NCBI GenBank assembly: GCA_005879585.1
Contig: VBKG01000312.1
Span: 4,400-68,399, forward strand
Source: Deltaproteobacteria bacterium
Lineage (GTDB): Bacteria; Desulfobacterota; Binatia; DP-6
Reading direction: 5' to 3'
Length of the DNA: 64,000 nucleotides
Shown here: positions 1-64,000 of the stretch, piece after piece
Layout of the letters: the number at the start of each line of letters is the position of its first letter
Position numbering within the stretch: the stretch's first letter is position 1
The notes under the pieces: model-generated
Databases searched by the model: none
The model's input: only the letters and a program-made list of their open reading frames with translations
What the model was told of the DNA's origin: nothing
Program-made: the position numbers and the translations under genes

Positions 1-4
1 CGCG

Positions 5-541
5 ATGACCGGCTGGAACGTGCTCGCGACCTCGCTCGAGGGACAGCGAGACACGCTCCTCTCGCTGCTGCGGCGGTTCGGCCGGTTCCGCCGGGCCGGG
101 TATCGCAACGTCGTCGTCGGCCGGGTGGACGACGTGCCGGCCGTGCTCGACGGGGTGCGGGACGCGCTCGCGAGCGATCCCTTCCTGCCGAGCGTGCTCG
201 CCAAGCTGCTGCCGATCGAGAGGACCGTACGGATCGAACCGCGCACGGCCGTCGCGACGCTCGTCGACGCCGCCGAGCCGTTCCTCGACCGCCTCGCCGG
301 CGGCTCCTTCTTCGTCCGCCTCGAGCGCCGGGGTCTCAAAGGCCAGCTCCACACGCCAACGCTCGAGCGCGAGGTGGCCGAGCCGATCTGGCGAGCCCTC
401 GAGCGCCGGGGCGCGACTCCCCGGGTCGATTTCGCGGACCCCGACAGCATTCTCGTGATCGAGACGGTCGGCGAGGAGGCCGGGCTCGCCGTGCTCGGCC
501 GCGCGCTGCGCCGCGACTACCCGTTCATCAAGGTCCGCTAA
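5..541 (+). CDS. THUMP-domain-like protein (may be 5'-truncated at window edge)
   Basis: 178-aa ORF with ATG at 5 and TAA at 539-541; hairpin immediately downstream. Confidence 0.55.
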   Translation: MTGWNVLATSLEGQRDTLLSLLRRFGRFRRAGYRNVVVGRVDDVPAVLDGVRDALASDPFLPSVLAKLLPIERTVRIEPRTAVATLVDAAEPFLDRLAGGSFFVRLERRGLKGQLHTPTLEREVAEPIWRALERRGATPRVDFADPDSILVIETVGEEAGLAVLGRALRRDYPFIKVR

Positions 542-546
542 GAAGC

Positions 547-571
547 CGACCCGAGACTTCGTCTCGGGTCG
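547..571. repeat. 25-nt perfect hairpin CGACCCGAGAC-TTC-GTCTCGGGTCG directly after the stop of the 5..541 gene (REP-like / terminator-like)
   Basis: 11-bp stem and 3-nt loop read directly; an identical element in inverted orientation lies at 721-745. Confidence 0.6.
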
Positions 572-720
572 GGTGTCCGAAGCGAGCATGGGGTGTCGGT
601 GCGTCGAATGCGCTTTTTTTCGGGATTCACCCCGCCGTTCCGGAAAAGTCTGCGGCGCCGGCTCTGTCGGCCGCCGCATGGCGCGCGCGTCGGTCACCGG
701 GCGACATTTCGGGGTCCGGC

Positions 721-745
721 CGACCCGAGACGAAGTCTCGGGTCG
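721..745. repeat. Inverted copy of the 25-nt hairpin (loop GAA), directly after the stop of the convergent 751..2490 gene
   Basis: Exact reverse complement of 547-571; both convergent transcripts would end in the same RNA hairpin. Confidence 0.6.
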
Positions 746-750
746 ATCTC

Positions 751-2490
751 CTAGAGCTGCGTCGACCCGAGGAGGTTTCCGCCGAGGCGTGCGTGGCCGA
801 CGCGCGGATCGCCGATCACGTTCACCACCGACGACTTGCCCGACGCCATCGCGCGCTCGAGCGCCGGCCGGATCTCGTCGGGACGCGTCACGTGCTCGCC
901 GTGACAGCCGATCGCCTCGAACATCCGGTCGTAACGGAGGTCGGGAAGCATATCGAAGGGGTCGACCCGACCCTTCAGCATCGGCATCTGGTCGAAGCTC
1001 GGTCCCCAGGAGCTGTTGTTCCAGAGGACGACGACGAGGGGCAGCCGGTGCTTGAGCGCCGTCTCGAGCTCCATCGCGCCGATGCCGAAGCCGCCGTCCC
1101 CGATGACGACGATCACCTGCTTTCCCGGACGAGCGAGCTGCGCCCCGATCCCCATGCCGATGCCATGCCCGACGGGGGCCAGGGGTCCCGCGTCGACGAC
1201 CTGGCCGGCGAAGCGCGCACCGAAGCACTGCGAGAGCCATCCCGACAGCGTGAAGCTGTCGACCACGAGAGTGGCATCGTCGTCCATGGCGGCGACGAGG
1301 TCGTGCACGAGGCGCGCGGGATGGATCGGCACGGCGTCGTGCACCGCGCTCGTCTGCTCGGCGAGAGCCCGATCGAACGTGGCGCGGACGTCCGCGGCCG
1401 CGCGTCGCCAGGCCGCATACGGCGCGCCGTCGAGGCCGCGCGCCCTGGCGCCGTTCAGCAGCTGGGCGAGAACGAGCTTCGGGTCGCCGGCGATCGCGAT
1501 CTCCGCCGGCACGTGCCAGCCGATGCGCTCCGGTGCGGCATCCACCTGGATGTACGTGGCCGCGCCGTTCCACGTGGGTGGTCGGCCGAAGTGCTCGCCA
1601 CTCCAGAACTTGAAACCGACCGCCAGCACGACGTCGGCGCCGCCCGTGAGCGGCTTCTTCCACGCGCCGCGCACGGCCAGGGGATGGTCCTCCGGGACGG
1701 CGCCCTGGGCGGCACGTCGCGTGTACACCGGGATCTCGAGCTGCGCGGCGAAGGCCAGCAGCTCCGGCGCGGCGTCGGACCAGAACACCCCGTCGCCCGC
1801 GACGATGAGCGGGCGCGTGGCGTGCGCGAGCGCGTCGAGCGCGCGTTCGACGGCGGCGGGGTCGGCGGCGCTGCGCAGCTCCGAGGGGGCATAGAGGCGC
1901 GCGCCGGGGAGCTGCCGCGCCACGTCGCCCTCCTCGTAGAGGACGTTCGTCGGGATCTCGACGACCGCCGGGCCGGGCGGCGGGCTCAGGGCGGCGCGAA
2001 AGCCCGACCGTAGATCCACCTCGATCGTGGACCAGTCGAGGACGCGCTTCGTGAACTTCGAGAACGTCCGGCAGATCTCGCTGCCGTACGCTTCCTGGAA
2101 CGAGCCGAGCTGATCTTCGGTCGTCGGGTGCTGGCCCGCGATGCAGACGACGGCGCTGCCCGCGAGCCCCGCGACGCAGAGTCCGGTGACCGCGTTCGTG
2201 AGCCCGCAGCCGGCGGTGACGGACAGCACGCCGGGCCGCGCGCTCGTCCGCGCATATCCGTCGGCGGCGTAGCTGCACGATTGCTCGTGACGCATGTGGA
2301 TCATCTGCACGCCGTGGTCGCGGAGGTGCGCCAGGATCGGCCAGATGTGGCCCCCGTTCACCGTGAACAGGTACCGGACACCGGCGTCGTGGAGGACACG
2401 TGCGACGAGGGCACCGCCGTCGGTGCGTGCCGCCGCCGGCCCCGCCGCCGCGCGGCCGAGCGACTCGCCCATCTTGCGCGTTCCCTCCAT
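751..2490 (-). CDS. Thiamine-pyrophosphate-dependent enzyme (acetolactate synthase large-subunit-like)
   Basis: 579 aa; GDG(X)24-27N TPP-binding region (VVIGDGGFGIGAMELETALKHRLPLVVVLWNNSSWG), three-domain TPP-enzyme layout. Confidence 0.85.
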   Translation of the reverse strand: MEGTRKMGESLGRAAAGPAAARTDGGALVARVLHDAGVRYLFTVNGGHIWPILAHLRDHGVQMIHMRHEQSCSYAADGYARTSARPGVLSVTAGCGLTNAVTGLCVAGLAGSAVVCIAGQHPTTEDQLGSFQEAYGSEICRTFSKFTKRVLDWSTIEVDLRSGFRAALSPPPGPAVVEIPTNVLYEEGDVARQLPGARLYAPSELRSAADPAAVERALDALAHATRPLIVAGDGVFWSDAAPELLAFAAQLEIPVYTRRAAQGAVPEDHPLAVRGAWKKPLTGGADVVLAVGFKFWSGEHFGRPPTWNGAATYIQVDAAPERIGWHVPAEIAIAGDPKLVLAQLLNGARARGLDGAPYAAWRRAAADVRATFDRALAEQTSAVHDAVPIHPARLVHDLVAAMDDDATLVVDSFTLSGWLSQCFGARFAGQVVDAGPLAPVGHGIGMGIGAQLARPGKQVIVVIGDGGFGIGAMELETALKHRLPLVVVLWNNSSWGPSFDQMPMLKGRVDPFDMLPDLRYDRMFEAIGCHGEHVTRPDEIRPALERAMASGKSSVVNVIGDPRVGHARLGGNLLGSTQL

Positions 2491-2554
2491 CGCCGCGGCT
2501 GTAGCAAGGCGAACCCGCGCGAGGCAAGCAACCGTCCGTCACGGGTAGCGGGGC

Positions 2555-2956
2555 GTGACAAGCGGGGGTCGCGTGACTATCGTGGCGCGGATGACGGGTC
2601 GAGAGGCATTGCTCAGCGCGTTCGACCGGCTGTTCGACGCGGCGGCCAAGAAGCTGAACGTCGCCTGCACGCCCGAGGAACGCACCGAGGCCAAGGAGCA
2701 GTTCGCGAGCCGATTCGACGCGGCGCTCGAGGTTGCCAAGGGCGTCCAGGTCGCGGCGCTTCCCGAGGAAGCGCTCGCGCAGATGGAGGCCGCGATCGAG
2801 CAGCTGTCGCCGGCCGAGCTCGCGGGCGTCATCGCCTCGATCCCGCTTGCCCAGCAGACGCACGAGATGCTGCGCGCCGTGGCCTTCCGGCAGGCGGAGC
2901 AGCGTTTGCTCGAGCATATGGCGGGTCAGGCCGATACACGCTACGGCGGGAACTGA
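2555..2956 (+). CDS. Hypothetical protein
   Basis: 133-aa ORF with protein-like composition; alternative GTG 2573 has a GGGGG Shine-Dalgarno 6 nt upstream. Confidence 0.4.
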   Translation: MTSGGRVTIVARMTGREALLSAFDRLFDAAAKKLNVACTPEERTEAKEQFASRFDAALEVAKGVQVAALPEEALAQMEAAIEQLSPAELAGVIASIPLAQQTHEMLRAVAFRQAEQRLLEHMAGQADTRYGGN

Positions 2957-3033
2957 GCGGGCTGCCGCCTAGCTTCCTCTTTTCCCTTCTGTGCGTTGAC
3001 CTTCGACGAGGGCGCTGGTAGCTTGCGCGCGCC

Positions 3034-3480
3034 GTGGCGGAGACGCGCGCTAAGGTGATCGAGGTCGACTTCGCCGCCCGCCGCCGGGTGCGGCCGGTTC
3101 GGCGGCCACAGGCCGTGCGGATCCAGCAGCTGAGCGCCGTCCACGCGCTCCGCCGGTCGGGAGACTTCGTCGTGTTCTGGCGGCCGCCGGCGCGGCGCCA
3201 CGCCGGCGAGTATCTCGGGGGACGATGGGACTGGGGCTGGACGCTGTTCGTGTGGACGAGCGATTCGGCGGTCGGCCCGGTGTGGGGCGACCTGGTGAAC
3301 GGCCGGGGATACGTTCCGCAACGGATGAGCCGCTCCGGGTTCTTCGCGTTCCTGCGGCGCGCCAGCGACGTCGGCGGACTCCTCATGGACGGCGAACTCG
3401 ACGGCGGTGGCCACGTGATCCGTGCCGATACGGAACAGCTGATCCGGCGTGACGAAGCGCTCGTCGCACTCGGACGCTGA
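3034..3480 (+). CDS. Hypothetical protein
   Basis: 148-aa ORF with GTG start, aromatic-rich non-repetitive sequence. Confidence 0.4.
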   Translation: MAETRAKVIEVDFAARRRVRPVRRPQAVRIQQLSAVHALRRSGDFVVFWRPPARRHAGEYLGGRWDWGWTLFVWTSDSAVGPVWGDLVNGRGYVPQRMSRSGFFAFLRRASDVGGLLMDGELDGGGHVIRADTEQLIRRDEALVALGR

Positions 3481-3518
3481 CGGACCTGCCGCCGTCAGGC
3501 GGCGCTGAGGTAGCGGGG

Positions 3519-4700
3519 ATGAGGGGAACGGGACGCGTACTGATGGTGGCGGCGTGGGGCGCGCTCATCGCCTCTGCGGCGGCAGCCAGGACCCACCGGC
3601 CCGAGGCCACAACCGCCGCAACCCAGCCGGCCGCCTACCTCGTTCTCGACGCGGACAGCGGCACCGTGCTCGCCGAGCACGAGGCCCACCGCCGCTGGCC
3701 GCCGGCGTCCATGACCAAGATGATGACCGTCCTCATCGCCATGGAGCGCGTGCAGGACGGCTCGCTGTCGCTCGACACGCCGGTGCACACGTCGGCATGG
3801 GCGAGCCGCATCGGCGGCTCGCAGGTCTACCTCGCCGCGGGCGAGACCTTTCCGCTCGGCGAGATGCTGAAGGCGATCATGATCGCCTCCGCCAACGACG
3901 CCGCCGTCGCCGTGGCCGAGCACATCGCGGGATCGTCGGCCGCCTTCGTCGAGCTGATGAACGCGCGCGCGAAGGCCCTCGGTCTCGCGGACACGACGTA
4001 CCAGAGCCCGCACGGTCTGCCGCCGGGCAAGGGACAGACGGCCGACATCACGAGCGCGCACGACCTGGCGGTGCTCGGGCGCGAGCTCATGAAGTTCCCG
4101 GAGGTGATGCGCTGGGCGGGGATGCCGGCCGCGGGGTTCCGGAACGACACCTTGCAGATGTCGAACACGAACCACCTGGTCCGCACCTATCCGGGCGCGA
4201 CGGGCCTCAAGACGGGCTACTATCAGGAAGCCGGCTTCGAGGTGACCGCGACCGCGACACGCAACGACCTGCGGCTCATCGCCGTCGTCCTCGGCGTCGT
4301 CACCAAGCCGGGGTGTTTTGCAGAAGCGGCCCGCCTGATGAACGACGCGTTCGCCAACTATCGGGTGATTGCTGCGGCGCATCGTGCGGCGGTCGTGAGC
4401 GAGGTACCGGTTGCCGGCGGCACCGACGACCGTGTGAAGGCGCTCGCGACCGGCGACCTCCTGCTGCTCGTGAAGCGGGCCGAGGACCGCGGAATCGTCG
4501 TCGAAGCGCGCGTGCCGCGGCTGCTGCAGGCGCCGGTCAGTCGGAGTCAGCCACTCGGTGATGTGGTCGTGCGTCGCGGTGCCGAGGAGCTCGGCAAGGT
4601 CACGGTCGTCGCCGATCGGGACGTCGAGGCGACCGGCTGGCTCTCGTGGCTCTGGAACCGAGCGTTGTCGGGGCGGACGGCTCGCAGCGCGGCGCGCTGA
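3519..4700 (+). CDS. Serine-type D-Ala-D-Ala carboxypeptidase (PBP5/6 family)
   Basis: Signal peptide; SxxK (SMTK), SxN (SAN) and KTG motifs. Confidence 0.9.
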   Translation: MRGTGRVLMVAAWGALIASAAAARTHRPEATTAATQPAAYLVLDADSGTVLAEHEAHRRWPPASMTKMMTVLIAMERVQDGSLSLDTPVHTSAWASRIGGSQVYLAAGETFPLGEMLKAIMIASANDAAVAVAEHIAGSSAAFVELMNARAKALGLADTTYQSPHGLPPGKGQTADITSAHDLAVLGRELMKFPEVMRWAGMPAAGFRNDTLQMSNTNHLVRTYPGATGLKTGYYQEAGFEVTATATRNDLRLIAVVLGVVTKPGCFAEAARLMNDAFANYRVIAAAHRAAVVSEVPVAGGTDDRVKALATGDLLLLVKRAEDRGIVVEARVPRLLQAPVSRSQPLGDVVVRRGAEELGKVTVVADRDVEATGWLSWLWNRALSGRTARSAAR

Positions 4701-4733
4701 GCGACCGGTCGAACCGCCGGCTTTCGAGCGACT

Positions 4734-4952
4734 TCAGGCCCGGACCGCCGCCTCCGGTGCCTCGACGCAGATGTCGTCGGGCAGCACCATGAGGGACGGA
4801 CCGGAGTCGAAGTCGACGAAGACCAGGATTCGGCCGATGTTTTCGAGCGCGTAGCGAATCGTACCCGCGGTCTCGCGCGGCAGTTGGCCGCGGTGATGAG
4901 CGACCGGGCGAACCGTGCGACATCGCGTTCCGCAGAGCGTTCGGTCCATCAC
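4734..4952 (-). CDS. Possible small hypothetical protein
   Basis: 72-aa ORF in an otherwise gene-free 440-bp gap; no recognisable family. Confidence 0.2.
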   Translation of the reverse strand: MMDRTLCGTRCRTVRPVAHHRGQLPRETAGTIRYALENIGRILVFVDFDSGPSLMVLPDDICVEAPEAAVRA

Positions 4953-5136
4953 TGCTCATGCGTAGCAACCCGCGTACCAGCCTCGAAATCCATTGAGGCG
5001 CAGAATTCTGTGGGTCCGATAAGTCGGCATTCCCGCCACGTCGCCACGAAACCGCTCACGGCTGCGCGGTTTCACGAGTGTCGCGCGCGACGGCGGCGGG
5101 TTTGAGAGTCGAAAGGGTCGCCGGTAGCGTTCGAGC

Positions 5137-5448
5137 ATGGTTCGCATCCGGCTTGGCCACGCCAGGCCGCACATGCACCTCGGGCGCGCGGTGCTCGGGG
5201 CGGATGGGTGCGTGCTGGCGGGGGCCGGGACGACGCTCGGGCCGGCGGTGATTCGCTCGCTCGCACGGCTCGGCGTGCGTAGCGTCGAGGTCGTGGAGGA
5301 CGGCGAGGTGGCTGCGTGGGAGGAGGACAAGGATCCGATTCGCGCGCTCGCCGATCTCGAGGCACGGTTTGCCGGGGAGCCGGCAGACCCGATCCTCGAG
5401 CTCTTGAAGCAGGCGCTCGCGCGGTACCTCCAGGCGGGCACGTGCTGA
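5137..5448 (+). CDS. Hypothetical protein, first gene of the HDOD/sigma-54 activator operon
   Basis: 103 aa; its TGA overlaps the GTG of the next gene (GTGCTGA). Confidence 0.45.
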   Translation: MVRIRLGHARPHMHLGRAVLGADGCVLAGAGTTLGPAVIRSLARLGVRSVEVVEDGEVAAWEEDKDPIRALADLEARFAGEPADPILELLKQALARYLQAGTC

Positions 5449-6278
5449 GCGACGGCGAGGAGATGCGGCGCCGCGTCGAACGGCTCCGCGATCTGCCGAC
5501 GCTGCCGATCGTGATCGAGCGCGTCATCGAGACGCTCGACCGGCCGGACGGCGGCCACGCCGAGGCGGCGGCGCTCATCGAGACCGACCAGGTGCTGACC
5601 GCCCAGCTGCTCCGGGTCGCCAACTGCGCCTTCTACGGGCTCTCGGGCACGATCGCCTCCGTCGGCCAGGCGCTCACGATCCTCGGCACGACCGTCGCCC
5701 GGAGCCTCGTCTGCACGACCGCGCTGCTCGACCTGCGCATCGAGCTCCGCGGCTTCTGGGAGCACTCCGTCGGCACGGCGGTGGCAGCGGGTGCCATCGC
5801 CCGCCATCTCCGCCTTCCCCATCCGGAGGAGATCTCCGGGGCCGGTCTCCTGCACGACCTCGGCAAGGTCGTGCTCTACCGTCAGGCGCCGGAGGTCTTC
5901 GCGGCGATCCTCGAGCGGGCCGCTACCGACGGCATCCGGTTCGGCGACGCGGAGCGCATCCTCCTCGGCGTCGACCACACGGAGATCGCAGGGTGGCTGC
6001 TCGCGCGCTGGCGCGTCCCCGCGCGGGTCCTCGAACCGGTCGTGTTTCACCATGCCCCCGAGCGCGCGCGGACGGCGCCCACGGAAGCCGCGATCGTGCA
6101 CGTCGCCAACACGCTCGTGCGCGCATACGGCTACGGCTTCGGTGGCGACGGCCGCATCCCGGCGATCGCGCCGGCGGCGTGGGAGCGTCTCGGCCTCGGT
6201 CCGCGCGACCTCGACCGCGTGATCGCGTCGTTCGAGGCGGATCTCCTGCGCGCCTGCGAGGCGATGGCGCAGCATTGA
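5442..6278 (+). CDS. HDOD domain protein
   Basis: HD-related output domain (LLHDLGK, FHHAPE); GTG 5442 or ATG 5463 start; TGA shares the A with the next ATG. Confidence 0.8.
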   Translation: MLSDGEEMRRRVERLRDLPTLPIVIERVIETLDRPDGGHAEAAALIETDQVLTAQLLRVANCAFYGLSGTIASVGQALTILGTTVARSLVCTTALLDLRIELRGFWEHSVGTAVAAGAIARHLRLPHPEEISGAGLLHDLGKVVLYRQAPEVFAAILERAATDGIRFGDAERILLGVDHTEIAGWLLARWRVPARVLEPVVFHHAPERARTAPTEAAIVHVANTLVRAYGYGFGGDGRIPAIAPAAWERLGLGPRDLDRVIASFEADLLRACEAMAQH

Positions 6279-7798
6279 TGGAGGAGAAGCGACTCGAGCG
6301 GGCGCTGCGCGAGGCGAGCAGCGCGCTCATCCACCGTCTCGAGGAGCTCTCGTTCCTCCGTGTCGTCGGCGACTCCCTGGTCGGCGAGAACGAGCCCGAT
6401 GCAGTCGCGCGGCGGCTCGTCGGTCTCTTGTGCGACGAGTTGGGCCTCGAGTTCGCGGGCTTCTGGACGGTCGACGATGCCGCCGGCGGCCTCCGCCTCG
6501 CCGCGTGCGCGCCCCCTGCGACCGCACCTGACGCGCCGCTCGTCCCCTTCACCGCGGGCCCGCTCGGCGCCGCCGTCGCGGGGACACCCGTGCGCGCCGT
6601 CGACCTCGGGCCTGACGCGGCGCTCCCGCCCGATGCGGCCGGCCTCGCCTCCTGGCTTTGCTTTCCGATCGTCGCCCGCGGCCGGACGGTTGCGGTCCTC
6701 GTGCTCGGCGCGGCGCGGACGGGCGCCATCGACGACGAGCACGAGCGGCTGCTGGCGCTCGTCGCCCCGACCGTCGCTCTGGCGCTCGAGAGCGCGACGC
6801 TCGTCGAGCGTCTCGCGTCGGAGAACCGCACGCTCCGGACCGAGCTCGGCGAACGCGCTGCGCCATGCGGTCTCGTTGGCACGAGCCCCGCTCTCCGCCG
6901 CCTCGTCGCCACGGTCGCTCGGCTTGCCGACAGCGACGTTACGGTGCTCGTGCTCGGCGCGAGCGGCACCGGCAAGGAGATGGTGGCGCGCGCGCTGCAT
7001 CACGGCGGCCGTGGCCGCGGGGCGCCGTTCGTGGCCGTCAACTGCGCAGCGTTGCCGGAGACGCTGCTCGAGAGCGAGCTCTTCGGAATCGAGCGCGGGG
7101 TAGCGACGGGTGTGGAGCGCCGCGCAGGGCTGATCGAGCGTGCCAATGGAGGGACGCTCTTTCTCGACGAGATCGGCGACATGAGCCCCGTCGTGCAGGC
7201 GAAGCTGCTGCGCGTCTTGCAGGAGCGCGAGGTGACGCGCGTCGGGGGCGCGCGCCCGATGCGGGTCGACGTCCGGGTGATCGCCGCCACCCATCGCGAC
7301 CTGGAGCACGCCGTCCGGGAAGGCGGATTCCGCGAGGACCTGTATTTCCGTCTCAAGGTGGCGACCGTCTCCGTGCCGACGCTCGCCGAGCGCAGCGAGG
7401 ACATCCCGCTGCTCGCACAGCATTTTCTCGCCCGGGCCGCGGCGCGCCATGGGCGCGCCGGTCTCCGCCTCGCGCCGGAGACGCTCGTCGCGCTCGCGGC
7501 GCGATCGTGGCCGGGAAACGTCCGCGAGCTCGAGAACGTGATCGAGCAGGCCGTCGTGATGGGCGATGGGCCCGTCATCGCGCCGGCCGACATCGGCGGC
7601 ACGGGCGGGGCGGCGCCAAGCCACGAGCTCGACTATCGCGGCGCGGTCGGCGCCGCGGTCGACCAGACCGAACGCGCGCTGATCGCGCGCGCCCTGGCGG
7701 CGGCCGGGCAGAACCGCACGGCCGCTGCGCGCCTCCTCGGCATCGGCCGGCGGACGCTGCTGTACAAGCTGAAGCGTTTCGGGCTCGTCGAGCCCTGA
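6278..7798 (+). CDS. Sigma-54-dependent transcriptional activator (GAF + AAA+ + Fis HTH)
   Basis: Walker A GASGTGKE, GAFTGA-like ESELFGIERG, C-terminal HTH; ATG 6278 inside the TGATG overlap. Confidence 0.9.
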   Translation: MEEKRLERALREASSALIHRLEELSFLRVVGDSLVGENEPDAVARRLVGLLCDELGLEFAGFWTVDDAAGGLRLAACAPPATAPDAPLVPFTAGPLGAAVAGTPVRAVDLGPDAALPPDAAGLASWLCFPIVARGRTVAVLVLGAARTGAIDDEHERLLALVAPTVALALESATLVERLASENRTLRTELGERAAPCGLVGTSPALRRLVATVARLADSDVTVLVLGASGTGKEMVARALHHGGRGRGAPFVAVNCAALPETLLESELFGIERGVATGVERRAGLIERANGGTLFLDEIGDMSPVVQAKLLRVLQEREVTRVGGARPMRVDVRVIAATHRDLEHAVREGGFREDLYFRLKVATVSVPTLAERSEDIPLLAQHFLARAAARHGRAGLRLAPETLVALAARSWPGNVRELENVIEQAVVMGDGPVIAPADIGGTGGAAPSHELDYRGAVGAAVDQTERALIARALAAAGQNRTAAARLLGIGRRTLLYKLKRFGLVEP

Positions 7799-7815
7799 CG
7801 CTGCGCGGCCCGTTG

Positions 7816-7847
7816 CACCGCTGCGCAATCGACCGCACAGCGGCCCG
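7816..7847 (+). terminator. Putative stem-loop terminator after the sigma-54 activator
   Basis: CCGCTGCG..CGCACAGCGG inverted repeat 18 nt after the stop; no U-tract. Confidence 0.3.
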
Positions 7848-8118
7848 GCGACGCACCGGCGCGCGGATGTCCGCGAGCGCCGGGGACAGGCGCGCACCGC
7901 GCCGCACACCCCCGCCGAAATCTTCCCGGCCGCGCGATGGTACGCGCGATGCGTTGGAGCGCCGCCATGGAGTCGCTGCCCGCGCTGCGCAGACCGAGAG
8001 CGGTCCTCGTTCCCGAGGTGCTGCCCCCGGCCTGGCCGTACGACGCCGAGCGGGCGCCTTCGACGGCCCCGCGTGAGTACGCACAATCGCCGGCGGCGGT
8101 CGGACTCCTGCTCGACGT

Positions 8119-8838
8119 CTACGGGTGAACCCGTAGGTCGAGAGTCGACCCGAGCTCGGCAAGCGTCCGGATGCACGTCACGCCGGCGGGCAGCCGCGGC
8201 AGGTGCCCGTCGCGCGCCAGCAGGACGGCCTGCAGGCCTGCCGCACGCGCGCCCTCGACGTCCGCCACGACGTCGTTGCCGACGTGCATCGCGCTCGCCG
8301 CCGCGACGCCGAGCGCGTCGAGCGCCGCGCGGAAGATGGCCGGATCGGGTTTGGCGGCCCCCGCGCGCGTCGAGTGGACGACGCAGTCGAGGAGGGGCGC
8401 CACGTCCAGGCCGTCGAGCAGCCCGGCCAGGCGGGCGTCGAAGTTCGAGACGATGCCGACGCGGAGCCCGCGCGCGCGGACCTCGCGCAGCGCTCCGGGC
8501 GCGTCAGGGAAGACCCGCCAGGCGGCCGGCTCCGCGTAGAGGTCGAACAGGTCCGCGAAGCACGCGTCGAAGCCGGGCGACGCGGCGGCGCCGCCGAACG
8601 TACGCCGAACGACCGCGTACCACCACGCGCGCTCGTGGTCGGGTAGGCGAACGGGACTCGCGCCGGGGAAGGCGAGCGGCGGGGCTCCGGCGAGGGCGGC
8701 CCGGAACGCCCGGTCGAGCTCCGTCGCGGTGACGCCGATGCCGTGGCGGGCGGCGACACGCGCGTATGTGACGCCCACGGGCTCGGCGACCTCGAACAGC
8801 GTGCCCGCGGCGTCCAGAGTGACGGCGCCGAGCGGCAT
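8119..8838 (-). CDS. HAD-family hydrolase
   Basis: 239 aa; motif I DAAGTLF, motif III GNDVVADVEGA; ATG 8838 overlaps the upstream TGA. Confidence 0.8.
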   Translation of the reverse strand: MPLGAVTLDAAGTLFEVAEPVGVTYARVAARHGIGVTATELDRAFRAALAGAPPLAFPGASPVRLPDHERAWWYAVVRRTFGGAAASPGFDACFADLFDLYAEPAAWRVFPDAPGALREVRARGLRVGIVSNFDARLAGLLDGLDVAPLLDCVVHSTRAGAAKPDPAIFRAALDALGVAAASAMHVGNDVVADVEGARAAGLQAVLLARDGHLPRLPAGVTCIRTLAELGSTLDLRVHP

Positions 8839-9644
8839 CAAGCGCGGCGCGCGGGATCTTGCAGCAGGAGGGTGGCGCCGTCGAGCTCGACGACCGCCGT
8901 TCCGTCCGCGCGGACGGGACGGAGGCCTTCGTCCTCGAGCCGTGCCACGAAACGGTCGAGCGGCTCGACGTCGATCGTGAGATGACGGAAGCCCTCTGCC
9001 GAGCCGGCGCTCTCGACGAGCTCGAGCTCGTAGCCCGCCAGCCGTAGCGTGCGCGAATTGCCGGCGCCGTCTCGCGACAGCTCGACCGGGAACGTCCGCC
9101 GGAACCACGCGAGCGCATCGTCGAGCGACCGCACGCCGACCACCGGCCGCCGCACGCGGAAGCGGATCCCGTCGCGCTCGGCGACCGGCTCCGTCGGGTG
9201 GTCGGCGGGCTGCTCGCCGCGCCAGCCCGGCACCTGCCAGAACTGGACGAGGATGCCGGGCGCGGTGCGCGGCGAGATGAAGGCCGTCTCGTCGCCGTTG
9301 CCGTAGTCGCCGCGGTCGACGATCCGGAGCCCGTCGCGCTCGAGCGCAGCCGTGTAGCCGTCCAGCTGGCCCTCCTCGACTTCGAGGGAGAGATGGTGCC
9401 ACCGCTCGCCGTACGCCGCGAGGAAGCGCTCGACGAAGCTGCCGCGCCGCGCGCTCTCGATCAGCTCGAGCTTCCGGTCGCCGAGGAAGAAGTCCGTCCA
9501 GTGGAACTCATCGTCGTAGCCCGAGCGGGGCGACATCCGGGGGCGGATCGGGAAGAGCCGCTGCCAGCGCGCCAGCGTGGGCTCGATCGCCCGCACCGCG
9601 ATCGATAGGTGGTCCACCCGCATGGCGGGAAAGGGTCCCGTCAT
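8838..9644 (-). CDS. VOC-family protein (tandem glyoxalase/dioxygenase-like domains)
   Basis: 268 aa, two VOC-like halves; ATGA overlap with the upstream gene. Confidence 0.75.
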   Translation of the reverse strand: MTGPFPAMRVDHLSIAVRAIEPTLARWQRLFPIRPRMSPRSGYDDEFHWTDFFLGDRKLELIESARRGSFVERFLAAYGERWHHLSLEVEEGQLDGYTAALERDGLRIVDRGDYGNGDETAFISPRTAPGILVQFWQVPGWRGEQPADHPTEPVAERDGIRFRVRRPVVGVRSLDDALAWFRRTFPVELSRDGAGNSRTLRLAGYELELVESAGSAEGFRHLTIDVEPLDRFVARLEDEGLRPVRADGTAVVELDGATLLLQDPARRA

Positions 9645-10330
9645 GCGCGCCAGCTCCGCAGCTCGGCCGTGACGCGCGCACCGTCGTCGTCCACGACCAC
9701 GTATCCTCCGTCGCGCAGCGCGCCCGGATTCAGCACGACGGTGCGGCCCAGGTGGTCGATCCCGCGGCCTTCGTGGATGTGGCCGACGACGGCGACGTCG
9801 GGCTGGCGTCGCTCGATGAAGGTCCGCACGGCGGGGCTGCCGACGGGCGTCCCGTTCATCAGGCAGTCGAGGCGGGTGTCGTAGGGCGGGGTGTGACAGA
9901 CGAGTAGCCGACGGGGCGCGTCTGCTACCGTGGCGTGTGCCTGCTCGAGGATCGTCGCGAGTTCGTCCTCCTGGAGCTCCGTCGGCGTGTCCATTGGCGT
10001 GATGTTGGAGCCGCCGCACCCGAAGACGGCGAGGCCGCCGAGTCGCCGCCCCTCGCCGTGCAGCGAGATGCCGTCGGCGCGGAATGCGTCGATGACCCAC
10101 GGCATGTCGAGGTTGCCGGTCACGGCGAGCACGGTAGGGCAGTGCTGCCGGACCGCGTCGACCACGCGGAACGCATCGGGCGGGTCGCCGAAGTTGGTGA
10201 GGTCGCCCGTCAGGACGGCGCAGTCGGCTTCGCGGAGCACGGGACCGAGCCGCTCGATCGCCCGAAAGGCCATGTGGATGTCACCGAAGCAGACGAGCCG
10301 CACCGGCCCCGTTTTTAGCCGCCGGCCCAC
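9641..10330 (-). CDS. Metallophosphoesterase (calcineurin-like)
   Basis: GDIH, GDLTNFG, GNLD and GHIH metal-binding motifs. Confidence 0.8.
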   Translation of the reverse strand: MGRRLKTGPVRLVCFGDIHMAFRAIERLGPVLREADCAVLTGDLTNFGDPPDAFRVVDAVRQHCPTVLAVTGNLDMPWVIDAFRADGISLHGEGRRLGGLAVFGCGGSNITPMDTPTELQEDELATILEQAHATVADAPRRLLVCHTPPYDTRLDCLMNGTPVGSPAVRTFIERRQPDVAVVGHIHEGRGIDHLGRTVVLNPGALRDGGYVVVDDDGARVTAELRSWRA

Positions 10331-10543
10331 GTCGTCGCAACGCGGCGCGTATCGTCGGGATGAGCGCGGGCTAGTTTCGCGCCACGCTGATGCGAGCGAT
10401 TTCGTCCTGACTCAGGAGAAGCGTGCGCGCGTTCCAGTTCTCTTCGAGGTGCTCGTCGGTCATGACGGCGGTCGAAAATTCGCGAGGCGCGAGCGTTCTC
10501 TTCTAGCGCGAGGGCCGCCCCGCATGGTAGGGTCGGCGGCCCG

Positions 10544-10756
10544 GTGGGCGAGGTCATCGCGTTCGAGGAGCTCGTGCGGATGCGGCGCCGTCGCGTGGCG
10601 CTCGCCGTCCACGCGCGCTGTCGCTTGATCCTCGCCGATTCCGTGGCGGCCGCCCGTGACGCGCTGGTGACGGCGCCGGCGAGCGACCGTCTCGTGCGGC
10701 TCGCCCGCCTGCGCAAGCTCGAAGAACTCGAGGAGTACGCGAGCGCACTCGGATAG
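10544..10756 (+). CDS. Small hypothetical protein
   Basis: 70-aa ORF 37 nt upstream of rmuC on the same strand. Confidence 0.35.
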   Translation: MGEVIAFEELVRMRRRRVALAVHARCRLILADSVAAARDALVTAPASDRLVRLARLRKLEELEEYASALG

Positions 10757-10792
10757 GCACACCCGGGCGGCGCCGAGGGGAGAGGAGGGGCG

Positions 10793-11893
10793 ATGGTGAC
10801 GCAGGCCGGGCTCGTGGTCGTGCTCGCGATACTGGTGCTCGCGATCGCGGTGGCGGTCTTGGTCGCCGCCCGACGGGGAGGAGCCCTCGGGCTCGTGCAG
10901 CAGCAGCTCGAGGCGCTGCGCACGCAGGTCGGCCAGGCGCTCGGCGGGCAGGCGGAGCTCCTCGGGCAGGAGATCGGCCGCCTGACGGCGCAGCTGAACG
11001 AGCGGCTCCGCGAGAGCGGCGAGCTCGTGCAGCGCTCGCAGACCTCCGTCGGCGAGCGCCTCGACCACACCGCCCGCGTCGTGGGCGAGGTGCAGCAGGG
11101 GCTCGGCGAGCTGCGCGAGGCGACGGCGCGCGTCCGCGACATCGGCCGCGACGTCGTCTCGCTGCACGACATCCTGCGGGCGCCGAAGCTGCGCGGCGGT
11201 CTCGGCGAGCTCCTGCTGGGCGACCTGCTCGCGCAGGTGCTGCCGGCGCGCCACTTCACCTTGCAGCACACGTTCCAGAACGGCGAACGCGTGGACGCCG
11301 TCGTCCGGCTCGGGCCGGCGCTGGTCCCGGTCGACGCCAAGTTCCCGCTCGAGGACTTCCGCCGGCTGCTCGAAGCGGGCGACGACGAGACCCGGACGCG
11401 GGCGCGGCGGGCGTTCGTCGCCCGCGTCCGCAAGCACATTGACGACGTCGCCACCAAGTACATCCTCCCCGACGAGGGCACGTACGACTTCGCGCTGATG
11501 TACGTCCCCGCCGAGAACGTCTACTACGAGGCCATCGTGCGCGACGACGGCGGGAACGACCGCGAGCTCTCTGCCTACGCCCTCGAGCGGAAGGTGATTC
11601 CCGTCTCGCCGAACTGCTTCTACGCCTACCTCCAGGCGATCGTGCTCGGGCTCCGCGGACTCCGGATCGAGGCGCGCGCGCAGGAGGTCGTGGGACAGCT
11701 CGCGCGGCTGGCGGGCGACCTCGGACGGCTGCAGGACGATTTCCGCGTGCTCGGCCGTCACGTGACCAACGCGGCGCAGGCACATGCCGCGGCCGATCGC
11801 CGCCTCGATCGCCTGACCGCGAAGCTCGCCGAGATCGCGGCCGACGAGAATGCGGAAGAGCCCGAGCAGCAGCCCCTGCTCCGGGCGCAGTGA
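10793..11893 (+). CDS. rmuC: DNA recombination protein RmuC
   Basis: N-terminal TM helix, long coiled coil, conserved RmuC C-terminal nuclease-like region (MYVPAENVYYE, PVSPNCFYAYLQAIVLG). Confidence 0.9.
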   Translation: MVTQAGLVVVLAILVLAIAVAVLVAARRGGALGLVQQQLEALRTQVGQALGGQAELLGQEIGRLTAQLNERLRESGELVQRSQTSVGERLDHTARVVGEVQQGLGELREATARVRDIGRDVVSLHDILRAPKLRGGLGELLLGDLLAQVLPARHFTLQHTFQNGERVDAVVRLGPALVPVDAKFPLEDFRRLLEAGDDETRTRARRAFVARVRKHIDDVATKYILPDEGTYDFALMYVPAENVYYEAIVRDDGGNDRELSAYALERKVIPVSPNCFYAYLQAIVLGLRGLRIEARAQEVVGQLARLAGDLGRLQDDFRVLGRHVTNAAQAHAAADRRLDRLTAKLAEIAADENAEEPEQQPLLRAQ

Positions 11894-11905
11894 CGGAGGG
11901 CAAGG

Positions 11906-13054
11906 ATGATCAGTGTCCCGGCGATCCGCCTTCACCAGTTCGGCGTCGTGCTCTACCAGGCGATCCTCGGCGCCCGCGACGTCGACCGGCTCGTCCGCTT
12001 CGAGGTGCTCTCCTACGAGGGGGGCGACGCGGCGCACGGCGCCCGGCCGGGCAGCGGCAAGCGCAAGGGGAAGGCGAAGCCGTCGCGCGTGAACTGGGAG
12101 CTCCTCGAGAAGCGCATCGCGGCCAGCGCCGAGGCATACCAGCGGCCGGTCATCCGCAAGAAGATCTCCGACCTCGTCGAATACTACCTCCAGTGCTCGG
12201 AGATCGGGAACCTGCCGGCGATCCCCGGGGCGGTCCTGCTGGTGGCGGACCGGCGGCTCGAGTTCACGCCGACCAGCTCGCATCGTGTGCTGGGCGTGCT
12301 CGAGATCCCCGGCGAGGAGGGCGCGCTGCGTGCGCTCGACGGCCAGCACCGGCTGCTCGCGCTGCACCAGATGATCACGGCGGGGCAGGCGGAGGAGGTG
12401 CAGGTGCCCGCCGTCGTGTTCGACCGCCTGACGCCCGATCAGGTCGTCGAGCTGTTCGTCACGATCAACGCCAAGCACACCAAGCTGAATCCGTCGCACC
12501 TGATCAGCCTCGCCGGCCGGCGCCTCTACCCGGACCCGGAGCTCGCGGCGAGCCACGACATCATCCGTGCGCTCAACGAGCACGGCGATTCGCCGTTGCA
12601 CGGCGAGATCAAGATCTTCGGCGTCGGGCACGGCCGCGTCGCGCAGGCGCCGCTCGCGGAGGAGCTGAAGGGCATCTTCACCGCCCTCGACGCGCTCGGG
12701 GGACGGCAATCGGATCGGTTCCGCGACACCGCCCAACGGTTCTTCCTCAACTACTTCAAGCAGATCGCGCGTGTCTTTCCGCGTGCCTGGGTTGGACGCA
12801 AGTACAGCATCAAGACCGGCACCGCGTTGCGAGCGTTCCTGCGCGTGGTGCCCGACGTGTTGAACGCGATCCGCAGGAACGGCGGCGACGTGCTCGATGC
12901 GCACGCGATCGGGCGCGTGATCGCGCCGTGGGGCGAGCTCGTCGGCGACAGCCGCTTCGAGACCGAGAGCGAATGGCGCCAGAAGCAGGCAGGCGGCACG
13001 CGCGGCACGGTCGAGATGCTGGCGCGCGAGCTACGGGCGGCGCTCCGCGGCTGA
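11906..13054 (+). CDS. DGQHR-domain protein (DndB-like, ParB/Srx superfamily)
   Basis: Literal DGQHR motif (ALDGQHRLLALHQ); 382 aa; 12 nt after the rmuC stop. Confidence 0.85.
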   Translation: MISVPAIRLHQFGVVLYQAILGARDVDRLVRFEVLSYEGGDAAHGARPGSGKRKGKAKPSRVNWELLEKRIAASAEAYQRPVIRKKISDLVEYYLQCSEIGNLPAIPGAVLLVADRRLEFTPTSSHRVLGVLEIPGEEGALRALDGQHRLLALHQMITAGQAEEVQVPAVVFDRLTPDQVVELFVTINAKHTKLNPSHLISLAGRRLYPDPELAASHDIIRALNEHGDSPLHGEIKIFGVGHGRVAQAPLAEELKGIFTALDALGGRQSDRFRDTAQRFFLNYFKQIARVFPRAWVGRKYSIKTGTALRAFLRVVPDVLNAIRRNGGDVLDAHAIGRVIAPWGELVGDSRFETESEWRQKQAGGTRGTVEMLARELRAALRG

Positions 13055-13067
13055 GCTCGAGCACCGC

Positions 13068-13781
13068 ATGCGCGAGGAGCACCTTCTCTACGACCTCCGC
13101 GATTCGCCCTTCTGCATGAAGGCCCGGATCTGTCTCCACCTGAAGGGCGTCTCGTACCGGACGGTGACGGTGACCGCCCGGCGCTACCGCGAGCTGCGGC
13201 GGCTGAATCCGCTCGGCAAGGTGCCCGTGCTCGTGCACGACGGCGAGGTGATCGCCGATTCGAGCAGCATCGCGCGCTGGGCCGACACGCGCTATCCCGA
13301 TCCGGTTCTCATCCCTGACCAACCCGAGGCGCGCGCGTACTGTCTCCTCATGGAGGAATGGGCCGACGAGGCGCTCTACTTCATCGTCGGCGCGTTCAAG
13401 TGGCTGAACCCCGTGAACCGCAACGCCGCGCTGACGAATACCGTGACGGACATCACCACCGGCGCGCTGGCGCCGCTCGTCGGTTGGACGCTCGCGCGGC
13501 GCATCCGGCGGCGGTACGCGGCGTGGGGATACACACCCGCTCGCCTCGACGCGCTCGAGGCGCGCATGCGCCAGAACCTCGAGGTGCTCGCGGCGCTGCT
13601 CGCTGACCGGCCGTTTCTGCTCGGGCGGTCGGCGTCACTCGCCGACGTCGCCACGTTCGCCCAGCTGAGCTGGATGCGACGCTACGCCGAGGCGCGGCTC
13701 CTCGACGACGTTCCGAACGTCGTCGACTGGCTCGATCGGCTCGCGTCGTCGCCGCCGGTCGCTGCCGCGTTGTCGGCTTGA
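13068..13781 (+). CDS. Glutathione S-transferase family protein
   Basis: Thioredoxin-like N-domain with KVPVLVHDGEVIADSSSI plus helical C-domain. Confidence 0.85.
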   Translation: MREEHLLYDLRDSPFCMKARICLHLKGVSYRTVTVTARRYRELRRLNPLGKVPVLVHDGEVIADSSSIARWADTRYPDPVLIPDQPEARAYCLLMEEWADEALYFIVGAFKWLNPVNRNAALTNTVTDITTGALAPLVGWTLARRIRRRYAAWGYTPARLDALEARMRQNLEVLAALLADRPFLLGRSASLADVATFAQLSWMRRYAEARLLDDVPNVVDWLDRLASSPPVAAALSA

Positions 13782-13813
13782 CCCTTCCGGAGGCCCGTGT
13801 CAGAAGCCCGCGC

Positions 13814-14119
13814 ATGGCCAACTTCGTGAAAGCCGCCGATGCCGGCGAAGTCGCGCCGGGCACGGGAAAATGCGTGACGGTCAACGGGAAGGAGATCGCG
13901 CTGTTCAACGTCGGCGGCGTCTTTCATGCGATCGACAACACGTGTCTCCATCGCGGCGGCCCGCTCGGCGAAGGCGAGCTCGACGGCACGACGGTCACCT
14001 GTCCGTGGCACGGCTGGCAGTACAACGTGACCACCGGCCGAAACATCATGGATGAAAGCGAAGGCGTCGATCGCTACGAGGTGAAGGTGGAAGGCGGCGC
14101 CGTGCTGATCGCCGTCTGA
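13814..14119 (+). CDS. Rieske [2Fe-2S] domain protein (NirD-like)
   Basis: CLHRGGPL..CPWHGW Rieske motifs; ATG 13814. Confidence 0.85.
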   Translation: MANFVKAADAGEVAPGTGKCVTVNGKEIALFNVGGVFHAIDNTCLHRGGPLGEGELDGTTVTCPWHGWQYNVTTGRNIMDESEGVDRYEVKVEGGAVLIAV

Positions 14120-14123
14120 CGCG

Positions 14124-15104
<981 letters not shown>

Positions 15105-15341
15105 GGTCACGGCCCGATCCACCAGCGGCTGGCGTGGACCTGGACGGCGTCGAACGGCATCACGCCGGCGACGATAACACGCGAAGCGACGGCGGCGCCA
15201 TGCAGGTCGCGCTTCCGCATCCGCGGGAGATGCTCGGTCCGACGAATGCGTCGCACCATCTGGACGCCGACCGCGCGCCGGGGGTAAAAGGCGCCGAGCT
15301 CGACGTGCGGGCCGGCCTCGACGCCCGCGGAGGAGGAAGGG

Positions 15342-16677
15342 ATGGCGGTGGGTCGAACGGTCGGTCGCAACGAGCCGTGCCCGTGCGGAAGCGGCAGGAA
15401 GCACAAGCGGTGCTGTCTCGCCGCCGGCGTGGAGATCGACGGCGGCGTGGGCGGACTTCCGCGGCCTGGAGGCCCACGAGCCGACCCCGTCCGACGAATC
15501 GGAGTTCGAGCAGCTCTTCATCCCGTGGCTCGTCTTCAACTGGACGGCCGACCCGGACGACGCCGAGACTCCGGACGACTGGCCCGACAGGCCGCTCGCG
15601 CTCGCCTGCCTGGAGCGGGAGCCCTCCCGATTCGACACGTTCGCGCGCCGCTTCCTCGAGGTTGCATGCGCGCGGCCCTACAGCTTCTACGTCGTCACCC
15701 GGGTAGAGCGGGGCCGGAGCCTCGGGCTGCGGGACGTCATCACGGGACGGGAGTTCGACGTCCTCGAACGCCAGGCGACGGCGCAGGCAGAGGCGGGCCT
15801 TCTCCTCTTCACCCGCGTCGTGCCGCTCGACGGCGCTGCCATCATGGTCGGTGGCGCGCCGCTGCTGATACCGCCGACCTACCGCCTGCGGCTGATCGAG
15901 CTCCGCGAGGACATGGCCGCGGGTGGCATGCCGGACGAGAGCGCCTTGCACGACTGGGACATCGTGCTCCGGGAGACCTACTTCGGGATCAAGCACGAGG
16001 TGTACCACCCGCGCCCGCCGGAGCTTCGCAACACCGACGGCGAGCCGCTCCTCCCGACCACGCTCCACTTCGTGCTGGCCTGCTCGCCGCGCGAGGCCTT
16101 CGATCGCCTCAAGTCCCTCGCCCTCGAGGCGTCCGATGAAGAGCTGCTCACCGATTCCACCCGCGATCCGGCGGGCGAGCTGCGCGCCGTGCGGTTCCCC
16201 TGGCTCAAGCGGGGCAACGCGCAGCACCGGAGCTGGGACAACACGATCATGGGGCACATCGCCATCGACGCGAGCGCTCTCGTGGTCGAGGTGAACTCCG
16301 AGCGGCGCGCGCGCGAGGTCCGCGCCGAGGTGGAGAAGCGGCTCGGCGACCTCGCGGTACTGCAGACGAGCGTCGCTGAGCCGCTGGCCCCCCAGCTCGA
16401 GGAGGCGCGTGCGGAGCGGGAGCCGAAGGGTCGCCTCGAGGAACCGCCCGAGATGCGCGAGGCGCTGCGACACTTCATCGCCGAGCACTGGGAGAGCTGG
16501 CTCGACGAGAAGGTCCCGGCGCTCCGCTTCGAGACCCCGCGCGAGGCGGTGCGGAGTCCGGAGGGTCGAGAGCGGCTGGAGGCGCTGCTCGCCCAGTTCG
16601 AGTGGCAGGGCAGGCGCGCTCCCGAGCCCGAGCTCGCACCCGACGTCGCGGCCCTGCGGGCACGGCTGGGGCTGTAG
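15342..16677 (+). CDS. SEC-C motif protein, apparently frameshifted (+1) after the SEC-C motif
   Basis: Strong RBS GGAGGAGGAAGGG before ATG 15342; N-terminal [13 protein letters not shown] in frame 0; protein-like sequence then continues only in frame +1 from about 15440 to 16677, with no start codon in that frame before 15820. Confidence 0.6.
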
Positions 16678-16689
16678 CTCCGGGGGGAC

Positions 16690-17110
16690 GTCGGGCGCGC
16701 GCCGGTTCCGCACACGCCGGCCTGGACCCTGGTGCGTGGCGACGACAGTGCAGCGCTCCTGCGTCGAGGCCAGCGCCTTGTGCACCTCGCGCGGCGTCGT
16801 GAGCACCCGGGCATGATATCTGTCGATCATGCCGATGGGCGGCGACGCGTGCGGCCGCGGCGCGCGCCTCGGTCGCGAGCTGGCTCGGGCTCGCCGCCCA
16901 TGCCGACGCGTTTCGGCTTTCGCGGGCGATCTTCGCTGCCCGGGATGTTCGCAACGTCGGCAAGCGGCTCCTCGTCGCCCGGCTTCGCCATGAACCGCGA
17001 GCATGCCATGGTCCTCGACGTGGCGCGGAAAGCCCTGCCCGTGCGGATCATCGATGAGCGTCCCGTGAGGCCGGCGGTGGGCAGATGGCCCAGGAGGTCG
17101 CGCGCGTTCG
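16690..17110 (-). pseudogene. Decayed partial copy of the IS200-like transposase
   Basis: Minus strand encodes ..EDHGMLAVHGEAG..PPIGMIDRYHARVLTTPREVHKALA, paralleling QDDHVHLIAEAEH..WDDRYHARALATPREVHNALA of the intact copy; about 85% DNA identity at 16770-16830 vs 17340-17400. Confidence 0.5.
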
Positions 17111-17129
17111 ACGCAAGCGCCCCGCGATG

Positions 17130-17801
17130 TCATCCCCTCTTTGGCCGCCCGTCCGCGACGATCAGCCCGTGTCGCTGCCAACCGATCCGGGCGAGCCAGG
17201 TATGCGCGACTGCGACAGGCCGCGGCCCGCTTTGGTCCGCCGACCGCGGCGGGCGCCAGCCGGCAAACCAGGGAGCTGAAGAGCATGGATCGATATCGGC
17301 TCCGGTGTGGCCGTGTCGCCGGAAGTTCAGCAGCACATAGGCGAGCGCGTTGTGCACCTCGCGGGGCGTCGCGAGCGCCCGGGCGTGATACCTGTCGTCC
17401 CAGACTCTTCCGCGCCGGCCGAGAGCGCGGTTTATCGCGTGGGCAAGGCGGATCGCCAGGCCGCGGACGCCGCTCGCGAGCGCCCGCGTGTGCTCGGCCT
17501 CGGCGATCAGATGGACGTGGTCGTCCTGGACTGAAAATTCGACGATCCGGAAGTCGGCGTGTGAGGAGACGGCGAGCGCGCGGCGGACGGATGGGAACAC
17601 CCGGTCGCACCGAAGGCAGCGGATGGCTGTGACCGCGCGCAGCGTCACGTGCACGGGATGGGTGGCGACATGCTGAGGCCGACCCCGATGCGGCACCCCA
17701 GGCCGGCGTCCGGGCGTCCGTTTCCGGCCGGCACCGGGGCGGCGCCCGCCCCACGTGCGGGCGAGGATCGCGAGAGTGAGTTGAGCGGGACGCCGGGCCA
17801 T
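17130..17801 (-). CDS. IS200/IS605-family Y1 (HuH) transposase, long form (COG1943 / RAYT-like)
   Basis: 223 aa; HuH motif DDHVHLIAEAEH and catalytic-Tyr region WDDRYHARAL; AT-rich promoter patch upstream. Confidence 0.8.
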   Translation of the reverse strand: MARRPAQLTLAILARTWGGRRPGAGRKRTPGRRPGVPHRGRPQHVATHPVHVTLRAVTAIRCLRCDRVFPSVRRALAVSSHADFRIVEFSVQDDHVHLIAEAEHTRALASGVRGLAIRLAHAINRALGRRGRVWDDRYHARALATPREVHNALAYVLLNFRRHGHTGADIDPCSSAPWFAGWRPPRSADQSGPRPVAVAHTWLARIGWQRHGLIVADGRPKRG

Positions 17802-18133
17802 GAACTTGATTAGGCTAATACCATTCTACGTTTGCGTTGTCAAGAGGCGGCGGACGTGGGGCGCGTGCTATCTCGGAAATCATAAGATCAGGCGACCTGA
17901 GACTCGCCGGATTTCGAGGCCGGCCCGCAATGCAGACGTCGGAGGATCGGCGTAGGCCGCCGCGGGCGGCGAGCTGTCACGCGTCGCACGGCGCGCGACG
18001 CTGCCGGCCTTCCGCCGCTCGGCGTCGCGGTCCCCCTGATCGTGACGGCGCTGTCGCTTGGACACCGTGGGCGCAATCGCGCTCCGCCCTGGACCCTTCG
18101 CGCGCGGGCGCCGCCGTCAACAGGCCCGCGTGT

Positions 18134-19033
18134 CTACGACTTCCGGAACCGCGGCGGGCGCTTCTCTAAAAAGGCCTTGCGGCCTTCCTCGGCCTCTTCC
18201 GTCCCGTAGTAGAGCTCGAGCGCGCTGAAGCCGAGCTCGGTGATGCCGCCGAGCTGCTCCGTGTCCGCATTGAACGACTGCTTTGCGAGCCTGAGTGCCG
18301 TCGGGCTCTTCTCGAGGAGCTCGCGGCACCAGCGTTCCGTCTCGGTACGAAGTTGCGCGGCCGGGACGACGGCGTTGACGAGGCCCATCGCGAGCGCCTC
18401 CTGCGCCGTGTACTGCCGGCAGAGGTACCAGATCTCCCGCGCCTTCTTCTCGCCGACGATGCGCGCCAGGTACGCGGTGCCGAACCCCGGATCGACGCTG
18501 CCCACGCGTGGCCCGACCTGTCCGAAGATCGCCGTGTCGGCGGCAATCGACAGGTCGCACAGCACGTGGAGCACGTGACCGCCGCCGATCGCGAAGCCGT
18601 TGACCATCGCGATCACGGGCTTTGGAATCGCGCGGATCACTCCGTGAAGCCCGTGGACGTCCATGCCGAGGCCGCTGGCGCCGCCGTAGCCGCTCGTGCC
18701 GCGCTCGCGCTGGTCGCCGCCGGCGGAGAAGGCCTTGTCGCCCGCGCCGGTCAGCACGGCCACGCCGACCGCGCGATCGGCCCAGGCGGCGCGGAAGGCG
18801 CGGATCAGCTCGTCGACGGTCTGGGAACGAAACGCATTCCGCACGTCGGGGCGGTTGATCGTGATCCATGCGATCCCGTCGCGCGCGTCGTAGAGGATGT
18901 CTTCGAAGGTCACGCGCTTCCCTTCAGCCAGCCGTGGGCCCTTGTCAACACGGGGCGGCGAGCGCAAGGTGTCGCGACGACGATGCTCGAGACGGCGCTC
19001 CACGCGCACCTCGCGGCCCGCGGCGCGACCCAC
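18134..19033 (-). CDS. menB: 1,4-dihydroxy-2-naphthoyl-CoA synthase-like crotonase (MenB family)
   Basis: [26 protein letters not shown] is typical of MenB; maximal ORF given, true start probably internal (TTG 18967 or GTG 18913), which would leave a divergent promoter gap before the next gene. Confidence 0.8.
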
Positions 19034-20023
19034 GCGGACGACCGTGGCGTCCTCTTACCGCGTCAGTTCGGCGACGCCGCCGGCGAGTACCGAGCGCTCC
19101 GCGAAGGCGCGGCGCTCGTCGACCTCGGCTTCCGTACCGTGCTCCATGCACGCGGTGCCGACCGCGTGACGTTCCTCCAGGGTATGTTGTCCAACGACGT
19201 GGCGGCGCTCCGGCCCGGCGACGGGTGTCCGGCTCTGCTCCTCACCATCCAGGGACGCGTCGTCGCCGACGCGCGCGTGGCGGCGACCGACGACGCGCTG
19301 CTCCTCGACGTCGACGTGCGTGCCCGCGAGGCCTTCGTCGAGGCCCTCGAGCGCCTGATCGTCGCCGACGACGTCGAGCTGGTCACGCCCGAGACCAGGG
19401 TCGCGCTCGTCGGCGTCGAAGGGCCGGACGCGGAGCGCCTCGTCGGCCGGCCGCTCGCCCCGTATGCGCACGCCGAGACGGACGTCACCGGCATCGCGGT
19501 CCGTGCGGTGCGCGCGAGCGAGGTGCGCGGTTCCGGCGTTGTGTTTCACGTCGCCGCCGAACGAGCTCCTGCACTCTGGGACGCGCTCGTGGCGCGCGGC
19601 GCACGGCCATGTGGCATGGACGCGCTCGAGGGCCGCCGGGTGGAGGTCGGGGTGCCGCGGGTGGGGCTCGACATGGACCTCGGCACGCTCGCGCTCGAGG
19701 TGCCCGTCGACGAGGCGCTGAGCGCCACCAAGGGTTGCTATCTCGGCCAGGAGGTCGTGGCGCGCGGGACCGCGCGCGGCCACGTGAACCGCAAGCTCAC
19801 CGGCCTGCTGATCGACGGCCCGGTGCCGCCGGGCGGCGTGCCGCTCGTGCGCGAGGGGAAGGAAGCCGGCCGGCTCACGACGGTCGCGTGGGCTTTCGGC
19901 GCCGGCGCGCCCGCCGCTCTCGGGTTCGTCCGGCGGGAGCATTGGGAACCGGGGACGGAGCTGCGTGTCGAGCACGGCCATGCGGTGACCCTCGTCCGCG
20001 TCGCCGCGCTGCCACTCGCCTAG
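18983..20023 (+). CDS. GcvT-family folate-binding protein (YgfZ-like)
   Basis: 346 aa from ATG 18983; aminomethyltransferase fold with a C-terminal barrel. Confidence 0.75.
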
Positions 20024-20061
20024 GCTTCCCCGTCCGGCGGCTTTCTGGTACGGGACCGCCC

Positions 20062-20205
20062 ATGGCGATGCAGCTCGGCAAGCGGTACCTCTGCGACACC
20101 TGCGGCACGGAGGTCCTCTGCAACAAGCCGGGCGGGGGCGGCCTCACGTGCTGCGGTCACGAGATGAAGCTGAAGGAAGCGAAGCCGCTTCCGTCCTCCG
20201 ACTGA
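20062..20205 (+). CDS. Desulforedoxin-like mini-protein
   Basis: 47 aa; GKRYLCDTCGTEVLCNKPGGGGLTCCGHEM matches desulforedoxin [30 protein letters not shown]; hidden in the tail of a spurious long ORF. Confidence 0.7.
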   Translation: MAMQLGKRYLCDTCGTEVLCNKPGGGGLTCCGHEMKLKEAKPLPSSD

Positions 20206-20272
20206 CCGCCGCCGAGACGCTCGTCGAGAACGCACGGGTCGTGACGCTGACACTCGTCGGCGGCAGGGTGGC

Positions 20273-21004
20273 GTGGCCGGCATGAGGCCGTTCTCGACCC
20301 TTCGCTACGAGAAGCGGGGCGCGATCGCGATCGTGACCCTCGACCGACCCGCGAAGCTGAACGCGTACAACGTCGCCATGCGTGACGATCTCTACGAGGC
20401 GCTCGGCGCGGCGGACCAGGATCCGGACGTCCGCGCGCTCGTGCTGCGCGGTCGCGGGCGCGCTTTCTCCACGGGCGGCGACGTGAGCGAGTTCGGGACG
20501 GCGCCGTCTCCGCTCGTCGCGCGCTTCGTCCGCTGGCAGCGCGACGTGTGGGGCCGGCTCCTCGATCTCCGGGCGGCGACGATTGCGGCCGTCCACGGCT
20601 ACGCGGTCGGCGGGGGGATGGAGATGGCGCTCTGCTGCGATTTCTGCCTCGCAGCGGACGATGCGCGCTTCGCCCTGCCGGAGACCGGTCTCGGTATGAT
20701 CCCGGGCGTCGGGGGGACGCAGACGTTGCCCCGGCGAGCCGGTGTCGCGCGCGCTCTCGACCTCGTGCTGACGGGTCGGGGACTCGACGCAGAGGAGGCG
20801 CGCGCCGCGGGGATCGTGCTGCGCGTCGTTCCACGGGCGCGGCTCGACACGGCCGCACTGGCGCTCGCCCGCCGGCTGGCTCGTCTGGAGCCCGCCCTGG
20901 TCGCGGGTGTGCGACGTGCGGTGCGTGCGGCACACGACCTGGCGCTCGCGGACGGCCTCGACCTCGAACGACGGCTCGCCGCCGCAACTCGCCGCCGTAC
21001 TTGA
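20273..21004 (+). CDS. Enoyl-CoA hydratase/isomerase
   Basis: Crotonase fold (AVHGYAVGGGMEMALCCDF). Confidence 0.85.
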   Translation: MAGMRPFSTLRYEKRGAIAIVTLDRPAKLNAYNVAMRDDLYEALGAADQDPDVRALVLRGRGRAFSTGGDVSEFGTAPSPLVARFVRWQRDVWGRLLDLRAATIAAVHGYAVGGGMEMALCCDFCLAADDARFALPETGLGMIPGVGGTQTLPRRAGVARALDLVLTGRGLDAEEARAAGIVLRVVPRARLDTAALALARRLARLEPALVAGVRRAVRAAHDLALADGLDLERRLAAATRRRT

Positions 21005-21038
21005 GCGGCGGCGCGCGGCCGCGCTAGAAGCGCCGCCG

Positions 21039-22589
21039 ATGAACACGCTCGGCTTCCTCGCGATCCCGGCCGAGATCGTCCCCGACCAGGAGGCGGTGGT
21101 GACCGAGGGGGGCCGGTTCACGTACGCCGAGACGCTGTCGCGCGTGCGGCGCCTCGCGAGCGCGCTCGCGCGCCTCGGCGTTCGGCCGGGCACGCGCGTG
21201 GCGGTTCTCCACACCAATTCCCACCGTTACGTCGAGGCCTACTACGCCGCGGCGATGCTCGGCGCCGTCTTCATCCCACTCAACTACCGTGCGAAGCGCC
21301 CCGAGCTCGAGCACATGCTGCGCGCAGGCGGCGTCGAGTTGGTGCTCGTCGGCGCGCGTTATCTCGAGCATCTGGACGCCGTCCGCGGCGCTCTCCCGGC
21401 GCTCCGGACGGTCATCGGTCTCGACGGCCCGGCGGGGAGCCTGCCGGCCTACGAGGAGCTCGTCGCCGAGGCCGCGGAGCATGCGGGCGAGGCAGGCGTC
21501 GAGGACGACGACGTGACGATCCTCATGTTCACGAGCGGCACCACGGCACTGCCGAAGGGCGTCATGCTCACGTTCGGCGACTTCACGGCCTACGTGACCG
21601 CCAACGTCGAGCTGGCCGACGGGACGCCGCGCGGCGCGGCGCTCCTCTGCGTGCCGCTCTACCACATCGCCGGCGCGACCAACATGATGACGACGCTCTG
21701 GACGGGCCGCCGCCTCGTGCTCATGCCGCAGTTCGAGCCCCGGGGCTGGCTCGACCTCGTCGAGCGCGAGCGCATCAGCCACGCGTTCCTCGTCCCGACG
21801 ATGCTGAAGCAGCTGCTCGACCAGCCGGATCTCGAGCGCCGCGATCTTTCGAGCCTGGAGATCCTCTCGTACGGCGGAGCCGCCATGCCGTTCCCGGTCA
21901 TCCGGCGCGCGATCGAGCGCTTTCCGAAGACCGTCGGCTTCGTGAATGCGTTCGGCCAGACGGAGACCACCTCGACGCTCACGCTCCTCGGCCCCGAGGA
22001 TCATCGGCTCGAGGGCACGGCAGAGGAGATCGAGCGGCGCACGCGCCGGCTCACGTCGATCGGCCGTCCGCTGCCCGACGTCGAAGTGCGGATCGCGGAC
22101 GACGACGGGCACGCGCGCGGTGCCGGAGAGGTCGGCGAGATCTGGGTACGGACGCCGCGTGTGATGAAGGGCTACGCCGGCGCTGGAGGTTCACCGCTCG
22201 TCGCGGACGGATGGCTGCCGACGCGCGACATGGGCTGGGTGGACGAGGACGGCTATCTCTACGTCGCCGGGCGCAAGGACGACATGATCATCCGCGGCGG
22301 GGAGAACATCGCGCCGGCGGAGGTCGAGGCCGTCCTGCAGTCGCATCCGGCGGTCGAGGAAGCGGCCGTCGTCGGCGTGCCGGACGTCGAGTGGGGCCAG
22401 CGGGTGGCCGCGTTCGTCGTCGTGCGCCCGGGCGCTTCCCTGTCGCCCGACGCGCTCACGGACTTCTGCCGCGAGCGGCTCGCGAGCTTCAAGAAGCCCG
22501 AGCTCGTCCGCTTCGTCACCGAGCTGCCGAAGAACCCGATGGGAAAGATCCTCCGCAAGGACCTGCGCGCGGAGCTCGGCGCCGCGTGA
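21039..22589 (+). CDS. AMP-dependent acyl-CoA synthetase/ligase (possibly MenE-like)
   Basis: AMP-binding motif FTSGTTALPKGV; 516 aa. Confidence 0.9.
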   Translation: MNTLGFLAIPAEIVPDQEAVVTEGGRFTYAETLSRVRRLASALARLGVRPGTRVAVLHTNSHRYVEAYYAAAMLGAVFIPLNYRAKRPELEHMLRAGGVELVLVGARYLEHLDAVRGALPALRTVIGLDGPAGSLPAYEELVAEAAEHAGEAGVEDDDVTILMFTSGTTALPKGVMLTFGDFTAYVTANVELADGTPRGAALLCVPLYHIAGATNMMTTLWTGRRLVLMPQFEPRGWLDLVERERISHAFLVPTMLKQLLDQPDLERRDLSSLEILSYGGAAMPFPVIRRAIERFPKTVGFVNAFGQTETTSTLTLLGPEDHRLEGTAEEIERRTRRLTSIGRPLPDVEVRIADDDGHARGAGEVGEIWVRTPRVMKGYAGAGGSPLVADGWLPTRDMGWVDEDGYLYVAGRKDDMIIRGGENIAPAEVEAVLQSHPAVEEAAVVGVPDVEWGQRVAAFVVVRPGASLSPDALTDFCRERLASFKKPELVRFVTELPKNPMGKILRKDLRAELGAA

Positions 22590-23353
22590 CGAGAGCGCTG
22601 CGCGCAGAGGACGCCGTCGAGGTCGTCGTGCGCGACGGGGTGGCGTGGATGACGCTCGCGCGTCCCGCCACGGGGAACCGCCTCGATGCCGAGCTGCTCG
22701 GTGCGCTCGCCGACGCGTGCGTCGCCGTCGAGGACGACGATCGCGTCCGCGTGGTCGTGCTTGGTGCCCGCGGCCGGGTGTTCTCGGGAGGCTTGCCCGA
22801 CGGCTGTGCGTGGCCGGACCCGGCGTGGCCCGACGGCATCGGCGCGATGGCGGCGGTCACGAAGCCCGTCTTGGGATCGATCGGCGGGGACGCCGTCGGC
22901 TGGGGGTTCGCGCTCGCGCTCGCATGCGACGTGCGCATCGCCGCCACGACGGCCACGTTTGCGTTCACCGACGTCGAGCGCGGCCATCCGCCTGGAGGCG
23001 GCATCACGCAGCGTCTCACGCGGATGGTGGGACCCGCGCGGGCCCTCGACCTCGTTCTCCTCGGGACGCCGCTGCCGGCGCGGCGCGCCGCCGCGTGGGG
23101 CGTCGTCGCCGCGACGGTCGAGCCCCGGCGGCTCGATGCCGCAGTCGAGGCGACGGCCCGAGCGCTGGCGAGCCGCGCGCCGCTGGCGCTGCGGCTCGGC
23201 AAGGAGGCGGTCGTGCGCGCCCTTGATCTTCCCCTCGCGGAAGGCATCAGGTTGGAGCAGGACCTGTACGTGCTATTGCAGACGACCGCGGACCGTCGCG
23301 AGGGCATCACGGCCTTCCGGACGCGCCGCGGCGCGCGATTCCGGGGCCGGTAG
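22586..23353 (+). CDS. Enoyl-CoA hydratase/isomerase family protein
   Basis: GTG 22586 overlaps the ligase TGA (GTGA); crotonase fold. Confidence 0.8.
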   Translation: MTRALRAEDAVEVVVRDGVAWMTLARPATGNRLDAELLGALADACVAVEDDDRVRVVVLGARGRVFSGGLPDGCAWPDPAWPDGIGAMAAVTKPVLGSIGGDAVGWGFALALACDVRIAATTATFAFTDVERGHPPGGGITQRLTRMVGPARALDLVLLGTPLPARRAAAWGVVAATVEPRRLDAAVEATARALASRAPLALRLGKEAVVRALDLPLAEGIRLEQDLYVLLQTTADRREGITAFRTRRGARFRGR

Positions 23354-23367
23354 GAGGACGACAGGAC

Positions 23368-23487
23368 ATGCCGAATCAGATCGGGAAGATCTATATCTGC
23401 ACGCAGTGCGGCGCGCAGGTGATCGTGACCAAGGGTGGGGCCGGGACGATCAGCTGTTGCGGGACCGAGATGCAGCAGAAGAAGTGA
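23368..23487 (+). CDS. Desulforedoxin-like mini-protein (second paralog)
   Basis: 39 aa MPNQIGKIYICTQCGAQVIVTKGGAGTISCCGTEMQQKK; RBS TAGGAGGACG; absent from the ORF track. Confidence 0.7.
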   Translation: MPNQIGKIYICTQCGAQVIVTKGGAGTISCCGTEMQQKK

Positions 23488-23500
23488 CGGAGGACGTCGT

Positions 23501-24001
23501 ATGAATCCGATCGCTGTGTATCCCGGGTCCTTCGACCCGATCACGAACGGCCACGTCGACATCGTCCGCAGGAGCCTGCAGGTGTTCGACCAGGTGATCG
23601 TCGCCGTCGCCTTCAACGCGCAGAAGGACTCGGCCTGGTTCACGCCGGAGGAACGGACGGACATGATCCGGGACACGTTCCGGGGCGACGGCAAGCGCGT
23701 CGTGGCGGACGCGTTCTCCACGTTGCTCGTCGACTACGTGTCGTCGAAGGGTGCGGGCGTGATCATCCGCGGTCTCCGTGCGGTCGCGGACTTCGAGTAC
23801 GAGTTTCAGATGACGATGATGAACCGCCATCTGCGGCCGCAGGTCGAGACCATCTTCATGATGACCGGAGAATCGCACTTCTACACGAGTTCGCGTCTCG
23901 TGAAGGAAGTGGTGAGCCTCGGCGGTAACGTCGCCGGTCTCATCCCCGACGCGGTGCTCCCCCGGCTCGTCGAGCGCGCCGCACGCTTCCGGTCGCGGTG
24001 A
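23501..24001 (+). CDS. coaD: Phosphopantetheine adenylyltransferase
   Basis: 166 aa; AVYPGSFDPITNGH nucleotidyltransferase motif; RBS GGAGGA. Confidence 0.9.
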   Translation: MNPIAVYPGSFDPITNGHVDIVRRSLQVFDQVIVAVAFNAQKDSAWFTPEERTDMIRDTFRGDGKRVVADAFSTLLVDYVSSKGAGVIIRGLRAVADFEYEFQMTMMNRHLRPQVETIFMMTGESHFYTSSRLVKEVVSLGGNVAGLIPDAVLPRLVERAARFRSR

Positions 24002-24005
24002 AACG

Positions 24006-24428
24006 TCAGTAATTCGCCGGCCGTACGCCGGTGCGCCGGAAGCGGAAGTAGTCGGCGAGGATCTGCGCGTGATCGAAGGCAAGCGGCGCGGGCAGATCGT
24101 CTGCGCCGAACAGCGCCACGCCGGCGGCGTCGTCGCCCGCCTGCGGCACGCCGGTGGCGCGACCGATGAAGACCGTCGAGATCGTCGGGCCGCGCGGGTC
24201 GCGCGTCGGGTCCGAGTAGACGCCGAGAACGTCGGTCAGCTCGACCTCGAGCGCCGTCTCCTCGCGCGCTTCGCGGCGCGCGGCGTCGCCGACGCGCTCT
24301 CCGGCGTCGATGAAACCTCCCGGTAGCGCCCACCCGTGCGGCGGGTTACGGCGCCGGATGAGCACGATGCGGTCGCCGATCTCGATGACGACGTCGACCG
24401 TGGGGAGCGGGTGGGGTCGGTCAGCCAT
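24006..24428 (-). CDS. NUDIX hydrolase
   Basis: Nudix box GGFIDAGERVGDAARREAREETAL. Confidence 0.85.
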   Translation of the reverse strand: MADRPHPLPTVDVVIEIGDRIVLIRRRNPPHGWALPGGFIDAGERVGDAARREAREETALEVELTDVLGVYSDPTRDPRGPTISTVFIGRATGVPQAGDDAAGVALFGADDLPAPLAFDHAQILADYFRFRRTGVRPANY

Positions 24429-24439
24429 GGAACGGAAAA

Positions 24440-24476
24440 CAAAAAAGGCGACGGCTTGCGCCCCCGCCTTCTTTGC
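24440..24476 (-). terminator. Intrinsic terminator of the lipoprotein gene
   Basis: Minus-strand hairpin AAGGCG..CGCCTT followed by TTTTTTGTTTT. Confidence 0.5.
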
Positions 24477-24494
24477 CGCGAAAACGCGAGTCCC

Positions 24495-24737
24495 TTACTT
24501 GCGAATGTGCTTCGAGAACATCCGATCCGCCTTCTCGGCGGCTGCTTCGGCGCGCTGCGCTGCCGCCTCGACGCGGCTCGCGGCCGACTCCGCCCGGCGC
24601 GCGGCATCCTCGGCACGGGCCGCCGCCTGCTCAGCTCGGGTGGCCGTCCCGGTGTCCTCCTTCTTCGCGCAGCCGGCAGAAAGCATGGTGAGCACCATCA
24701 AGCTCGCTACGCTGGCACCAATAGTCTGTAACCGCAT
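24495..24737 (-). CDS. Small alanine-rich lipoprotein (Lpp-like)
   Basis: 80 aa; signal peptide plus lipobox LSAGC; RBS GGAGGTGAGCGG. Confidence 0.6.
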   Translation of the reverse strand: MRLQTIGASVASLMVLTMLSAGCAKKEDTGTATRAEQAAARAEDAARRAESAASRVEAAAQRAEAAAEKADRMFSKHIRK

Positions 24738-25195
24738 CCGCTCACCTCCTTTGGGCCCCAAGCTGGGGTGGCTGAAAAACGCGCTCCTCTTGGCACAAAA
24801 GGTCAAGCCTCGCAAGCTAGCCCCGTTCGCTAGTATTCCTCCACGTCGCACACGTGTGTCGCTCCCGTGTCGCTACCCTTCTTCTTTTCCGGCTTCTCGG
24901 CGCGTTGCGTGATGAGCAGCATCGCAGCGGGCCGCGATTCGACGCCGCCCGTCCGTCGATGAACGGGCGCGGATGCCGCAGAGTCGCCGGCGCTGCGTTC
25001 TAGAGCAATGTCGGCGATCAGTGGGCTTCGCGGCGCGTTTGGGCACATCGGGGTGCACTATCACGCGGTATTTCCAGGCATCGGCGCAAGCCAGACCGTC
25101 CACGAGCGAAAAATGCCGTTTCGCTTGTGATCCCGGTAGGTTAAGACCGCGAATCGAGCCTGTCGTTGCAGAAATGCGCGCTTTTCGAAAAGACA

Positions 25196-25225
25196 TTGAC
25201 GGGGGCCCTAGCGGGCTCCTAAAAT
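25196..25225 (+). promoter_or_regulatory. Sigma-70-type promoter of carD (TTGACG, 18-nt spacer, TAAAAT)
   Basis: Hexamers read directly, 40 nt upstream of carD ATG 25266 (RBS GGAGGG). Confidence 0.5.
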
Positions 25226-25265
25226 GCAGGATTGCCGTCACTGACGGTCGGAGGGTGCCGATAGC

Positions 25266-25757
25266 ATGGTCGGAACGTTCAAGGTTGGGGAGAAGGTCGT
25301 TTATCCCGCGCATGGTGTCGGCGTGATCGAGGGCGTTCAGACGAAGGTGATCTCCGGTAGTGAGCGCAAGTTCTACATGCTCCGCATCATCGACAGCGAT
25401 ATGACGATCATGATCCCGACGGAAAACGTGAACTCCGTCGGGCTTCGACGCATCATCGGGAAAGACATGGTCGCCAAGGTCTACCGGATCCTGCGCGACA
25501 AGAAGGTCGAAATAGACCAGCAGACGTGGAACCGTCGTTATCGGGAGTACACGGAAAAGATCAAGACCGGCAGCGTGCTCGAGATCGCCAAGGTGCTGCG
25601 CGACCTGTTCGTCCTGAAGGGCGACAAGGAGCTCTCCTTCGGCGAGCGCAAGATGCTGGATACGGCGCGGAACCTCCTCGTCAAGGAACTCGCCATCGCG
25701 AAGTCCCATACCGAGGAAAAGATCATGGAGGAGCTCCGCGGCATCTTCGCGAACTGA
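25266..25757 (+). CDS. carD: CarD/CdnL-family RNA-polymerase-binding regulator
   Basis: N-terminal RNAP-interacting domain FKVGEKVVYPAHGVGVIEGV; 163 aa; locally lower GC. Confidence 0.9.
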   Translation: MVGTFKVGEKVVYPAHGVGVIEGVQTKVISGSERKFYMLRIIDSDMTIMIPTENVNSVGLRRIIGKDMVAKVYRILRDKKVEIDQQTWNRRYREYTEKIKTGSVLEIAKVLRDLFVLKGDKELSFGERKMLDTARNLLVKELAIAKSHTEEKIMEELRGIFAN

Positions 25758-25778
25758 CAATCGGTCCGTCCCGCGTGC

Positions 25779-26639
25779 CTAGCGGATGCGAAGGGCCGGG
25801 GGTAACCCCCCGGCCCTTCGTGTTTTCGCGGCCGGGAGCGTCTCGTTGAGGCTGCCGCTCCGGAAGCCCTGGAGATCGAGCGCGACGTACGCGAAGCCGA
25901 GCCGCTTGAGCTCCTGAACCACCGCTTCACGCACTCCGGGAGCGAGGAGGCGGGGCATATCGGCGATGGGCACCTCGAGCCGCGCGATGTGCTCGTGGTG
26001 GCGTACGCGGAACTCGCGCAGTCCCTGCGCGCGCAGGAAACGCTCCGCCGCCGCCACCTGCGCCAGACGTTCGGCGGTAATCCGCGTCCCGTACGCGAAC
26101 CGCGACGAGAGACACGGGCTCGCCGGACGGTCCCACGTGGACAGACCGAGCGTCTGGCTCGCGTCGCGAATCTCCGGCTTGGAGAACTCCGCCTCGACGA
26201 GCGGATGGCGGACGCCGTGGGCGGCCGCGGCCTGCAGGCCCGGACGATGATCGGCGAGGTCGTCGACGTTCGCCCCGTCGAGCACGGCGGCGAGGCCGCG
26301 ACGGCGAGCCTCGGCGACGGCGACCGTGAACAGATTGTCCTTGCAGAAGAAGCAGCGGTTACTCGCGTTGGCGGCGTAGCCCTCGATCGTGAGCTCGTCG
26401 ACGTCGACGACGACGTGTGCGGCGCCGAGCGCCGCGGTGAGCCGTTTCGCCGTCTCGAGATCCTCCTCCGGCGTGGCGGCCGACACGGTCGTGAGGGCGA
26501 GACAGTGCGGCCCGAGCACCTCGTGCGCGACGCGAAGCAGGAAGCTCGAGTCGACGCCGCCCGAATACGCGATTAGCGCCGACGGCAGCTCCGCGAGAAG
26601 CTCGCGGAGGCGTGCGACCTTCGCGTCGACCGACGTCAC
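25779..26639 (-). CDS. PP-loop ATP pyrophosphatase, LarE-like sacrificial sulfur transferase family
   Basis: SGGVDSS PP-loop and a conserved Cys (CLSSRF); GTG start overlaps the cysK TAG (TAGTG). Confidence 0.8.
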   Translation of the reverse strand: MTSVDAKVARLRELLAELPSALIAYSGGVDSSFLLRVAHEVLGPHCLALTTVSAATPEEDLETAKRLTAALGAAHVVVDVDELTIEGYAANASNRCFFCKDNLFTVAVAEARRRGLAAVLDGANVDDLADHRPGLQAAAAHGVRHPLVEAEFSKPEIRDASQTLGLSTWDRPASPCLSSRFAYGTRITAERLAQVAAAERFLRAQGLREFRVRHHEHIARLEVPIADMPRLLAPGVREAVVQELKRLGFAYVALDLQGFRSGSLNETLPAAKTRRAGGLPPALRIR

Positions 26640-27583
26640 TAGACCGTCTCCGCGCGGAAGAGGCGGGTGGTGAGGTAACGCTCGCCCGTGTCGCAGAAGA
26701 CCGTCAGCACGACGGCCCCGCGGCCGAACCGTCGCGCCGTGCGGATCGCGGCCGCGCAGTTCGCGCCCGACGAGATGCCGACGAGCAGCCCCTCGTAGCG
26801 TGCCAGCGCGCGTGCGTGCACCACCGCCTCCTCGTCCGTTACGGGCAGTACTTCGTCGTAGACCTCGGTATTCAGGATCTCCGGGACGAAACCGGCCCCG
26901 ATGCCCTGGATGTCGTGGTATCCCGCCTCGCCGCCCGACAGGACCGGCGACGCGGATGGCTCGACCGCGTAGATGCGGGCGTGCGGCCGCTCGGCTCGCA
27001 GCACCTCGCCGACGCCCGTGATCGTGCCGCCCGTCCCCACGCCCGCGACGAACGCGTCGATCTGCGCGAGCTGCGTCAAAATCTCCGGCGCCGTCGTGCG
27101 CCGGTGTGCTTCCGGATTGGCGGGATTCGTGAACTGCTGCGGCATGTACCATTCCGGATGCTCGGCGAGCAGCTCCTCGGCGCGGCGGACCGCCCCGTGC
27201 ATGCCCTTCGTGTCCGGCGTCAGCACGAGGCGCGCGCCGTAGGCGACCAGCAATGACCGCCGCTCCTCGCTCATCGTGTCGGGCATGGTGAGCACGAGCC
27301 GGTACCCCTTGACGGCGGCCACGAGGGCGAGGCCGATGCCGGTGTTGCCGCTCGTCGGCTCGATGATCGTCCCGCCGGGCGCGAGGAGGCCGTCGCGCTC
27401 CGCCGCCTCGACCATTGCGAGGCAGATGCGATCCTTCACGCTGCCGCCGGGGTTCAGGTTCTCGAGCTTCGCCCACACCTCGGCGCCGACGCCATCGAGC
27501 TGCGGCAAGCGGTTCAACCGCACCATCGGAGTGGAGCCGATCAGGTCGAGCGCCGTGCGCGCAGTCTGACAGGGAAGCGGCAT
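26639..27583 (-). CDS. cysK: Cysteine synthase A (O-acetylserine sulfhydrylase)
   Basis: PLP lysine motif SVKDR, GTGGT glycine loop; 314 aa from MPLPC. Confidence 0.9.
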   Translation of the reverse strand: MPLPCQTARTALDLIGSTPMVRLNRLPQLDGVGAEVWAKLENLNPGGSVKDRICLAMVEAAERDGLLAPGGTIIEPTSGNTGIGLALVAAVKGYRLVLTMPDTMSEERRSLLVAYGARLVLTPDTKGMHGAVRRAEELLAEHPEWYMPQQFTNPANPEAHRRTTAPEILTQLAQIDAFVAGVGTGGTITGVGEVLRAERPHARIYAVEPSASPVLSGGEAGYHDIQGIGAGFVPEILNTEVYDEVLPVTDEEAVVHARALARYEGLLVGISSGANCAAAIRTARRFGRGAVVLTVFCDTGERYLTTRLFRAETV

Positions 27584-27625
27584 GGAGCGTTGCGCCGGCC
27601 GGCAGGCGAAAACCATATATAGTGC

Positions 27626-28588
27626 GTGTGCGCGGAGTCAATTGAATCGGTCGCGCTCGTCTTTCCCGGCGCGCTCGGCGACTTCCTGCTTGCGATGCCG
27701 GCACTGCGTGCGCTGCGCCCGTCTCACACGGGCGCGCGCGTCACGATCGTCGTCAGCCAGCCACTCGTCGGGCTCGCGGCCCTTGCGGCCGTTGCGGACG
27801 AGGTCGCGAGCCTCGACGCGTCCGCCTCCGCCTGGCTGTTCGGGGCGAGCGAGCAACCGCGATGGCTCGTCGGACGGCCGACGGTCTACAGCTGGCTCGG
27901 CGCCACCGACGCGGAGATGCGCGCGCGCATCGGGGCGGTGGCGCGCGGCGCGAGCTTCTTCACCGTCGAGCGCGGCGACGGGCCACGGCACGCGGCCGCC
28001 GCATACGCACGGGCGGTCGGAGCGCCGGCGAGTCTCGCCACGCTCCGCCAGCGAGGACGGATCGAGCCGCCTCAGTCGGCGGCGGCGGACCGTCTGTATG
28101 CCACGTTGATCCCGCCTGTACTGGCGATGCACGCCGGCGCGGGCGCCCCGGCCAAGCAGTGGGCCGTCGAGGGGTATCGCCAGGTTGCGGGCTGGTGGCG
28201 GGCGACCGGCGGCGCCGTCATCGAGGTGTCCGGGCCCGCGGAGGCCGGACGCCGAGTCATTCCCGACGCTCCCGTCGCTTGCGATCTCGCTCTACCGGAC
28301 CTCGCGGCCGTTCTCGCGCGCGCCGCGTTCTACGTCGGCAACGACAGCGGCGTCAGCCACCTGGCGGGCGCCGTCGGCGCGACCGGCGTGGTGCTCTTCG
28401 GTCCGACGCGCCCCGGCCGCTGGCGACCCCTCGGCGGTCGTCTCGCGCCGCTTGAGGCGGCGGGTGCGCATCGGGCCACCGGCATCTCGCTCGCTGCGCT
28501 GCCGCCGACGCGCGTGCTTGCCGTCTGCCGCCGCGTCATGCGCGCCGCCGCGCGCGCTCCGGTTGACAAGGGGGGACCCCGATATTAG
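27626..28588 (+). CDS. Glycosyltransferase family 9 (heptosyltransferase-like)
   Basis: N-terminal ALGDFLLAMPALRAL and C-terminal GNDSGVSHLAGAVG signatures. Confidence 0.8.
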   Translation: MCAESIESVALVFPGALGDFLLAMPALRALRPSHTGARVTIVVSQPLVGLAALAAVADEVASLDASASAWLFGASEQPRWLVGRPTVYSWLGATDAEMRARIGAVARGASFFTVERGDGPRHAAAAYARAVGAPASLATLRQRGRIEPPQSAAADRLYATLIPPVLAMHAGAGAPAKQWAVEGYRQVAGWWRATGGAVIEVSGPAEAGRRVIPDAPVACDLALPDLAAVLARAAFYVGNDSGVSHLAGAVGATGVVLFGPTRPGRWRPLGGRLAPLEAAGAHRATGISLAALPPTRVLAVCRRVMRAAARAPVDKGGPRY

Positions 28589-28668
28589 CTTCGCCGCGGG
28601 TCTATTTTCGCGGCCCAGAATGAGTTCCACCGGCTTTCCGTCTAATGTCGAGGACGGAAGGTTCGCCC

Positions 28669-29520
28669 ATGTCGAACGCCATCAAGACGACCGCCCTGCT
28701 CGGTCTCCTGACCGGTCTGCTGCTGTGGATCGGTCAATGGCTCGGCGGTCCGCAGGGCCTCGTCATCGCGCTCGTCTTCGCGGCGGCGATGAACTTCGGC
28801 AGCTACTGGTTCGCCGATCGGTTCGTGCTCGCGATGTACGGCGCGCGGGAGCTGTCGGAGCAGGACGCACCCGATCTCTTCCGCATCGTGCGCGAACTCG
28901 CCACCGGGATCGCGATGCCGATGCCGCGCATCTACCTCGTTCCGAGCGATTCGCCGAACGCCTTCGCGACGGGCCGGAGCCCCGAGCACGCCGCCGTCGC
29001 GGTGACGGAGGGCATCCTGAAGCTCCTCACGCCCGACGAGCTGCGCGGCGTCCTCGCGCACGAGCTGTCCCACGTGCGCAATCGCGACACGCTGATCAGC
29101 GCCGTGGCCGCCACGCTGGCGGGCGTCATCATGATGGTGGCGCGCATGGCGTACTGGGCAGCGCTGTTTGGCGGCATGCGCCGCGACGAGCGCGAGGAAG
29201 GCGGCAGCCCGTTCGGGTTCCTCGCCATGATCATCGTCGCACCCATCGCCGCCACGTTGATCCAGCTCGCGATCTCCCGCGCGCGCGAGTACCAGGCTGA
29301 TGCGTCCGGCGCGCACATCCTGCACCGCCCGCAGGAGCTCGCCGACGCGCTCGAGAAGATCGCGCGCGTCTCCAGCCGCATCCCGCTGGCGGCCGCAGGC
29401 CCCGCGACCGCGCATCTCTGGATCGTGAATCCGCTCAAGGGTGACCGTCTCGCCAACCTGTTCAGCACCCATCCGCCGATCGAGGAGCGCATCCGCCGGC
29501 TGCGCGCGATGAGCCGTTGA
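28669..29520 (+). CDS. htpX: Zinc metalloprotease HtpX (M48)
   Basis: HELSH zinc motif, four TM helices; ATG 28669. Confidence 0.9.
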   Translation: MSNAIKTTALLGLLTGLLLWIGQWLGGPQGLVIALVFAAAMNFGSYWFADRFVLAMYGARELSEQDAPDLFRIVRELATGIAMPMPRIYLVPSDSPNAFATGRSPEHAAVAVTEGILKLLTPDELRGVLAHELSHVRNRDTLISAVAATLAGVIMMVARMAYWAALFGGMRRDEREEGGSPFGFLAMIIVAPIAATLIQLAISRAREYQADASGAHILHRPQELADALEKIARVSSRIPLAAAGPATAHLWIVNPLKGDRLANLFSTHPPIEERIRRLRAMSR

Positions 29521-29548
29521 GCCCGACAGGCTCATCCTCGCTTCGGGC

Positions 29549-29983
29549 ATGATCATGGACAACGAGAAAGAGGAGCGACGCGGATTTCGCGTCACGGACC
29601 GCCGGCGCTTCGCGGAGAGCGGCGAGGCCCGCGACGACGCACCGCCGGAACCGTCGGTCGACCCGAAGCCGTCCGGGCCTGCCGCTGCGGCGCCGCCTCA
29701 CACTGCGGCAGCCGCTGCCGAGGGCGTGCCGCCCGGGCCGGTGAACTTCTCGACCTTCGTCATCGGTCTCAGCACCCAGGCGCTGCTGCACCTGGGTGAG
29801 ATTGCGAACCCGATGACCAATGCGGTCGAGCGCGACCTCGAAGCCGCGAAGCACGTCATCGACATCCTGGGGATCCTGCAGGAGAAGACCCGCAACAACC
29901 TCGATGCCGGGGAGGAGACGTTGCTGTCGTCCGTTCTGTACGACCTCCGCATGCGGTACGTCGACCTGGTGCGGGAGAGCTGA
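29549..29983 (+). CDS. DUF1844 domain protein
   Basis: FSTFVIGLSTQALLHLGE core is typical of DUF1844. Confidence 0.7.
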   Translation: MIMDNEKEERRGFRVTDRRRFAESGEARDDAPPEPSVDPKPSGPAAAAPPHTAAAAAEGVPPGPVNFSTFVIGLSTQALLHLGEIANPMTNAVERDLEAAKHVIDILGILQEKTRNNLDAGEETLLSSVLYDLRMRYVDLVRES

Positions 29984-30013
29984 AGGAGTGGTCATGATCG
30001 GAAGCGGAGACGT

Positions 30014-31534
30014 ATGAACGGCGGCACGAGCCGGCGGGCGTTGCTGTTCGTCGCGTTGATCGGTTTCGCGGTCGGCCTCGCGGTGAGCGTCCGCTTCGAT
30101 CTCTTTCCGGCCAGCCAGGCGATCAACCTCTTCGGTGGCGGGGAGAAGGGCGGCGCCGAGGAGTCACCGACGGGCGCGCCGCCCGCGGTCACACTCCCCG
30201 ACTTCGCCGGCCTCGCGGAGCATCTCTCCCCCTCCGTCGTCAACATCTCGAGCACGCAGGAGGTGAAGGGCGGGCCGAGTCTCGGCATCCCGGGCGGACC
30301 CGGTGGCGGTGGCGGAGAGGGTGATCCGTTCCACGAGTTCTTCGAACCGTTCGAGAAGTTCTTCGGACAGCCGCGGCGACCCTACAAGGCGAAGAGCCTC
30401 GGGTCGGGCTTCATCATCGATACCAAGGGTTACATCCTCACCAACAACCACGTCGTCGAGAACGCGGACGAGATCGTCGTCAAGCTGTTGACCGGCAAGG
30501 AGTTCAAGGCCAAGGTCGTCGGCCGCGACCCGAAGACGGACATCGCGCTCATCGAGATTCACGGCGCGTCGGACCTGACCCCCGTGGTGCTCGGCGACTC
30601 CGACGGTCTCAAGGTCGGTCAGTGGGTGGTGGCCATCGGCAACCCCTTCGGCCTCGAGAACACCGTGACGGCGGGCATCGTCAGTGCGCTCGGCCGGCAC
30701 ATCAACCAGGGGCCGTACGACAACTTCATCCAGACCGACGCGGCCATCAATCCGGGAAACTCCGGCGGACCTCTCATCAACACGCGGGGCGAGGTGGTGG
30801 GCATCAACACCGCGATCTTCAGCCGCGGCGGCGGCAACATCGGCATCGGCTTCGCGATCCCCATCAGCCTGACCAAGGAGATCGTGCCGCAGCTGAAGGA
30901 GAAGGGGCACGTGACGCGGGGCTGGCTCGGCGTCATGATCCAGAAGGTCACGCCGGACATCGCGGACTCGCTCGGGCTGCCGAGCGCCAAGGGCGCGCTC
31001 GTCGCGGACGTCGTGAAGGAAGGACCCGCCGAGGCTGCCGGCATCAAGCAGGGCGACGTGATCATCGAGTACGACGGCAAGCCGGTGACCGACTCCGCCG
31101 AGCTACCGCTGCTCGTGGCGCGAACCCCTGTCGGCAAGACCGTCAAGCTGAAGGCGATCCGCGACAAGAGCGAGCAGAACTTCACCATCAAGATCGCGGA
31201 GCTGAAGGAAGAGGAGACCGCGCAGGCGGGGACCGGCACCGCCGAGGATCTCGGCCTGACCGTGCAGACGCTCACGCCGGAGGTGGCCGAGAACCTCGGC
31301 CTCGACCGCAGCCTGAAGGGCGTCATCGTCACGCAGGTCGACGCAGGCGGCCCCGCCGCCGACGCCGGCCTCCGGCGCGGCGACGTCATCCTCGAGGTCA
31401 ACCGCACCCCCGTGAAGGACGTCGACGCCTACCGCAAGGGCCTCAAGTCTTCCGGCAAGGGCAAGAGCGTCCTCTTCCTCGTCCGCCGCGGCGACAACAC
31501 GATCTTCCTCGCGGTCAAGCCGTCGTCGGGGTAG
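30014..31534 (+). CDS. degP: Periplasmic serine endoprotease DegP/HtrA (trypsin + 2 PDZ)
   Basis: GNSGGPL catalytic serine motif, two PDZ domains, signal peptide. Confidence 0.9.
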   Translation: MNGGTSRRALLFVALIGFAVGLAVSVRFDLFPASQAINLFGGGEKGGAEESPTGAPPAVTLPDFAGLAEHLSPSVVNISSTQEVKGGPSLGIPGGPGGGGGEGDPFHEFFEPFEKFFGQPRRPYKAKSLGSGFIIDTKGYILTNNHVVENADEIVVKLLTGKEFKAKVVGRDPKTDIALIEIHGASDLTPVVLGDSDGLKVGQWVVAIGNPFGLENTVTAGIVSALGRHINQGPYDNFIQTDAAINPGNSGGPLINTRGEVVGINTAIFSRGGGNIGIGFAIPISLTKEIVPQLKEKGHVTRGWLGVMIQKVTPDIADSLGLPSAKGALVADVVKEGPAEAAGIKQGDVIIEYDGKPVTDSAELPLLVARTPVGKTVKLKAIRDKSEQNFTIKIAELKEEETAQAGTGTAEDLGLTVQTLTPEVAENLGLDRSLKGVIVTQVDAGGPAADAGLRRGDVILEVNRTPVKDVDAYRKGLKSSGKGKSVLFLVRRGDNTIFLAVKPSSG

Positions 31535-31705
31535 CGCGTGCGGCGCCGGAGTGCCGTGCGCGGGAGCGGGGGCACCGGCTCGGCTCCCGGTCCTGGCCGT
31601 AAGCGCGCGGACGAGAATGCGGCGTCCCACCGAATGCCGGTGTCGGTGCGTGGCGCGGCGACGCCGTGGAAGGCGGGACGGGGTGCCGCCGCGGCGACCT
31701 CCGCA

Positions 31706-31799
31706 GCCTCCGCACGCGCCTGCAGCTGCGGGGGGACGTTGCAGCTTCGAGGCGTGCGTGAGGCGAGGACCGGGAGCCGCGGCGGCACCCCGTCCCGCC
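31706..31799 (+). repeat. Copy A of a roughly 95-nt conserved structured intergenic element (candidate ncRNA / 3'UTR element)
   Basis: About 75% identical to 53290-53386, same orientation; contains CGGGGGGACG and GAGGACCGG blocks; complementary arms CGCACGCGCC / GGCGTGCGTG. Confidence 0.55.
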
Positions 31800-31835
31800 A
31801 CCCCGCCGCGATCAAGCGGCGCGCCTGACGACGTC

Positions 31836-32849
31836 GTGCTCATTCTCGGCATCGAGAGCTCGTGCGACGACTCCGCGGCCGCCGTGCTCGACGGCGGCAC
31901 GCTGCGCTCGTCGGTGGTCTCGTCGCAGGACGCGGTCCATGGGCCGTACGGCGGCGTGGTGCCCGAGCTCGCCTCGCGCCATCACGTGCGCAACATGCTG
32001 CCGGTGATCGACGCGGCCCTGTCGCGCGCCGCCGTCGATCTCGATGCCGTCGACGGGATCGCGGTGACGTGCGGTCCCGGGCTCATCGGCTCGCTCCTCG
32101 TGGGGCTGTCGGTCGCGAAGGGAATCGCGCAGGCACGTCGTCTTCCGCTGGTCGGCGTGAACCACCTGGAGGGCCATCTGCTCGCCGCCAACCTCGACCG
32201 GCCGCCCGACGACCCGATCCCGTTTCCCTTCCTCGGCCTGATCGTCTCCGGTGGCCACACGGGCCTCTATCTCGCGCGCGGCGCAGGGGATTATCGCTGC
32301 CTTGGCCGGACGCGCGACGACGCCGTCGGCGAGGCGTTCGACAAGGTCGCGAAGCTCCTGGGTCTCGGCTACCCGGGCGGGCCGGCGATCCAGCGGCTCG
32401 CCGAGCGCGGCAACCCGGGGGCGGTCCGCTTGCCGCGCGCGCGCCTGAAGCGCGGACGGTTCGACTTCAGCTTCAGTGGCTTCAAGACCGCGGTCTGGCA
32501 GCGCGTGCACGACGAGCCGCCGGCTCCCGACGCTCTTCCCGACCTCGCCGCGAGCGTGCAGGAGGCGCTCGTCGACATGCTCGTCGGCACGACCGTCGAA
32601 GCGCTCGAAGAGACGGGCGTGGCTCGTCTTGTCGTCTCGGGTGGCGTGTCGGCCAACCGCCGGTTGCGGGCGCGGATGGCGGACGCGGGCAGCGAGCTCG
32701 GCGTCGACGTGGTGTTCCCGCGCTTCGAGCTCTGCACCGACAATGCCGCCATGATCGCGCTCGGCGGCGCGCGCCGGCTCGAGGCGGGGGAGGACGACGG
32801 CCTCGCGATTGGCGCCGAGGCCGACTTGCCGCTCGGCGCCGCCGGGTGA
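31836..32849 (+). CDS. tsaD: tRNA N6-adenosine threonylcarbamoyltransferase
   Basis: Kae1/TsaD family (GIESSCDD, metal-binding His pair); GTG 31836. Confidence 0.9.
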   Translation: MLILGIESSCDDSAAAVLDGGTLRSSVVSSQDAVHGPYGGVVPELASRHHVRNMLPVIDAALSRAAVDLDAVDGIAVTCGPGLIGSLLVGLSVAKGIAQARRLPLVGVNHLEGHLLAANLDRPPDDPIPFPFLGLIVSGGHTGLYLARGAGDYRCLGRTRDDAVGEAFDKVAKLLGLGYPGGPAIQRLAERGNPGAVRLPRARLKRGRFDFSFSGFKTAVWQRVHDEPPAPDALPDLAASVQEALVDMLVGTTVEALEETGVARLVVSGGVSANRRLRARMADAGSELGVDVVFPRFELCTDNAAMIALGGARRLEAGEDDGLAIGAEADLPLGAAG

Positions 32850-33682
32850 TGGGCGCGCGGCGGGAGGCGCGCGAGGCGCTCGCCGCCGCCGGCCTCCGGC
32901 CGAGAAAGGGCTGGGGCCAGCACTTTCTCTGCGACCCGGGGGTCGCCCACCGCATCGTCGAGACGGCGGACGTCGGGCCGCGGAGCGTGGTGCTCGAGAT
33001 CGGTCCCGGGCTCGGCGCCCTCACCGACGAGCTCGCGGGCCGCGCGGGACGGCTGTACCTCGTCGAGGTCGATCCCGTGCTCGCCGCGCGCCTGGCCGCG
33101 CGCTACGCCGAGAACCCGCGCGTGCGGACGGTCGCAGGCGACGTGCTCGCGGTCGATCTCGAGACCCTCGTCACCGAGCCGGCGGTGACGGCGGTCGGCA
33201 ATCTGCCCTACAACATCGCCATTCCGATCCTCTTCCGCCTGCGTGAGGCGCGCGCCCGGCTGCCGCGTGCCGTCGTCATGATCCAGCGCGAGGTTGCCGA
33301 GCGGCTGGTCGCGCGTCCCTCGACGGCGGACTACGGCGTGACGACCGTGCTCATCCAGGCGGTCGCCGACGTACGCCTCGCGTTTCGCGTCTCCCGGCGG
33401 AGCTTCTTCCCGCCGCCGCGCGTCGAATCGGCCGTGGTCGACGTCCGGTGGACCGCGCGACCACGCGTCGAGCTCGGCGACGAGCAGGCGTTTCGCGAAG
33501 TCGTGCGCGCGGCCTTCGGGCAGCGGCGGAAGATGCTGCGGAACGCGCTCGCCACGCTGGCAGCGTGCCGCGGGGTCGATCTCGAGGACGCCTGCGCACG
33601 CGCCGGCGTGGCGCCGAGCGCGCGTGCCGAGACCCTCGACCTTGCCGCCTTCGCGCGCCTCGCGCGGGCGCTCGAGGGCTAG
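32849..33682 (+). CDS. rsmA: 16S rRNA (adenine1518/1519-N6)-dimethyltransferase
   Basis: SAM-binding VLEIGPGLGALT and NLPYNI motifs; ATG in TGATG overlap with tsaD. Confidence 0.9.
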   Translation: MGARREAREALAAAGLRPRKGWGQHFLCDPGVAHRIVETADVGPRSVVLEIGPGLGALTDELAGRAGRLYLVEVDPVLAARLAARYAENPRVRTVAGDVLAVDLETLVTEPAVTAVGNLPYNIAIPILFRLREARARLPRAVVMIQREVAERLVARPSTADYGVTTVLIQAVADVRLAFRVSRRSFFPPPRVESAVVDVRWTARPRVELGDEQAFREVVRAAFGQRRKMLRNALATLAACRGVDLEDACARAGVAPSARAETLDLAAFARLARALEG

Positions 33683-33685
33683 CCG

Positions 33686-34498
33686 TTGCCCGAGCTGCCC
33701 GAGGTCGAGACCGTCGCGCGCACCCTGGCCCCGGCCCTGGTCGGGCGCCGCGTCGTCGCCGTTCGGGTGCGAGAGCGGCGGCTCCGTGGCGGCGTGGCGA
33801 GGAGCTTCGCGGCGCGCCTCGAGGGCCGTCGGCTGGAAGCGGTCACCCGGCGCGGCAAATACATGGTGGTCGGACTCGACGATGGACGGCTCTGGCTCGT
33901 CCACCTCGGCATGACGGGCCAGCTGACGCTCGCCCCGTCCGACCGGACCGCGCGGCGCCACGATCACGTCGTGATCGAGCTCGATGACGGCCGCCTGGTC
34001 ACCTACAACGACCCGCGTCGCTTCGGCCGCATGGCGGTGATCGACGCGACGGCGCTCGCCGCCGAGACCGGGGCCGGGGTCGACCCGCTCGATGACGCGT
34101 TCACGCCCGAGACGCTCTTCGCGCTCACCCGCGCCCGGCGGACGCCGATCAAGGCGCTGCTGATGGACCAGCGACGGGTGGCGGGCCTGGGTAACATCTA
34201 TACGAACGAGATCCTGTTCCGCGCCGGCGTACGGCCCGGGCGGCGCGCGGCGCGGCTGGCGCGCGAGGAGTGCCGCCGCATCGTCGCCGCAAGTCACCTC
34301 GTCCTCGCCGAGGCGATCCGCCGTGGCGGCTCGTCGATCTCCGACTACCGGGATGGTCTCGGCCGGGAGGGCTGGTTCCAGCTCGATCACTGCGTCTACG
34401 ATCGCGCCGGCGAGCCGTGTCCGGGGTGTCGGACGCCGATCCGGGCCCGCGTCCTGGTCGGCCGCTCCACCTTCTACTGTCCGCGCTGTCAGCGCTGA
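33686..34498 (+). CDS. mutM: Formamidopyrimidine-DNA glycosylase
   Basis: N-terminal PELPEVE, H2TH, C-terminal CPGC..CPRC zinc finger. Confidence 0.9.
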   Translation: MPELPEVETVARTLAPALVGRRVVAVRVRERRLRGGVARSFAARLEGRRLEAVTRRGKYMVVGLDDGRLWLVHLGMTGQLTLAPSDRTARRHDHVVIELDDGRLVTYNDPRRFGRMAVIDATALAAETGAGVDPLDDAFTPETLFALTRARRTPIKALLMDQRRVAGLGNIYTNEILFRAGVRPGRRAARLAREECRRIVAASHLVLAEAIRRGGSSISDYRDGLGREGWFQLDHCVYDRAGEPCPGCRTPIRARVLVGRSTFYCPRCQR

Positions 34499-34505
34499 CG
34501 TCGCC

Positions 34506-35392
34506 CTACGCGACGGCGAAGCGCGACGGTGCCAGCCGCGCGGCGAAGAAGCCGCGCAGGCGCGGATCTTCCCCGACCACCGGGACGCGGTCCGGCGCGA
34601 ACGTCCGGAGGCCCGCCCATCTCCGACGCACCGCCCGTGGCACGAGGGACGGCGCGAGCGCCGCGAGCCGCTCGAAGCCCGACGCCACGGCCACGTCGTC
34701 GGGCACCGGGTCGCAGGCCTCGATCGGCTCCTCGTCCATCGGGCTCAGCTTGAGCCCGCCGGACTCCGGCGCGAAGTACAGGCGGTTTTCGTCGCTCGCC
34801 ACCAGCGGCCAGGCACGGACGTCGAGCGGCACGTCGAAGACGACGATCGTCCGGCGGTGCGGCACGAGTGCCGCGGGCGTCGCGCCCGCGAGGGTGCCGA
34901 TCGCCGACGCCCATGCGCCGGCGGCGTTCACCACCCAGCGGGTCGGGATCTCGCCGTCGTCGGTCAACACGGCCTGCGCGCGGCCGCCCGCGACGCGCAC
35001 CCCGCGTACCGTCACGCCGAAGCGGTGCACGACGCCGCGCCGCCGGGCGTGGCCGAGATAGGCCCAGAGAAGCGCGTGGACGTCGATGCGTCCGTCCTCC
35101 GGCAGCAGCACGGCGCCATCGATGCGGTCGGCGACGAGCGCGGGCACCCGGGCGGCCGCGTCGCCGGCGGACAGGAGGTCGAGCCGCGTGCCCGCGCGCG
35201 CGATCGCGGGCGCGAGCGCACGGATCGCGCTCCACACGGGCTCGCGGAAGAGCAGCATGATCCCGGTCGGTGCCAGGAGAGGCGTCTCGGAGAAGCCCTC
35301 CGGAGGGTGGCGGAGGAAGCCGGCGCTCGCGACCTTCAGCGCGCACCCGCGATGCCGCCGCCGACGACCACGACGTCGAACGCGCGCGTCAC
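34506..35392 (-). CDS. FAD-dependent oxidoreductase (DAO family), apparent -1 frameshift near the N-terminus
   Basis: GTG 35392 gives MTRAFDVVVVGGGIAGAR then a stop at 35336-38; the rest of the protein runs in another frame to 34506; one extra G in the CCC/GGG run at 35346-48 would join them. Confidence 0.65.
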
Positions 35393-36219
35393 GACGGCGT
35401 CATGCGGCCGGCGCCGTCGAGCCGCACGTCGAGAAGGTCTCGCAGCCCGTCGCCGAGCAGCTGGAGCGCGAGCACGGCGAGTGCGAGGGCGAGACCGGGA
35501 AAGACGACGAGGTGCGGCGCGACGAGCAGGAACGGCCGCCCCTCGTCGATCATCGCGCCCCAGGACGGCAGCGGCGGCGGGGCACCGACGCCGAGGAAGG
35601 AGAGGCTGCCCTCGGCCACCATCGCGCCCGCCATGCCGAACGTCGCCTGGACGAGGAGGACGGGCCCCGCGAGCGGCAGGAGATGGCGCGCCACGATCCG
35701 GACGGGGCGGGCCCCGAGGGCACGCGCCGCGGCGACGAACTCCCGCTCGCGGAGGCTCATGACGGCGGCGCGCGCCAGCCGGGCGTAGCCCGTCCAGCCG
35801 AGCACGCTGAGTGCCAGGACGACGTTCGGCAGGCTCGGCCCGCGGACGGCGGCGAGGGCGATCGCGAGCAGCAGGCCGGGAAACGCGAGCAGCACGTCGA
35901 TCACGCGCGTGAGCGCCTCGTCGACCCAGCCGCCGGCGTACCCGGCGACGCAGCCGAGCACCGTGCCGGCAGCGAGCGACAGCCCGACGGCGGCCGTCGC
36001 GACGCCAAGGGAGATGCGGGTCCCGTAGAGGACGCGCGCGAGCACGTCGCGGCCGAGCGTGTCCTGCCCGAGGAGGTGCGCGCCGCCCGGCGCTCCGAGC
36101 CGCGCGCCCAGGTCCGGCGTGTAGGGACCCGTGGGAGCGAGCCACGGTGCCGCGGCGCCTGCGAGCGCGATCACGATCAGGCCGGCGACGCCCGCCACGA
36201 CGCCGAGGCGGCTCGTCAC
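35389..36219 (-). CDS. ABC transporter permease (DppC/OppC-like)
   Basis: Six TM helices with an EAA-like loop; GTGA overlaps at both ends. Confidence 0.85.
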   Translation of the reverse strand: MTSRLGVVAGVAGLIVIALAGAAAPWLAPTGPYTPDLGARLGAPGGAHLLGQDTLGRDVLARVLYGTRISLGVATAAVGLSLAAGTVLGCVAGYAGGWVDEALTRVIDVLLAFPGLLLAIALAAVRGPSLPNVVLALSVLGWTGYARLARAAVMSLREREFVAAARALGARPVRIVARHLLPLAGPVLLVQATFGMAGAMVAEGSLSFLGVGAPPPLPSWGAMIDEGRPFLLVAPHLVVFPGLALALAVLALQLLGDGLRDLLDVRLDGAGRMTPS

Positions 36220-37139
36220 GCCGGCTCCGCCAGGCGCGGGTCGATCGCCCGCACGAGCACGTCGGCCGCCGTGTTGATCGCGACGTAGGTCACCCCGATC
36301 ACGAGCACGCATCCCTGGACCAGCGGATAGTCCCGCGCCTGGATGGCCTGCACGACGAGCCGGCCGATCCCGGGCCACGCGAAGATGGTCTCGGTGATGA
36401 CGGCGCCGGCGAGGAGTGCGCCCGCCTGCAGGCCGAGGACGGTGACGACCGGCACGAGGGCGTTCCGGAGCGCGTGGACGCCGACCGCCCGCCAGCGCGG
36501 CGCGCCCTTGGCCCGCGCCGTGCGCACGTAATCCTCGCCGAGCGCCGCGAGCACGCTCGCCCGGGTCAGCCGGACGAGGATGCCGCCCATGCCGAGCGCC
36601 AGCGTCGCGGCGGGCAGGACGAGGTGCGCGAGTCCGCCACGGCCCGACACGGGCAGCCAGTCGAGTCGCATGGCGAAGGCGAACATCAGGACGGGACCGA
36701 GCCAGAAGCTCGGCAGGCACACGCCCGCGAGGCTCGCCAGGCGGACGATGCGGTCGAGGGCACGGCCGCGCCACACCGCGGCCAGGACGCCGAGCGGCAC
36801 GGCGCCGCCGACGGCGAGGAGTAGCGCAGCGATCGCGAGCTCGACGGTCGCCGGATAGCGATCGGCGATCACGCGGGCGACGGGAGCGCGAAAGGCGATC
36901 GACTGGCCGAAATCGCCGCGTGCGGCATGCCCGACGAAGCGAACGTACTGGGCGGCGAGCGGCCGGTCGAGGCCGAGGTCGCGCCGCAGCGCCACCGCGT
37001 CGGCGGGTGCGGCCCAGTCCCCGAGCATGATCTCGACGGGGTCGCCCGGCAGCAGGTGGAGGAAGGCGAAGACCAGCGTCACGACGCCGAGCACGGTGGG
37101 CAGGAGGAGGACCAGCCGCCGGCCGGGGAGGGTGCCCAT
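36216..37139 (-). CDS. ABC transporter permease (DppB/OppB-like)
   Basis: ATG 37139 shares a nucleotide with the binding-protein TGA; BPD permease fold. Confidence 0.85.
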   Translation of the reverse strand: MGTLPGRRLVLLLPTVLGVVTLVFAFLHLLPGDPVEIMLGDWAAPADAVALRRDLGLDRPLAAQYVRFVGHAARGDFGQSIAFRAPVARVIADRYPATVELAIAALLLAVGGAVPLGVLAAVWRGRALDRIVRLASLAGVCLPSFWLGPVLMFAFAMRLDWLPVSGRGGLAHLVLPAATLALGMGGILVRLTRASVLAALGEDYVRTARAKGAPRWRAVGVHALRNALVPVVTVLGLQAGALLAGAVITETIFAWPGIGRLVVQAIQARDYPLVQGCVLVIGVTYVAINTAADVLVRAIDPRLAEPA

Positions 37140-38776
37140 CAATCGAGCCGGGCGGTGGCGAGGCTGCGCAGGTCGCCGCTCGGCGACGGCTCGAATCCGC
37201 GCAGCCGTCGCGTATGCACGGCGATCCGATCCTCCCACCACAGGGGCACGATCGGGACGTCGTGCGCGAGCCGCCGCTGCACGCGCGCGTAGATGGTCCG
37301 CCGCTCGAGCGGGTCGAAGGTCCGCCGCCCGGCGCTCGTCAGACGATCGGTCACGCGGCTCACGTAGGCGCCGCGGTTGTAGCCCGCGGGCGGCACCATG
37401 GTCGAGTGGAATGCCAGGTAGTACAGGTCCGGGTCGGTGACGCCGACCCAGGCGAGCGACGCCATCTCGAAGTTGCCGCTGCGGACGTCGGCATAGAGAG
37501 TGCCCCACTCGTAGACCCGCACGTCGACCGCGATGCCGACGTTCGCGAGATCCGCCTGCACGGCTTCCGCCAGCCGTCGCCGCAGCGGCTGGGCGGACGT
37601 CTTGTAGACCAGGCGGAAGCGTGGCGTGCCGCGACCCCGCGACGGGTAGCCTGCTCGCGCGAGGAGACGTCGCGCGCGCCGGGGATCGTGGCGACGCGCT
37701 GGCGCCGGGGCGTATGCCCAGTGCTCGGGCGCCAGGAGCCCGGTCGCGGGCCGCGCGGCGCCGCCCAGGACGTACCGCACGAGCCCGTCCCGGTCGACGG
37801 CGAGGGCGATGGCCTCGCGGACGCGCCGGTCGGCGAGCCGGGGGTCGCGCAGGTTGAGCGCGAGGTACACGAAGCTCGTCCCCGGCGCCCTGCGGACGAC
37901 CAGGGTGGGTGCGGCGGCGAGCCAGGTCACCATCTCGGGCTCGGGCGCATCCTCGAGCAGGTGAATGCCGCCGCGCCGGAGCTCGAGCACCCGGACGGTC
38001 TCGTCGGGCACGATGCGGATGACCAGGGGGTCGAGCCGCGGCGGCCCGTCGGGGTAGTAGGGGTTCGGCGCGAGGACGAGCCGGTCGCCGCGGACGACCG
38101 ACACCAGCCGGAACGGTCCGGCGCCGGTCGTGACGTCGTCCGCCTCCCGGGCTCGGGCCGCGGGCAGGATGCCGAGGCCGGTCGCGTCAAGGAACGAGGC
38201 CGAGGCGTCGGTGAGGTGCATGACGACGGTCGTCGCGTCGGGCGTGTCGATGACAGACAGCGCGGCGAGCGCTGTACGCTTTGGCGACGCGAGTGCGGGG
38301 TCGCGCACGGCATCGTAGGTGGCCTTGACGTCTGCAGCGGTGACCGCCGTGCCGTCCGCGAACCGGAAATCCGGACGCAGGTGGAAGACGACCGTGCGCC
38401 GATCCTCCATGGTCCAGCTGCGCGCGAGCTCCGGAACGCGCCGGCCGGTCGGATCAGCTCGGGTGAGGGCGACGTGAAGCAAGTCGCCCAGCCGGGCGCC
38501 GTTGGCGTCGGTCTGGAACCGGGGGTCGAGGCTCCGCGGGTCGCTGTCGAAGGCGACGACCAGCCCGCCGGGAGGGGGCGCCACCTCGCCGCAGCCGGTG
38601 GCGAGCGCGCCGAGCAGCGTCAGAACAATGCCGGTCGCAGACGACGGTTTGACTCTGTTCGAAACGCTTTGGTAGCATGCCCGTAGCTTGCTTTCGCGTG
38701 CACGACGGCAGGCAAGGGGCCAGTGGAGGCCAATGCGCGTCAAGCTGGGTTTTCTAGTAGCCTTCTTTTTCACCAC
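37139..38776 (-). CDS. ABC transporter substrate-binding protein, family 5 (peptide/nickel/opine type), lipoprotein
   Basis: Lipobox LLGALATGC; SBP_bac_5-like body; start ambiguous (GTG 38776 / TTG 38743 / ATG 38809), no start codon directly before the signal peptide. Confidence 0.75.
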   Translation of the reverse strand: MVKKKATRKPSLTRIGLHWPLACRRARESKLRACYQSVSNRVKPSSATGIVLTLLGALATGCGEVAPPPGGLVVAFDSDPRSLDPRFQTDANGARLGDLLHVALTRADPTGRRVPELARSWTMEDRRTVVFHLRPDFRFADGTAVTAADVKATYDAVRDPALASPKRTALAALSVIDTPDATTVVMHLTDASASFLDATGLGILPAARAREADDVTTGAGPFRLVSVVRGDRLVLAPNPYYPDGPPRLDPLVIRIVPDETVRVLELRRGGIHLLEDAPEPEMVTWLAAAPTLVVRRAPGTSFVYLALNLRDPRLADRRVREAIALAVDRDGLVRYVLGGAARPATGLLAPEHWAYAPAPARRHDPRRARRLLARAGYPSRGRGTPRFRLVYKTSAQPLRRRLAEAVQADLANVGIAVDVRVYEWGTLYADVRSGNFEMASLAWVGVTDPDLYYLAFHSTMVPPAGYNRGAYVSRVTDRLTSAGRRTFDPLERRTIYARVQRRLAHDVPIVPLWWEDRIAVHTRRLRGFEPSPSGDLRSLATARLD

Positions 38777-40157
38777 GTTGCCGGTCGTCGCGGTCCGCGC
38801 GGACGACACGCACGCCGACTTTCCGCGTCCGGCGGGCCTGGAGTCACAGGTTCGGTTCTGGCGCCAGATATTCGTCGAGTACTCCGTTCACCAGGTCGTT
38901 CTGCACGACGCCGTCCACCTCGACAAGGTCTACAAAGTGCTCGATTTCCGGCCCGAGCTCGACGACGGCATGAGCCCGCTCCGGGTGGAGCGGTTGCAGC
39001 GCGCGGAGACGGACCTCGAGCTCGAGCGCATCCACAACACGCTGCTCCGGTTGCACTCGCTCGGCGGGGCCGTCGACGGGCTCAGCAGCGACGAGCGGCG
39101 CATCTACGACATGTTCGCCGACGACTCGAGCCCCGATCGGTTCCTCGTCGCCGCCGACGACAAGCATCTCCGAGCCCAGCGCGGGCTCCGCGAGCGCTTC
39201 GCCGAGGGCATCCGCGTCTCGCGCCGCTACCTTCCCGAGATGGAGCGCATCTTCCGCGAGGACGGCCTGCCTCCGGAGCTCACGCGGCTGCCGCTCGTCG
39301 AGTCGTGCTTCAACCTGCACGCCTACTCCAAGGTCGGCGCGGCCGGGATCTGGCAGTTCATGCCCGCGACGGGCCGTCGGTTCCTGCGCGTCGACAACCT
39401 CGTCGACGAGCGGCGCGACCCGATCTTCTCGACGCGCGCCGCGGCGCGCTTCCTCGACGAGATGCACGACTCGCTCGGCGCCTGGCCGCTGGCGATCACC
39501 GCCTACAATCACGGTCCCGAGGGCGTTGCACGCGCCGTCGGCCAGTGCGGCACCAGGGACATCGCCACGATCGTGCGCGACTACCACGGCAGCGCCTTCG
39601 GATTCGCGTCGCGGAACTTCTACGCGGAGTTCCTCGCCGCGCTCGACGTCGAGCGGAACTACCGCGAGTACTTCGGGAACATGCCCGTCGAGGCGGCGCC
39701 GAGGACGCGCGAGCATCGCCTGGATCGCGCGCTCGGCATCCAGCAGGCGGCGCACATGGCGCACGCCGACCGCGACGTCCTGGCCACGCTGAACCCGTCG
39801 CTCTCCTCCCTCGTCCTCGCCGGCCGCCGTCCGATCCCCCGCGGGGCTCGTCTCCGGCTGCCGGAGGGTGGCGCGAGCGGCTTCGAGACCCGGCTCGCCG
39901 AGGCGCCGGTCGAGGAGCGGGTCGTCGAGCACAAGGTGACGCCGGCCGTCGCGCGCCATGCAGCTCACGCCGGACGCGTCCGCCCGGCGGTGCTCACGTA
40001 TCGCGTGCAGCGCGGCCAGACGCTCTCCCACATCGCCAAGCGGTACCGGGTGAGCGTCGCGAGCCTGTGCACGACGAACGGGATCGGCAAGACGGGCCGC
40101 CTGCGGCCCGGTCAGACCCTCCGGATCCCGCGCGGCGTGCGCCGCAGCGCGGCCTGA
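38733..40157 (+). CDS. Membrane-bound lytic murein transglycosylase D-like (SLT domain + LysM)
   Basis: SLT catalytic region ESCFNLHAYSKVGAAGIWQFMP and a C-terminal LysM. Confidence 0.85.
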   Translation: MRVKLGFLVAFFFTTLPVVAVRADDTHADFPRPAGLESQVRFWRQIFVEYSVHQVVLHDAVHLDKVYKVLDFRPELDDGMSPLRVERLQRAETDLELERIHNTLLRLHSLGGAVDGLSSDERRIYDMFADDSSPDRFLVAADDKHLRAQRGLRERFAEGIRVSRRYLPEMERIFREDGLPPELTRLPLVESCFNLHAYSKVGAAGIWQFMPATGRRFLRVDNLVDERRDPIFSTRAAARFLDEMHDSLGAWPLAITAYNHGPEGVARAVGQCGTRDIATIVRDYHGSAFGFASRNFYAEFLAALDVERNYREYFGNMPVEAAPRTREHRLDRALGIQQAAHMAHADRDVLATLNPSLSSLVLAGRRPIPRGARLRLPEGGASGFETRLAEAPVEERVVEHKVTPAVARHAAHAGRVRPAVLTYRVQRGQTLSHIAKRYRVSVASLCTTNGIGKTGRLRPGQTLRIPRGVRRSAA

Positions 40158-40206
40158 GCACCGCTCGTTTCGACCGCGTTTTGCTTCTGGTACCATCCAG
40201 GAGCGG

Positions 40207-40860
40207 ATGCGGACCCATCCGGTCTTCCTGCGCCTGGAGGGCAGGCGATGCGTGGTGATCGGCGCCGACGCCCCGGCGGCGGCGAAGGCCACGGCCTGCC
40301 TCCGTGCGGGTGCGAGCGTGACGGTGATCGCGCCCGAGCTGCCGACGGCGCTCGAAACGCACCCGGAGCTCCGACACGTCGCGCGGGAGTATCGTCGGGG
40401 CGATCTCGGTGGGGCCTTCCTCGCCTACGCGTCGACCCGCGATCCGGCGTTCATCGCCGAGCTCCGAGACGAGGCCGGGCGCGCCGGCGTGCTGCTCAAC
40501 GTCATCGACGTCCCGGCTGCGTCCACGTTCTTCTCGCCCGCCGTGCTCGAGCGCGGCGACCTCGCGATCGCGATCGGCACCGGGGGCGCGAGCCCGGCGC
40601 TCTCGGCGCGCATCCGGCGCGAGCTCGAGGCGCGGGTCGGACCGGAGTACGGACCGTACGTCGCGATCCTGGGCGCGGTTCGACGGGTGCTGGAGGGCGA
40701 GGCCGGACGCGCCGACGTCCTCGCCGCGCTCCTCGACGCTCCGCTCCTCGATCTCGTGCGCCGCGGTGCGCGCGAGGACATCGATCGGGTGCTCGCGCGC
40801 GTGGCCGGCGACGGGGTCACGCTCCAGCGCCTCGGCGTCGTGCTCGACGCGGAAGGGTAG
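40207..40860 (+). CDS. Precorrin-2 dehydrogenase / sirohydrochlorin ferrochelatase (SirC / CysG N-domain-like)
   Basis: Rossmann GxGxxA (VVIGADAPAAAKA); position upstream of hemA. Confidence 0.8.
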   Translation: MRTHPVFLRLEGRRCVVIGADAPAAAKATACLRAGASVTVIAPELPTALETHPELRHVAREYRRGDLGGAFLAYASTRDPAFIAELRDEAGRAGVLLNVIDVPAASTFFSPAVLERGDLAIAIGTGGASPALSARIRRELEARVGPEYGPYVAILGAVRRVLEGEAGRADVLAALLDAPLLDLVRRGAREDIDRVLARVAGDGVTLQRLGVVLDAEG

Positions 40861-40862
40861 GC

Positions 40863-41810
40863 ATGGAGCTCGGACTGCTGCGCCTCGCCACGCTCCTCTA
40901 CCTCGGGGCGACGTTCGACGCGCTCGCGGGCATCGCGATGCAGCGCGAGCTGCCACGCTGGCTGCTTCCCCGGCTGCTGCTCGGCGGACTCGCCGTGCAT
41001 GGCGCCGCCATCATCCTGCGGTCCGCGGCGGCAGGACACATCGCGGTCACGACCTTCGCCGAGGCCCTGTCGTTTCTGGCAGTGGTGCTGGTGGCGATCT
41101 TCCTGGCGGTCCAGGCCCGCCGGCCGCTCGTGGCCCTCGGGGCGGTGGTGAGCCCGCTCGCCTTCGGCCTCGTGCTCGCTGCCGACGCCGCGTACAGCGG
41201 CGCGCGGCCGCTGCCCCCGGTCCTGCACAGTGCCTGGCTCCCGGTGCACGTCGTGCTCGCGACCCTCGGCGACGCCGTCTTCGCGCTCGCCTTCAGCGTC
41301 GTGCTCGCTGCCGACGCCGCGTACAGCGGCGCGCGGCCGCTGCCCCCGGTCCTGCACAGTGCCTGGCTCCCGGTGCACGTCGTGCTCGCGACCCTCGGCG
41401 ACGCCGTCTTCGCGCTCGCCTTCAGCGCGAGCCTCCTCTACCTGATCCAGGAGCGGCGTCTGAAGACGCACCGGGGCCGCGGCGTCCTGCGCCATCTGCC
41501 GTCGCTGGAGACGCTCGACCGGGTGAACTACGCGTGCCTCGTCTGGGGTCTCGTGCTGCTGACGCTCGGCATCATGAGCGGCATCGTCTGGGCGCACGAG
41601 GCGTGGGGTCGATCCTGGTCCACCGACCCGAAGCTCGTGTTCTCGCTTCTCACCTGGGCCGTGTACGTCGTCCTCCTGCAGGGCCGGATGACGGCCGGGT
41701 GGCGTGGACGCTGGGCGGCGACGCTCACGATCGCGGGCTTCGCCGTGATCGTCCTGTCCCTCGTCAGCGTCAATGTGCTCGCCCTCGGCAATCACGGGAA
41801 GGCGTTCTAG
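40863..41810 (+). CDS. Cytochrome c assembly protein, CcsA/ResC/HemX-like (WWD domain)
   Basis: WWD motif IVWAHEAWGRSWSTDPK, multiple TM helices; carries an internal 129-bp perfect tandem duplication. Confidence 0.8.
   Translation: MELGLLRLATLLYLGATFDALAGIAMQRELPRWLLPRLLLGGLAVHGAAIILRSAAAGHIAVTTFAEALSFLAVVLVAIFLAVQARRPLVALGAVVSPLAFGLVLAADAAYSGARPLPPVLHSAWLPVHVVLATLGDAVFALAFSVVLAADAAYSGARPLPPVLHSAWLPVHVVLATLGDAVFALAFSASLLYLIQERRLKTHRGRGVLRHLPSLETLDRVNYACLVWGLVLLTLGIMSGIVWAHEAWGRSWSTDPKLVFSLLTWAVYVVLLQGRMTAGWRGRWAATLTIAGFAVIVLSLVSVNVLALGNHGKAF
41170..41427 (+). repeat. Perfect 2 x 129-bp in-frame tandem duplication inside the ccsA-like gene
   Basis: 41170-41298 is identical to 41299-41427; duplicates 43 aa VLAADAAYSGARPLPPVLHSAWLPVHVVLATLGDAVFALAFS. 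Confidence 0.9.
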
Positions 41811-41811
41811 C

Positions 41812-43107
41812 GTGGAGCAGCGGACGATCGTCCTGGTCGGCCTGAACCACCGGACGGCCCCGGTCGAGGTGCGGGAGCGGCTGGCGTTCGGCAACGGCCG
41901 CCTCGAGCCCGCGTTGCGCGAGCTGATCGCCGTGCCCGGCATCCTCGAAGGCGCGATCGTCTCGACGTGCAACCGGGTCGAGGTGATCGCGTGCGGGGCC
42001 GATGCGGCCGCTGTCGGGAGCGCGCTGCCGGCGTTCCTCGCCCGCGAGCACGGCGTCGCGGACCCCGCCCTGGCGACGCACCTCTACACGCACGCCGATC
42101 GCGAGGCGGTTCGTCACCTCTTCCGCGTCGCCGCCAGCCTCGATTCGATGGTCGTCGGCGAGTCGCAGGTCCTCGGGCAGCTGAAGGAGCAATACGGGGT
42201 GGCGGCGTCGGTCGGTGCGTCGGGTCGCGTGCTCCATCGCTGCTTTCACAAGTCGTTCTCGGTCGCCAAGCGCGTGCGGAGCGAGACCGGGATCGCAGAG
42301 AAAGCCGTCTCCGTCGGCTCGGCGGCCGTCGAGCTGGCGCGCGGCATCTTCGACCGCCTCGAGGACAAGACCGCGATGCTGATCGGCGCAGGCGCGATGG
42401 GCGAGCTCACGGCGCGCCAGCTCCTCGCGCACGGCGTCGGCTCGGTGATGGTGGTGAACCGCACCTACGAGCGCGCGATGGACGTGGCTCGTGAGCTCGG
42501 TGGGATGCCCGTGCCCTTCGACCGCCTGGCGCGCTACCTGCCGCTCGCGGACCTCGTGATCGGCACCGCGAGCGGCGAGGACTTCCTCCTGGCGCCGCCG
42601 CTCGTCGACGAGGCGATGCGCGAGCGGCGCCGGCGGCCGATGTTCTTCATCGACCTCGCGGTGCCCCGCGGCCTGGACCCCGGTATCAACGCGATCGACG
42701 ACGTCTACCTGTTCGACATCGACGACCTGGAAGGCGTCATCGCGGACAACAAGGGCGCGCGGGCCCGCGAGGCGGTCAAGGCCGAGACGATCATCGACGC
42801 CGAGGTCGACGCCTTCTGGCGCTGGTTCACGAGCCTCGACGTCGTGCCCACCATCGTCGCGCTGCGCGACAAGGTGGAGGGCATCCGCCGCCGCGAGCTG
42901 GCGCGCGCCCTCGCCGCCGTCGGTGACGCGGACCCGCGCATGGGCGAGGTGCTCGAGCGCGTCACGAGCGCGATCGTCAACAAGATCCTGCACGGTCCGC
43001 TGACCGCACTCCGGCGCCACGAGGCGCAGGCCGGCGAGGCCTTCTACGTCGATGCGGCCCGCCGCCTCTTCCGTCTCGGCGCCGATCCCGACGACGAGGA
43101 AGACTAG
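41812..43107 (+). CDS. hemA: Glutamyl-tRNA reductase
   Basis: CNR active-site motif STCNRVEV plus NADPH domain; GTG 41812 just after the ccsA-like TAG. Confidence 0.9.
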   Translation: MEQRTIVLVGLNHRTAPVEVRERLAFGNGRLEPALRELIAVPGILEGAIVSTCNRVEVIACGADAAAVGSALPAFLAREHGVADPALATHLYTHADREAVRHLFRVAASLDSMVVGESQVLGQLKEQYGVAASVGASGRVLHRCFHKSFSVAKRVRSETGIAEKAVSVGSAAVELARGIFDRLEDKTAMLIGAGAMGELTARQLLAHGVGSVMVVNRTYERAMDVARELGGMPVPFDRLARYLPLADLVIGTASGEDFLLAPPLVDEAMRERRRRPMFFIDLAVPRGLDPGINAIDDVYLFDIDDLEGVIADNKGARAREAVKAETIIDAEVDAFWRWFTSLDVVPTIVALRDKVEGIRRRELARALAAVGDADPRMGEVLERVTSAIVNKILHGPLTALRRHEAQAGEAFYVDAARRLFRLGADPDDEED

Positions 43108-44024
43108 TGGGAGCCGCTCCCAGCCGGCTGCGGCTCGGCACGCGCGCGAGCCCGCTGGCGCGGGTGCAGGCCGAGGGCGTCCGCGCCGCGCTCGCGGCGC
43201 GCCATCCGGGCCTCACGGTGGAGCTGGTCTTCGTCCGGACGACCGGCGACCGAGTGACGGGACCGCTCGCTGCGGCGGGCGGCAAGGGGCTCTTCGTGAA
43301 GGAGATCGAGGAAGCCCTGCTCGACGGCCGGATCGACGCGGGCGTGCACTCGATGAAGGACGTGCCGGCGCGGCTTGCCGCCGGGCTCGTGATCGGCGCG
43401 GTACCCGAGCGTGCTGACGCCCGCGACGTGCTCATCGGCGGCGACGGGGGGCTCGCCGGCCTGCCGCCCGGCGCGCGTATCGGGACGGCGAGCCCGCGGC
43501 GGCGGGCGCAGCTCCTCGCGCACCGCCCCGACCTCGTGGTGGTGCTCCTCCGCGGCAACGTCGACACTCGCCTGCGAAAATGGCGGGCCGGTGAGGTCGA
43601 TGCACTCCTGCTCGCCGCGGCGGGGCTCGCGCGGCTCGGGATCAGCGAGCCCGCAGCTCAGCCGCTCCCGGTCGACGAGTTCCTGCCCGCCGTCGGCCAG
43701 GGCGCGCTCGCGCTCGAATGCCGCGCCGACGACGGTGCGACGCGGGCGCTTCTCGCCGCCGTCGACCAGCCGGCGGCCGCAACCGCGGTCGCGGCCGAGC
43801 GGGCATTCCTCGCCGCGGTCGGCGGCGACTGCAACAGCGCCATCGCGGCACACGCGACGCTCGCCGGCGGCCGGCTGACGCTGCGCGCGCTGGTCACCGA
43901 TCCCGACGGCCGCCGCCGTCTCGAGGAGCGCGACACGGCCCCCGCCGCCGACGCGGAGGCCCTCGGCCGCACCGTGGCGACCCGCCTCCTCGCCGCCGGC
44001 GCCGCGGCACTGATGGGTCGATGA
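43107..44024 (+). CDS. hemC: Hydroxymethylbilane synthase (porphobilinogen deaminase)
   Basis: LRLGTRASPLARVQAE N-terminus and cofactor Cys region; TAGTG overlap with hemA. Confidence 0.9.
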   Translation: MGAAPSRLRLGTRASPLARVQAEGVRAALAARHPGLTVELVFVRTTGDRVTGPLAAAGGKGLFVKEIEEALLDGRIDAGVHSMKDVPARLAAGLVIGAVPERADARDVLIGGDGGLAGLPPGARIGTASPRRRAQLLAHRPDLVVVLLRGNVDTRLRKWRAGEVDALLLAAAGLARLGISEPAAQPLPVDEFLPAVGQGALALECRADDGATRALLAAVDQPAAATAVAAERAFLAAVGGDCNSAIAAHATLAGGRLTLRALVTDPDGRRRLEERDTAPAADAEALGRTVATRLLAAGAAALMGR

Positions 44025-45574
44025 GCGGGCGCGTCTATTTGGTGGGTGCGGGGCCGGGCGATCCGGGTCTCCTGACCCTTCGCGGCCAGCGCTGCCTCGC
44101 CGCCGCCGACGTCGTCGTGCACGACGACCTCGTGAGCCGCCGGCTGCTCGAGCATACGCGACCGGCCGCCGAGATCGTCGCCGTGGGCGGCGCGCACGGC
44201 GATCCGGCGCGTCTCGGCCAGGACGCGATCGAAGCGCTGCTCGTGGCCCGCGCGCGGGCGGGCAAGACCGTGGTGCGGCTCAAGAACGGCGATCCGTTCC
44301 TCTTCGGCCGGGGTGCGGAGGAGGCCGAGGCGCTCCGTCGCGCGGGGATCCCGTTCGAAGTCGTCCCAGGCGTGACTGCCGCCCTCGCCGTCCCGGCGTA
44401 CGCCGGCATCCCGGCGACGCATCGCGATCACGCCTCGCTCGTGACGATCGCCACCGGCCATCAGGCGCGGTCCGCGTCGGGCGCGGAGCCGACGGTGCCG
44501 GCGCTTCCGTGGGCCGCGCTCGCGCGCCAGGGCGGCACGCTCGTCTTCCTGATGGGCATGCGCCAGCTGCCGGGGATCATGGCAGCGCTCATGGAGCACG
44601 GGCTCGGCGGCGACACGCCTGCCGCAGCCGTGGCGCACGGCACGACGGGCGGCCAGCGGACCGTCGTCGCCACCGTGGCGACGCTCGCCGAGCGCGTGCA
44701 CGCCGCCGGCGTCGGCCCGCCCGCCGTCGTCGTGGTCGGCAGCGTCGTGAATGTCCGGGAGCGGATCCGCTGGCTCGAGGATCGGCCGTTGTTCGGCCGC
44801 CGCGTCGTCCTGACGCGCCCGCGCGCGCAGGCGGGCGAGCTCGCACGGCTCCTCGAGGACGCCGGCGCGGAGGTCGTCCTCTTTCCCACGATCGCGATCG
44901 GCCCGCCGCCGGACGCGGCGGCCCTCGACCGTGCCGTGGCGCACGCGGCGGAGTACGACTGGATCGTGTTCACCAGCGTCAACGGCGTACGCGTCTTCTT
45001 CGAGCGCTTCACCGCGCAGAGACGCGACGTCCGGGCGTTCGCCGGGGTGCGGCTCGCGGCGATCGGCCCCGAGACCGCGGCGGAGCTCGCGCGCCGTCAC
45101 CTGCACCCCGACGTCGTGCCGGCGGAGTACCGGGCCGAGGGCTTGATCGCGGCGCTCGGCGGCGAGGACGTGCGCGGCCGGCGCTTCCTCCTGCCGCGCG
45201 CGGCCGGCGCCCGCGCCATCCTTCCCGAAGCGCTCGCCGCGCGCGGCGCGGTCGTCGACGAGGTCGTCGCCTACGAGGCCGTCCTGCCGCCCGACGCCGA
45301 CGTCAGCGGCCTGCGGGCGGCGCTCGGCGAAGGATCGATCGATGCGGTCGCGTTCACGAGCAGCTCGACGGTGCGGAACTTCGTGACGCTCGTCAGCGAG
45401 GACGACGTCGGCCGCCTGATCCGCGACGGCCGGCCCGCCATCGCGTGCATCGGCCCGGTGACGGCCGAGACGGCGCGGGCGGCCGGCCTCGCCGTCGCCG
45501 TCGAGCCGCAGGCGTACACCGCGGCCGCGCTGGCCGCGGCGCTGACGGAGCATCTCCGCACGCAGCGCCGGTGA
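44021..45574 (+). CDS. Uroporphyrinogen-III C-methyltransferase / uroporphyrinogen-III synthase fusion (CobA-HemD)
   Basis: N-terminal [15 protein letters not shown] methylase plus C-terminal HemD domain; ATGA overlap with hemC. Confidence 0.9.
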
Positions 45575-45625
45575 GCGGACCCCGTTTTTGCAAAGGCTCC
45601 GCCGATCAACTATCGGAAGGGGGCG

Positions 45626-45671
45626 CGTGAGCGCGAGCGAAGGATATTCATGAGCGCGAGCGAAGGATATT
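45626..45671 (+). repeat. 2 x 23-bp tandem duplication of the hemB translation-initiation region
   Basis: GTGAGCGCGAGCGAAGGATATTC / ATGAGCGCGAGCGAAGGATATTG then ATGAGCCGC of hemB; creates two 7-8-codon mini-ORFs whose TGA stops nest into the next start. Confidence 0.8.
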
Positions 45672-46650
45672 GATGAGCCGCTTCCCCGCCTATCGCCCGC
45701 GGCGGCTCCGCCGCAGCGAGGCGCTCCGCCGTCTCGTTCGCGAGACCCGCGTCGTCACGGAGCAGCTCGTCCAGCCGCTCTTCGTCGTACCGGGCGACGG
45801 CGTCGAGCGAGCGGTCGAGTCGATGCCGGGCGTGGCGCAGCGCTCGGTCGACCGCACGGCCGAGGAATGCCGGCGGCTGGCCGACGTCGGCGTCCCGGCG
45901 GTGCTGCTCTTCGGCATCCCGGAGGAGAAGGACGCGCGGGGCCGCGGCGCGACCGACCCGGGCGGCATCATCCCGCGCGCGCTCCACGCGGTCCGCCGGG
46001 CCACCCCGGGCCTGGTCCTCATCACCGACGTCTGTCTCTGCGAGTACACCGATCACGGCCACTGCGGGGTCGTCCGCGAGGGCGACGTCGACAACGACGC
46101 CACACTCGAGCTGCTCGCGGCCGAGGCGCTGGCGCACGCGCGGGCCGGCGCCGATGTCATCGCGCCGTCGGACATGATGGACGGCCGCGTCGGTGCCATC
46201 CGTGGCGCGCTCGACGCCGCCGGCTTCTCGCATCTTCCCATCATGTCGTACGCCGCGAAGTTCGCGTCCGCGCTGTACGGCCCGTTTCGCGATGCTGCCG
46301 AGTCGACACCGGCCTTCGGCGACCGCCGCTCCTACCAGATGGACCCGGCCAACGCGGAGGAAGCACTGCGGGAAGTCGCGCTCGACGTCGAGGAGGGCGC
46401 CGACGTCGTGATGGTGAAGCCTGCGCTCCCGTATCTCGACGTCGTCCGCCGCGTGAAGGAGCGGTTCGGGTATCCCGTCGCGGCCTACCAGGTGAGCGGT
46501 GAGTACGCGATGGTGAAGGCCGCTGCCGCGCGCGGCTGGCTCGACGAGGCGCGCGTCGTCGACGAGAGTCTGCTGGCGATCAAGCGCGCCGGCGCCGACG
46601 TCATCATCACGTACTTCGCGAAGGACGTCGCCGCCCGGAGGCGGGCGTGA
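45670..46650 (+). CDS. hemB: Porphobilinogen synthase (delta-aminolevulinate dehydratase)
   Basis: Conserved ALAD active site ([12 protein letters not shown] zinc-type Cys cluster). Confidence 0.9.
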
Positions 46651-48077
46651 GGCGACGGCACCCGGCACGGGCCCTCGCGCTCGCAACGGCGCTCGCCGTC
46701 GCCGCTCCGGCGGCCGCCGTCGACGAGCGCGAGCTGGGCCGCCATTTCCTGCTCGCGGCACGCGGCGAGCTGCCGATCGTGCAGGATCCCGTGGTGGCGG
46801 GCTACGTCGAGCACATCGGGGAGAAGCTCGTCGGCGCCCTCGGCGCCCAGAGCTTCGACTACCGGTTCTACGTGGTCCAGCACCCGGCGCTGAATGCGTT
46901 CGCCGTCCCGGGCGGGTACGTGTTCGTCTTCTCGGGCCTCCTCGCGCGCATCGGCAACGACGACGAGCTCGCCGGCGTCCTCGCGCACGAGATCGGCCAC
47001 GTGCACGGCCATCACCTGCTGCGGCAGCAGAAGGAGGGCCAGGTGTGGACGGCGGCCGCCCTGCTCGGGCTGCTCATCTCCGCGGTGAATCCGGTCCTCG
47101 GCGCCGCCGGCATCGCCGCGGCGGAGACCGCGCAGCTCAAGTACTCGCGCGAGTTCGAGCAGGAGGCCGACTACCTCGGGCTCCGCTACGCGAGCGAGGC
47201 GGGCTACGACCCGCACGCGCTCGGCTCCTTCTTCAAGGAGCTCCTCGCCGACCAGCGGATCAACTCGGCCGGCGTACCGGCCTACATGCTGACCCACCCG
47301 CTCACCGAGGACCGGGTGGCGAACGTCGCGACCGCCATCAATTCGCAACACCTGAAGACGCCGGCGGGGCGGCCGGCGTCCGCCAAGGAGCTCCCCGAGG
47401 TGCAGGCCGTGGCGCGGGCCATCGCGGAGCCCACCGACGTCGTGATCGCCCGCTATCGCCGCATGGCCGACGACAAGCCCGACGACGCCGAGCGGCAGCT
47501 GCTCCTCGGGCGCGTGTACCAGACCGTCGGCCAGCTCGACGCGGCGCGGAACGCGCTCGAGCGGTGCCGTGCCCTCGGCGGCCTCGACGGGCGCGTCGAC
47601 CGGCCGCTAGGCACGGTGTACGTCGCGCTCAAGAAGCCCGCCGACGCCCGCGAGGCCCTCGGCCGGTATCTCGCCAAGCACCCGGAGGACGGCTGGTCGC
47701 ACCTCCAGCTCGGCAAGGCGCTCGCCGACGCCGGCGACGACGGCGGCGCGCTCCGCGAGTTCCAGCGCGCGATCACGTGCGACCCGGAGCTCGACGAGGC
47801 GCAGCGGCTCGCCGGGGTGGCGCTCGGCCGGCGCGGCAACGAGGCCGAGGGCTTCTACCGCCTCGCGGTCGCGTCGCGGCTCCGTGGCGAGCTCGAGCAG
47901 TCGCTCAGTCACTTCCAGCGCACGAAGCCGCTGCTCGACCCGTCGAGCGCGCGCCGCCAGGAGGTCGACCAGGCGATCGCCGAGCTCGTGCCGCTCGTGC
48001 GCGAGCGGGAGCGCGAGCGGATGGAGCGGCGGCGCGGCCCGCGGCGCGGCGCGTCGCTCGGCGCGCTGCGGCCGTAG
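46647..48077 (+). CDS. M48-family metalloprotease with TPR repeats (BepA/YfgC-like)
   Basis: HEIGHV zinc motif and signal peptide; GTGA overlap with hemB. Confidence 0.85.
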
Positions 48078-48115
48078 GCGGCGCCGGAATCCGGAGGCGA
48101 CGTCCGGGCGAACCC

Positions 48116-48838
48116 ATGTACCGGGGGCTCTCCGTGATCGCCGTCGTGCCGGTCCTGAACGAGGAAGGGAAGATCGGCCGCGTGCTCGGTCGCATGCCGC
48201 GCGCGGTCGTCGACGAGATGCTGGTGGTCGACGACGGCTCGACGGACCGCTCGCCGGAGATCGCCCGTCAGCTCGGCGCGAGCGTACTGCCGATGGGCCG
48301 GGTCGCCGGCGTCGGTGCGGCGCTCCGGGCCGGCTACCGCTACGGCGTCGACCACGGCTACGATGTCGTGGTGGTCATGGCGGGCAACGACAAGGACGCG
48401 CCGGAGGAGGTCCCGCTGCTCCTCGACCCGATCGCCGACGACCGCGCCGACTTCGTCCAGGGCTCCCGCTTCCTGAAGCCGCGGGCGAGCTTCGGCGCGA
48501 TGCCGTTCTACCGCCGCATCGCGACCCGGGTGCACCCGTTGCTGTTCTCGCTGGCGGCACGGCGCTGGGTGACGGAATCCACCAACGGCTTCCGGGCCGT
48601 CCACCGCCGCGTGCTCGCCGACCCACGCCTCGACCTGTCCCCCACGTGGCTCGACGCGTACGAGCTCGAGCCGTTCCTCTACCTGCGCGTCATCCAGCTC
48701 GGCTACCGGACGGCGGAGGTGCCGGTCACGAAGGTCTACCCCGCCCGCCACCTCGGCCAGACGAAGATGCGGCCCATCACCGGCTGGTGGTCGATCCTGC
48801 GCCCGCTCGTCTACGCGAGCCTCCGGCTCCGCCGATGA
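48116..48838 (+). CDS. Glycosyltransferase family 2
   Basis: GT-A fold with DDGSTD motif. Confidence 0.8.
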   Translation: MYRGLSVIAVVPVLNEEGKIGRVLGRMPRAVVDEMLVVDDGSTDRSPEIARQLGASVLPMGRVAGVGAALRAGYRYGVDHGYDVVVVMAGNDKDAPEEVPLLLDPIADDRADFVQGSRFLKPRASFGAMPFYRRIATRVHPLLFSLAARRWVTESTNGFRAVHRRVLADPRLDLSPTWLDAYELEPFLYLRVIQLGYRTAEVPVTKVYPARHLGQTKMRPITGWWSILRPLVYASLRLRR

Positions 48839-49854
48839 TCCGCGTCGCCGTCATCGGTGCCGGGCAATGGGGCCCGAACCTCATCCGCAACTTTCACAAC
48901 CACCGGACGAGCGAGGTCGTCTGGGTGGTCGACGCCGACGCGGGACGGCTCGACCAGGTCCGGGCGCGGTTCCCCGACGTCGGCCTCGACACCGCGGCCG
49001 ACTCCGTGATGGCCGACGGCCGGGTCGACGCCGTGGTGATCGCGACGCCGACGAGCACGCACCACACACTGGTGAAGCGCGCGCTCGAGGCCGGCAAGCA
49101 CGTGCTCGTCGAGAAGCCGATCACAGCCGATTCGTCGCAGGCCGAGGAGCTCTGCGCCCTCGCCGCGCGCATGGACCGGATCCTCATGGTCGGGCACGTC
49201 TTCGTGTACAACCCCGGCGTCCAGCGCGTGAAGCAGCTCCTCGATGCGGGCGACCTCGGGCGCGTCTACTACGTGACGATGGTGCGCACGAACCTCGGCC
49301 CCATCCGGGTCGACGTGAACGCCGCCTGGGACCTCGCCTCGCACGACGTGTCGATCGCGAACTACTGGCTCGGCACCGCCCCGGCGACCGTGTCCGCCGT
49401 CGGCGGGGGCTGGATCAACCCGGGCGTCGAGGATGCCGTCTTCGCCACCCTCCGGTACCCGAACGACGTCCTCGTGAACCTGCACGTGTCGTGGCTGAGT
49501 CCGCGGAAGACGCGCGAGATCACGCTCGTCGGCGACCGGCGCATGCTGACCTTCGACGACATGAACCTGAGCGAGCCGGTTCGCCTCTACGACAAGCAGG
49601 TGACGGACGTCCGCACCCCGGCGCCCTACATCGACTCCTTCGCGTCGTTCCGGGCGAGCCTCCGCGAGGGCGACATCACGATCCCGAGGATCCCCCTCGG
49701 CGAGCCGCTGAAGGTGGAGTGCGATCACTTCCTCGAGTGCATCGCCGCCGGCAAGCCGCCGCTGACCGGTGGCCGGGAGGGGCTGACGGTCGTGCACGCG
49801 CTCGAGGCGATCCAGCGCTCGGTCCGCGCCGCCGGCCGCGAGGAGCCGGTCTGA
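48835..49854 (+). CDS. Gfo/Idh/MocA-family sugar-nucleotide oxidoreductase (WbpB-like)
   Basis: N-terminal Rossmann IRVAVIGAGQWG; ATGA overlap with the GT2 gene. Confidence 0.85.
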   Translation: MIRVAVIGAGQWGPNLIRNFHNHRTSEVVWVVDADAGRLDQVRARFPDVGLDTAADSVMADGRVDAVVIATPTSTHHTLVKRALEAGKHVLVEKPITADSSQAEELCALAARMDRILMVGHVFVYNPGVQRVKQLLDAGDLGRVYYVTMVRTNLGPIRVDVNAAWDLASHDVSIANYWLGTAPATVSAVGGGWINPGVEDAVFATLRYPNDVLVNLHVSWLSPRKTREITLVGDRRMLTFDDMNLSEPVRLYDKQVTDVRTPAPYIDSFASFRASLREGDITIPRIPLGEPLKVECDHFLECIAAGKPPLTGGREGLTVVHALEAIQRSVRAAGREEPV

Positions 49855-50948
49855 TGGCGGGTATCCCGCTGGTCGACCTGCGGGCGCAGCACCGGCAGGT
49901 GGCGGACGACGTCGCGCGCGGATTCGCGCGCGTCCTCGACAGCGGGTGCTTCATCCTCGGCCCGGAGGTCGAGGCGTTCGAGGCGTCCTTCGCGCGCTTC
50001 TCGGACGTGCGCCACTGCGTCGGCGTCGCGAACGGGACCGACGCGCTCGAGATCGCGCTCCGTGCCGCGGGCATCGGGCAGGGCGACGAGGTCATCGTGC
50101 CGGTCAACTCCTTCATCGCGACCGCGCTCGCCGTCGCGCGCGCGGGCGCCGTGCCGGTGCTGGTCGACTGCGACCCCGACCATCTCCTGATCGACGTCGC
50201 CCAGGTACGACGGAAGATCGGGCCGCGCACGCGGGCGGTCGTCCCGGTGCATCTCTATGGCCAGATGGCGCCGATGGAGGAGCTCGCCTCGCTCGGCCTC
50301 GTGCTCGTCGAGGATGCCGCACAAGCGCAGGGTGCGACGCGACGGGGAAGGGGGCCCGCCGCCGTTGCCGTCGCCGCGGCGACGAGCTTCTACCCCGGGA
50401 AGAACCTCGGCGCCTACGGCGACGCGGGCGCCCTCCTCACCAACGACGAGGCCGTCGCGCGCCGCGCGCGCGCACTTCGCAACTATGGCAGTGAGGCGAA
50501 GTACGTCCATCCGGAAACGGGCTTCAACTCGCGCCTCGATCCCCTCCAGGCGGTCGTGTTGAGCGCCAAGCTCGCGCACCTCGCGCGCTGGAACGCGGAG
50601 CGGCGCGACGCTGCGCGGCGCTACGCCGCGCTCCTCGCCGGCGTCCCCGGCGTCGTTCTCCCTGCCACGCTGCCGGGCAACGAGGCGGTGTGGCACCTCT
50701 ACGTGGTGCAGGTGCCCCGCCGCGATGACGTGCTCGCGAAGCTCCGCGCCGCCGGCATCGAGGCGGGCGTCCACTACCCGACGCCGATCCACCTCCAGGG
50801 CGCCTTCCGCGCGCTCGGCCACCGACCCGGCGACTTTCCCGTGGCCGAGGCCGCGGCGGCGCGCGTGCTGTCGCTGCCGATCTATCCCGGGATCACCCCG
50901 GCCCAGCAGGAACGCGTCGCCGACGCGCTCCGGACGGCCATCGGCTGA
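49854..50948 (+). CDS. DegT/DnrJ/EryC1/StrS-family sugar aminotransferase (WbpE-like)
   Basis: PLP-dependent fold, [15 protein letters not shown]; TGATG overlap. Confidence 0.9.
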
Positions 50949-50949
50949 G

Positions 50950-51525
50950 ATGGCGCGCGATCCCTCGGTCTTCGTCCACGAGAAGGCGCTCTGCGAGAGC
51001 GACCAGGTCGGGCCGCGCACCCGTGTCTGGGCGTTCGCCCACATCATGGCGGGGGCGACGATCGGCGCCGACTGCAACGTCTGCGACCACGCGTTCATCG
51101 AGACCGGCGCGACGCTCGGGAACCGGGTCATCGTCAAGAACAGCGTGCTCGTCTGGAAGGGTGTGACCGTCGAGGACGACGTCTTTCTCGGCCCGAACAT
51201 GGTGTTCACGAACATCCGGAACCCGCGCGCGGCCTTTCCGCCGCCGCCCGAGCAGTTCGCGCCCACGATCGTGAAGCGCGGCGCGGCGATCGGCGCCAAC
51301 GCCACGATCGTCTGTGGCGTGACGATCGGCGAGCAGGCGTTCGTCGGCGCGGGCAGCGTCGTCATCGCCGACGTGGCGCCGTACGCGCTCGTGGTCGGCA
51401 ATCCGGCGCGTCGCGTGGGCTGGGCCTGCGTGTGCGGCTTCCCGCTCGACGCCGATCTCGCCTGCGGCTGCGGCCGGCAGTACCGGCTGCTCGACGAGCG
51501 TCGCGGCCTCGCTCCGAAGCCGTGA
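50950..51525 (+). CDS. Hexapeptide-repeat acetyltransferase (WbpD-like sugar N-acetyltransferase)
   Basis: Left-handed beta-helix hexapeptide repeats. Confidence 0.85.
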
Positions 51526-53243
51526 GCCGTCCCGCGGTCGACCGACGGCCGGGTCTCATCGGCCCCGCGCTGGTGCTCGTCGTCGCCGTCTTCGCCGCGT
51601 TCGCGCCGACCCTGCAGAACGGCTTCGTCCTGTGGGACGACGACATGATCCTCACCGACAACACCGACTTCCGCGGCCTGTCGCCGAGCCACCTCCGCTG
51701 GATGTTCACGACGTTTCTCGGCGGGCAGTACCAGCCGCTCACCTGGATGAGCTTCGCCGTCGATAATGCCCTCTGGGGCATGAGCGCCGCCGGCTACCAT
51801 CTGACCAGTCTCGCACTGCACGTCGCGAACGCGGTGCTCGTCTACATCCTCATCCGGACGCTCCTCGCGCGGACGGCGGTGGGTTCGCGGGCGCTGCACG
51901 CGGCCGCGATCGCGGGCGCGCTCGCGTTCGCGATCCATCCGTTGCGCGTCGAATCGGTGGCGTGGGCGACGGCCCGCCGCGACGTGCTCTCCGGCCTCTT
52001 CTATCTCCTGACGATCCTCACCTACCTCCGGATGGCCTACGAGCGCGACCGCGGCGGTGGGTGGTCGCCGTGGTTCGTCGCGTCGCTCGCCTGCTTCACG
52101 CTGTCGCTCCTCGCGAAGACGTGGGGCGTGACGCTGCCGTTCGTGCTGCTCGCGCTCGACGTGTACCCGCTCCGCCGATGGTCGCGCGGCGCGCTCGCGG
52201 AGAAGGCGGCGTACGGTGTGGTCGCGGCCGCCGGCGTGATCGTCACGCTTCTGATGCTCCGCCACTTCTCGGACGTGAAGAGCCTCGCGCAGCACGGCCT
52301 CTTCGCGCGCGCCGCGCAGGCGGCGTACGGCCTCTGCTTCTACGCGTGGAAAACCGTCGTCCCGCTCAACCTCTCGCCGCTCTACATGATCGAGCCGACG
52401 CTCGACCCGTTCCGGCCGCGGTACGTGGCCTGCGCACTTGCGGTGCTCGTGACCGGCACGGCGCTCGTCGCGCTCCGTCGTCGCGTTCCCTGGGCGCTTG
52501 CCGCGGCTGCCTGCTACGCGGTCGTCGTGGCGCCGATGCTCGGCGTCATGCAGACCGGGCCGCAGATCGCCGCCGACCGCTACACGTACCTCGCCTGTCT
52601 CCCATGGGCGGTGCTCGCCGCCGCGGCGCTTCATCGCTGGCCGCGCTTCTTCCCCCTGGCAGCCGCGGCACTGGTCGTGCTCGGCGTGCTCACGTGGCGG
52701 CAGACGACGATCTGGAAGGACACGCCGGCGCTCTGGGAGCATGCGCTCCGGGTCGACCCGGACGACTACTTCGCGCACCTGAACCTCGGCTGGGAGCGGC
52801 AGGTGCACGGCGACCTCGAGGGCGCCTACCGCCGGTACGACGAGGCGCTCCGCATCAACCCGAAGTTCACGCTCGCGCTCAACAACCGCGGCAACGTCTC
52901 GCAGGCGCGCGGCAACTACGACGCCGCGATCGCGGATTTCACCGCGGCGATCGAAGCCAACCCGCAGTACGCGTCGCCGTACATGAACCGCGGCACGCTA
53001 CGGCTCGCGCAGGAGGACCTCGACGGCGCGCTCGCCGACCTGAACGAGGCGGTGCGCCTGGATCCGGAGGACGGCCGCAACTACAACAACCGGGCGCTGG
53101 CGCGACAGGCCAAGGGGGACGTGACCGGGGCCCTCGCTGATTACCGCGAGGCGCTGGCGCGCTTCCCACCGGGCACGCCTGGCCGCCCAATGATCGAGCA
53201 GAACCTGGCCGACCTCCAGGCGGCGGTGAGGGCGAGACACTAG
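51522..53243 (+). CDS. Polytopic membrane protein with PMT/ArnT-like N-domain and C-terminal TPR repeats (putative glycosyltransferase)
   Basis: GTG start overlaps the acetyltransferase TGA; about 10 TM helices then 5-6 TPR units. Confidence 0.8.
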
Positions 53244-53289
53244 TTGCGAGCGTCGGTCCGCGGGCGCGGGGCGCCGGCAGCGCGACCCG

Positions 53290-53386
53290 CAGCTCCCGCG
53301 CACGCACGTAGCTTCGGGGGGACGCCACTTTTACGAGGTGCGCGTGGAGCGAGGACCGGAGCGCAGCCGGCGCCCCGTGCCCGCGG
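53290..53386 (+). repeat. Copy B of the roughly 95-nt conserved structured intergenic element
   Basis: Aligns with 31706-31799; sits between the convergent TPR gene and the radical-SAM gene. Confidence 0.55.
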
Positions 53387-53426
53387 ACCGACGCGGCCGC
53401 CCGTCTCGCCGACGTCGATGCGAGCG

Positions 53427-54749
53427 TCAGGCCGGGAGGTCGTTCTTCGGGAGCATCGAGGCGGACGCACGGCGGTCGCGGCGGTGGTCGATCGCGTGGC
53501 CGTTTTCGGCGGTCTCGGGCGCGACCGTGTCGGCCCATTCCTCGAAGCCGACGTGCTGCGCGAGATCCGCCCAGCCGTAGCGGTAGTCGCAGCGGGCGCA
53601 GTAGGGAAACGACTTCTCGACGGAGTCGTCGTTCACCGTCCGCCGGAGCGCCTGATACTTCTCGCTGTTCCAGATGTCGCGGAAAGCGGTGCTGTCGTCG
53701 TCGTACACTTTGCCCATGCTGATCGCTTCCCAGGCGCGATAGCAGGGGAGGACGCGGCCGTCGGTGTCGATCTTCACGAAGCGCCACGGTGCGCGGCAGC
53801 GTGACGGCTGCTGGCGTTTCGGCTGCTCGTCGTGCACGGCGGGGGGCAGGTTGACGCGCAGGCGCGGGTAGCGGGCTGCCACGCGGCGTGCCTCGGTGAA
53901 GATGCGGCTCATGAGGTCCTGGTGGAAGTAGAGGCTCTCCTGCGGGTCGATGCCGTTGCAGACCGCGAGGTAGCCGCAGTCCATGCGGTCGATGCCCATC
54001 TCGCCCCAGCGCTCGACGGCGTCCGGCAGTTCCTCGACGTTGGACCGCATGAGCGCGTAACGGATGATGGTGCGCGGCTCGCGCTTCCCCTCTTCCTCGC
54101 GCACGCGTAGCACCATCCGGATCTTTTCCAGGATTGTGTCGAGCTTCGCATTCACGCGGAGTCGCTCGACCGTCGCAGGATGGAATCCGTCGACGGAGAA
54201 GCCGTGCGTCGTGATGAGACCTTCGCGGACGATCGTCCGCACGCGGTCTTCGCGCACCAGCATGCCGTTCGACAGCACCCAGGTGGCGACGCGGTGCCGG
54301 CGCGCGACGCGCAGCAGGTCCTCGAGCCCCTTGTGGAGATACGGCTCGCCGCCGGAGCAGATGCTCACGAGCCGCGCGGTAGGGAAGAGCTGGCGCGCGA
54401 CGCGCTCGAAGTTCTCGAGCGAGATGCGCTTCGCGCCCGGAGTCTCGTAGTCGACGCAGAACGTGCAGGCGAGGTTGCACGCCTTGGTGAGGACGATGTC
54501 GACGTTCTGGGGCAACGAGCGGACGACCGTCGACTGGAGGCGGAACTCGACCTCGTTGAGGCCGGTGTTCAGCGCCTGGCGTGCCGTGAAGCGTCGCATG
54601 GGACGTCGGTCGAGCGCCGACGCTAGCGCCGGCCGTCTCGGACGGTCAAGCAAAAGGGTGGCCACGAATGGCCCGGTGCGGGACGGATCGGCGCCCCCCC
54701 GTGGTCGCCATGCCTTGCAGCTGCGCAAGGCGTTCGCTGTGCCTTGCAT
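53427..54749 (-). CDS. Radical SAM / SPASM-domain protein
   Basis: CNLACTFC (CxxxCxxC) and a C-terminal Cys-rich CARCDYRYGW; start at 54749 (MQGT, SD AGGCGGG) or 54599 (MRRF). Confidence 0.85.
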   Translation of the reverse strand: MQGTANALRSCKAWRPRGGADPSRTGPFVATLLLDRPRRPALASALDRRPMRRFTARQALNTGLNEVEFRLQSTVVRSLPQNVDIVLTKACNLACTFCVDYETPGAKRISLENFERVARQLFPTARLVSICSGGEPYLHKGLEDLLRVARRHRVATWVLSNGMLVREDRVRTIVREGLITTHGFSVDGFHPATVERLRVNAKLDTILEKIRMVLRVREEEGKREPRTIIRYALMRSNVEELPDAVERWGEMGIDRMDCGYLAVCNGIDPQESLYFHQDLMSRIFTEARRVAARYPRLRVNLPPAVHDEQPKRQQPSRCRAPWRFVKIDTDGRVLPCYRAWEAISMGKVYDDDSTAFRDIWNSEKYQALRRTVNDDSVEKSFPYCARCDYRYGWADLAQHVGFEEWADTVAPETAENGHAIDHRRDRRASASMLPKNDLPA

Positions 54750-54750
54750 G
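54709..54750. promoter_or_regulatory. Palindromic element GCCTTGC-N6-GCAAGGC with a flanking direct repeat CATGCCTTGCA, at the 5' end of the radical-SAM gene
   Basis: Inverted and direct repeats read in sequence. Confidence 0.3.
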
Positions 54751-54791
54751 CCCGCCTGACGGGCGTCGGGGCGGGCAGGGCGCCCGGGGTT

Positions 54792-55856
<1,065 letters not shown>

Positions 55857-56300
55857 CTACTTCACCGCCTTGATGCGGCGGGGCGCCCGACCGTCGTCGA
55901 AGGTCTCGGGCTCGGGATTGCGCAGGTGGCGCTCGGCCACCTCGACGGCCTGCCGGGCCCGGTCGGGCAGCCGGGTCAGGATGTCGACGAAGCGCGTCCA
56001 GCGGTCTTGGTCGGCGTCGGCCAGCTCGTACAGCCGCATCGCGCCATCGATGTCCTTGCGCTTCAACGCCGCGTCGCCGAGCGTGAGGAAGCGGTCGCGC
56101 GGCAGCGGCACGGAGCCGAGCTCGCAGATGCGGACGGCATCATTGATGCGGTTCCGCTCCATCAATCGGTCGGCGAGACCCGTCCAGTCGCCCGCCGTGA
56201 CGAGCTCCGCGTTTCGCACGAAGAGCTTCATGGCGGCGTCGAGGAAGCCTCGCTCGAGATAGCGGCGGCCGACGAGCACCTCGGACTGACTGGCAGGCAT
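55857..56300 (-). CDS. Hypothetical protein
   Basis: 147 aa; strong RBS AAGGGGGGG before ATG 56300; its TAG is in frame with hisC. Confidence 0.5.
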   Translation of the reverse strand: MPASQSEVLVGRRYLERGFLDAAMKLFVRNAELVTAGDWTGLADRLMERNRINDAVRICELGSVPLPRDRFLTLGDAALKRKDIDGAMRLYELADADQDRWTRFVDILTRLPDRARQAVEVAERHLRNPEPETFDDGRAPRRIKAVK

Positions 56301-56479
56301 CAGGTCGCCCCCCCTTGGGGTCACGAACCGTCAACTTACTGGCGCCGTGTGGCGTTTGCAAGACAAACAGACGCACGTCGAACCGCACAGCACTTGCACG
56401 ATCGACGCGTTCGGAGCGCTGCGTTGACGCTAAAGCCGAGCGAAGGCGCTGCCGATAACCATCCCGCTGCTGCGCGACG

Positions 56480-56731
56480 ATGAAGCTCAACATCACCTAC
56501 AGCGCCTACCGCGAGCTGGAGATGATCCCGCAGGTTCCGCTGCGTCACATCGGCGAGGCGATCATCGGTCTCGCCGAGGACCCCTATCCGCCGGGCTCGT
56601 CTCTGCTGCAGGGCATCGGCGGCTGCTACTACCTCGCGATCGACAACTACTACATCCTCTACCACATCGATGACGACGGGGCGTTGACCGTGCTCGGCGT
56701 CCTCGACGGTCCGTACCACCCGCTGCATTAA
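56480..56731 (+). CDS. RelE/ParE-family toxin-like protein (orphan; no adjacent antitoxin)
   Basis: 83 aa; EDPYPPGSSLLQGIGGCYYLAIDNYYILYHIDDDGALTVLGVLDGP fits the RelE/StbE/ParE pattern ENPRPPGxKKLKG..YRIRVGDYRIIYEIDD..IxxIGHR. Confidence 0.6.
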   Translation: MKLNITYSAYRELEMIPQVPLRHIGEAIIGLAEDPYPPGSSLLQGIGGCYYLAIDNYYILYHIDDDGALTVLGVLDGPYHPLH

Positions 56732-56890
56732 GTAAACTCCTCGGGGGCCCGTGCGGTGCTCGCGCGCTTCGCGCGCTGCGCTCCTCCGATGCCCCCGAAC
56801 CCCGTCGGCCAGGATGGCAGCTCTCGCTGCCGGCCTCGCGTGGCCAGGGCGAACTTCCGCTGTCGCCGCGGTCCCGCTAAGCTCCGCGGG

Positions 56891-59263
56891 ATGGTGACGT
56901 CGCGCCGCCTGCGCCGGGCCGCCCACGCGCTCGTCGTCCTCGGCGTCTGTGCGCTCGTGGCCGCCGGCTGCCGGCGCCAGCCGCTGCCGGCGGCAAAGCC
57001 CGCCCTCCCTCGCGTGGGCGACGCGGTCGACCGCGTGCACGTCCTCATGGTGAACGGCGGCGGGAGCAAGGCGATGAACTACCAGTCGCACCTGCTCCAC
57101 GTGCAGCAGCTCCTCGACGTGCTGCGCCATGCGGGCATCCGGCCTGACCAGGTGTCGGTCTTCAGCGGCGACGGCGCCGACCCGGCCGAGGATCTCGCGG
57201 TGCGCGAGGTCCAGCCCGAGGCGGAGTTCTGGCTGCTGCGCGGCACACGGCTCGAGCACCAGCTGGCCACGCCGATCACCTACGCCAACTCCTCGGTCCC
57301 CGGCGTCGAGCTGCAGGCGGCCACCAAGGAGAACCTGCGGCGCTGGTTCAAGCGCGCGCACCGTGCGCTCGGCCGCCGCGACACCCTCCTCCTCTACGTG
57401 ACCGACCACGGCCAGAAGAACGCGGAAGACTCGCTCAACAACTCGATCACGCTCTGGGGACCCAAGGAATCGCTTTCAGTGAGCGAGCTGCGCGAGCTCC
57501 TCCGGATGCTGCGCCCCGGGGTCCGCGTCGTCATGCTGATGTCGCAGTGCTACTCGGGAGCGTTCGCACATCTCGTCGCGGTCGAGCCCGACGCGCCGCC
57601 GACCGGCAACCTCTGCGGCTACTTCTCCTCCACCGCCGATCGCCCGGCCTACGGGTGCTATCCGGAGAACCGCGGCAAGGAGAACGTCGGCCACTCGTTC
57701 CACTTCATCCAGGCGCTCGCGATCGCACGCCGCTTCCCCGACGCCCACCTGCAGGTGCTCGTCAGCGACGCCACGCCCGACGTGCCGCTGCGGACCTCCG
57801 ACGTCTACCTCGAGGATCTGCTGCGGCGGAAGGCGGCGGCCGGCGGCGAGGACCTCACCCCGATGGTCGACGGACTCCTGCGCGAGGCGTGGCGGGACAA
57901 GGCGGCGTGGGAGCCCGAGATCCGCCTCCTCGACCGCATCGGACACGCCTTCGGCTGCTTCAGCCCTCGCTCGCTCGCCGAGCTCGACGCCCTCCAGGTG
58001 GGCGACATCACCGACAAGCTGAAGACGTACAAGAGCGCCTGGGAGTCGAGCCTCAAGAGCCTCGCGGGCGAGAACCTCGACCGCTTCGTCGCGTCCAGTC
58101 CGGGCTGGAAGGAGCGAACCGCGCCCGAGCACATCCTCGCGCTCGACGCCGGCGGCACGCGGGCGCTGGCGCGCGCGCTGCTGGTCGACCTCTCCGCGTA
58201 CACCGACGGCGACGTGCCGACGGCGCGGCGGCTCGGCGTCCTCCGGAAGAAGAGCCAGGTGGCGGAATCGGCGTCGTATCGCATGGAGGTCCGCCTGGGC
58301 GTCGTGCTGCGGATGCGCGCGATCCTCACCGCCGTCGCGGGGCGCGTGTACCTGGCGTCGCGCGGGACGCCGGAGGAGCGCGCGGCCTACGAGGCGCTGC
58401 TGCGCTGCGAGGCGCTCGCCCTGCCACCCGCCGACACGCCGCTGCCGGAGTCGACGACCACCGTCGCCGAGCCGTTTCCTCCCTACGAGGACGACGTCCG
58501 GCTCGCCGCGAAGGTGCTGCCCGCCTGGATGGGGATCCGCTTCAAGCAGGCGGAGCAGGAGGCCCGGGACAAGCACCACCTCGAGGCCGGCGCGAGCGTC
58601 GTCGAATCGGTCTATCCGGATTCGCCCGCGGAGGCCGCCGGCGTGCAGGCGGGCGACGTCATCCTCGGCCCGCCGGGCGCGCCGTTCAAGGAGAACCAGC
58701 AGATCCGCGAGTGGACCATGCTGTCCAAGATCGACGAGCCGAAGCCGCTCGTCGTCCTGCGCGGCGATCACGAGGTGCGGCTGACGCTCGCGCCGAAGGC
58801 CTACCCGCTCCAGTGGACGACGGTGGCGGGCCCGCCGAAGGTGGACGCACCGGCGCCCGCCGTCACGCTGACCGCGTACCGCGGCAGCGTGCCGCCCGCG
58901 CTCTCCGACGGCACGTCGCACCTGCTGTTCTTCTGGGCGACGTACTGCGGCCCGTGCAAGGCATCGCTGCCCGAGGTGCTCGCCTTCGAGCGCGAGCGCC
59001 ACACGCAGGTCATCGCCGTGACGGACGAGCTCCGCGAGCAGCTCGATACCTTCTTCAAGAAGTTCGACGCACCCTTCCCCGAGACGGTTGCGATGGACGA
59101 GTACCGCAAGGCCTTCCTCGCCTACGGCGTGAGCGGGACGCCGACCTTCGTGCTGCTCGACGGCACCGGCAAGGTGCGGAGCTACGCGACGGGCTATTCC
59201 GCGGACAAGGGGCTCGGCATCGCGGGGTGGTCGTGGACGAAGCCTGCCCCGGCGGGCGGGTGA
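56891..59263 (+). CDS. Lipoprotein: clan-CD cysteine peptidase-like (legumain C13 / caspase-like His-Cys dyad) + PDZ + TlpA-like thioredoxin (CGPC)
   Basis: Lipobox VAAGC; YVTDHG and MSQCYSGAF dyad context; PDZ GVQAGDVILG; WATYCGPCKASLPEV redoxin motif. Confidence 0.8.
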   Translation: MVTSRRLRRAAHALVVLGVCALVAAGCRRQPLPAAKPALPRVGDAVDRVHVLMVNGGGSKAMNYQSHLLHVQQLLDVLRHAGIRPDQVSVFSGDGADPAEDLAVREVQPEAEFWLLRGTRLEHQLATPITYANSSVPGVELQAATKENLRRWFKRAHRALGRRDTLLLYVTDHGQKNAEDSLNNSITLWGPKESLSVSELRELLRMLRPGVRVVMLMSQCYSGAFAHLVAVEPDAPPTGNLCGYFSSTADRPAYGCYPENRGKENVGHSFHFIQALAIARRFPDAHLQVLVSDATPDVPLRTSDVYLEDLLRRKAAAGGEDLTPMVDGLLREAWRDKAAWEPEIRLLDRIGHAFGCFSPRSLAELDALQVGDITDKLKTYKSAWESSLKSLAGENLDRFVASSPGWKERTAPEHILALDAGGTRALARALLVDLSAYTDGDVPTARRLGVLRKKSQVAESASYRMEVRLGVVLRMRAILTAVAGRVYLASRGTPEERAAYEALLRCEALALPPADTPLPESTTTVAEPFPPYEDDVRLAAKVLPAWMGIRFKQAEQEARDKHHLEAGASVVESVYPDSPAEAAGVQAGDVILGPPGAPFKENQQIREWTMLSKIDEPKPLVVLRGDHEVRLTLAPKAYPLQWTTVAGPPKVDAPAPAVTLTAYRGSVPPALSDGTSHLLFFWATYCGPCKASLPEVLAFERERHTQVIAVTDELREQLDTFFKKFDAPFPETVAMDEYRKAFLAYGVSGTPTFVLLDGTGKVRSYATGYSADKGLGIAGWSWTKPAPAGG

Positions 59264-59271
59264 GCAGGGGC

Positions 59272-59310
59272 TTGACTCTGTATCACAATGTAGTTAGTGC
59301 GTATCACGCG
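59272..59310 (+). promoter_or_regulatory. Promoter/operator of the RHH regulator gene: TTGACT followed by GTATCACAATGTA and GTATCACGCG
   Basis: -35-like hexamer and two GTATCAC half-sites ending 1 nt before ATG 59311. Confidence 0.4.
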
Positions 59311-59748
59311 ATGGCGAGGCGCCCGGCCGATCTGCCCGACGAAGACGAGCCGAAGGACCGGGTCCTTCACACCCGCATCCCCGAGTCGCTCGAGGATGCG
59401 ATCAAGAGCAAGGCGCGTCGTCTGCGCATCCCGGTCTCGAACCTCGTGCGGAACGTGCTCGAGCAGACGTTCCAGCTCGTCGAAGACGTGGTCGGCGACG
59501 GCCTCGAGATCGCCAGCACAGCCAGACGGGGCGCGGCGCGCGTGCGCCAGGCGGCGACCGGCGTCGGCAGCCAGGCTGCCGGCATCTACGGCTGGCAGGA
59601 GCTGATACTGAACCGCGACGAGCGATGCGGGCATTGCGGTGTGGAGCTCGATCGTGGGGCTCGTGCGTGTCGCAGCCTCTCGGACCGGCCGGACGCGGCG
59701 CCCGTGTTTCTGTGCCCGGTGTGCGTCGCGGAGGTCGGCAAGGGCTGA
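59311..59748 (+). CDS. Ribbon-helix-helix (CopG/Arc-like) DNA-binding protein with C-terminal zinc ribbon
   Basis: HTRIPESLEDAIKSKARRLRIPVSNLVRNVLEQ RHH signature; CGHCG..CPVC; 145 aa. Confidence 0.7.
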   Translation: MARRPADLPDEDEPKDRVLHTRIPESLEDAIKSKARRLRIPVSNLVRNVLEQTFQLVEDVVGDGLEIASTARRGAARVRQAATGVGSQAAGIYGWQELILNRDERCGHCGVELDRGARACRSLSDRPDAAPVFLCPVCVAEVGKG

Positions 59749-59765
59749 ATTTTTTTCGCCGTCGC

Positions 59766-59778
59766 GTATCACAAAGTA
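59766..59778 (+). promoter_or_regulatory. Second copy of the GTATCACAAWGTA operator motif, upstream of the small gene at 59814
   Basis: GTATCACAAAGTA versus GTATCACAATGTA at 59280-59292 (12 of 13 identical). Confidence 0.35.
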
Positions 59779-59813
59779 CCACAACGGGCGGCTGAGACCG
59801 CCAAGGAGGCCAC

Positions 59814-60017
59814 ATGGACCGGAGGATCGAAGACATGACCCGGACGGGTACGGAGCTCGCCGCCGACTACGTGGGCGACGTCCTCAACGCGGCCAACAAG
59901 CTGATGGACACGCTCATGCGCAACGTCGAGAAGCTCACCCGCGGCGTCATCGAAGACGCCGGGAAGGTGGCCGCCGCAGCGTGCGACGCATTCTCGACGT
60001 CGCGCGATGCTCGCTAG
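59814..60017 (+). CDS. Small hypothetical protein
   Basis: 67 aa; strong RBS AAGGAGG 7 nt upstream; its stop overlaps the hydrolase start. Confidence 0.5.
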   Translation: MDRRIEDMTRTGTELAADYVGDVLNAANKLMDTLMRNVEKLTRGVIEDAGKVAAAACDAFSTSRDAR

Positions 60018-60930
60018 CAGCGACCTCCGACCGGCGACGGAGCTCCACTCCGTGACCCTGCACGGCCATCGGGTGGGGCTCCGTCTCGCCGGTCACGGGC
60101 CCGTCCTGCTGCTCGTTCACGGGATGGCGAGCAACTCGGAGGCATGGACGCGGGTCAGCTCGCTGCTCGCCGGCGGGTTCGCGATCGTCGCGCCGGACCT
60201 CCTCGGCCACGGGCAGACGGCGCAGCCGGCGGGTGACTATTCGCTGGGCGCGCACGCGACGCTCCTCCGGGATGTTCTCGTCGTCCTCGGGCACGAGCGC
60301 GCCACGGTCGTCGGACACTCGTTCGGCGGCGGCGTGGCCATGCAGTTCGCCTACCAGTTCCCGGAGCTCTGCGAGCGCCTCGTGCTGGTTGGGAGCGGCG
60401 GTCTCGGGCGGGAGGTGAACCTGCTGCTGCGGGCCCTCGCCCTTCCCGGCGCGGAGCACGTGCTCCGGCTCTTCTGTCGCGCGTCGGTGACCGAGGCGGG
60501 CCGCACCGTCGTCGAGTGGGCTCGGCGTGTCGGCTTCGGCCCGACTCCCGCCGCCGAGGAGATCGGCCGCGGCTACAACGCGCTGACCGATCCGTACGGC
60601 CGGACGGCTTTTTTTCGGACGCTCCGTGCCGTGATCGGCGTCGGCGGCCAGAGCATCAGCGCCAACGACCGGTTGCCGCTCGCCGCCGATCTCCCCACCC
60701 TCATCATCTGGGGCGCTCGCGACCCGATCATCCCGGTGCAGCATGCGCAGCGAGCGCATGACGCGATCGCGGGCAGCCGCCTCGAGATCTTCGACGGGGT
60801 CGGCCACTTCCCGCAGTGCGAGGCCCCGGAACGGTTCGCGCGGACGGTCTCGGACTTCGTCGTTTCGACGGAGCCGGCACGTCTGTCGCAGGAGCGCCTC
60901 CGCATGCGCCTGCAGGCCGGCGGACTGTAA
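60007..60930 (+). CDS. Alpha/beta-fold hydrolase
   Basis: Nucleophile elbow GHSFGG, LLLVHGMASNSEAW, C-terminal His region. Confidence 0.85.
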   Translation: MLASSDLRPATELHSVTLHGHRVGLRLAGHGPVLLLVHGMASNSEAWTRVSSLLAGGFAIVAPDLLGHGQTAQPAGDYSLGAHATLLRDVLVVLGHERATVVGHSFGGGVAMQFAYQFPELCERLVLVGSGGLGREVNLLLRALALPGAEHVLRLFCRASVTEAGRTVVEWARRVGFGPTPAAEEIGRGYNALTDPYGRTAFFRTLRAVIGVGGQSISANDRLPLAADLPTLIIWGARDPIIPVQHAQRAHDAIAGSRLEIFDGVGHFPQCEAPERFARTVSDFVVSTEPARLSQERLRMRLQAGGL

Positions 60931-60984
60931 GCGCCTGGACACTCCGGGGGCCCGCCCGCTATCTGCCGTGCGGGAGGGATGCCC

Positions 60985-62202
60985 ATGGCCGACGTCACCT
61001 GGGACTTCACCGGCAAGGTCGCGCTCGCGAGCGGCGGCGCATCGGGGATCGGCCGTGCGGCAGCGACGGCGTGGCTCGCGGCCGGAGCGCGGGTCGCGAT
61101 CCTCGACCAGAGCGCCGAGCGCCTCGAGGAGACGACAGGAGCCCTCGGCGCAGATCGGCTGCTCGCAATCTCCGGCGACGTCAGCGAGCCGGCCGACTGC
61201 GACCGCGCCATCGACGAGACGGTCCGGCGCTTCGGTCGCCTCGACGTCGTGCTCAACGCGGCGGGCATCGGCGGCATCGGGCGCGTGTGGGAGCTCGATC
61301 CGCTCATCTGGGACCGCGTGCTCGCCGTCAACCTGCGCGGCACGTTCCTCCTGACCCGCGCCGCGACGCGCTGGATGGTCGAGCACGAGCGGCCCGGGCG
61401 CGTCATCAACATCGCGTCGACCAACGCGACCGTGCCGACCACGGGGCACTCCCCGTACTGTGCGTCGAAGGCGGGCGTCGTCGCGCTGACGCAGGTCGCC
61501 GCGCTCGAGCTGGCCCCCCGTCAGGTGACCGTCAATGCGATCGCGCCGGGGCCGGTCGACACGAACCTCACCGCGCCGCTGTTCGCGATGGCCGGAGCGC
61601 GCGAAGAGTTCCTCCGCCACATCCCCCTCGGCCGGGTCGGCCGTGCCGAGGACATCGCGCAGATGATCCTCTTCCTCGCTTCGGACGCGGCGGAGTGGGT
61701 GACCGGACAGTGCTTCTACGTCGAGCAAAAAATGGTGAGGCGTCCGTTTGTCCGTTGCCCGGACGCTTGCCGGGGCTGCAGAGTCGTCGCCACCCGAAGG
61801 GGAGGAGGTCGACATGGCGGCGCGCAGACTCGAGACGATGGTTGCGCTCCTGATCCTGGTCACCGGCATGACGCGACCGGTCGCCGCGGCCCCGCGGCCG
61901 AACGTCGTGTTCATCCTGACCGACGACCAGCGGTGGGACACGATCGACAAGAAGCACTCGGTCGACGGCATCACTCCCGTCATGCCGAAGGTGCAGAGCC
62001 TGCTCGTGAGAAGGAACTCTACAACCTCGACCGCGACGCGTTCGAGCTCACCAACGTCGCCGGCAACTCGGCGAACGCCGGGCTGATCGCTCTCATGGCC
62101 GCCCGGCTGCGCGAGCTCGACCCGGGCTGGACCGGGAGCGCCCCATCGGCGCCGGCGTCCGCGGCGCCACCCGACTACGCCAACGACGACGCGTTCGAGT
62201 GA
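60985..62202 (+). CDS. SDR-family oxidoreductase with a non-native 3' extension (reads through into a sulfatase remnant)
   Basis: TGKVALASGGASGIG cofactor site, YxxxK (YCASK); SDR domain complete by about 61737, then an A6 run (61727-61732) and about 150 extra codons. Confidence 0.75.
   Translation: MADVTWDFTGKVALASGGASGIGRAAATAWLAAGARVAILDQSAERLEETTGALGADRLLAISGDVSEPADCDRAIDETVRRFGRLDVVLNAAGIGGIGRVWELDPLIWDRVLAVNLRGTFLLTRAATRWMVEHERPGRVINIASTNATVPTTGHSPYCASKAGVVALTQVAALELAPRQVTVNAIAPGPVDTNLTAPLFAMAGAREEFLRHIPLGRVGRAEDIAQMILFLASDAAEWVTGQCFYVEQKMVRRPFVRCPDACRGCRVVATRRGGGRHGGAQTRDDGCAPDPGHRHDATGRRGPAAERRVHPDRRPAVGHDRQEALGRRHHSRHAEGAEPAREKELYNLDRDAFELTNVAGNSANAGLIALMAARLRELDPGWTGSAPSAPASAAPPDYANDDAFE
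61814..62202 (+). pseudogene. Sulfatase remnant (N-terminal about 60 aa joined out of frame to the C-terminal tail; catalytic core deleted)
   Basis: RBS GGAGGAGG; MAARRLETM..PNVVFILTDDQRWDT sulfatase N-terminus in one frame; ELYNLDRDAFELTNVAG..LRELD sulfatase C-terminus in another. Confidence 0.6.
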
Positions 62203-62205
62203 CCG

Positions 62206-63591
<1,386 letters not shown>

Positions 63592-63605
63592 CGTGCCATC
63601 CTCCC

Positions 63606-64000
63606 TCAGTGGTGAGCTGCGATAGCCCGGCCGATACGCGTCATTCTCGCAGGGACCCGTGCGGAGACGGGGCCGCGAGCATACGCGTCGATGAAATCCG
63701 CAATCAGCACCGCCGCATGCGGCACGTTTCGGTAACTCGGGAAGTAGTTCAGATCCACGACCAAGGGCCCATCCGCACTCTCTACAATGTCCAATCCATA
63801 CAAGCGTAAGTCGAACAGGCGGCCGCAGCGCAGCGCGATCTCCCGTACGTCGCGGCTGATCGGGCAGGTCCAGCGCGGGGCGTCCCTCGACGGCCCGCGC
63901 GTGCGCATTGCGAAGACTTCCTCACCGATGACGTAGACCTTCAACTCTTGCTCATGCCGGACATATTCCTGGATCAGTACCGGCTCGCGCGGCCGCGGGG
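63606..64000 (-). CDS. ATP-grasp domain protein (RimK-like), 5' end beyond window
   Basis: C-terminal ATP-grasp segment ([33 protein letters not shown]); frame continues upstream past 64000. Confidence 0.6.

Follow-up and report, generated by a model that had tools for sequence, protein, structure and literature searches.

A SEC-C/DUF7986 gene lacking 92 nucleotides between short direct repeats in a contig of a Binatia bacterium

The DNA analysed here, referred to as the window, is a stretch of 64,000 nucleotides (positions 4,400 to 68,399, forward strand) of contig VBKG01000312.1, which belongs to the assembly GCA_005879585.1 of a Deltaproteobacteria bacterium (GTDB lineage Desulfobacterota, Binatia). 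Its G+C content is 71.5%. The locus of interest contains a gene for a protein with a SEC-C metal-binding motif, read in two different frames. It is bounded upstream by an aldo/keto reductase gene, the synteny of which is kept in all relatives and a close relative of which bears the label Candidatus Binatus sp., and it is followed downstream by a transposase gene, beyond which lies an enoyl-CoA hydratase gene. On the other side of the aldo/keto reductase gene, a gene of the RmuC family is directly followed by one for a DndB-like protein with a DGQHR domain (TMB52509.1; the pair occupies 10757–13054 on the plus strand); this pair, which is kept in sibling contigs, could be a module related to DNA modification or defence. 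The features of the locus are the following, in positions of the window:

14127 to 15104, minus strand: aldo/keto reductase gene, divergently transcribed, an exact match to TMB52512.1 and the upstream boundary of the locus.
15329 to 15341, plus strand: purine-rich, Shine-Dalgarno-like sequence GGAGGAGGAAGGG, read directly; the ATG at 15342 adjoins it, and it is the same in 12 of 12 close relatives.
15342 to 15443, plus strand: 5' piece of the SEC-C gene that has been kept (native codons 1–34, frame 0), recognised from the Pfam SEC-C match and the relatives.
15342 to 16139, plus strand: frame-0 open reading frame as it stands, 265 amino acids, made up of 34 native and 231 out-of-frame residues.
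15441 to 15444, plus strand: deletion junction at which 92 nt are missing, placed by DNA alignment, the 12 relatives and blastn break points.
15445 to 16677, plus strand: 3' remainder of the SEC-C gene (native residues 66–475 and the stop codon), legible in frame +1 only and lacking its own start codon.
16762 to 16825, minus strand: fragment left by a second, decayed copy of the Y1/REP-type transposase, 21 amino acids (DRYHARVLTTPREVHKALAST; tblastn E=4e-5).
16857 to 16861, no strand assigned: junction of a second window-specific deletion, 75 nt missing, from alignment and blastn (compare positions 11619–11678 of the related locus L085).
17133 to 17801, minus strand: intact gene for an IS200-like Y1/REP-associated tyrosine transposase, 223 amino acids (Pfam Y1_Tnp, E=1.4e-6).

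An earlier note on this DNA had reported a ribosome-binding site and an ATG that open a SEC-C motif in frame 0, followed by a remainder that is legible only in frame +1, and both observations held. The frame-0 head matched the Pfam SEC-C model PF02810 with 37.9 bits (E=1.6e-9; the cutoff of the model is 20.4 bits), the Cys-x-Cys...Cys-Cys motif corresponding to residues 9–26 (15366–15419). After residue 34, frame 0 turned into a string rich in Arg, Pro, Gly and Ala that ran on to the TGA at 16137, and the translation of frame +1 was protein-like up to the stop codon at 16675–16677. The third-position GC passed from frame 0 (0.85–0.90) to frame +1 (0.95) in intervals starting at about 15400–15430, i.e., around the junction. 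We could also verify that frame +1 has no start codon before 15820: ATG, GTG, and TTG were all absent over 15178–15820, between the stop codon at 15175–15177 and the GTG at 15820. An internal restart at this GTG, which would yield a C-terminal fragment of 285 amino acids, was considered and rejected; the sequence that precedes it (CTCTTCACCCGCGTC) contains no Shine-Dalgarno sequence or ribosome-binding site, and the exact product was absent from the protein collection. In GenBank, the frame-0 open reading frame is annotated as a hypothetical protein (TMB52565.1, E6J56_15880).

The frame +1 remainder matched 129 proteins, most of which have 475–490 amino acids and an N-terminal SEC-C motif. The best match (P0001, 475 amino acids) was 99% identical to it (E=2e-269), and the 5' piece was identical to residues 1–34 of P0001 and of another protein, P0127. 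Taken together, the two pieces were 99% identical to P0001, in agreement with the proposal that a single gene has been interrupted. We compared this gene with its counterparts in 12 loci that are ~99% identical to the window (L001 and L083–L093) and come from Angelo meadow soil metagenomes; they comprise ENA CRIT18-1 scaffolds, six ENA k141_ contigs, and the NCBI assemblies GCA_009772775.1 and GCA_009772655.1. All 12 loci, which were independently assembled, contained an unbroken gene of 1428 nt (475 amino acids) that includes the 92 nt, and the deletion allele was seen in exactly one assembly, that of the window. Clustering at 90% identity places the intact protein in a group of 55 members, 13 of the 15 listed having 475 amino acids, while the cluster of the frame-shifted product has a single one. 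A search of ~5.8 billion protein cluster representatives with this 265-residue product returned only itself. The 33-mer that spans the junction had 0 matches in JGI metagenome contigs, in which the intact allele itself was found only 3 times, so that this absence says little. Scanning genome contigs with the back-translated SEC-C motif gave, among the matches listed, only distant relatives (23–30% identity) and sequences sharing the motif alone.

When aligned with the contig encoding P0001, the window showed one gap of 92 nt directly after ...GAGATCGACG, the gene spanning 1336 nt in the window versus 1428 nt in the contig. The position of the junction is ambiguous across a 2-nt microhomology, GC (15442–15443), and falls inside the interval 15416–15448 to which the note had assigned the shift. 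Comparison with orthologues, which the note had recommended to locate the indel, therefore gave the expected placement (15441–15444), but the simple +1 frameshift or one-base indel had to be given up, since what the window lacks with respect to every close relative is 92 nt, or 31 codons minus one base. The relatives carry an imperfect direct repeat of 9 and 8 nt, ATCGACGGC and ATCGACGC, the two copies of which start 93 nt apart. Those relatives in which Gly34 is encoded by GGC have GAG ATCGACGGC CAG ...(deleted)... CTC ATCGACGC GGCGTGG at this place, and the window has GAG ATCGACGGC GGCGTGG. The loss amounts to 92 nt and not to 93 nt because the left copy of the repeat is one base longer, and as a consequence 31 codons (Q35–A65, QRYRLRHAEGIVVNAVLDHIRRRYGRDLIDA) are gone and the rest of the gene is shifted to frame +1. 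The alignment shows that the lesion is no indel of one base and no programmed frameshift, and correcting a single base would not restore the protein. The reverse possibility, that the 92 nt represent an insertion in the relatives, was ruled out, as the segment is present and conserved at the protein level across phyla.

The missing codons 35–65 were present in 35 of 35 aligned homologues, down to 33% identity, and they include two nearly invariant residues of the alignment, R40 and E43. AlphaFold modelled P0001 with a mean pLDDT of 87.1 and a pTM of 0.74; in this model, the segment forms most of a helix (residues 25–57) and the start of the next one (residues 60–74), with pLDDT values of 84–96. 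Conservation and model both indicate that this piece is functional sequence with which the protein would not be expected to dispense. The columns of the SEC-C motif are invariant in the same alignment, and the motif is fused to the N terminus in all 35 full-length homologues, which disposed of the option, left by the note to a comparison with orthologues, that the SEC-C peptide is a separate small gene. The window has this N-terminal motif, and its frame +1 remainder is similar to the homologues over the full length of the body (the DUF7986 region and the C-terminal helical domain); the single uninterrupted open reading frame of ~475–490 codons, comprising the helix with R40 and E43, is absent from it. 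Judged by these features, the window holds what would be a disrupted copy and not a functional member of the family.

The homologues are annotated as 'SEC-C metal-binding domain-containing protein' or 'YecA family protein' and occur in metagenome-assembled genomes of Deltaproteobacteria/Binatia, Acidobacteria, Actinobacteria, and others. They share with the pieces found in the window the N-terminal motif CPCGSG(K/R)K(Y/H)KxCC and the whole body. The assignment of the latter to DUF7986 (PF25948) is derived from precomputed Pfam matches on the homologues, many of which have both PF02810 and PF25948; a literature search found DUF7986 mentioned in no paper. Some homologues also have a PRiA4_ORF3 domain. 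The last ~60 residues resemble the Xre/MbcA/ParS domain (PF09722, DUF2384), which is the toxin-binding domain of the corresponding antitoxins. The similarity is weak to borderline, with E=0.005 for the remainder in the window, below the Pfam threshold, and 26.0 bits (cutoff 24.5) for the homologue P0011. Unlike these antitoxins, the homologues have no RES or ParT-type toxin gene as a conserved neighbour. In the intact protein, the SEC-C motif would accordingly be followed by a DUF7986 body and then by a helical domain at the C terminus, the likeness of which to DUF2384/Xre-MbcA-ParS is weak to borderline.

The first ~25 residues of the family contain the same zinc-knuckle motif as the C-terminal metal-binding domain of SecA and the SEC-C motifs of YchJ and YecA. 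A profile search of the PDB identified YchJ (9l6b, E=7e-9) and SecA (1ozb, 1sx0, 1tf2), the PDB sequence profiles matching the SEC-C motif only and none of them the body. In SecA, YecA, and YchJ, the SEC-C motif is C-terminal. The motif is all that they have in common with the window family, in which it is N-terminal and sits on an unrelated body of ~450 amino acids. In other phyla, as observed with the loci L097, L099, L101, and L102, the homologues are often found close to toxin-antitoxin and defence genes, with no neighbour being conserved. Examples are PhdYeFM/PIN, UPF0175/DUF3368, HicB, a SEFIR/TIR protein of 1053 amino acids, Gp49/HTH, HEPN-AbiU2, and Y1 transposases. This suggests that the SEC-C/DUF7986 family belongs to a flexible, island-borne gene pool. 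Our best guess would be that the intact protein acts as a metal-binding and protein-binding accessory factor of the flexible genome, which would fit the gene being dispensable and lost in one lineage.

The transposase encoded downstream of the SEC-C gene also matched the NCBIfam model REP_Tyr_transpos (E=5.4e-11, below the cutoff of the model). The decayed transposase copy mentioned in the note does exist: the 21-residue remnant shares 76% identity with the C-terminal portion of the nearby Y1/REP-type transposase and corresponds, at the DNA level, to a 59-nt direct repeat (D1) that is 88% identical to 17339–17397 and lies 572 nt away. The transposase is polymorphic in the population, being present in L001, L085, L086, and L087 and absent from L083 and, according to the blastn alignment, from L090; L088, L091, and L092 align at 97.8–99.9% over the remnant and the transposase region, where their gene calls are partial or cut by contig ends. 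Downstream of 16853, six relatives (L085–L088, L091, and L092) match the window at 97.8–99.9%, with 0 mismatches from 16853 onward in L085, L087, and L088, and in all six the SEC-C gene is intact, with its 1428 nt. Farther on, a block at 17537–21496, which covers the enoyl-CoA hydratase and GcvT-like genes, was only 95.8% identical to L083 (WNGI01000155.1), with 39 gap openings, and was flanked on both sides by DNA with 99.5% identity; it may be a recombined or haplotype-specific segment.

The second window-specific deletion is situated in non-coding DNA of the transposase remnant, 1.4 kb downstream of the 92-nt deletion. The 75 nt concerned are present in L085, L086, and L001, and L088 has the segment minus 7 nt. 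On either side of the junction lies one copy of an imperfect direct repeat of ~15 nt, GGCCGCGG(A)GCGCGC / GGCCG(G)CGGCGCGCGC, and blastn indicated at this place a 15-nt overlap (16853–16867), with 60 unaligned query bases in L085, L086, L087, L091, and L092 and 55 in L088. Such a deletion fits a locus decaying under a deletional bias. Indel polymorphism among strains that are ~99% identical is also seen in the intergenic stretch that separates the SEC-C gene from the aldo/keto reductase gene (15107–15341). A 42-nt insertion follows ~15158 in L086 and L088, and a 53-nt insertion with the palindrome CTGGCGGCGGAACCTTAGGCCGCCAG, a possible REP-like element, follows ~15244 in L088 and L089. In this same stretch, ~100–200 nt upstream of the gene, the sibling scaffolds L085 and L087 are interrupted by N-gaps.

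A programmed +1 ribosomal frameshift joining the two frames into a shortened functional protein would account for the intact ribosome-binding site and ATG, and for a downstream frame that is open and undecayed. We give it practically no credence, because no orthologue has a frameshift, all of them (12 of 12 close relatives and 35 of 35 homologues) being single open reading frames with the 31 extra residues, and because the joined product would still be deprived of the conserved core helix. No shift-prone or stop-codon context was seen, by eye, at GAC GGC GGC GUG GGC, and frame 0 continues to 16137. When the locus was held against +1 frameshifts of the prfB type, we found neither a site conserved in orthologues nor, on inspection, a shift-prone site accompanied by an in-frame stop or a rare codon and by an upstream stimulator, and an Rfam scan of 14500–18500 gave only a chance-level match (E=0.7) and no regulatory or recoding RNA. 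That the deletion is real and is owed to the nearby Y1/REP-type transposase or to IS activity, as the note had envisaged, also appeared very improbable. Such a cause would suit a locus that is a hotspot of rearrangements, where an intact Y1 transposase gene, the decayed remnant of another copy, and small palindromic insertions that vary between strains all occur within 2 kb. IS activity is nevertheless not implicated, because the relatives that have the identical transposase and the remnant, six in number, carry an intact gene. Furthermore, the breakpoint is 1.3 kb away from the remnant and 1.7 kb away from the transposase, and the two native gene segments are joined there directly, with no IS sequence, element end, hairpin, or target-site duplication. 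The deleted segment, folded as DNA together with its repeats, was no more stable than shuffled sequences (z=0.70), which also led us to reject hairpin-assisted slippage.

The reading that we favour, and that we consider probable, is that a recent, strain-specific slippage deletion produced a pseudogene. In its support, close relatives ~99% identical to the window have an intact orthologue, 12 of 12 with the 92 nt, and conserved residues as well as the reading frame are lost in the window. It has to be weighed against an artefact of the assembly or of the consensus, in which case the organism would have an intact 475-codon gene and the gaps of 92 and 75 nt would have arisen from a strain-heterogeneous, low-coverage assembly or from scaffolding. 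This is a possibility to be taken seriously, though we hold it to be unlikely. It would explain why the deletion allele occurs in one assembly only, and why two deletions found only in the window lie 1.4 kb apart when the ~16 kb of flanking DNA are essentially free of any: blastn against the relatives showed a single gap of 3–4 nt over ~10 kb on the upstream side and no gap over 6 kb on the downstream side. The N-gaps and the 42- and 53-nt indel polymorphism beside the gene in sibling scaffolds mark the locus as difficult for assembly and point in the same direction. So does the mosaic of SNPs in the gene of the window, the 5' half of which is of the L083 type (positions 413, 417, 423, and 824) and the 3' half of the L085 type (1221–1287), and which could be explained by recombination or by a chimeric consensus. 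The remainder of the gene, moreover, has as its sole private substitution a synonymous one (CTG>TTG at 15946). Since there is no further decay, the lesion has to be very recent if it is real at all; as far as its sequence tells, the remainder shows no independent sign of relaxed constraint, and this counts against a real pseudogene. A study of Angelo meadow soil metagenomes, to which the window would also belong judging by sample names and locus tags, used 2x250 Illumina reads, IDBA_UD, and a coverage of ~10x per genome per sample, and described populations with high within-sample diversity and frequent recombination (PMC7305173). Against an artefact, the two junctions offer no more than 2–3 nt of exact microhomology, within imperfect repeats, which is far below the k-mer or overlap length of an assembler, so that k-mers spanning the junctions must have existed in the reads. 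There is also no N anywhere in the window nor any other trace of gap closure, and the assembly is otherwise clean with respect to indels. On balance, we infer that the deletion exists in cells and not only in the assembly, and that it arose by slippage.

Replication slippage between short direct repeats is known from the classical deletions of the lacI type, and bacterial pseudogenes are subject to a deletional bias. The deletions of the window resemble such cases by their end points, which lie in direct repeats of 8–9 nt for the first and of ~15 nt for the second. They differ from the classical case in that the repeats of the first deletion are imperfect (1-nt indel), resulting in a loss of 92 nt instead of an in-frame loss of 93 nt. 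The likely course of events would be as follows. The ancestral state would have been a conserved gene of ~475 codons with SEC-C, DUF7986, and C-terminal helical domains. In the lineage of this assembly, 92 bp would have been lost between the imperfect short direct repeats ATCGACGGC and ATCGACGC, most likely by slipped-strand mispairing or by another form of microhomology-mediated illegitimate recombination. This event would have removed codons 35–65 and left one extra base, placing everything downstream in frame +1. The intact ribosome-binding site and ATG would then yield a zinc-knuckle head of 34 residues followed by 231 nonsense residues, and the 410 native downstream codons, having no start codon, could presumably not be initiated, which would make the gene a recent pseudogene in this strain.

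A bolder version, which we regard as rather doubtful, takes both deletions as real and sees in these 1.5 kb a natural deletion hotspot that acts through microhomology in a Binatia-like population of uncultivated soil bacteria. It would then catch the first step in the loss of a dispensable SEC-C/DUF7986 accessory gene, which has polymorphic copies of the REP-type transposase and small palindromic insertions on its flanks, and the intact allele would still predominate in the same meadow. If this were true, the locus would offer a snapshot of gene loss in the wild.

In sum, this is an ordinary disrupted gene, resulting from a 92-nt deletion between short repeats or from a local flaw of the assembly, and it is neither linked to the transposase nor a case of recoding. 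For annotation, TMB52565.1 ought to be labelled as what is left of a conserved, here disrupted 475-residue SEC-C/DUF7986 gene and not as a 'hypothetical protein', an error made possible by the long spurious open reading frames that occur in DNA with 71% G+C. If the deletion is real, it adds another case to the loss-of-function deletions mediated by repeats, here in an accessory gene of a soil population that is heterogeneous, and involves no new mechanism. The intact family is widespread and, independently of the broken copy described here, may merit study in its own right.

What the first reader, a model, noticed from the sequence alone, without database searches (positions are those of the whole stretch)
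16690..17840. Long-form IS200/IS605-type Y1 transposase with an adjacent decayed tandem partial copy
The intact 223-aa protein has the HuH motif (HVH) and the RYHAR catalytic tyrosine region, but is about 80 aa longer than classical IS200 TnpA (COG1943/RAYT-like). Immediately downstream on the same strand lies a degenerate second copy (16690-17110). It has recognisable HuH-like and ..DRYHARVLTTPREVHKALA segments and about 85% DNA identity over short stretches, but frameshifts. This suggests a tandem duplication followed by decay, or an old second insertion. RAYT-type proteins mobilise REP hairpins (see the hairpin pair at 547-745).
Basis: partly seen in the sequence, partly recalled or inferred. 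Interest (0 to 1): 0.5.

Follow-up and report, generated by a model that had tools for sequence, protein, structure and literature searches.

The report
Long RAYT-like Y1 gene plus relic
An intact gene for a long, RAYT/TIRYT-type single-strand-DNA tyrosine nuclease sits in a small strain-variable patch of an uncultured soil bacterium's genome, next to a 59-base leftover of a second copy; it is an ordinary member of a very large, little-studied family, not a classical IS200 insertion sequence.

Summary
The 223-aa ORF (17130-17801, minus strand) is real and intact. It has a coding-type GC3 bias, its own promoter-like block and dN/dS of 0.2-0.3. Its core folds like the E. coli REP-associated transposase (4ER8) and like IS608/ISDra2 TnpA. 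The HuH motif is H95-V-H97. The likely catalytic tyrosine is the invariant Y155 (Y-x3-N159 on helix D), not the Y138 of 'RYHAR', which is F or W in many relatives.

The 'decayed second copy' is only a 59-nt relic (16766-16824, 88% identical to the intact gene). The rest of 16690-17110 matches no Y1 profile and is partly a remnant of an antisense gene.

The family is large (at least 1,812 50%-identity clusters). It is multicopy but diverged within Myxococcota, Planctomycetota and Binatia genomes. It has no hits in the plasmid and phage collections. In some lineages its genes are flanked by long inverted repeats or palindromes (TIRtron/REPtron-like).

The window copy has no such ends and no REP family nearby. 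It lies at the edge of a ~4-kb block that is absent from relatives, inside a 1.46-kb islet that differs sharply between near-identical strains and is truncated in some.

Verdict: an ordinary new member of the RAYT/TIRYT kind, probably immobilised. It is neither an active IS200/IS605 element nor a proven REP mobiliser.

The parts
17130..17801 (-). Intact 223-aa long-form HuH-Y1 gene (RAYT/TIRYT-like). It has an N-terminal Arg/Gly arm with WGGRRPGAGRK (residues 17-27), the HuH motif H95-V-H97, the W134-x2-R-Y-H motif, the predicted catalytic Y155-x3-N159, and a C-terminal tail with DPCSS (171-175), WF.GW and TWLA..GW.RHG.
   Evidence: ORF; codon-position GC; Pfam and NCBIfam; alignment A1 and conservation counts; model with core pLDDT >80 and Foldseek top hit 4ER8 at E 1e-5; dN/dS 0.20-0.30 against orthologous alleles.
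17802..17851 (-). Promoter/leader block carried by the gene: -35 TTGACA (17843-17838), 17-nt spacer, extended -10 TGG-TATTAG (17823-17815), leader GCCTAATCAAGTTC, then the ATG. There is no Shine-Dalgarno sequence.
   Evidence: Read directly from the sequence. The block CTTGACA...TAGAATG.TA....GCCyAATCAAG is conserved upstream of 18 paralogs whose further upstream DNA is unrelated. The consensus scanner did not call it, because the -10 lacks a final T. Promoter function is inferred.
16766..16824 (-). 59-nt relic of a second family member, encoding DRYHARVLTTPREVHKALA (family positions 135-153). It stops one residue before the conserved tyrosine.
   Evidence: The relic is conserved in near-identical contigs. 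It is longer (138 nt, about aa 110-154, frameshifted) in L131 and absent in L013.
17022..17125 (+). Remnant homologous to the 3' end of an antisense ORF that is longer in related contigs (L012, L131). In L131 that ORF has a sub-threshold bAvd-like / four-helix-bundle match. It is not Y1-derived.
   Evidence: Alignment and translations; Pfam bAvd PF22296 at E 4e-7, below the gathering score.
16825..17021 (.). Unassigned filler between the antisense remnant and the relic. It is shared with L013, and a 69-77-nt indel is polymorphic among strains at its relic-proximal end. No protein family matches it in any frame.
16678..18133 (.). Strain-variable islet, the whole interval between the ECH1 stop codon and the SEC-C gene stop codon. 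Its alleles differ by 13% in the Y1 gene and 34-50% in the upstream spacer, while the DNA on both sides is about 99-100% identical. In L131 the relic side (16678 to about 16825) is 99.5% identical to the window, so the alleles are mosaic.
   Evidence: Sliding identity against L012 and L013; junction alignment; dS 0.36 (Y1) against 0.04 (ECH1); deletion alleles L175-177 and L184; L131.
14124..18133 (.). Lineage-specific block of about 4.0 kb: aldo-keto reductase (14124-15104, -), SEC-C-motif gene (15342-16677, +, frameshifted in this window), the relic and the Y1 gene. The Y1 gene sits at the ECH1-proximal edge.
   Evidence: Three relatives with ECH1 85-89% identical have the ECH1 stop followed after 20-55 nt by the Rieske gene stop, with none of these genes in between.

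Best explanation
The ORF encodes a functional-looking member of a large long-form clade of class-2 (RAYT/TIRYT-like) HuH-Y1 single-strand-DNA endonuclease/transposases.

Inferred chemistry, by homology with IS608 TnpA and E. coli TnpA-REP: H95 and H97 hold a divalent metal, and Y155 on the following helix attacks a phosphodiester in single-stranded DNA presented next to a hairpin or inverted repeat. This forms a 5'-phosphotyrosine link that can be resealed. The Arg/Gly-rich N-terminal arm and the conserved C-terminal tail are presumed extra DNA- or partner-binding parts.

In other lineages, family genes are bracketed by long inverted repeats or long palindromes, so the family behaves like the described TIRtron/REPtron units. 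The copy in this window carries only its own about 50-nt promoter/leader and has no detectable ends. It is therefore most likely a stranded, no longer self-mobilising copy that is still kept under purifying selection.

It arrived with, or next to, a ~4-kb lineage-specific block. It now lies in a 1.46-kb islet that has been repeatedly rearranged. The islet holds a 59-nt relic of a second family member and remnants of an unrelated antisense gene. It also shows indels, a divergent allele exchanged between near-clonal strains, and truncation alleles.

Shown: gene integrity, fold, motif conservation, family size and copy pattern, lack of ends, locus variability, absence from relatives. Inferred: catalysis, DNA substrate, past mobility, promoter function.
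For: Gene and fold:
- Intact ORF with coding bias.
- Pfam Y1_Tnp above its gathering score. REP_Tyr_transpos is the best NCBIfam hit for all 26 sampled members.
- The AlphaFold core has the topology b1-aA-b2-b3(HuH)-aC-b4-aD(Y155). Foldseek top hits are 4ER8, then ISDra2 and IS608 TnpA.
- Y155, N159, H95, H97, S174 and S175 are nearly invariant in 270 relatives, whereas Y138 is replaceable.
- dN/dS is 0.20-0.30.

Family:
- At least 4,415 close homologues and 1,812 50%-identity clusters at E <= 1e-30, mostly full length.
- At least 10 copies on one 7-Mb contig and at least 9 in another MAG. Pairwise identity is 68-91% nt and never reaches 95%.
- No hit in 72,556 plasmids or 50,697 phages.
- Long inverted repeats or palindromes flank members in other lineages: L057/L067 107-172 nt (z 26-44), L055, L084, the shared AAGAAGGTTGGTAAGG pair in MFD09212, and 146-nt palindromes in HK-STAS.

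This copy:
- No inverted repeat between its flanks (z 1.4) and none in close paralogs (z <= 2.1).
- The flanks fold no better than shuffles (z 0.52 and 0.39).
- Paralog similarity is limited to -50..stop.
- The islet is variable and truncation alleles exist.
- The gene is absent at this site in three relatives.
Against: - No biochemical or transcript data exist; catalysis, substrate and promoter are inferred.
- Only 64 kb of this genome was available, so genome-wide copy number and any dispersed cognate repeat family could not be counted.
- The protein scores below NCBIfam's RAYT cut-off (42.6 against 80) and lacks the proline of the class-2 Y-x3-N-P signature, so its placement within class 2 is by resemblance.
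- Purifying selection and a fixed position within the population would also fit a host-beneficial (domesticated) role.
- Absence from three relatives could reflect loss in them rather than gain here.
- The model is confident only for residues about 47-160 (mean pLDDT 62.9).
Confidence: 0.65

Rival explanations
1. It is a domesticated host gene: a HuH-Y1 enzyme retained for a cellular single-strand-DNA task, inherited vertically and never mobile in this lineage.
For: - Same position in every contig of the population, including alleles 95% and 86% identical.
- dN/dS 0.2-0.3.
- No element ends.
- No hits in the plasmid and phage collections.
- No near-identical duplicates in relatives' genomes. 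These are the criteria Bertels et al. used for domesticated RAYTs (PMC5581495).
Against: - Missing from the same site in three relatives with 85-89% identical ECH1.
- Truncated to 88 codons in four contigs, including a 112-kb contig labelled as a MAG, so it is dispensable.
- Its synonymous divergence between strains is 8-fold that of the adjacent gene.
- A dead second copy sits next to it.
- Up to 10 or more diverged paralogs per genome, some with inverted-repeat ends, in other lineages.
- GC3 is at the low edge for this window, 0.79 against 0.88 +/- 0.05.
Confidence: 0.15
2. It is a true REP-associated transposase (RAYT) that maintains a dispersed family of REP/REPIN hairpins in this genome, such as the inverted hairpin pair at 546-572/720-746.
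For: - Best NCBIfam and best structural match are RAYT.
- The hairpin pair is a perfect 12-bp stem present twice in inverted orientation 147 nt apart, a REPIN-like layout.
- Some family members in Planctomycetota are flanked by long palindromic repeats.
Against: - No REP-like sequence flanks the gene.
- The 546/720 hairpin occurs only there in 64 kb and in none of the 184 loci fetched by then.
- No 16-mer occurs three or more times in the window.
- Each hairpin sits just past the end of a convergent gene, as terminators do.
- The NCBIfam score is below its cut-off, and there is no Y-x3-N-P motif.
Confidence: 0.08
3. It is an active IS200/IS605-family insertion sequence, with an adjacent decayed tandem duplicate.
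For: - HuH-Y1 fold shared with IS608/ISDra2 TnpA.
- A partial second copy lies nearby.
- The locus is lineage-specific.
- Partial copies are typical of IS200 (Quentin et al., PMC6006769).
Against: - NCBIfam transpos_IS200 scores 17.6 bits against a cut-off of 55.
- The Y motif is Y-x3-N, not Y-x3-Q (Table 1 of PMC6006769).
- The protein is 223 aa, against a median of about 150.
- No tnpB gene, no subterminal hairpins, and no conserved DNA beyond -50..stop among paralogs.
- Copies within genomes are at most 91% identical.
- No hits in the plasmid collection.
- Alleles at the same site differ by 13%, which is not what a recent insertion gives.
Confidence: 0.05

Closest known systems
E. coli TnpA-REP / RAYT (PDB 4ER8; Quentin subclass 2.2, Bertels group 2)
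   Same: It is the best structural match (Foldseek E 1e-5, TM 0.58 on the target) and the best NCBIfam family. It shares the HuH motif on strand 3, the W-x2-R-aromatic motif before strand 4, a tyrosine followed three residues later by Asn on helix D, and a conserved Ser-Ser in the proximal tail (Table 1 of PMC6006769). The family is chromosomal, with no hits in the plasmid collection.
   Different: It is 223 aa against 165, with an extra N-terminal WGGxRxGAGRK arm and a longer tail. There is no Pro after the Asn. It scores below the family cut-off. No flanking REPs and no REP population are seen in 64 kb. Relatives carry many diverged paralogs per genome, not one.
TIRYT / TIRtron (Di Nocera et al. 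2013, PMC3733652); largely Quentin subclass 2.1 (Bertels group 1)
   Same: These are RAYT-like Y1 genes bracketed by terminal inverted repeats instead of REPs. They are long proteins (median 238 aa) with a Ser-Ser tail motif, are prevalent in 'delta-proteobacteria' and have no REPs. Several members of this family have such inverted repeats of 13-172 nt.
   Different: The window copy and its close paralogs have no detectable inverted repeats. There is no C-terminal helix-turn-helix domain (only Y1_Tnp in Pfam). The motifs are DHVH / W..RYH / YVLxN-x rather than NHVH / W[EQ] / YIELNP. I did not search systematically for the GGGGWSAS motif; by eye only one repeat (L080) fits it. Membership of subclass 2.1 could not be tested without the published profiles.
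Quentin subclass 2.3 (multicopy class-2 TnpA-Y1 of Chromatiales/Alteromonadales)
   Same: [quoted passage not shown] The copy pattern here matches.
   Different: Different taxa, length (325 aa against 223), motifs (NHYH, YVDLNP) and insertion domains. The resemblance is in behaviour only.
IS200/IS605 TnpA (IS608, ISDra2; Quentin subclass 1.1)
   Same: The same HuH-Y1 fold and presumably the same ssDNA cleavage chemistry.
   Different: See the membership test. The Y-x3-Q motif, size, ends, copy identity, plasmid carriage and the NCBIfam score all fail.

Membership tests
Pfam Y1_Tnp (PF01797) superfamily | Score at or above the gathering threshold | tested here: met
   28.9 bits against 23, residues 78-145.
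HuH-Y1 nucleases in general | HuH motif on a central strand and a single conserved Tyr on the following C-terminal helix | tested here: met
   H95-V-H97 lies on strand 95-102 and Y155 on helix 146-163. H95/H97 are conserved in 117-118/120 close and 146-148/149 distant relatives, and Y155 in 120/120 and 145/148. The fold matches 4ER8, 2XM3 and 2VJV. Activity was not tested.
IS200/IS605 TnpA (class 1) | NCBIfam transpos_IS200 at or above its cut-off | tested here: not met
   17.6 bits against 55.
IS200/IS605 TnpA (class 1) | Y-x3-Q tyrosine motif | tested here: not met
   The sequence is Y155-V-L-L-N159. Asn is found at this position in 120/120 and 144/148 relatives. The signature is from PMC6006769 Table 1.
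IS200/IS605 TnpA (class 1) | Subterminal hairpins at both element ends | tested here: not met
   The flanks fold no better than shuffles (z 0.52 and 0.39). No DNA beyond -50..stop is shared with paralogs.
IS200/IS605 TnpA (class 1) | Several near-identical (>=95%) copies per genome; frequent plasmid carriage | tested here: not met
   The window holds one copy plus a relic. Family copies within relatives' genomes are 68-91% identical. There are no plasmid or phage hits. The genome of this organism itself could not be scanned.
RAYT / TnpA-REP (class 2) | NCBIfam REP_Tyr_transpos at or above its cut-off | tested here: not met
   42.6 bits against 80. It is the best family for 26/26 members, with a best E-value of 4.3e-12.
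RAYT / TnpA-REP (class 2) | Y-x3-N-P tyrosine motif | tested here: not met
   Y-x3-N is present and invariant, but the next residue is F/R/A/W/H and Pro is not among its four commonest residues.
RAYT / TnpA-REP (class 2) | Gene flanked by REP/REPIN copies whose 16-mers are abundant genome-wide | tested here: inconclusive
   No flanking hairpin repeats. No 16-mer occurs three or more times in 64 kb. The genome-wide frequency cannot be tested with one window.
RAYT / TnpA-REP (class 2) | About one copy per genome, vertically inherited | tested here: inconclusive
   The position is fixed within the population, but the gene is absent in three relatives. Paralogs 80% and 65% identical occur in the same sample series at other loci. 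Relatives' genomes hold up to 10 or more copies.
TIRYT / TIRtron | RAYT-like gene bracketed by terminal inverted repeats | tested here: not met
   For the window copy, the best upstream-versus-reverse-complemented-downstream alignment scores 25 (z 1.4), and close paralogs reach z <= 2.1. The same test detects inverted repeats in L057/L067 (z 26-44), L055, L084 and MFD09212 copies.
TIRYT / Quentin subclass 2.1 | C-terminal helix-turn-helix domain (Bac_DnaA_C / HTH_23 / HTH_28) | tested here: not met
   Pfam reports only Y1_Tnp at E <= 1. The tail is instead the family-specific DPCSS..WF.GW..TWL..GW.RHG.

The most novel reading that the evidence does not exclude
The roughly 220-aa architecture may define a subclass of the TnpA-Y1 superfamily that the published classifications (Bertels 2017; Quentin 2018) do not describe. 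The architecture is an N-terminal WGGxRxGAGRK arm, a HuH core, Y-x3-N without Pro, and a DPCSS..WF.GW..GW.RHG tail. Such a subclass would be very abundant in soil Myxococcota, Binatia and Planctomycetota. It would spread as a minimal 'promoter plus gene' unit that acquires or loses inverted-repeat ends. Its presence would mark, and perhaps cause, small hypervariable intergenic islets such as 16678-18133.
Probability: 0.25. Interest if true: 0.5.

Novelty: new member of a known kind. Interest (0 to 1): 0.27.

Why it matters
For annotation, this gene should not be called an IS200/IS605 insertion sequence, and RYHAR should not be taken as the catalytic tyrosine motif; Y155-x3-N159 is the candidate.

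The locus also gives a compact natural series: an intact gene, a divergent allele, a truncated allele, a 138-nt relic, a 59-nt relic and empty sites in relatives. This series shows how RAYT/TIRYT-like genes decay and turn over within a near-clonal soil population.

More broadly, a family with at least 1,800 50%-identity clusters and up to ten or more diverged copies per genome has no tested function. It would be a reasonable target for ssDNA-cleavage assays. None of this changes the current picture of HuH-Y1 enzymes.

Tried and rejected
- **Extent of the second copy.** I searched all six frames of 16500-17135 with a family HMM built from the 200-260-aa members of 120 homologues, and with Pfam. 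Only the 59-nt relic matched.
- **PDB by sequence.** A sequence-only PDB search with the profile and with the core alone found nothing relevant. Only the fold search worked.
- **Element ends.** Repeat finder, upstream-versus-downstream alignment with shuffles, and ssDNA folding found nothing in the window or in close paralogs.
- **REP link.** The 546/720 hairpin is not found elsewhere. The k-mer census and Rfam were negative.
- **L007 as a less-decayed second copy.** I rejected it as firm evidence. Its tail is 98.7% identical to the P0075 paralog locus elsewhere (gshB / rsmE-prmA-rpsU-dnaG-rpoD neighbourhood). It is therefore either an assembly chimera through the shared ~50 nt or a rare recombinant.
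- **'Empty sites' L175-177 and L184.** These are deletion derivatives of the divergent allele, not empty sites. True empty sites were found only in more distant relatives.
- **Defence or phage role.** PADLOC gave nothing, and PHROGs gave only a weak generic transposase hit.
- **Filler 16825-17021.** No family matched it.
- **Literature.** A search for this long form in Myxococcota/Binatota returned only the general classifications.
Full report
**The intact gene.**
The window is 71.5% G+C. The ORF at 17130..17801 on the minus strand is uninterrupted and encodes 223 aa. GC is highest at its third codon positions and lowest at its second (GC3 0.79, GC2 0.59). GC3 is at the low edge of the 26 long ORFs of the window (0.88 +/- 0.05). 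Pfam Y1_Tnp scores 28.9 bits, above the gathering score of 23. In NCBIfam the best family is REP-associated tyrosine transposase (42.6 bits, cut-off 80), and IS200/IS605 transposase scores only 17.6 bits (cut-off 55). All 26 sampled relatives behave the same way.

**The second copy.**
Translated search, local DNA alignment and the repeat finder agree on a single homologous stretch. Positions 16766-16824 match 17339-17397 at 52/59 nt and encode DRYHARVLTTPREVHKALA. The local alignment score is 83, against 26.6 +/- 3.2 for shuffles. A family HMM built from the 200-260-aa members of 120 homologues finds this stretch (17.9 bits) and nothing else in any frame of 16500-17135. Pfam finds nothing there either.

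The DNA from about 17125 to 17022 is homologous to the 3' end of an ORF on the opposite strand in related contigs L012 and L131. There that ORF is longer and gives a sub-threshold bAvd-like / four-helix-bundle match. The stretch 16825-17021 is unassigned.

There is a relic of a second family member, but it is 59 nt long, not 420.

**History of the relic.**
- In contig L131, which carries the divergent allele of the locus, the relic is 138 nt long (about residues 110-154) and frameshifted.
- In L013 the relic is absent.
- A 69-77-nt indel next to it is polymorphic among otherwise identical contigs.
- The L131 relic is 80-83% identical to the adjacent gene, to its allele and to paralogs elsewhere alike. 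A tandem duplication is therefore no better supported than a second, older arrival.
- Contig L007 seemed to keep the whole C-terminal half of the second copy. That tail is 98.7% identical to a full-length paralog (P0075) at an unrelated locus between gshB and rsmE-prmA-rpsU-dnaG-rpoD. I treat L007 as a probable assembly chimera or rare recombinant and do not rely on it.

**What the protein is.**
Homologues are very numerous. At least 4,415 were found in the word-indexed search. The exhaustive profile search found 7,477 50%-identity cluster representatives at E <= 1e-3 and 1,812 at E <= 1e-30, mostly covering profile positions 1-221. The long form is therefore a conserved architecture, not an accident of this ORF.

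The AlphaFold model is confident only for the core (residues about 47-160, block means mostly 82-95; overall pLDDT 62.9). Its topology is strand 50-56, helix 69-79, strands 84-91 and 95-102, helix 105-127, strand 139-142 and helix 146-163. Foldseek against the PDB gives the E. coli REP-associated transposase 4ER8 first (E 1e-5), then ISDra2 and IS608 TnpA. Sequence-only PDB searches found nothing relevant.

Conservation across 120 close and 150 distant relatives:

| Residue | Close relatives | Distant relatives |
|---|---|---|
| H95 | H in 117/120 | H in 148/149 |
| H97 | H in 118/120 | H in 146/149 |
| Y155 | Y in 120/120 | Y in 145/148 |
| N159 | N in 120/120 | N in 144/148 |
| Y138 ('RYHAR') | F in 11/119 | F or W in 38/150 |

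Y155 lies on the helix after strand 4, where the catalytic tyrosine of IS608 TnpA and RAYT lies. That placement is established knowledge of those structures; the register with E. coli RAYT is from my memory of its sequence and was not tested. I therefore assign Y155, not Y138, as the nucleophile.

Y-x3-N resembles the class-2 (TnpA-REP) signature Y-x3-N-P of Quentin et al. and differs from the class-1 Y-x3-Q (PMC6006769). However, the residue after Asn is F/R/A/W/H, and Pro is not among its four commonest residues. The invariant S174-S175 matches the 'SS' proximal-tail motif listed for subclasses 2.1, 2.2 and 2.6. The N-terminal WGGxRxGAGRK arm is predicted with low confidence (pLDDT below 50 for residues 1-46).

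**How the family behaves elsewhere.**
In species-representative genomes the family is found mainly in Myxococcota/Polyangia, Planctomycetota and Candidatus Binatus. It is multicopy, with at least 10 loci on one 7-Mb contig and at least 9 in another MAG. Copies within a genome are 68-91% identical in DNA and never reach 95%. There is no tblastn hit in 72,556 plasmids or 50,697 phage records.

By the criteria of Bertels et al. (copies per replicon, duplicates at >=95%, plasmid carriage, flanking 16-mers; PMC5581495), this is not IS-like. It resembles the multicopy, diverged pattern described for Quentin's subclass 2.3.

In several lineages the genes are bracketed by inverted repeats:
- 107-172 nt in L057/L067 (z 26-44 against shuffles);
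- 40-45 nt in L055 and L084;
- a shared AAGAAGGTTGGTAAGG pair in the MFD09212 copies;
- 146-nt self-complementary repeats, 95% identical between loci, around each gene in a Planctomycetota MAG.

This is the TIRtron/REPtron arrangement described by Di Nocera et al. (PMC3733652).

**This copy has no such ends.**
- The best alignment between its upstream flank and the reverse complement of its downstream flank scores z 1.4. Close paralogs from the same soils score z <= 2.1.
- Both flanks fold no better than shuffled sequence (z 0.52 and 0.39).
- Similarity to 18 paralogs begins about 50 nt before the ATG and ends at the stop codon.
- The conserved 50 nt reads CTTGACA, a 17-nt spacer, TGG-TATTAG, GCCTAATCAAGTTC, then ATG. 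That is a -35 box, an extended -10 box and a very short leader without a Shine-Dalgarno sequence. Promoter function is inferred; the consensus scanner did not call it.
- No REP-like family is visible. The 12-bp-stem hairpin at 546-572 recurs only at 720-746 and in none of the 184 loci fetched by then. No 16-mer occurs three or more times in the window. Rfam gives no hit.

**The locus.**
The identical protein, a 95% allele and an 86% allele all lie between an enoyl-CoA hydratase-family gene (ECH1, 18134-18913) and a convergent SEC-C-motif gene.

Against the 86% allele (L012/L013), the DNA is about 99-100% identical beyond 18200 on the ECH1 side, and 95-100% identical per 100-nt window below 16700 on the SEC-C side. 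Inside 18133-16678, identity is 81-90% in the gene and 50-66% in the upstream spacer. Synonymous divergence is 0.36 in the Y1 gene against 0.04 in ECH1, and dN/dS is 0.20 (0.30 for the 95% allele). Breakpoints differ between contigs: the last ~40 nt of ECH1 are divergent in L012 but not in L013 or L098, and the relic side is 99.5% identical in L131. This pattern fits allele exchange by homologous recombination; that reading is an inference.

Four contigs, including a 112-kb contig of assembly GCA_009772775.1, carry the divergent allele truncated after codon ~88 and fused to the SEC-C flank. The gene is therefore dispensable.

In three relatives whose ECH1 is 85-89% identical, the ECH1 stop is followed after 20-55 nt by the stop of the Rieske gene (for the identities, for the loci). 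In the window, that Rieske gene lies at 13814-14119. The ~4.0-kb interval 14124-18133 (aldo-keto reductase, SEC-C gene, relic, Y1 gene) is thus specific to this lineage, and the Y1 gene sits at its ECH1-proximal edge. Gain here is more parsimonious than three losses, but loss is not excluded.

**Organism.**
An identical CysK is labelled 'MAG: Deltaproteobacteria bacterium' at NCBI. An ECH1 homologue of 82% identity is labelled Candidatus Binatia. I did not establish the taxonomy further.

**Conclusion.**
The best-supported reading is a functional-looking but stranded member of a large RAYT/TIRYT-like HuH-Y1 family. It is kept under purifying selection, lacks element ends, and sits in a small recombining, decaying islet beside a 59-nt relic of another member. 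It fails the tested defining features of IS200/IS605 elements. It also fails or leaves open those of bona fide REP-associated RAYTs and of TIRtrons, while resembling both in fold and, at family level, in genomic behaviour. It is a new member of a known kind and of modest interest.

Noticed in passing
window 15342-16677 (+), deletion point at 15441/15442: The SEC-C-motif gene is 475 aa in all related contigs. In this window it lacks 92 nt between two ATCGACG repeats, so it is frameshifted. This is either a pseudogene in this strain or an assembly error.
   Followed up: partly
window 546-572 and 720-746: Two copies (26/27 identical) of a perfect 12-bp-stem hairpin, CCGACCCGAGAC-TTC-GTCTCGGGTCGG, lie in inverted orientation 147 nt apart. 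The first starts 5 nt after a TAA stop codon. The second is followed by a CTAG that could be the stop of a convergent minus-strand gene; I did not verify that gene. The layout is REPIN-like, but there are no further copies in the window or in the 184 loci fetched by then. They are possibly paired terminators.
   Followed up: partly
window 14124-18133: A ~4-kb block (aldo-keto reductase, SEC-C gene, Y1 islet) lies between ECH1 and the Rieske gene. These two genes are adjacent (20-55 nt apart) in three relatives. Whether the block moved as a unit is unknown.
   Followed up: partly
window 16810-16833 (-): The 5' edge of the relic forms a perfect 8-bp palindrome with the unrelated sequence just upstream (GGCATGAT-CGACAGAT-ATCATGCC). 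It is absent from the L131 version and may be a trace of how the deletion junction formed.
   Followed up: no
L131 about 380-940 (antisense); L012 9997-10248; window 17022-17125: In strains with the divergent allele, a bAvd-like / 23S-rRNA-IVS-type four-helix-bundle ORF remnant lies antisense just downstream of the Y1 gene (Pfam PF22296, E 4e-7, below the gathering score). Only its last ~100 nt survive in the window.
   Followed up: partly
window 17802-17851 and 18 paralog loci (L098-L125): A strongly conserved ~50-nt upstream block, CTTGACA-N9-10-TAGAATG-N-TA....GCCyAATCAAG-N2-7-ATG, accompanies every close paralog whatever its surroundings. The conserved TAGAAT in the spacer and the AATCAAG leader might be regulatory.
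   Followed up: partly
L060 2292-2437; L084 2600-2746 and 3997-4143; L071 (Planctomycetota MAG HK-STAS-PLAN-33): Self-complementary repeats of about 146 nt, 95% identical between loci, flank each family gene. L084 holds two family genes in tandem. This is a REPtron-like arrangement worth a genome-wide count.
   Followed up: partly
L057 and L067 (MAG EC_MBin.16): Family genes are bracketed by terminal inverted repeats of 107-172 nt that are 91% identical between the two loci. This is the clearest TIRtron-like units in the family.
   Followed up: partly
window 41126-41512: Three tandem units of about 129 nt: the first two are 90% identical over their full length, and the second and third share exact stretches of at least 43 nt (repeat families D3, D11 and D15). 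They probably lie within a coding region.
   Followed up: no
window 60237-60366 and 62273-62402: Two copies of a 130-nt direct repeat, 89% identical and 2 kb apart.
   Followed up: no
window 25789-25820: A perfect 14-bp-stem G+C-rich hairpin (CGAAGGGCCGGGGG-TAAC-CCCCCGGCCCTTCG), the strongest in the window.
   Followed up: no
L012 636-2267 versus L001 2045-2536: Upstream of the shared alanine-zipper/NUDIX genes, contig L012 carries a Cpn60 gene where L001 carries a CarD gene. This may be another structural difference between near-identical strains. I did not confirm that the window shares L001's arrangement there.
   Followed up: no

Follow-up and report, generated by a model that had tools for sequence, protein, structure and literature searches.

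Two very short reading frames in a 64,000-nucleotide stretch of a Deltaproteobacteria bacterium genome (contig VBKG01000312.1, referred to as the window) carry the cysteine signature of desulforedoxin, which raises the question of whether they are genes and what such proteins might do among genes for acyl-CoA enzymes. Proteins of less than 50 amino acids are routinely overlooked or labelled "hypothetical". The preliminary description of the locus placed each of the two at the end of its own CoA-related gene set and suggested an anaerobic electron-transfer role for a family otherwise typical of sulfate reducers. The features of the region, in coordinates of the window, are:

18983..20023, + strand: YgfZ/CAF17-like folate-binding protein, first gene of the cluster (GCV_T fold, KGCYLGQE signature, ATG at 18983)
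20062..20205, + strand: DxA (ORF A), 47 aa, desulforedoxin fold with C11, C14, C30 and C31, an extra invariant C20 and the C-terminal tail KEAKPLPSSD
20206..20285, + strand: remnant of an Amidohydro_3 gene after an in-frame deletion (N-terminal ETLVENARVV joined to C-terminal TLTLVGGRVAWPA and the stop)
20282..21004, + strand: ECH1, crotonase with both catalytic Glu intact (Pfam ECH_1, 1e-56)
21039..22589, + strand: AMP-forming acyl-CoA ligase of the ANL superfamily (Pfam AMP-binding and AMP-binding_C)
22586..23353, + strand: ECH2, divergent crotonase, GTG start overlapping the ligase stop codon (GTGA)
23352..23357, + strand: Shine-Dalgarno sequence AGGAGG of DxB, overlapping the ECH2 stop codon
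23368..23487, + strand: DxB (ORF B), 39 aa, desulforedoxin fold with C11, C14, C30 and C31, tail absent
23501..24001, + strand: coaD, pantetheine-phosphate adenylyltransferase, downstream of DxB (TIGR01510, 179.9 vs 103.3)

The coordinates and translations of both reading frames (MAMQLGKRYLCDTCGTEVLCNKPGGGGLTCCGHEMKLKEAKPLPSSD and MPNQIGKIYICTQCGAQVIVTKGGAGTISCCGTEMQQKK) are as first given. A 445-aa ORF rich in Arg and Pro (18868-20205) ends, in frame, with DxA; the part ahead of DxA overlaps the true YgfZ-like gene in a different frame, which agrees with the earlier view that one mini-gene is buried in a spurious ORF. The strong ribosome-binding site described for the shorter gene was also recovered (the AGGAGG ahead of DxB); TAGGAGGA lies 10 nt upstream of the DxB ATG and the TAG within it is the stop codon of the preceding ECH gene. 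A six-frame search of the window yields the spacing C-x2-C-x15-C-C two times only, in DxA and in DxB, compared with a mean of 0.01 and a maximum of 1 in 100 dinucleotide-preserving shuffles. Both genes are kept at 47 and 39 aa across many metagenomes, the four cysteines are invariant in alignments of 20 and 23 homologs (the DxB query consisted of the 39 aa and one extra in-frame residue), and both genes are under purifying selection (e.g., dN 0.04-0.07 vs dS 0.18-0.68 for DxA). The preliminary description had named a lack of conservation in relatives, or of the four cysteines in orthologs, as the finding that would speak against it; both mini-genes and their cysteines are conserved.

The assignment to the desulforedoxin family was equally upheld. 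Both proteins pass the Pfam model PF06397 (Desulfoferrod_N; 28.1 bits for DxA and 35.2 bits for DxB, gathering score 23), and both fall below the cutoff of the stricter NCBIfam domain model TIGR00319 (19.0 and 29.4 vs 36.05). The top PDB sequence match of each is desulforedoxin of Desulfovibrio gigas (1dxg/1cfw; PF06397), aligned without gaps, which shares with them the length class of 36-47 aa, the identical cysteine spacing and the elements Y-x-C-x2-C-G, G-G-G and C-C-G-x-x-M. The predicted structures consist of short beta-hairpin knuckles round the metal and superpose on desulforedoxin at 1.1-1.3 A, and DxA and DxB are 46% identical to each other without gaps. Based on sequence, cysteine spacing and predicted fold, DxA and DxB are genuine paralogous mini-proteins of the desulforedoxin family. 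The N-terminal domain of desulfoferrodoxin (2Fe superoxide reductase; 1dfx, 1vzg), which has PF06397 and the cysteine pattern in common with them, is the weaker match (PDB E 0.002-0.28): at 39 and 47 aa both lack the C-terminal SOR domain with its Fe(His)4Cys site, and the TIGR00320 scores are 24.5 and 25.9 bits vs 146.9, with only profile positions 5-40 matched. Rubredoxin was rejected on the adjacent second cysteine pair (C-C, not C-P-x-C-G), a marginal E of 0.84 and the absence of a Pfam rubredoxin match. DxA and DxB differ from desulforedoxin itself in several respects: DxA adds an invariant 10-residue C-terminal tail and a fifth invariant cysteine, desulforedoxin is a homodimer whereas DxA and DxB are two paralogs of one operon with natural B-A fusions, and they belong to aerobic Binatia, lie inside an acyl-CoA ligase/crotonase cluster and have sister branches without metal ligands.

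The comparison of loci among the Binatia revealed that the pair brackets a single conserved cluster (YgfZ-like, DxA, [amidohydrolase], ECH1, acyl-CoA ligase, ECH2, DxB), contrary to the view that each mini-gene closes a gene set of its own. The order DxA, ECH1, ligase, DxB is found in 59 of 61 loci, DxB follows ECH2 in 59/61, and DxA is immediately preceded by the YgfZ-like gene in 76 of 79 Binatia loci. The DxA family (family A) has members in 558 or more species-level genomes, almost exclusively from the uncultured class Binatia, a group reported as alkane- and fatty-acid-degrading with an aerobic respiratory chain encoded in all genomes (PMC8262859), so that the label "otherwise typical of sulfate reducers" does not apply. 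The gene coaD is probably co-transcribed with the cluster here; it is located within 9.5 kb of DxA in a single subclade only (11/61 loci) and is outside the conserved module. The proposed link of DxB and the enoyl-CoA hydratase to coaD was therefore dropped as a general association. No promoter- or terminator-like sites were found within the cluster on the + strand, the Rfam search returned no matches, and tRNA genes are absent.

The enzymes of the cluster are conserved to different degrees. ECH1 retains its catalytic Glu residues, that of GGGxE and that of PE, in 80/80 loci, and both catalytic acids of ECH2 are substituted in the subclade of the window. A full amidohydrolase occupies the place of the remnant in 47/61 relatives; the remnant was recognised by comparison with amidohydrolase termini in four loci (L009, L014, L025 and L026), and its stop codon continues to share bases with the ECH1 start (ATGA). 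The YgfZ-like protein consists of the Pfam GCV_T, GCV_T_C and CAF17 barrel domains and passes the NCBIfam domain TIGR03317 (CAF17_like_YgfZ, 57.2 vs 49), and the ligase scores 474.5 against NF004837 (cutoff 476). Searches of NCBIfam and the PDB with the partner enzymes returned generic or uncharacterised relatives only.

Relatives in other phyla connect the two mini-proteins with each other and with the same enzymes. A DxB-like and a DxA-like domain are fused there as a single B-A tandem protein, and the ligases beside tailed tandem proteins are ~40% identical to the window ligase over the full length. At least 1198 clusters at 90% identity, without a Pfam family, make up a large branch that has lost the metal cysteines but retains the desulforedoxin fold and a near-invariant C-terminal tail K-P-L-P-S-S-D, and that adjoins a ligase and a crotonase orthologous to those of the cluster. 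In a third branch the neighbour is the amidohydrolase. Since the cysteine ligands are lost while fold, tail and neighbours stay, the conserved element is the tail and the fold rather than a redox centre. The KEAKPLPSSD tail, invariant in DxA, is the most distinctive feature of this protein and is absent from the earlier account; Cys20, which is not a ligand, persists even in the Cys-less branch. Some single-domain tailed relatives have no such enzymes (ligase, ECH or amidohydrolase) for neighbours: one has CDF exporters and a ZnuCB-like transporter next to it (L004), and another stands alone between MTHFR and lipoyl synthase (L103), which suggests that the partner of the tail may be encoded outside the cluster. 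A profile search of the PDB with the tandem protein gave no match, and Foldseek nothing below E = 1.

The explanation that is favoured, tentatively and at somewhat less than even confidence, is that DxA and DxB might form a paired, non-catalytic accessory module with a mainly structural metal that serves the ligase, the crotonases and the amidohydrolase. It draws on the reality of the genes, their family and fold, the pairing in fusions, the synteny, the conservation of the tail and the dispensability of the cysteine ligands in sister branches. Each protein is predicted to bind one metal ion through its four cysteines, Fe and Zn being indistinguishable by sequence. Because each operon encodes two paralogs and B-A fusions occur naturally, the pair would probably be a heterodimer that imitates the desulforedoxin homodimer. 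The clients would be the AMP-forming acyl-CoA ligase and the two crotonases, joined in the ancestral state by a YtcJ-like amidohydrolase, and the flexible, nearly invariant tail of DxA (K-E-A-K-P-L-P-S-S-D-COOH) may be the functional contact that docks into a partner enzyme. A purely structural role leaves the invariant C20 unexplained. Among known systems, MbtH-like proteins come near as obligate small partners of adenylation domains in the ANL superfamily; DxA and DxB differ from them in the lack of a PF03621 match, the metal-ribbon fold, the tail motif and a set of partners that includes crotonases and an amidohydrolase. Within a seven-gene cluster shared by hundreds of Binatia genomes, nothing is better conserved than the DxA/DxB pair, and the fold-plus-tail module recurs in other phyla, fused and even metal-free, near orthologous ligases, crotonases and amidohydrolases. 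This pattern points to a putative, hitherto undescribed obligate small partner or carrier of adenylate-forming and crotonase enzymes, which, if true, would define a new domain family and offer a way into the function of a widespread cluster that lacks annotation in globally distributed bacteria. The literature search found no description of the function of the cluster or its mini-proteins and none of a PLPSSD tail or of desulforedoxin in Binatia; the "desulforedoxin-like" papers that were found concern only oxidative stress in C. difficile.

An alternative, unlikely but with several points in its favour, is that DxA could act as a covalent carrier or scaffold in the manner of LysW or pearlins, built from unrelated parts in several bacterial phyla: the ANL ligase would load the invariant C-terminal Asp/tail or the Cys20 thiol, the crotonases would modify the cargo and the amidohydrolase would release it. 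The likeness to LysW and other amino-group carriers is one of logic only (a small metal-ribbon domain, a conserved flexible acidic tail, a ligase and a releasing hydrolase). The flexible tail of DxA with its invariant C-terminal residue, the persistence of Cys20 in the Cys-less branch and the recurrent co-location of an adenylate-forming ligase with an amide hydrolase, the activities needed for attachment and release, are consistent with such a carrier, and LysW is a weak zinc-ribbon match to DxB. However, that match is marginal (E 0.19), LysW belongs to another fold family, the tail of DxA reads KPLPSSD and lacks the EDWGE motif, and the cluster genes (GCV_T, Amidohydro_3, ECH, AMP-binding, ECH) include no ATP-grasp (LysX-type) ligase. 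Furthermore, the amidohydrolase was deleted in the lineage of the window with DxA unchanged, and the tail persists where no ligase is nearby. Crotonases normally require CoA or pantetheine thioesters, and no ANL enzyme is known to act on a protein C-terminus, both of which count against a carrier.

A redox-active Fe(Cys)4 centre in DxA and/or DxB that passes electrons to a cluster-linked reaction is rather improbable. The exact desulforedoxin spacing and the invariance of all four cysteines in both Binatia proteins keep redox or metal-delivery roles among the candidates there; a 2Fe-2S ferredoxin domain fused to one distant relative (P0281), and loci that adjoin a cytochrome c-cupredoxin gene or PhyH with a flavoprotein disulfide reductase, would also fit electron transfer. 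The anaerobic electron-transfer role suggested at the outset was nevertheless not borne out: no conserved oxidoreductase gene was found in the cluster across the loci compared, large sister branches without ligands retain fold, tail and neighbours, and the lineage is aerobic. In addition, both proteins miss the TIGR00319 cutoff and are neutral to basic (pI 7.6 for DxA and 8.9 for DxB), whereas desulforedoxin is acidic (pI 4.25). The desulforedoxin fold also lives outside anaerobic redox chemistry.

Delivery or buffering of Fe or Zn, for instance together with the neighbouring Fe-S cluster factor of the YgfZ/CAF17 type, is quite improbable. It would explain the constancy of that neighbour, which passes the YgfZ signature domain, and the location of one relative with CDF exporters on one side and a ZnuCB-like transporter on the other, and of another beside lipoyl synthase and MTHFR. 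Against it, DxA remains with the amidohydrolase/ECH/ligase block in the three loci where YgfZ is displaced (L013, L016 and L027), other branches have ligase/ECH or amidohydrolase contexts without YgfZ, and the Cys-less relatives are unable to bind metal in the same way. A role of the two as zinc-ribbon regulators that act on operon expression through RNA or DNA binding is very improbable: the zinc-ribbon matches that could suggest it reflect only a generic knuckle fold, Rfam gave no conserved RNA element, and regulators of this kind do not typically have an invariant C-terminal tail or a synteny with enzymes that extends across phyla.

Two known pathways were considered for the cluster as a whole and rejected. 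DMSP demethylation (DmdA/B/D-like) was discarded because the GCV_T protein bears the signature of YgfZ and, with 46 bits, stays below the 410 of DmdA. For a MenE/MenB pathway, the ligase falls below the MenE cutoffs (295 vs 330 and 321 vs 748), ECH1 and ECH2 are generic crotonases and adjacency to MenB is not conserved; the divergent ECH gene upstream is MenB (381 vs 380 bits). A carnitine CaiBCD-like arrangement was seen at a single locus (L095).

Both of the small open reading frames that the preliminary description had assigned a desulforedoxin signature, here termed DxA and DxB, were confirmed on the forward strand. Translated in all six frames, the 64-kb window (71.5% GC) contains exactly two matches to the pattern C-x2-C-x15-C-C, one in DxA and one in DxB, and 100 dinucleotide-preserving shuffles yielded a mean of 0.01 matches (maximum 1), so the pair is not a chance match. 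DxA occupies the 3' end (47 codons) of an open frame of 445 aa (18868–20205), the remainder of which is Arg/Pro-rich and lies out of frame over a genuine YgfZ-like gene. DxB is preceded by TAGGAGGA, within which TAG terminates the upstream crotonase gene. The gene order on the forward strand is:

18983–20023 (+), YgfZ/CAF17-like gene, passes TIGR03317 (57.2 vs. 49)
20062–20205 (+), DxA, 47 aa, translation MAMQLGKRYLCDTCGTEVLCNKPGGGGLTCCGHEMKLKEAKPLPSSD
20206–20285 (+), 80-nt remnant between DxA and ECH1
20282–21004 (+), ECH1, crotonase, 3' of the remnant
21039–22589 (+), AMP-forming acyl-CoA ligase, between ECH1 and ECH2
22586–23353 (+), ECH2, second crotonase, GTGA overlap with the ligase stop
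23368–23487 (+), DxB, 39 aa, translation MPNQIGKIYICTQCGAQVIVTKGGAGTISCCGTEMQQKK
23501–24001 (+), coaD, after DxB

Neighboring genes in the cluster are separated by 13–38 nt or overlap by 4 nt, and its forward strand has no internal promoter- or terminator-like sites.

DxA and DxB score 28.1 and 35.2 bits against PF06397 (desulfoferrodoxin N-terminal/desulforedoxin domain), above the Pfam gathering score of 23 bits, and 19.0 and 29.4 against NCBIfam TIGR00319, below its stricter cutoff of 36.05. For both, the top solved-structure sequence match is Desulfovibrio gigas desulforedoxin (1cfw/1dxg), in a gap-free alignment that keeps the four cysteines in register; the two mini-proteins share 46% identity across 39 residues, also gap-free. 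Whereas desulforedoxin is acidic (pI 4.25), DxA (pI 7.6) and DxB (pI 8.9) are neutral to basic.

Searches for homologs yielded 112 DxA clusters (the majority exactly 47 aa; 70–98% identity) and 50 DxB clusters (38–39 aa; 68–97% identity; one probably frameshifted). Conservation of both small genes and of their cysteines in relatives, on which the preliminary description had made its proposal depend, was borne out: the four cysteines are invariant across each family. A fifth, non-ligand cysteine of DxA (C20 in VLCNK, 20119–20121) is invariant in 63 DxA homologs, and the DxA tail KEAKPLPSSD is almost invariant. A scan with one genome per species identified a DxA relative in at least 558 genomes, the best 80 of which are nearly all Candidatus Binatia, Binataceae or "delta proteobacterium" MAGs; the window shares 72–78% nucleotide identity with the nearest of these DxA-bearing genomes, which assigns it to Binatia. 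The substitution patterns (dN/dS pairs of 0.038/0.177, 0.052/0.378 and 0.067/0.679 for DxA, and 0.100/0.736 for DxB against locus L012) indicate purifying selection on both genes.

The organization of the cluster was compared with genes called on other contigs and with 80 Binatia loci surveyed by tblastn; the gene order of the window recurs in both sets. YgfZ adjoins DxA upstream in 76 out of 79 loci, and ECH1, the ligase and DxB each lie downstream in 59 out of 61. Among loci, DxA (72–94% identity) is more conserved than the cluster enzymes YgfZ (35–81%) and ECH2 (37–67%); DxB shows 59–82%. From this survey of order and conservation it follows that the two mini-genes bracket one conserved module and do not, as first described, each end a CoA-related gene set of their own. 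The proximity of the crotonase and DxB to coaD is likewise incidental, coaD being found within 9.5 kb of DxA in only 11 out of 61 loci; the 3' neighbors of DxB vary (rsmD-coaD, PhyH plus a flavoprotein, or Transgly_assoc).

An Amidohydro_3 gene is located directly 3' of DxA in 47 out of 61 loci; in L009 it overlaps the DxA stop codon. The window sequence at this position reads ...ETLVENARVV-TLTLVGGRVAWPA*, corresponding to about 12 N-terminal and about 13 C-terminal codons of the ~1.4-kb gene of the relatives fused in frame, and its stop still overlaps the ECH1 start (ATGA), as in the original arrangement. Judged from this alignment, the remnant represents a clean in-frame deletion scar of the Amidohydro_3 gene. 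Among the relatives, two loci (L018 and L028) carry larger partial remnants and two (L012 and L022) have lost the gene entirely.

The partner enzymes resemble generic or uncharacterized proteins only: feruloyl- and fatty-acyl-CoA synthetases, FadD5, FadD13 and MenE for the ligase, "uncharacterized metal-dependent hydrolase" entries (3icj, 3igh) for the amidohydrolase, and ordinary enoyl-CoA hydratases for ECH1 and ECH2. The catalytic Glu pair of ECH1 is intact in all 80 loci. Most Binatia orthologs of ECH2 retain the first Glu and have Gln in place of the second; in the subclade of the window both acids are replaced (Ala, Asp), so that ECH2 may be non-catalytic there; this suggests a catalytic/non-catalytic crotonase pair.

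The DxA profile matched 1,082 proteins at E ≤ 1e-3 among 1.84 billion representatives, including 185 at E ≤ 1e-10. Many are ~100-aa tandem proteins with two desulforedoxin-like domains. Their C-terminal half, which bears the tail, is in every case matched far better by the DxA profile, and the DxB profile is usually the better match to their N-terminal half (in the all-cysteine tandem P0163, 63.1 for B vs. 49.9 for A in the N-terminal half and 77.7 for A vs. 38.7 for B in the C-terminal half). The domain order is reversed in a single protein (P0173). The tail motif [KR]-x-[LI]-P-[SA]-[SA]-D occupies the extreme C-terminus in about 115 of 146 representatives. As Rosetta-stone evidence, the fusions indicate that DxA and DxB act together, and because desulforedoxin itself is a homodimer (1dxg), a DxA:DxB heterodimer would be their natural reading.

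About 25 tandem representatives contain no CxxC or CC. A search seeded with one of these, P0256, returned at least 1,198 clusters (~103 aa), all named ones being "hypothetical"; no Pfam domain is precomputed for any of them, and no NCBIfam family was found for the two members tested. The KEAKPLPSSD tail, GKRY and LLC-T-K-P-G-x-G are invariant in the family alignment, and the remaining cysteines are two in domain 1 and the "fifth" cysteine in domain 2 (columns C15, C33 and C77). This tandem desulforedoxin-fold family, with most metal cysteines lost, is a candidate new domain family. The three cysteines could form a remodeled inter-domain metal site or a reactive thiol.

Separate lineages retain the small protein beside the same kinds of enzymes. 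On all three long contigs read for the Cys-less tandem (L095, L097 and L099), it is followed by an AMP-binding ligase (~40% full-length identity to the window ligase) and, after that, by an ECH with a core 40–46% identical to ECH1; L095, annotated as Myxococcota, also has divergent Amidohydro_3 and CoA_transf_3 genes upstream. The all-cysteine tandem P0164 is located after ECH2-like and ECH1-like genes, and an ECH follows P0281, a ferredoxin–tandem fusion. The surroundings of the P0163-branch tandems (80 metagenome loci) contain neither an ECH nor a ligase; in 13 out of 47 loci the start of an Amidohydro_3 gene lies within 900 nt downstream, at least two further loci have the order tandem-MnmG-Amidohydro_3, and the other neighboring genes encode a cytochrome c-cupredoxin protein or housekeeping functions. 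Two contexts of tailed single-domain proteins are exceptions: one (L004, 6001–6141) precedes a ZnuC/ZnuB-like ABC transporter by 6 nt, with flanking CDF exporters, and the other (L103/L104, 7001–7144), with C-H in place of C-C, stands alone between MTHFR and lipoyl synthase. These contexts hint that part of the family has to do with metals or with folate/Fe-S. The ECH of the Cys-less branch (306–336 aa; L095 8862–9872, L097 8950–9870, L099 8845–9855) has a ~150-aa N-terminal extension followed by a crotonase core covering the first ~180 of ~257 profile positions, and is possibly a rearranged or fused ECH2-ECH1.

We tentatively favor, at somewhat below an even chance, a heterodimeric desulforedoxin-fold module of DxA and DxB whose metal would be mainly structural and which would serve the ligase/crotonase/amidohydrolase set as its dedicated accessory subunit, with the flexible, invariant DxA tail as a putative docking contact. 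The analysis establishes that the genes are real, their family and fold, the fusions, the synteny, the conserved tail and the loss of ligands; the dimer, the structural part played by the metal and the docking of the tail are inferences. A covalent carrier or scaffold resembling LysW or pearlin scaffolds, in which the ANL-superfamily ligase would load a substrate onto the DxA tail or Cys20 and the amidohydrolase release it, has the appeal that a ligase and an amide hydrolase co-occur with an invariant C-terminal residue; it is nevertheless unlikely, as every defining feature of LysW is missing and the amidohydrolase is deleted in the window's own lineage. The redox-active Fe(Cys)4 carrier originally proposed fits the invariant cysteines in Binatia and the ferredoxin fusion, but is disfavored and rather improbable: no oxidoreductase is conserved in the cluster, the ligands are lost in sister branches, and all Binatota genomes are reported to be aerobic in lifestyle (PMC8262859). 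There is a slim chance of a metal chaperone or YgfZ partner, and a regulator binding nucleic acid is very improbable.

The mini-genes are not undiscovered, since public metagenome annotations have them called and Pfam-tagged: PF06397 is precomputed on most homolog clusters, a few bear the JGI name "desulfoferrodoxin-like iron-binding protein", and many are "hypothetical". The literature search turned up no account of the tail, of A/B pairing and fusion, of the Cys-less branch or of the ligase/crotonase/amidohydrolase linkage. The predicted function would place the desulforedoxin fold in the role of a tailed, paired accessory or carrier module.

A MenB-type 1,4-dihydroxy-2-naphthoyl-CoA synthase gene (18134–18913, reverse strand; NF005637 381 vs. 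380, TIGR01929 348 vs. 343) is divergent to the YgfZ-like gene, the two likely starts being only ~69 nt apart; this adjacency is found in the closest relatives only. Just past the MenB-type gene, a reverse-strand frame (17130–17801) weakly matches the IS200-like Y1 transposase domain PF01797 (28.9 bits vs. 23) and is possibly a RAYT/REP-associated transposase. The reverse-strand gene at 24495–24731 encodes a small lipoprotein whose alanine-zipper domain (PF11839) is that of an Lpp-like major outer-membrane lipoprotein, and a terminator-like hairpin lies 3' of the gene (24465–24444).

Follow-up and report, generated by a model that had tools for sequence, protein, structure and literature searches.

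A dispersed family of hairpin repeats associated with gene ends in soil Binatia

Two similar intergenic stretches, hereafter copies A and B, found in a 64-kb window (the whole stretch of DNA analysed, with a G+C content of ~71%), are members of a dispersed family of hairpin repeats of ~135 nt that was previously undescribed. We consider, with a probability of roughly 60%, that these elements are lineage-specific, dispersed, non-coding palindromic repeats of soil Binatia, of the REP/BIME-REPIN kind and with a TRIT-like association with gene ends. The element constitutes a new family and is a member neither of REP, canonical terminators, TRIT or attC, nor of any Rfam family. Over short evolutionary times, sites gain a copy, exchange it for another or lose part of it. 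Binatia (Binatota) are a globally common, uncultured soil phylum. Our literature search found no paper describing such repeats in this phylum, for which this would be the first described repeat family.

Two full copies and one remnant in the window

The original prediction described an element of about 95 nt present twice in the same orientation (31706-31799 and 53290-53386), with an identity of about 75%. Both stretches are indeed present, on the plus strand. Their identity is 71% by global alignment at these coordinates, and the mean column identity reaches 82% by MAFFT over 150 nt. The blocks reported as shared, AGCTKCGGGGGGACG and CGAGGYGYGCGTGRRGCGAGGACCGG, were found in both copies. The second one, of 26 nt, occurs in the 64 kb only at 31748-31773 and 53334-53359, while shuffled sequences give an expectation of 0. 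The inner arms of both copies pair as described, in different but complementary versions. The unit itself had been underestimated, since it is a hairpin of 130-165 nt and not a segment of ~95 nt.

Copy A (31669-31802, plus strand) is a full element of the subtype that we call type I. An inverted repeat search revealed its outer stem, a perfect duplex of 24 bp joining 31672-31695 with 31777-31800. Its inner stem pairs CACGCGC with GTGCGTG, its apex carries the invariant GGGGGGACG (31730-31738, plus strand) and its 3' tail, ACCCCGCCGCG, reaches to ~31812. Folded as RNA, it has a minimum free energy (MFE) of -125 kcal/mol (z = -8.9). Identical copies of this sequence are present in four collected loci (L088, L096, L127 and L069). 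Copy B (53250-53394, plus strand) is a full type II element with arms of 34 nt (53250-53283 with 53361-53394) that are 94% complementary; its MFE as RNA is -122 kcal/mol (z = -8.9). The reverse strands of both copies fold slightly less well than the plus strands.

We searched the whole window, with filters off, using a covariance model (CM R1) built from an alignment of 51 distinct copies. Copy A was found with 126.5 bits (E = 6e-20) and copy B with 122.1 bits (model span 53257-53387), both on the plus strand, while their reverse strands scored only 30 and 25 bits and the top unrelated match in the window 20 bits. This gap between the two strands indicates that the element has a defined strand. 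Hereafter, the strand scored by CM R1, i.e. the plus strand of the window for copies A and B, is called the model strand.

A third, truncated copy lies on the minus strand at ~31556-31629, in the same intergenic region as copy A. It is the 3' half of a type II element (nhmmer match at 31562-31635, model positions 57-129). The description of a twofold element therefore holds for the full copies and has to be completed by this remnant. The remnant begins 21 nt past the stop codon (TAG, 31532-31534) of a degP/degQ-like serine protease gene (30014-31534, plus strand; Pfam Trypsin_2 and two PDZ domains). It faces copy A across a spacer at 31630-31668, an unstranded interval between the two 5' ends, and tsaD follows downstream of the pair (31836-32849, plus strand; orthologues with PF00814 TsaD). 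A comparable spacer of 36 nt separates the members of the orthologous pairs in L083, L093 and L088. One of the inverted repeats found in the window corresponds to this type II remnant paired with copy A. Beyond copies A and B and this remnant, no further copy was found in the window by CM R1 with filters off; a partial motif at 16676 was rejected as a copy.

Number of copies and host range

To find other members of the family, we screened representative genomes with a pattern anchored on the loops. From the 39 loci obtained, 33 were discarded as chance matches in unrelated GC-rich genomes. The six true members belong to the metagenome-assembled genome (MAG) 'Deltaproteobacteria bacterium DP_26' (five copies) and to one uncultured MAG (one copy). 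A scan of metagenomes with a different set of anchors gave 92 loci including ~65 true members, nearly all from soil. In this second pattern the motif GCGAGGAC had been left free, and it is kept by all true members except one (L072). Over all the collected loci, CM R1 identified 93 matches, 76 of them distinct. Three copies are present in this 64-kb window and at least five in the fragmentary MAG DP_26, for about 75 distinct copies overall. All copies with a callable context are intergenic. In public MAGs, the homologues of the neighbouring DegP protein are labelled as DegQ family of Candidatus Binatia, which places the host in the Binatia/Binatota lineage.

These scans and the 76 distinct copies identified with the covariance model support the structured and conserved family that had been proposed. 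The proposal would have lost its basis had only two copies existed, with no compensatory changes in related genomes; instead, many more copies exist and compensatory changes accompany them. The Rfam scan suggested along with it was run on the whole window (Rfam 15) and gave no family match at the gathering thresholds. With an E-value threshold on 31500-31900, only weak matches to miRNA precursors and snoRNAs appeared, far below their gathering scores. Neither did our searches of viral contigs and plasmids detect any match to the element.

Conserved rod and covariation

The consensus of the family is a rod, composed of a long outer stem, conserved internal loops, an inner stem of 12 bp and an apex. 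The apex contains the invariant GGGGGGACG and CGAGG. On the model strand, the internal loops carry GCGAC and CCGCAGC on the 5' side and GCGAGGACCGGGAGC on the 3' side. These unpaired motifs are invariant, while the stems vary and yet remain complementary. The centre and the internal loops are the best-conserved part of the element, the outer stem being more variable.

Across the 76 distinct copies, 97.6% of the alignment cells concerned are standard pairs and double changes occur at 27 of the 38 pairs. None of 500 shuffles reached any of the covariation measures, and when the partner was slid by 1-3 columns only 37-56% of the cells remained paired. Two adjacent pairs of the inner stem are particularly variable, with up to six combinations (CT/AG, TC/GA, CC/GG, TT/AA, GC/GC and CG/CG); no non-standard pair was found at these positions, and two cells are U.G. 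The covariation suspected from copies A and B is therefore confirmed by the pairing rate, by the double changes and by compensated changes in orthologous copies (see below). Covariation alone does not prove that the element acts as an RNA, since REPINs show the same pattern (PMC3116915). We also compared how well a locus's own flanks and the flanks of other loci pair, and found a slight advantage for the former (-21.0 vs. -17.6 kcal/mol, respectively; P = 4e-4). As many of the loci are orthologous, this excess is weak evidence for an extension of the hairpin into locus-specific sequence.

Two subtypes arranged head to head

The outer stem distinguishes two subtypes. In type I it is formed by GGCGGGAAGGGG/CCCCTTCCCGCC (in a fuller form, GGCGGGA(A/C)GGGG...CCCC(T/G)TCCCGCC), with NCCCCGCCGC as 3' tail. 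In type II it is formed by GGGAGCGGGGGC/GCCCCCGCTCCC (in a fuller form, CGCGGGAGCGGGGGCGCCGG...CCGGCGCCCCCGCTCCCGCG). The subtypes occur singly or as a pair of one each, with members 36-110 nt apart and 5' ends always facing. All the 17 distinct pairs associate a type I copy with a non-type I copy (type II or a variant of type II). As the members of a pair always belong to different subtypes, we rejected the hypothesis that pairs are local inverted duplications.

Pairs located between co-directional genes all show the same succession (gene, type II, type I, next gene; 7 out of 7), and in one-sided pairs the copy adjoining the stop codon is each time of type II (7 out of 7). The degP-tsaD spacer of the window contains such a pair, with the minus-strand type II remnant followed by copy A as type I. 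In the near-identical contigs L088, L096 and L137, the type II copy located just after degP on the minus strand is complete. That of L096 has a diverged core, and it forms the same rod (79.8 bits, -112 kcal/mol, z = -7.6).

In one locus (L103), two copies are 1.7 kb apart. A composite transposon was considered for this locus and rejected, because the DNA between the copies reads, from open reading frame translations inspected by eye, like flagellar flgA/flgH and not like a transposase.

Position relative to stop codons

We then looked at the position of the copies relative to genes called by codon-position G+C, a method which recovers degP and the other genes found by homology. For 41 of 72 distinct copies, the stop codon of a gene on the opposite strand lies 4-39 nt (median ~20) from the model 3' end. 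When only unpartnered copies with assessable flanks are considered, the stop codon is on the 3' side alone in 14 cases and on the 5' side alone in one; according to its orthologues, the latter is a gene-calling failure. External gene calls were concordant for L137, L140 and L144. These counts give a rule: a copy follows a stop codon, and its model strand is antisense to the gene concerned. Two convergent genes can each have their own correctly oriented copy (L060, L100 and L102).

In 30 loci, the flanking genes are unrelated housekeeping genes, often the last of an operon. Neighbours include the genes for L17 (rplQ), L31 (rpmE), a release factor, ArgRS, AdoHcyase, DegP and PtsP. One gene upstream of an element (L039, 6166-7263) encodes a TIR domain of the CAP12/Pycsar effector kind and represents a defence-type gene among these housekeeping neighbours.

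The original prediction placed both copies immediately downstream of a plus-strand gene. Copy B does lie 6 nt past the stop codon of the TPR gene (53241-53243) and copy A in the degP-tsaD spacer. By the orientation rule of the family, however, copy B belongs with the minus-strand radical SAM/SPASM gene rather than with the TPR gene. The stop codon of this gene (53427-53429) is at 32 nt from copy B, and the gene was identified by Pfam (53427-54749 as the open reading frame is listed, with homologues of ~390 aa). By the same rule, it is the truncated minus-strand copy, and not copy A, that goes with degP, copy A being the distal partner before tsaD.

No sigma-70-like promoter was detected in a scan around the element. 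A terminator scan around copies A and B gave no terminator-like site and no U-tract on either strand, the flanks beyond the stem being GC-rich whichever strand is read. A 3' UTR structure, an attenuator, a terminator or a small RNA specific to the degP or TPR gene, as first proposed, is thus not supported by an element that is dispersed, inserted, polymorphic, located after unrelated genes and devoid of U-tract and promoter.

A more general role at the 3' end has to be weighed against the repeat-family interpretation. The family could be a dedicated host terminator or 3'-end element, lacking a U-tract, conserved in sequence and kept by selection as for TRIT, whose loops would be bound by a putative factor and whose pairs would act in both directions. 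The narrow position 4-39 nt past stop codons, with a fixed orientation, is what such an element predicts, as are the copies found after operon-terminal genes (e.g. rplQ and rpmE), the separate copies of convergent genes and the invariance of the unpaired motifs. TRIT provides a precedent (PMC3152330), and the window contains another conserved hairpin, a short one, that is also located after stop codons (see below). Fixed position and orientation could indeed reflect host selection for a function rather than an insertion preference, which also counts against the repeat-family interpretation. This possibility nevertheless appears unlikely to us, although it deserves to be kept in mind. The U-tract is absent from both strands and, in co-directional pairs, the second copy has the opposite orientation and follows no gene. 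The turnover of the copies and the strand on which they pair, both described below, also argue against it.

Insertion, replacement and deletion of copies

The degP-tsaD region gives access to the recent history of a pair. In relatives whose DegP is 80-87% identical (L132-L136, L138 and L139), degP and tsaD are only 2-22 nt apart or overlap, and CM R1 found no copy in ~88 kb of the loci of these relatives. The pair is present in relatives with a DegP at least 92% identical (L093, L083, L137 and L096). The empty site in the former indicates that the block of ~290 nt at 31535-31835 is an insertion within a sub-lineage, and this insertion carried no open reading frame. No target-site duplication could be defined at this place, the filled and empty sites being too diverged.

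A deletion then distinguishes the window from contigs that match it without any other difference for more than 300 nt. Relative to L088 (338-400), L096 and L137, 63 nt are missing, with a junction at 31629/31630. This deletion removed the 5' half of the type II copy next to degP. The degP-proximal copy is both decayed in its core and half-deleted in the window, which argues against an essential role of this copy for degP. For the terminator hypothesis, this degenerate stop-proximal copy and the close relatives lacking the element at the same sites are two unfavourable observations.

Replacement was observed after the radical SAM gene. At the same position and in the same orientation, the window has a type II copy, L140 a type I copy and L144 a type I-like copy. 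Relatives at 89% and 81% identity have a type I or type I-like copy; a relative at 79% identity is without a copy.

We also compared the orthologous type I copies of the window, L111, L083 and L093, whose flanks are identical or nearly so. They display five compensated double changes vs. two uncompensated ones. Four of the five compensated changes separate the window from L111, with identical flanks of the element and a TsaD 97% identical between the two. Stepwise compensation is a less likely source of so many coordinated changes in a short time than replacement or conversion by other copies, or than a correction process internal to the palindrome. This suggests that exchange from copy to copy contributes to the pairing being kept.

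In addition, many metagenome contigs end in or at an element: L137 (at 4912), L140 (at 2256), L144 (at 2146), L048, L053, L054, L057, L069, L105, L107 and L126. The element therefore appears to be a practical cause of fragmented assemblies in Binatia.

Strand on which pairing seems to be kept

On the model strand, 48 cells are G.U or U.G vs. 7 that are A.C or C.A (21 vs. 7 when counted by position and type), and the six mismatch variants common to several copies are all G.U. Moreover, for 53 of 62 copies the fold of the model strand is the more stable of the two; the mean difference is 5.7 kcal/mol, part of which reflects the shared consensus. Common mutational biases, namely cytosine deamination on the non-template or leading strand, would be expected to produce the reverse asymmetry. 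Given this excess of G.U and this stability, the strand on which pairing seems to count is the complement of the neighbouring mRNA. Selection for folding on a strand that is not that of the mRNA is not expected from a simple 3' UTR hairpin. The same observation weighs against the terminator hypothesis, for which G.U tolerance sits on the wrong strand, and against the repeat-family interpretation, as the strand apparently selected for folding differs from that of the upstream mRNA.

An RNA transcribed from the model strand would account for this asymmetry. In such a case, the family would consist of independently transcribed small or antisense RNAs of ~140 nt, directed towards the 3' end of the neighbouring gene, and pairs would be divergent genes expressed from the spacer. 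The G.U excess and the greater stability of the model strand agree with this explanation, as do the strong difference in model score between strands (126 vs. 30 bits) and the invariant G-rich apical loop. We nonetheless regard it as very unlikely, because the scan gave no promoter-like sequence, conservation on the 5' side stops with the element and no terminator follows it. Spacers as short as 36 nt would have to accommodate two divergent promoters. Finally, the family comprises numerous diverged copies instead of one or a few conserved genes, and these copies are gained and lost between close relatives.

Other repeats in the window and in the collected loci

A second family of short hairpins was noticed in the window, at 547-571 and 721-745. 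The first one (CGACCCGAGAC-TTC-GTCTCGGGTCG) is located 4 nt past a plus-strand TAA (540-542). The second one is its inverted twin, with a GAA loop, just before a CTA at 752-754 that is a possible minus-strand stop codon. The loop is thus UUC in the sense of each gene, and no U-tract follows. A related short hairpin (CGCGACCCAAGACTTCTTGGGTCGCG) flanks the element in L104. Another GC-rich intergenic repeat (...GGAGCCGCCCGCGGCTTTGCCGCGGGCGAGCGACGGGGTCCGGGGGCATCGGAGCAGCG...) lies ~100-250 nt beyond the 5' side of the element in L113, L109, L044, L049 and L092. This repeat is seen again before the following gene in L113 and in a second locus (L109, L044, L049 and L092), and it is absent from the window.

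The window also contains a tandem repeat at 41155-41427 (period of 129 nt, 2.1 copies, 98% identity), which would represent 43 residues in frame if coding. A direct repeat of 130 nt (60237-60366 and 62273-62402; 89% identity, 2 kb apart) may reflect paralogous genes. Two smaller repeats are a direct repeat of 59 nt at 16767-16825 and 17339-17397 (88% identity, 572 nt apart) and a tandem repeat of 23 nt at 45628-45678 (2.2 copies).

Possible mode of spread and significance

Under the repeat-family interpretation that we favour, copies would spread by a strand-specific step, for which the hairpin of a single strand is required. The folding strand would be the complement of the neighbour's mRNA, on which G.T or G.U is tolerated and A.C is not. 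Recombination between copies, or correction within the palindrome, would help to keep the arms complementary. Once in place, a copy would provide the upstream mRNA with its 3' end, in which it would form a very stable hairpin. This hairpin probably marks or protects the end of the transcript or insulates neighbouring genes, as proposed for REPs and for mycobacterial TRIT.

A candidate enzyme for such a spread was searched for near the copies. Pfam detected no transposase or RAYT in the 30 families of flanking genes, and a tblastn search of 0.73 Mb for IS200 TnpA, a weak test, gave no match. The failure to find any enzyme close to the copies, be it a transposase, a RAYT or another one, counts against the repeat-family interpretation; RAYT genes are present as a single copy per genome.

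A more specific and rather doubtful version of this scheme is that of a strand-specific mobile hairpin. The folded strand, complementary to the mRNA, would propagate or act either as an antisense transcript or as single-stranded DNA processed by a putative enzyme of the HUH or tyrosine kind. Its targets would be the first tens of nucleotides after stop codons, and the type II/type I pair would be the complete unit. If true, this would explain why G.U is preferred over A.C on what looks like the wrong strand, why the asymmetric loops are invariant and why pairs have a fixed polarity.

Whatever its mode of spread, the family has a practical use, as CM R1 can mark the 3' ends of genes and their strand in Binatia genomes. 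With its strict placement after stop codons, its subtypes of fixed polarity and a pairing apparently selected on the complement of the mRNA, the family also lends itself well to the question of whether repeats of this sort are selfish DNA, terminators or a combination of the two.

Comparison with known repeat systems

Several systems with hairpins or palindromes were compared with the element. Retron msr/msd, 6S RNA, attC and CRISPR were rejected on their architecture: the element has many copies and a 3' position, and it has no reverse transcriptase or integrase and no core sites. attC sites (e.g. the Vibrio VCR) are imperfect palindromes of 57-141 nt located directly after open reading frames, with a structure more conserved than the stem sequence. 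They function as a single folded strand, which is the complement of the coding strand. The Binatia element shares the position of the palindrome after an open reading frame, the conservation of structure over stem sequence and a folded strand complementary to the coding strand. Unlike attC, it shows no R''/R' core sites, cassette arrays or integrase, and it lies beside core housekeeping genes and in inverted pairs. Its ends are GGCGGG...CCCGCC or GGGAGC...GCTCCC, which are not those of an attC site.

By analogy, the element could be a site acting at the DNA level, either a hairpin or cruciform bound by gyrase, IHF or polymerase as for BIMEs, or a site recombined by a tyrosine recombinase on one folded strand as for attC. 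The alternation of two types in inverted orientation is BIME-like, the position and folded strand are attC-like, and the conserved unpaired bases, which are asymmetric, point the same way. Such a role seems to us highly improbable, as attC core sites (RYYYAAC/GTTRRRY) are lacking and the vicinity contains syntenic housekeeping genes, with no cassette array or integrase. The insertion between degP and tsaD, for its part, carried no gene.

ERIC/IRU, Correia (CREE), RUP and BOX repeats are imperfect palindromes of ~100-160 nt, found in transcribed intergenic regions and variable between strains, and they can affect the processing and stability of mRNAs. The Binatia element resembles these MITE-like repeats in size, palindromy and variability between strains. 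MITEs have conserved terminal inverted repeats, whereas the outer stem of the element is variable. No terminal inverted repeat with a target duplication could be defined, and no related insertion sequence was seen in the collected loci (Pfam on the flanking genes and the weak tblastn search).

The closest likeness is with REP, BIME and REPIN. REPINs are REP doublets forming hairpins and mobilised by RAYT transposases (PMC3116915, PMC3337134), and compensatory changes keep their hairpin (PMC3116915). Like these repeats, the Binatia elements are extragenic, dispersed imperfect palindromes present in many copies. Distinct types occur in inverted orientation with a short spacer, besides singles and remnants. 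Compensatory changes, gain and loss between relatives and a predicted folding in single-stranded DNA or mRNA are also common to both. The Binatia unit is nevertheless larger (130-165 nt, where a REP measures 20-40 nt and an entire REPIN ~70-110 nt) and, unlike REP, it is best conserved at its centre and internal loops and not at its two ends. REPs have a GTAG-like 5' tetranucleotide, whereas no GTAG/CTAC is conserved at the foot of the Binatia hairpin. The element further differs from REP by the RAYT that our weak test did not find, by its strict distance and orientation relative to stop codons and by its uncultured host phylum. It is therefore not a REP or REPIN as usually defined, i.e. a short palindrome with a 5' tetranucleotide, although inverted pairs of units exist.

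Concerning gene ends, the element is not an intrinsic terminator, defined as a GC-rich hairpin immediately followed by a U-tract. TRIT is a conserved terminator-like stem-loop restricted to Mycobacterium, with a narrow position around -8 relative to the stop codon and mostly bidirectional, for which a protein cofactor was proposed by the authors on the basis of its sequence conservation (PMC3152330). Both are multi-copy stem-loops without a U-tail, conserved in sequence and structure, in a GC-rich host with few canonical terminators and in a narrow position at gene termini. TRIT starts inside the coding sequence, whereas the Binatia element begins 4-39 nt after the stop codon, is strongly strand-asymmetric and is much longer. 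Unlike TRIT, it comprises two subtypes, forms head-to-head pairs and shows insertion and deletion polymorphism. Since position, length, strand asymmetry and host all differ, and with no Rfam match, the Binatia element works at most like TRIT and is not a member of it.
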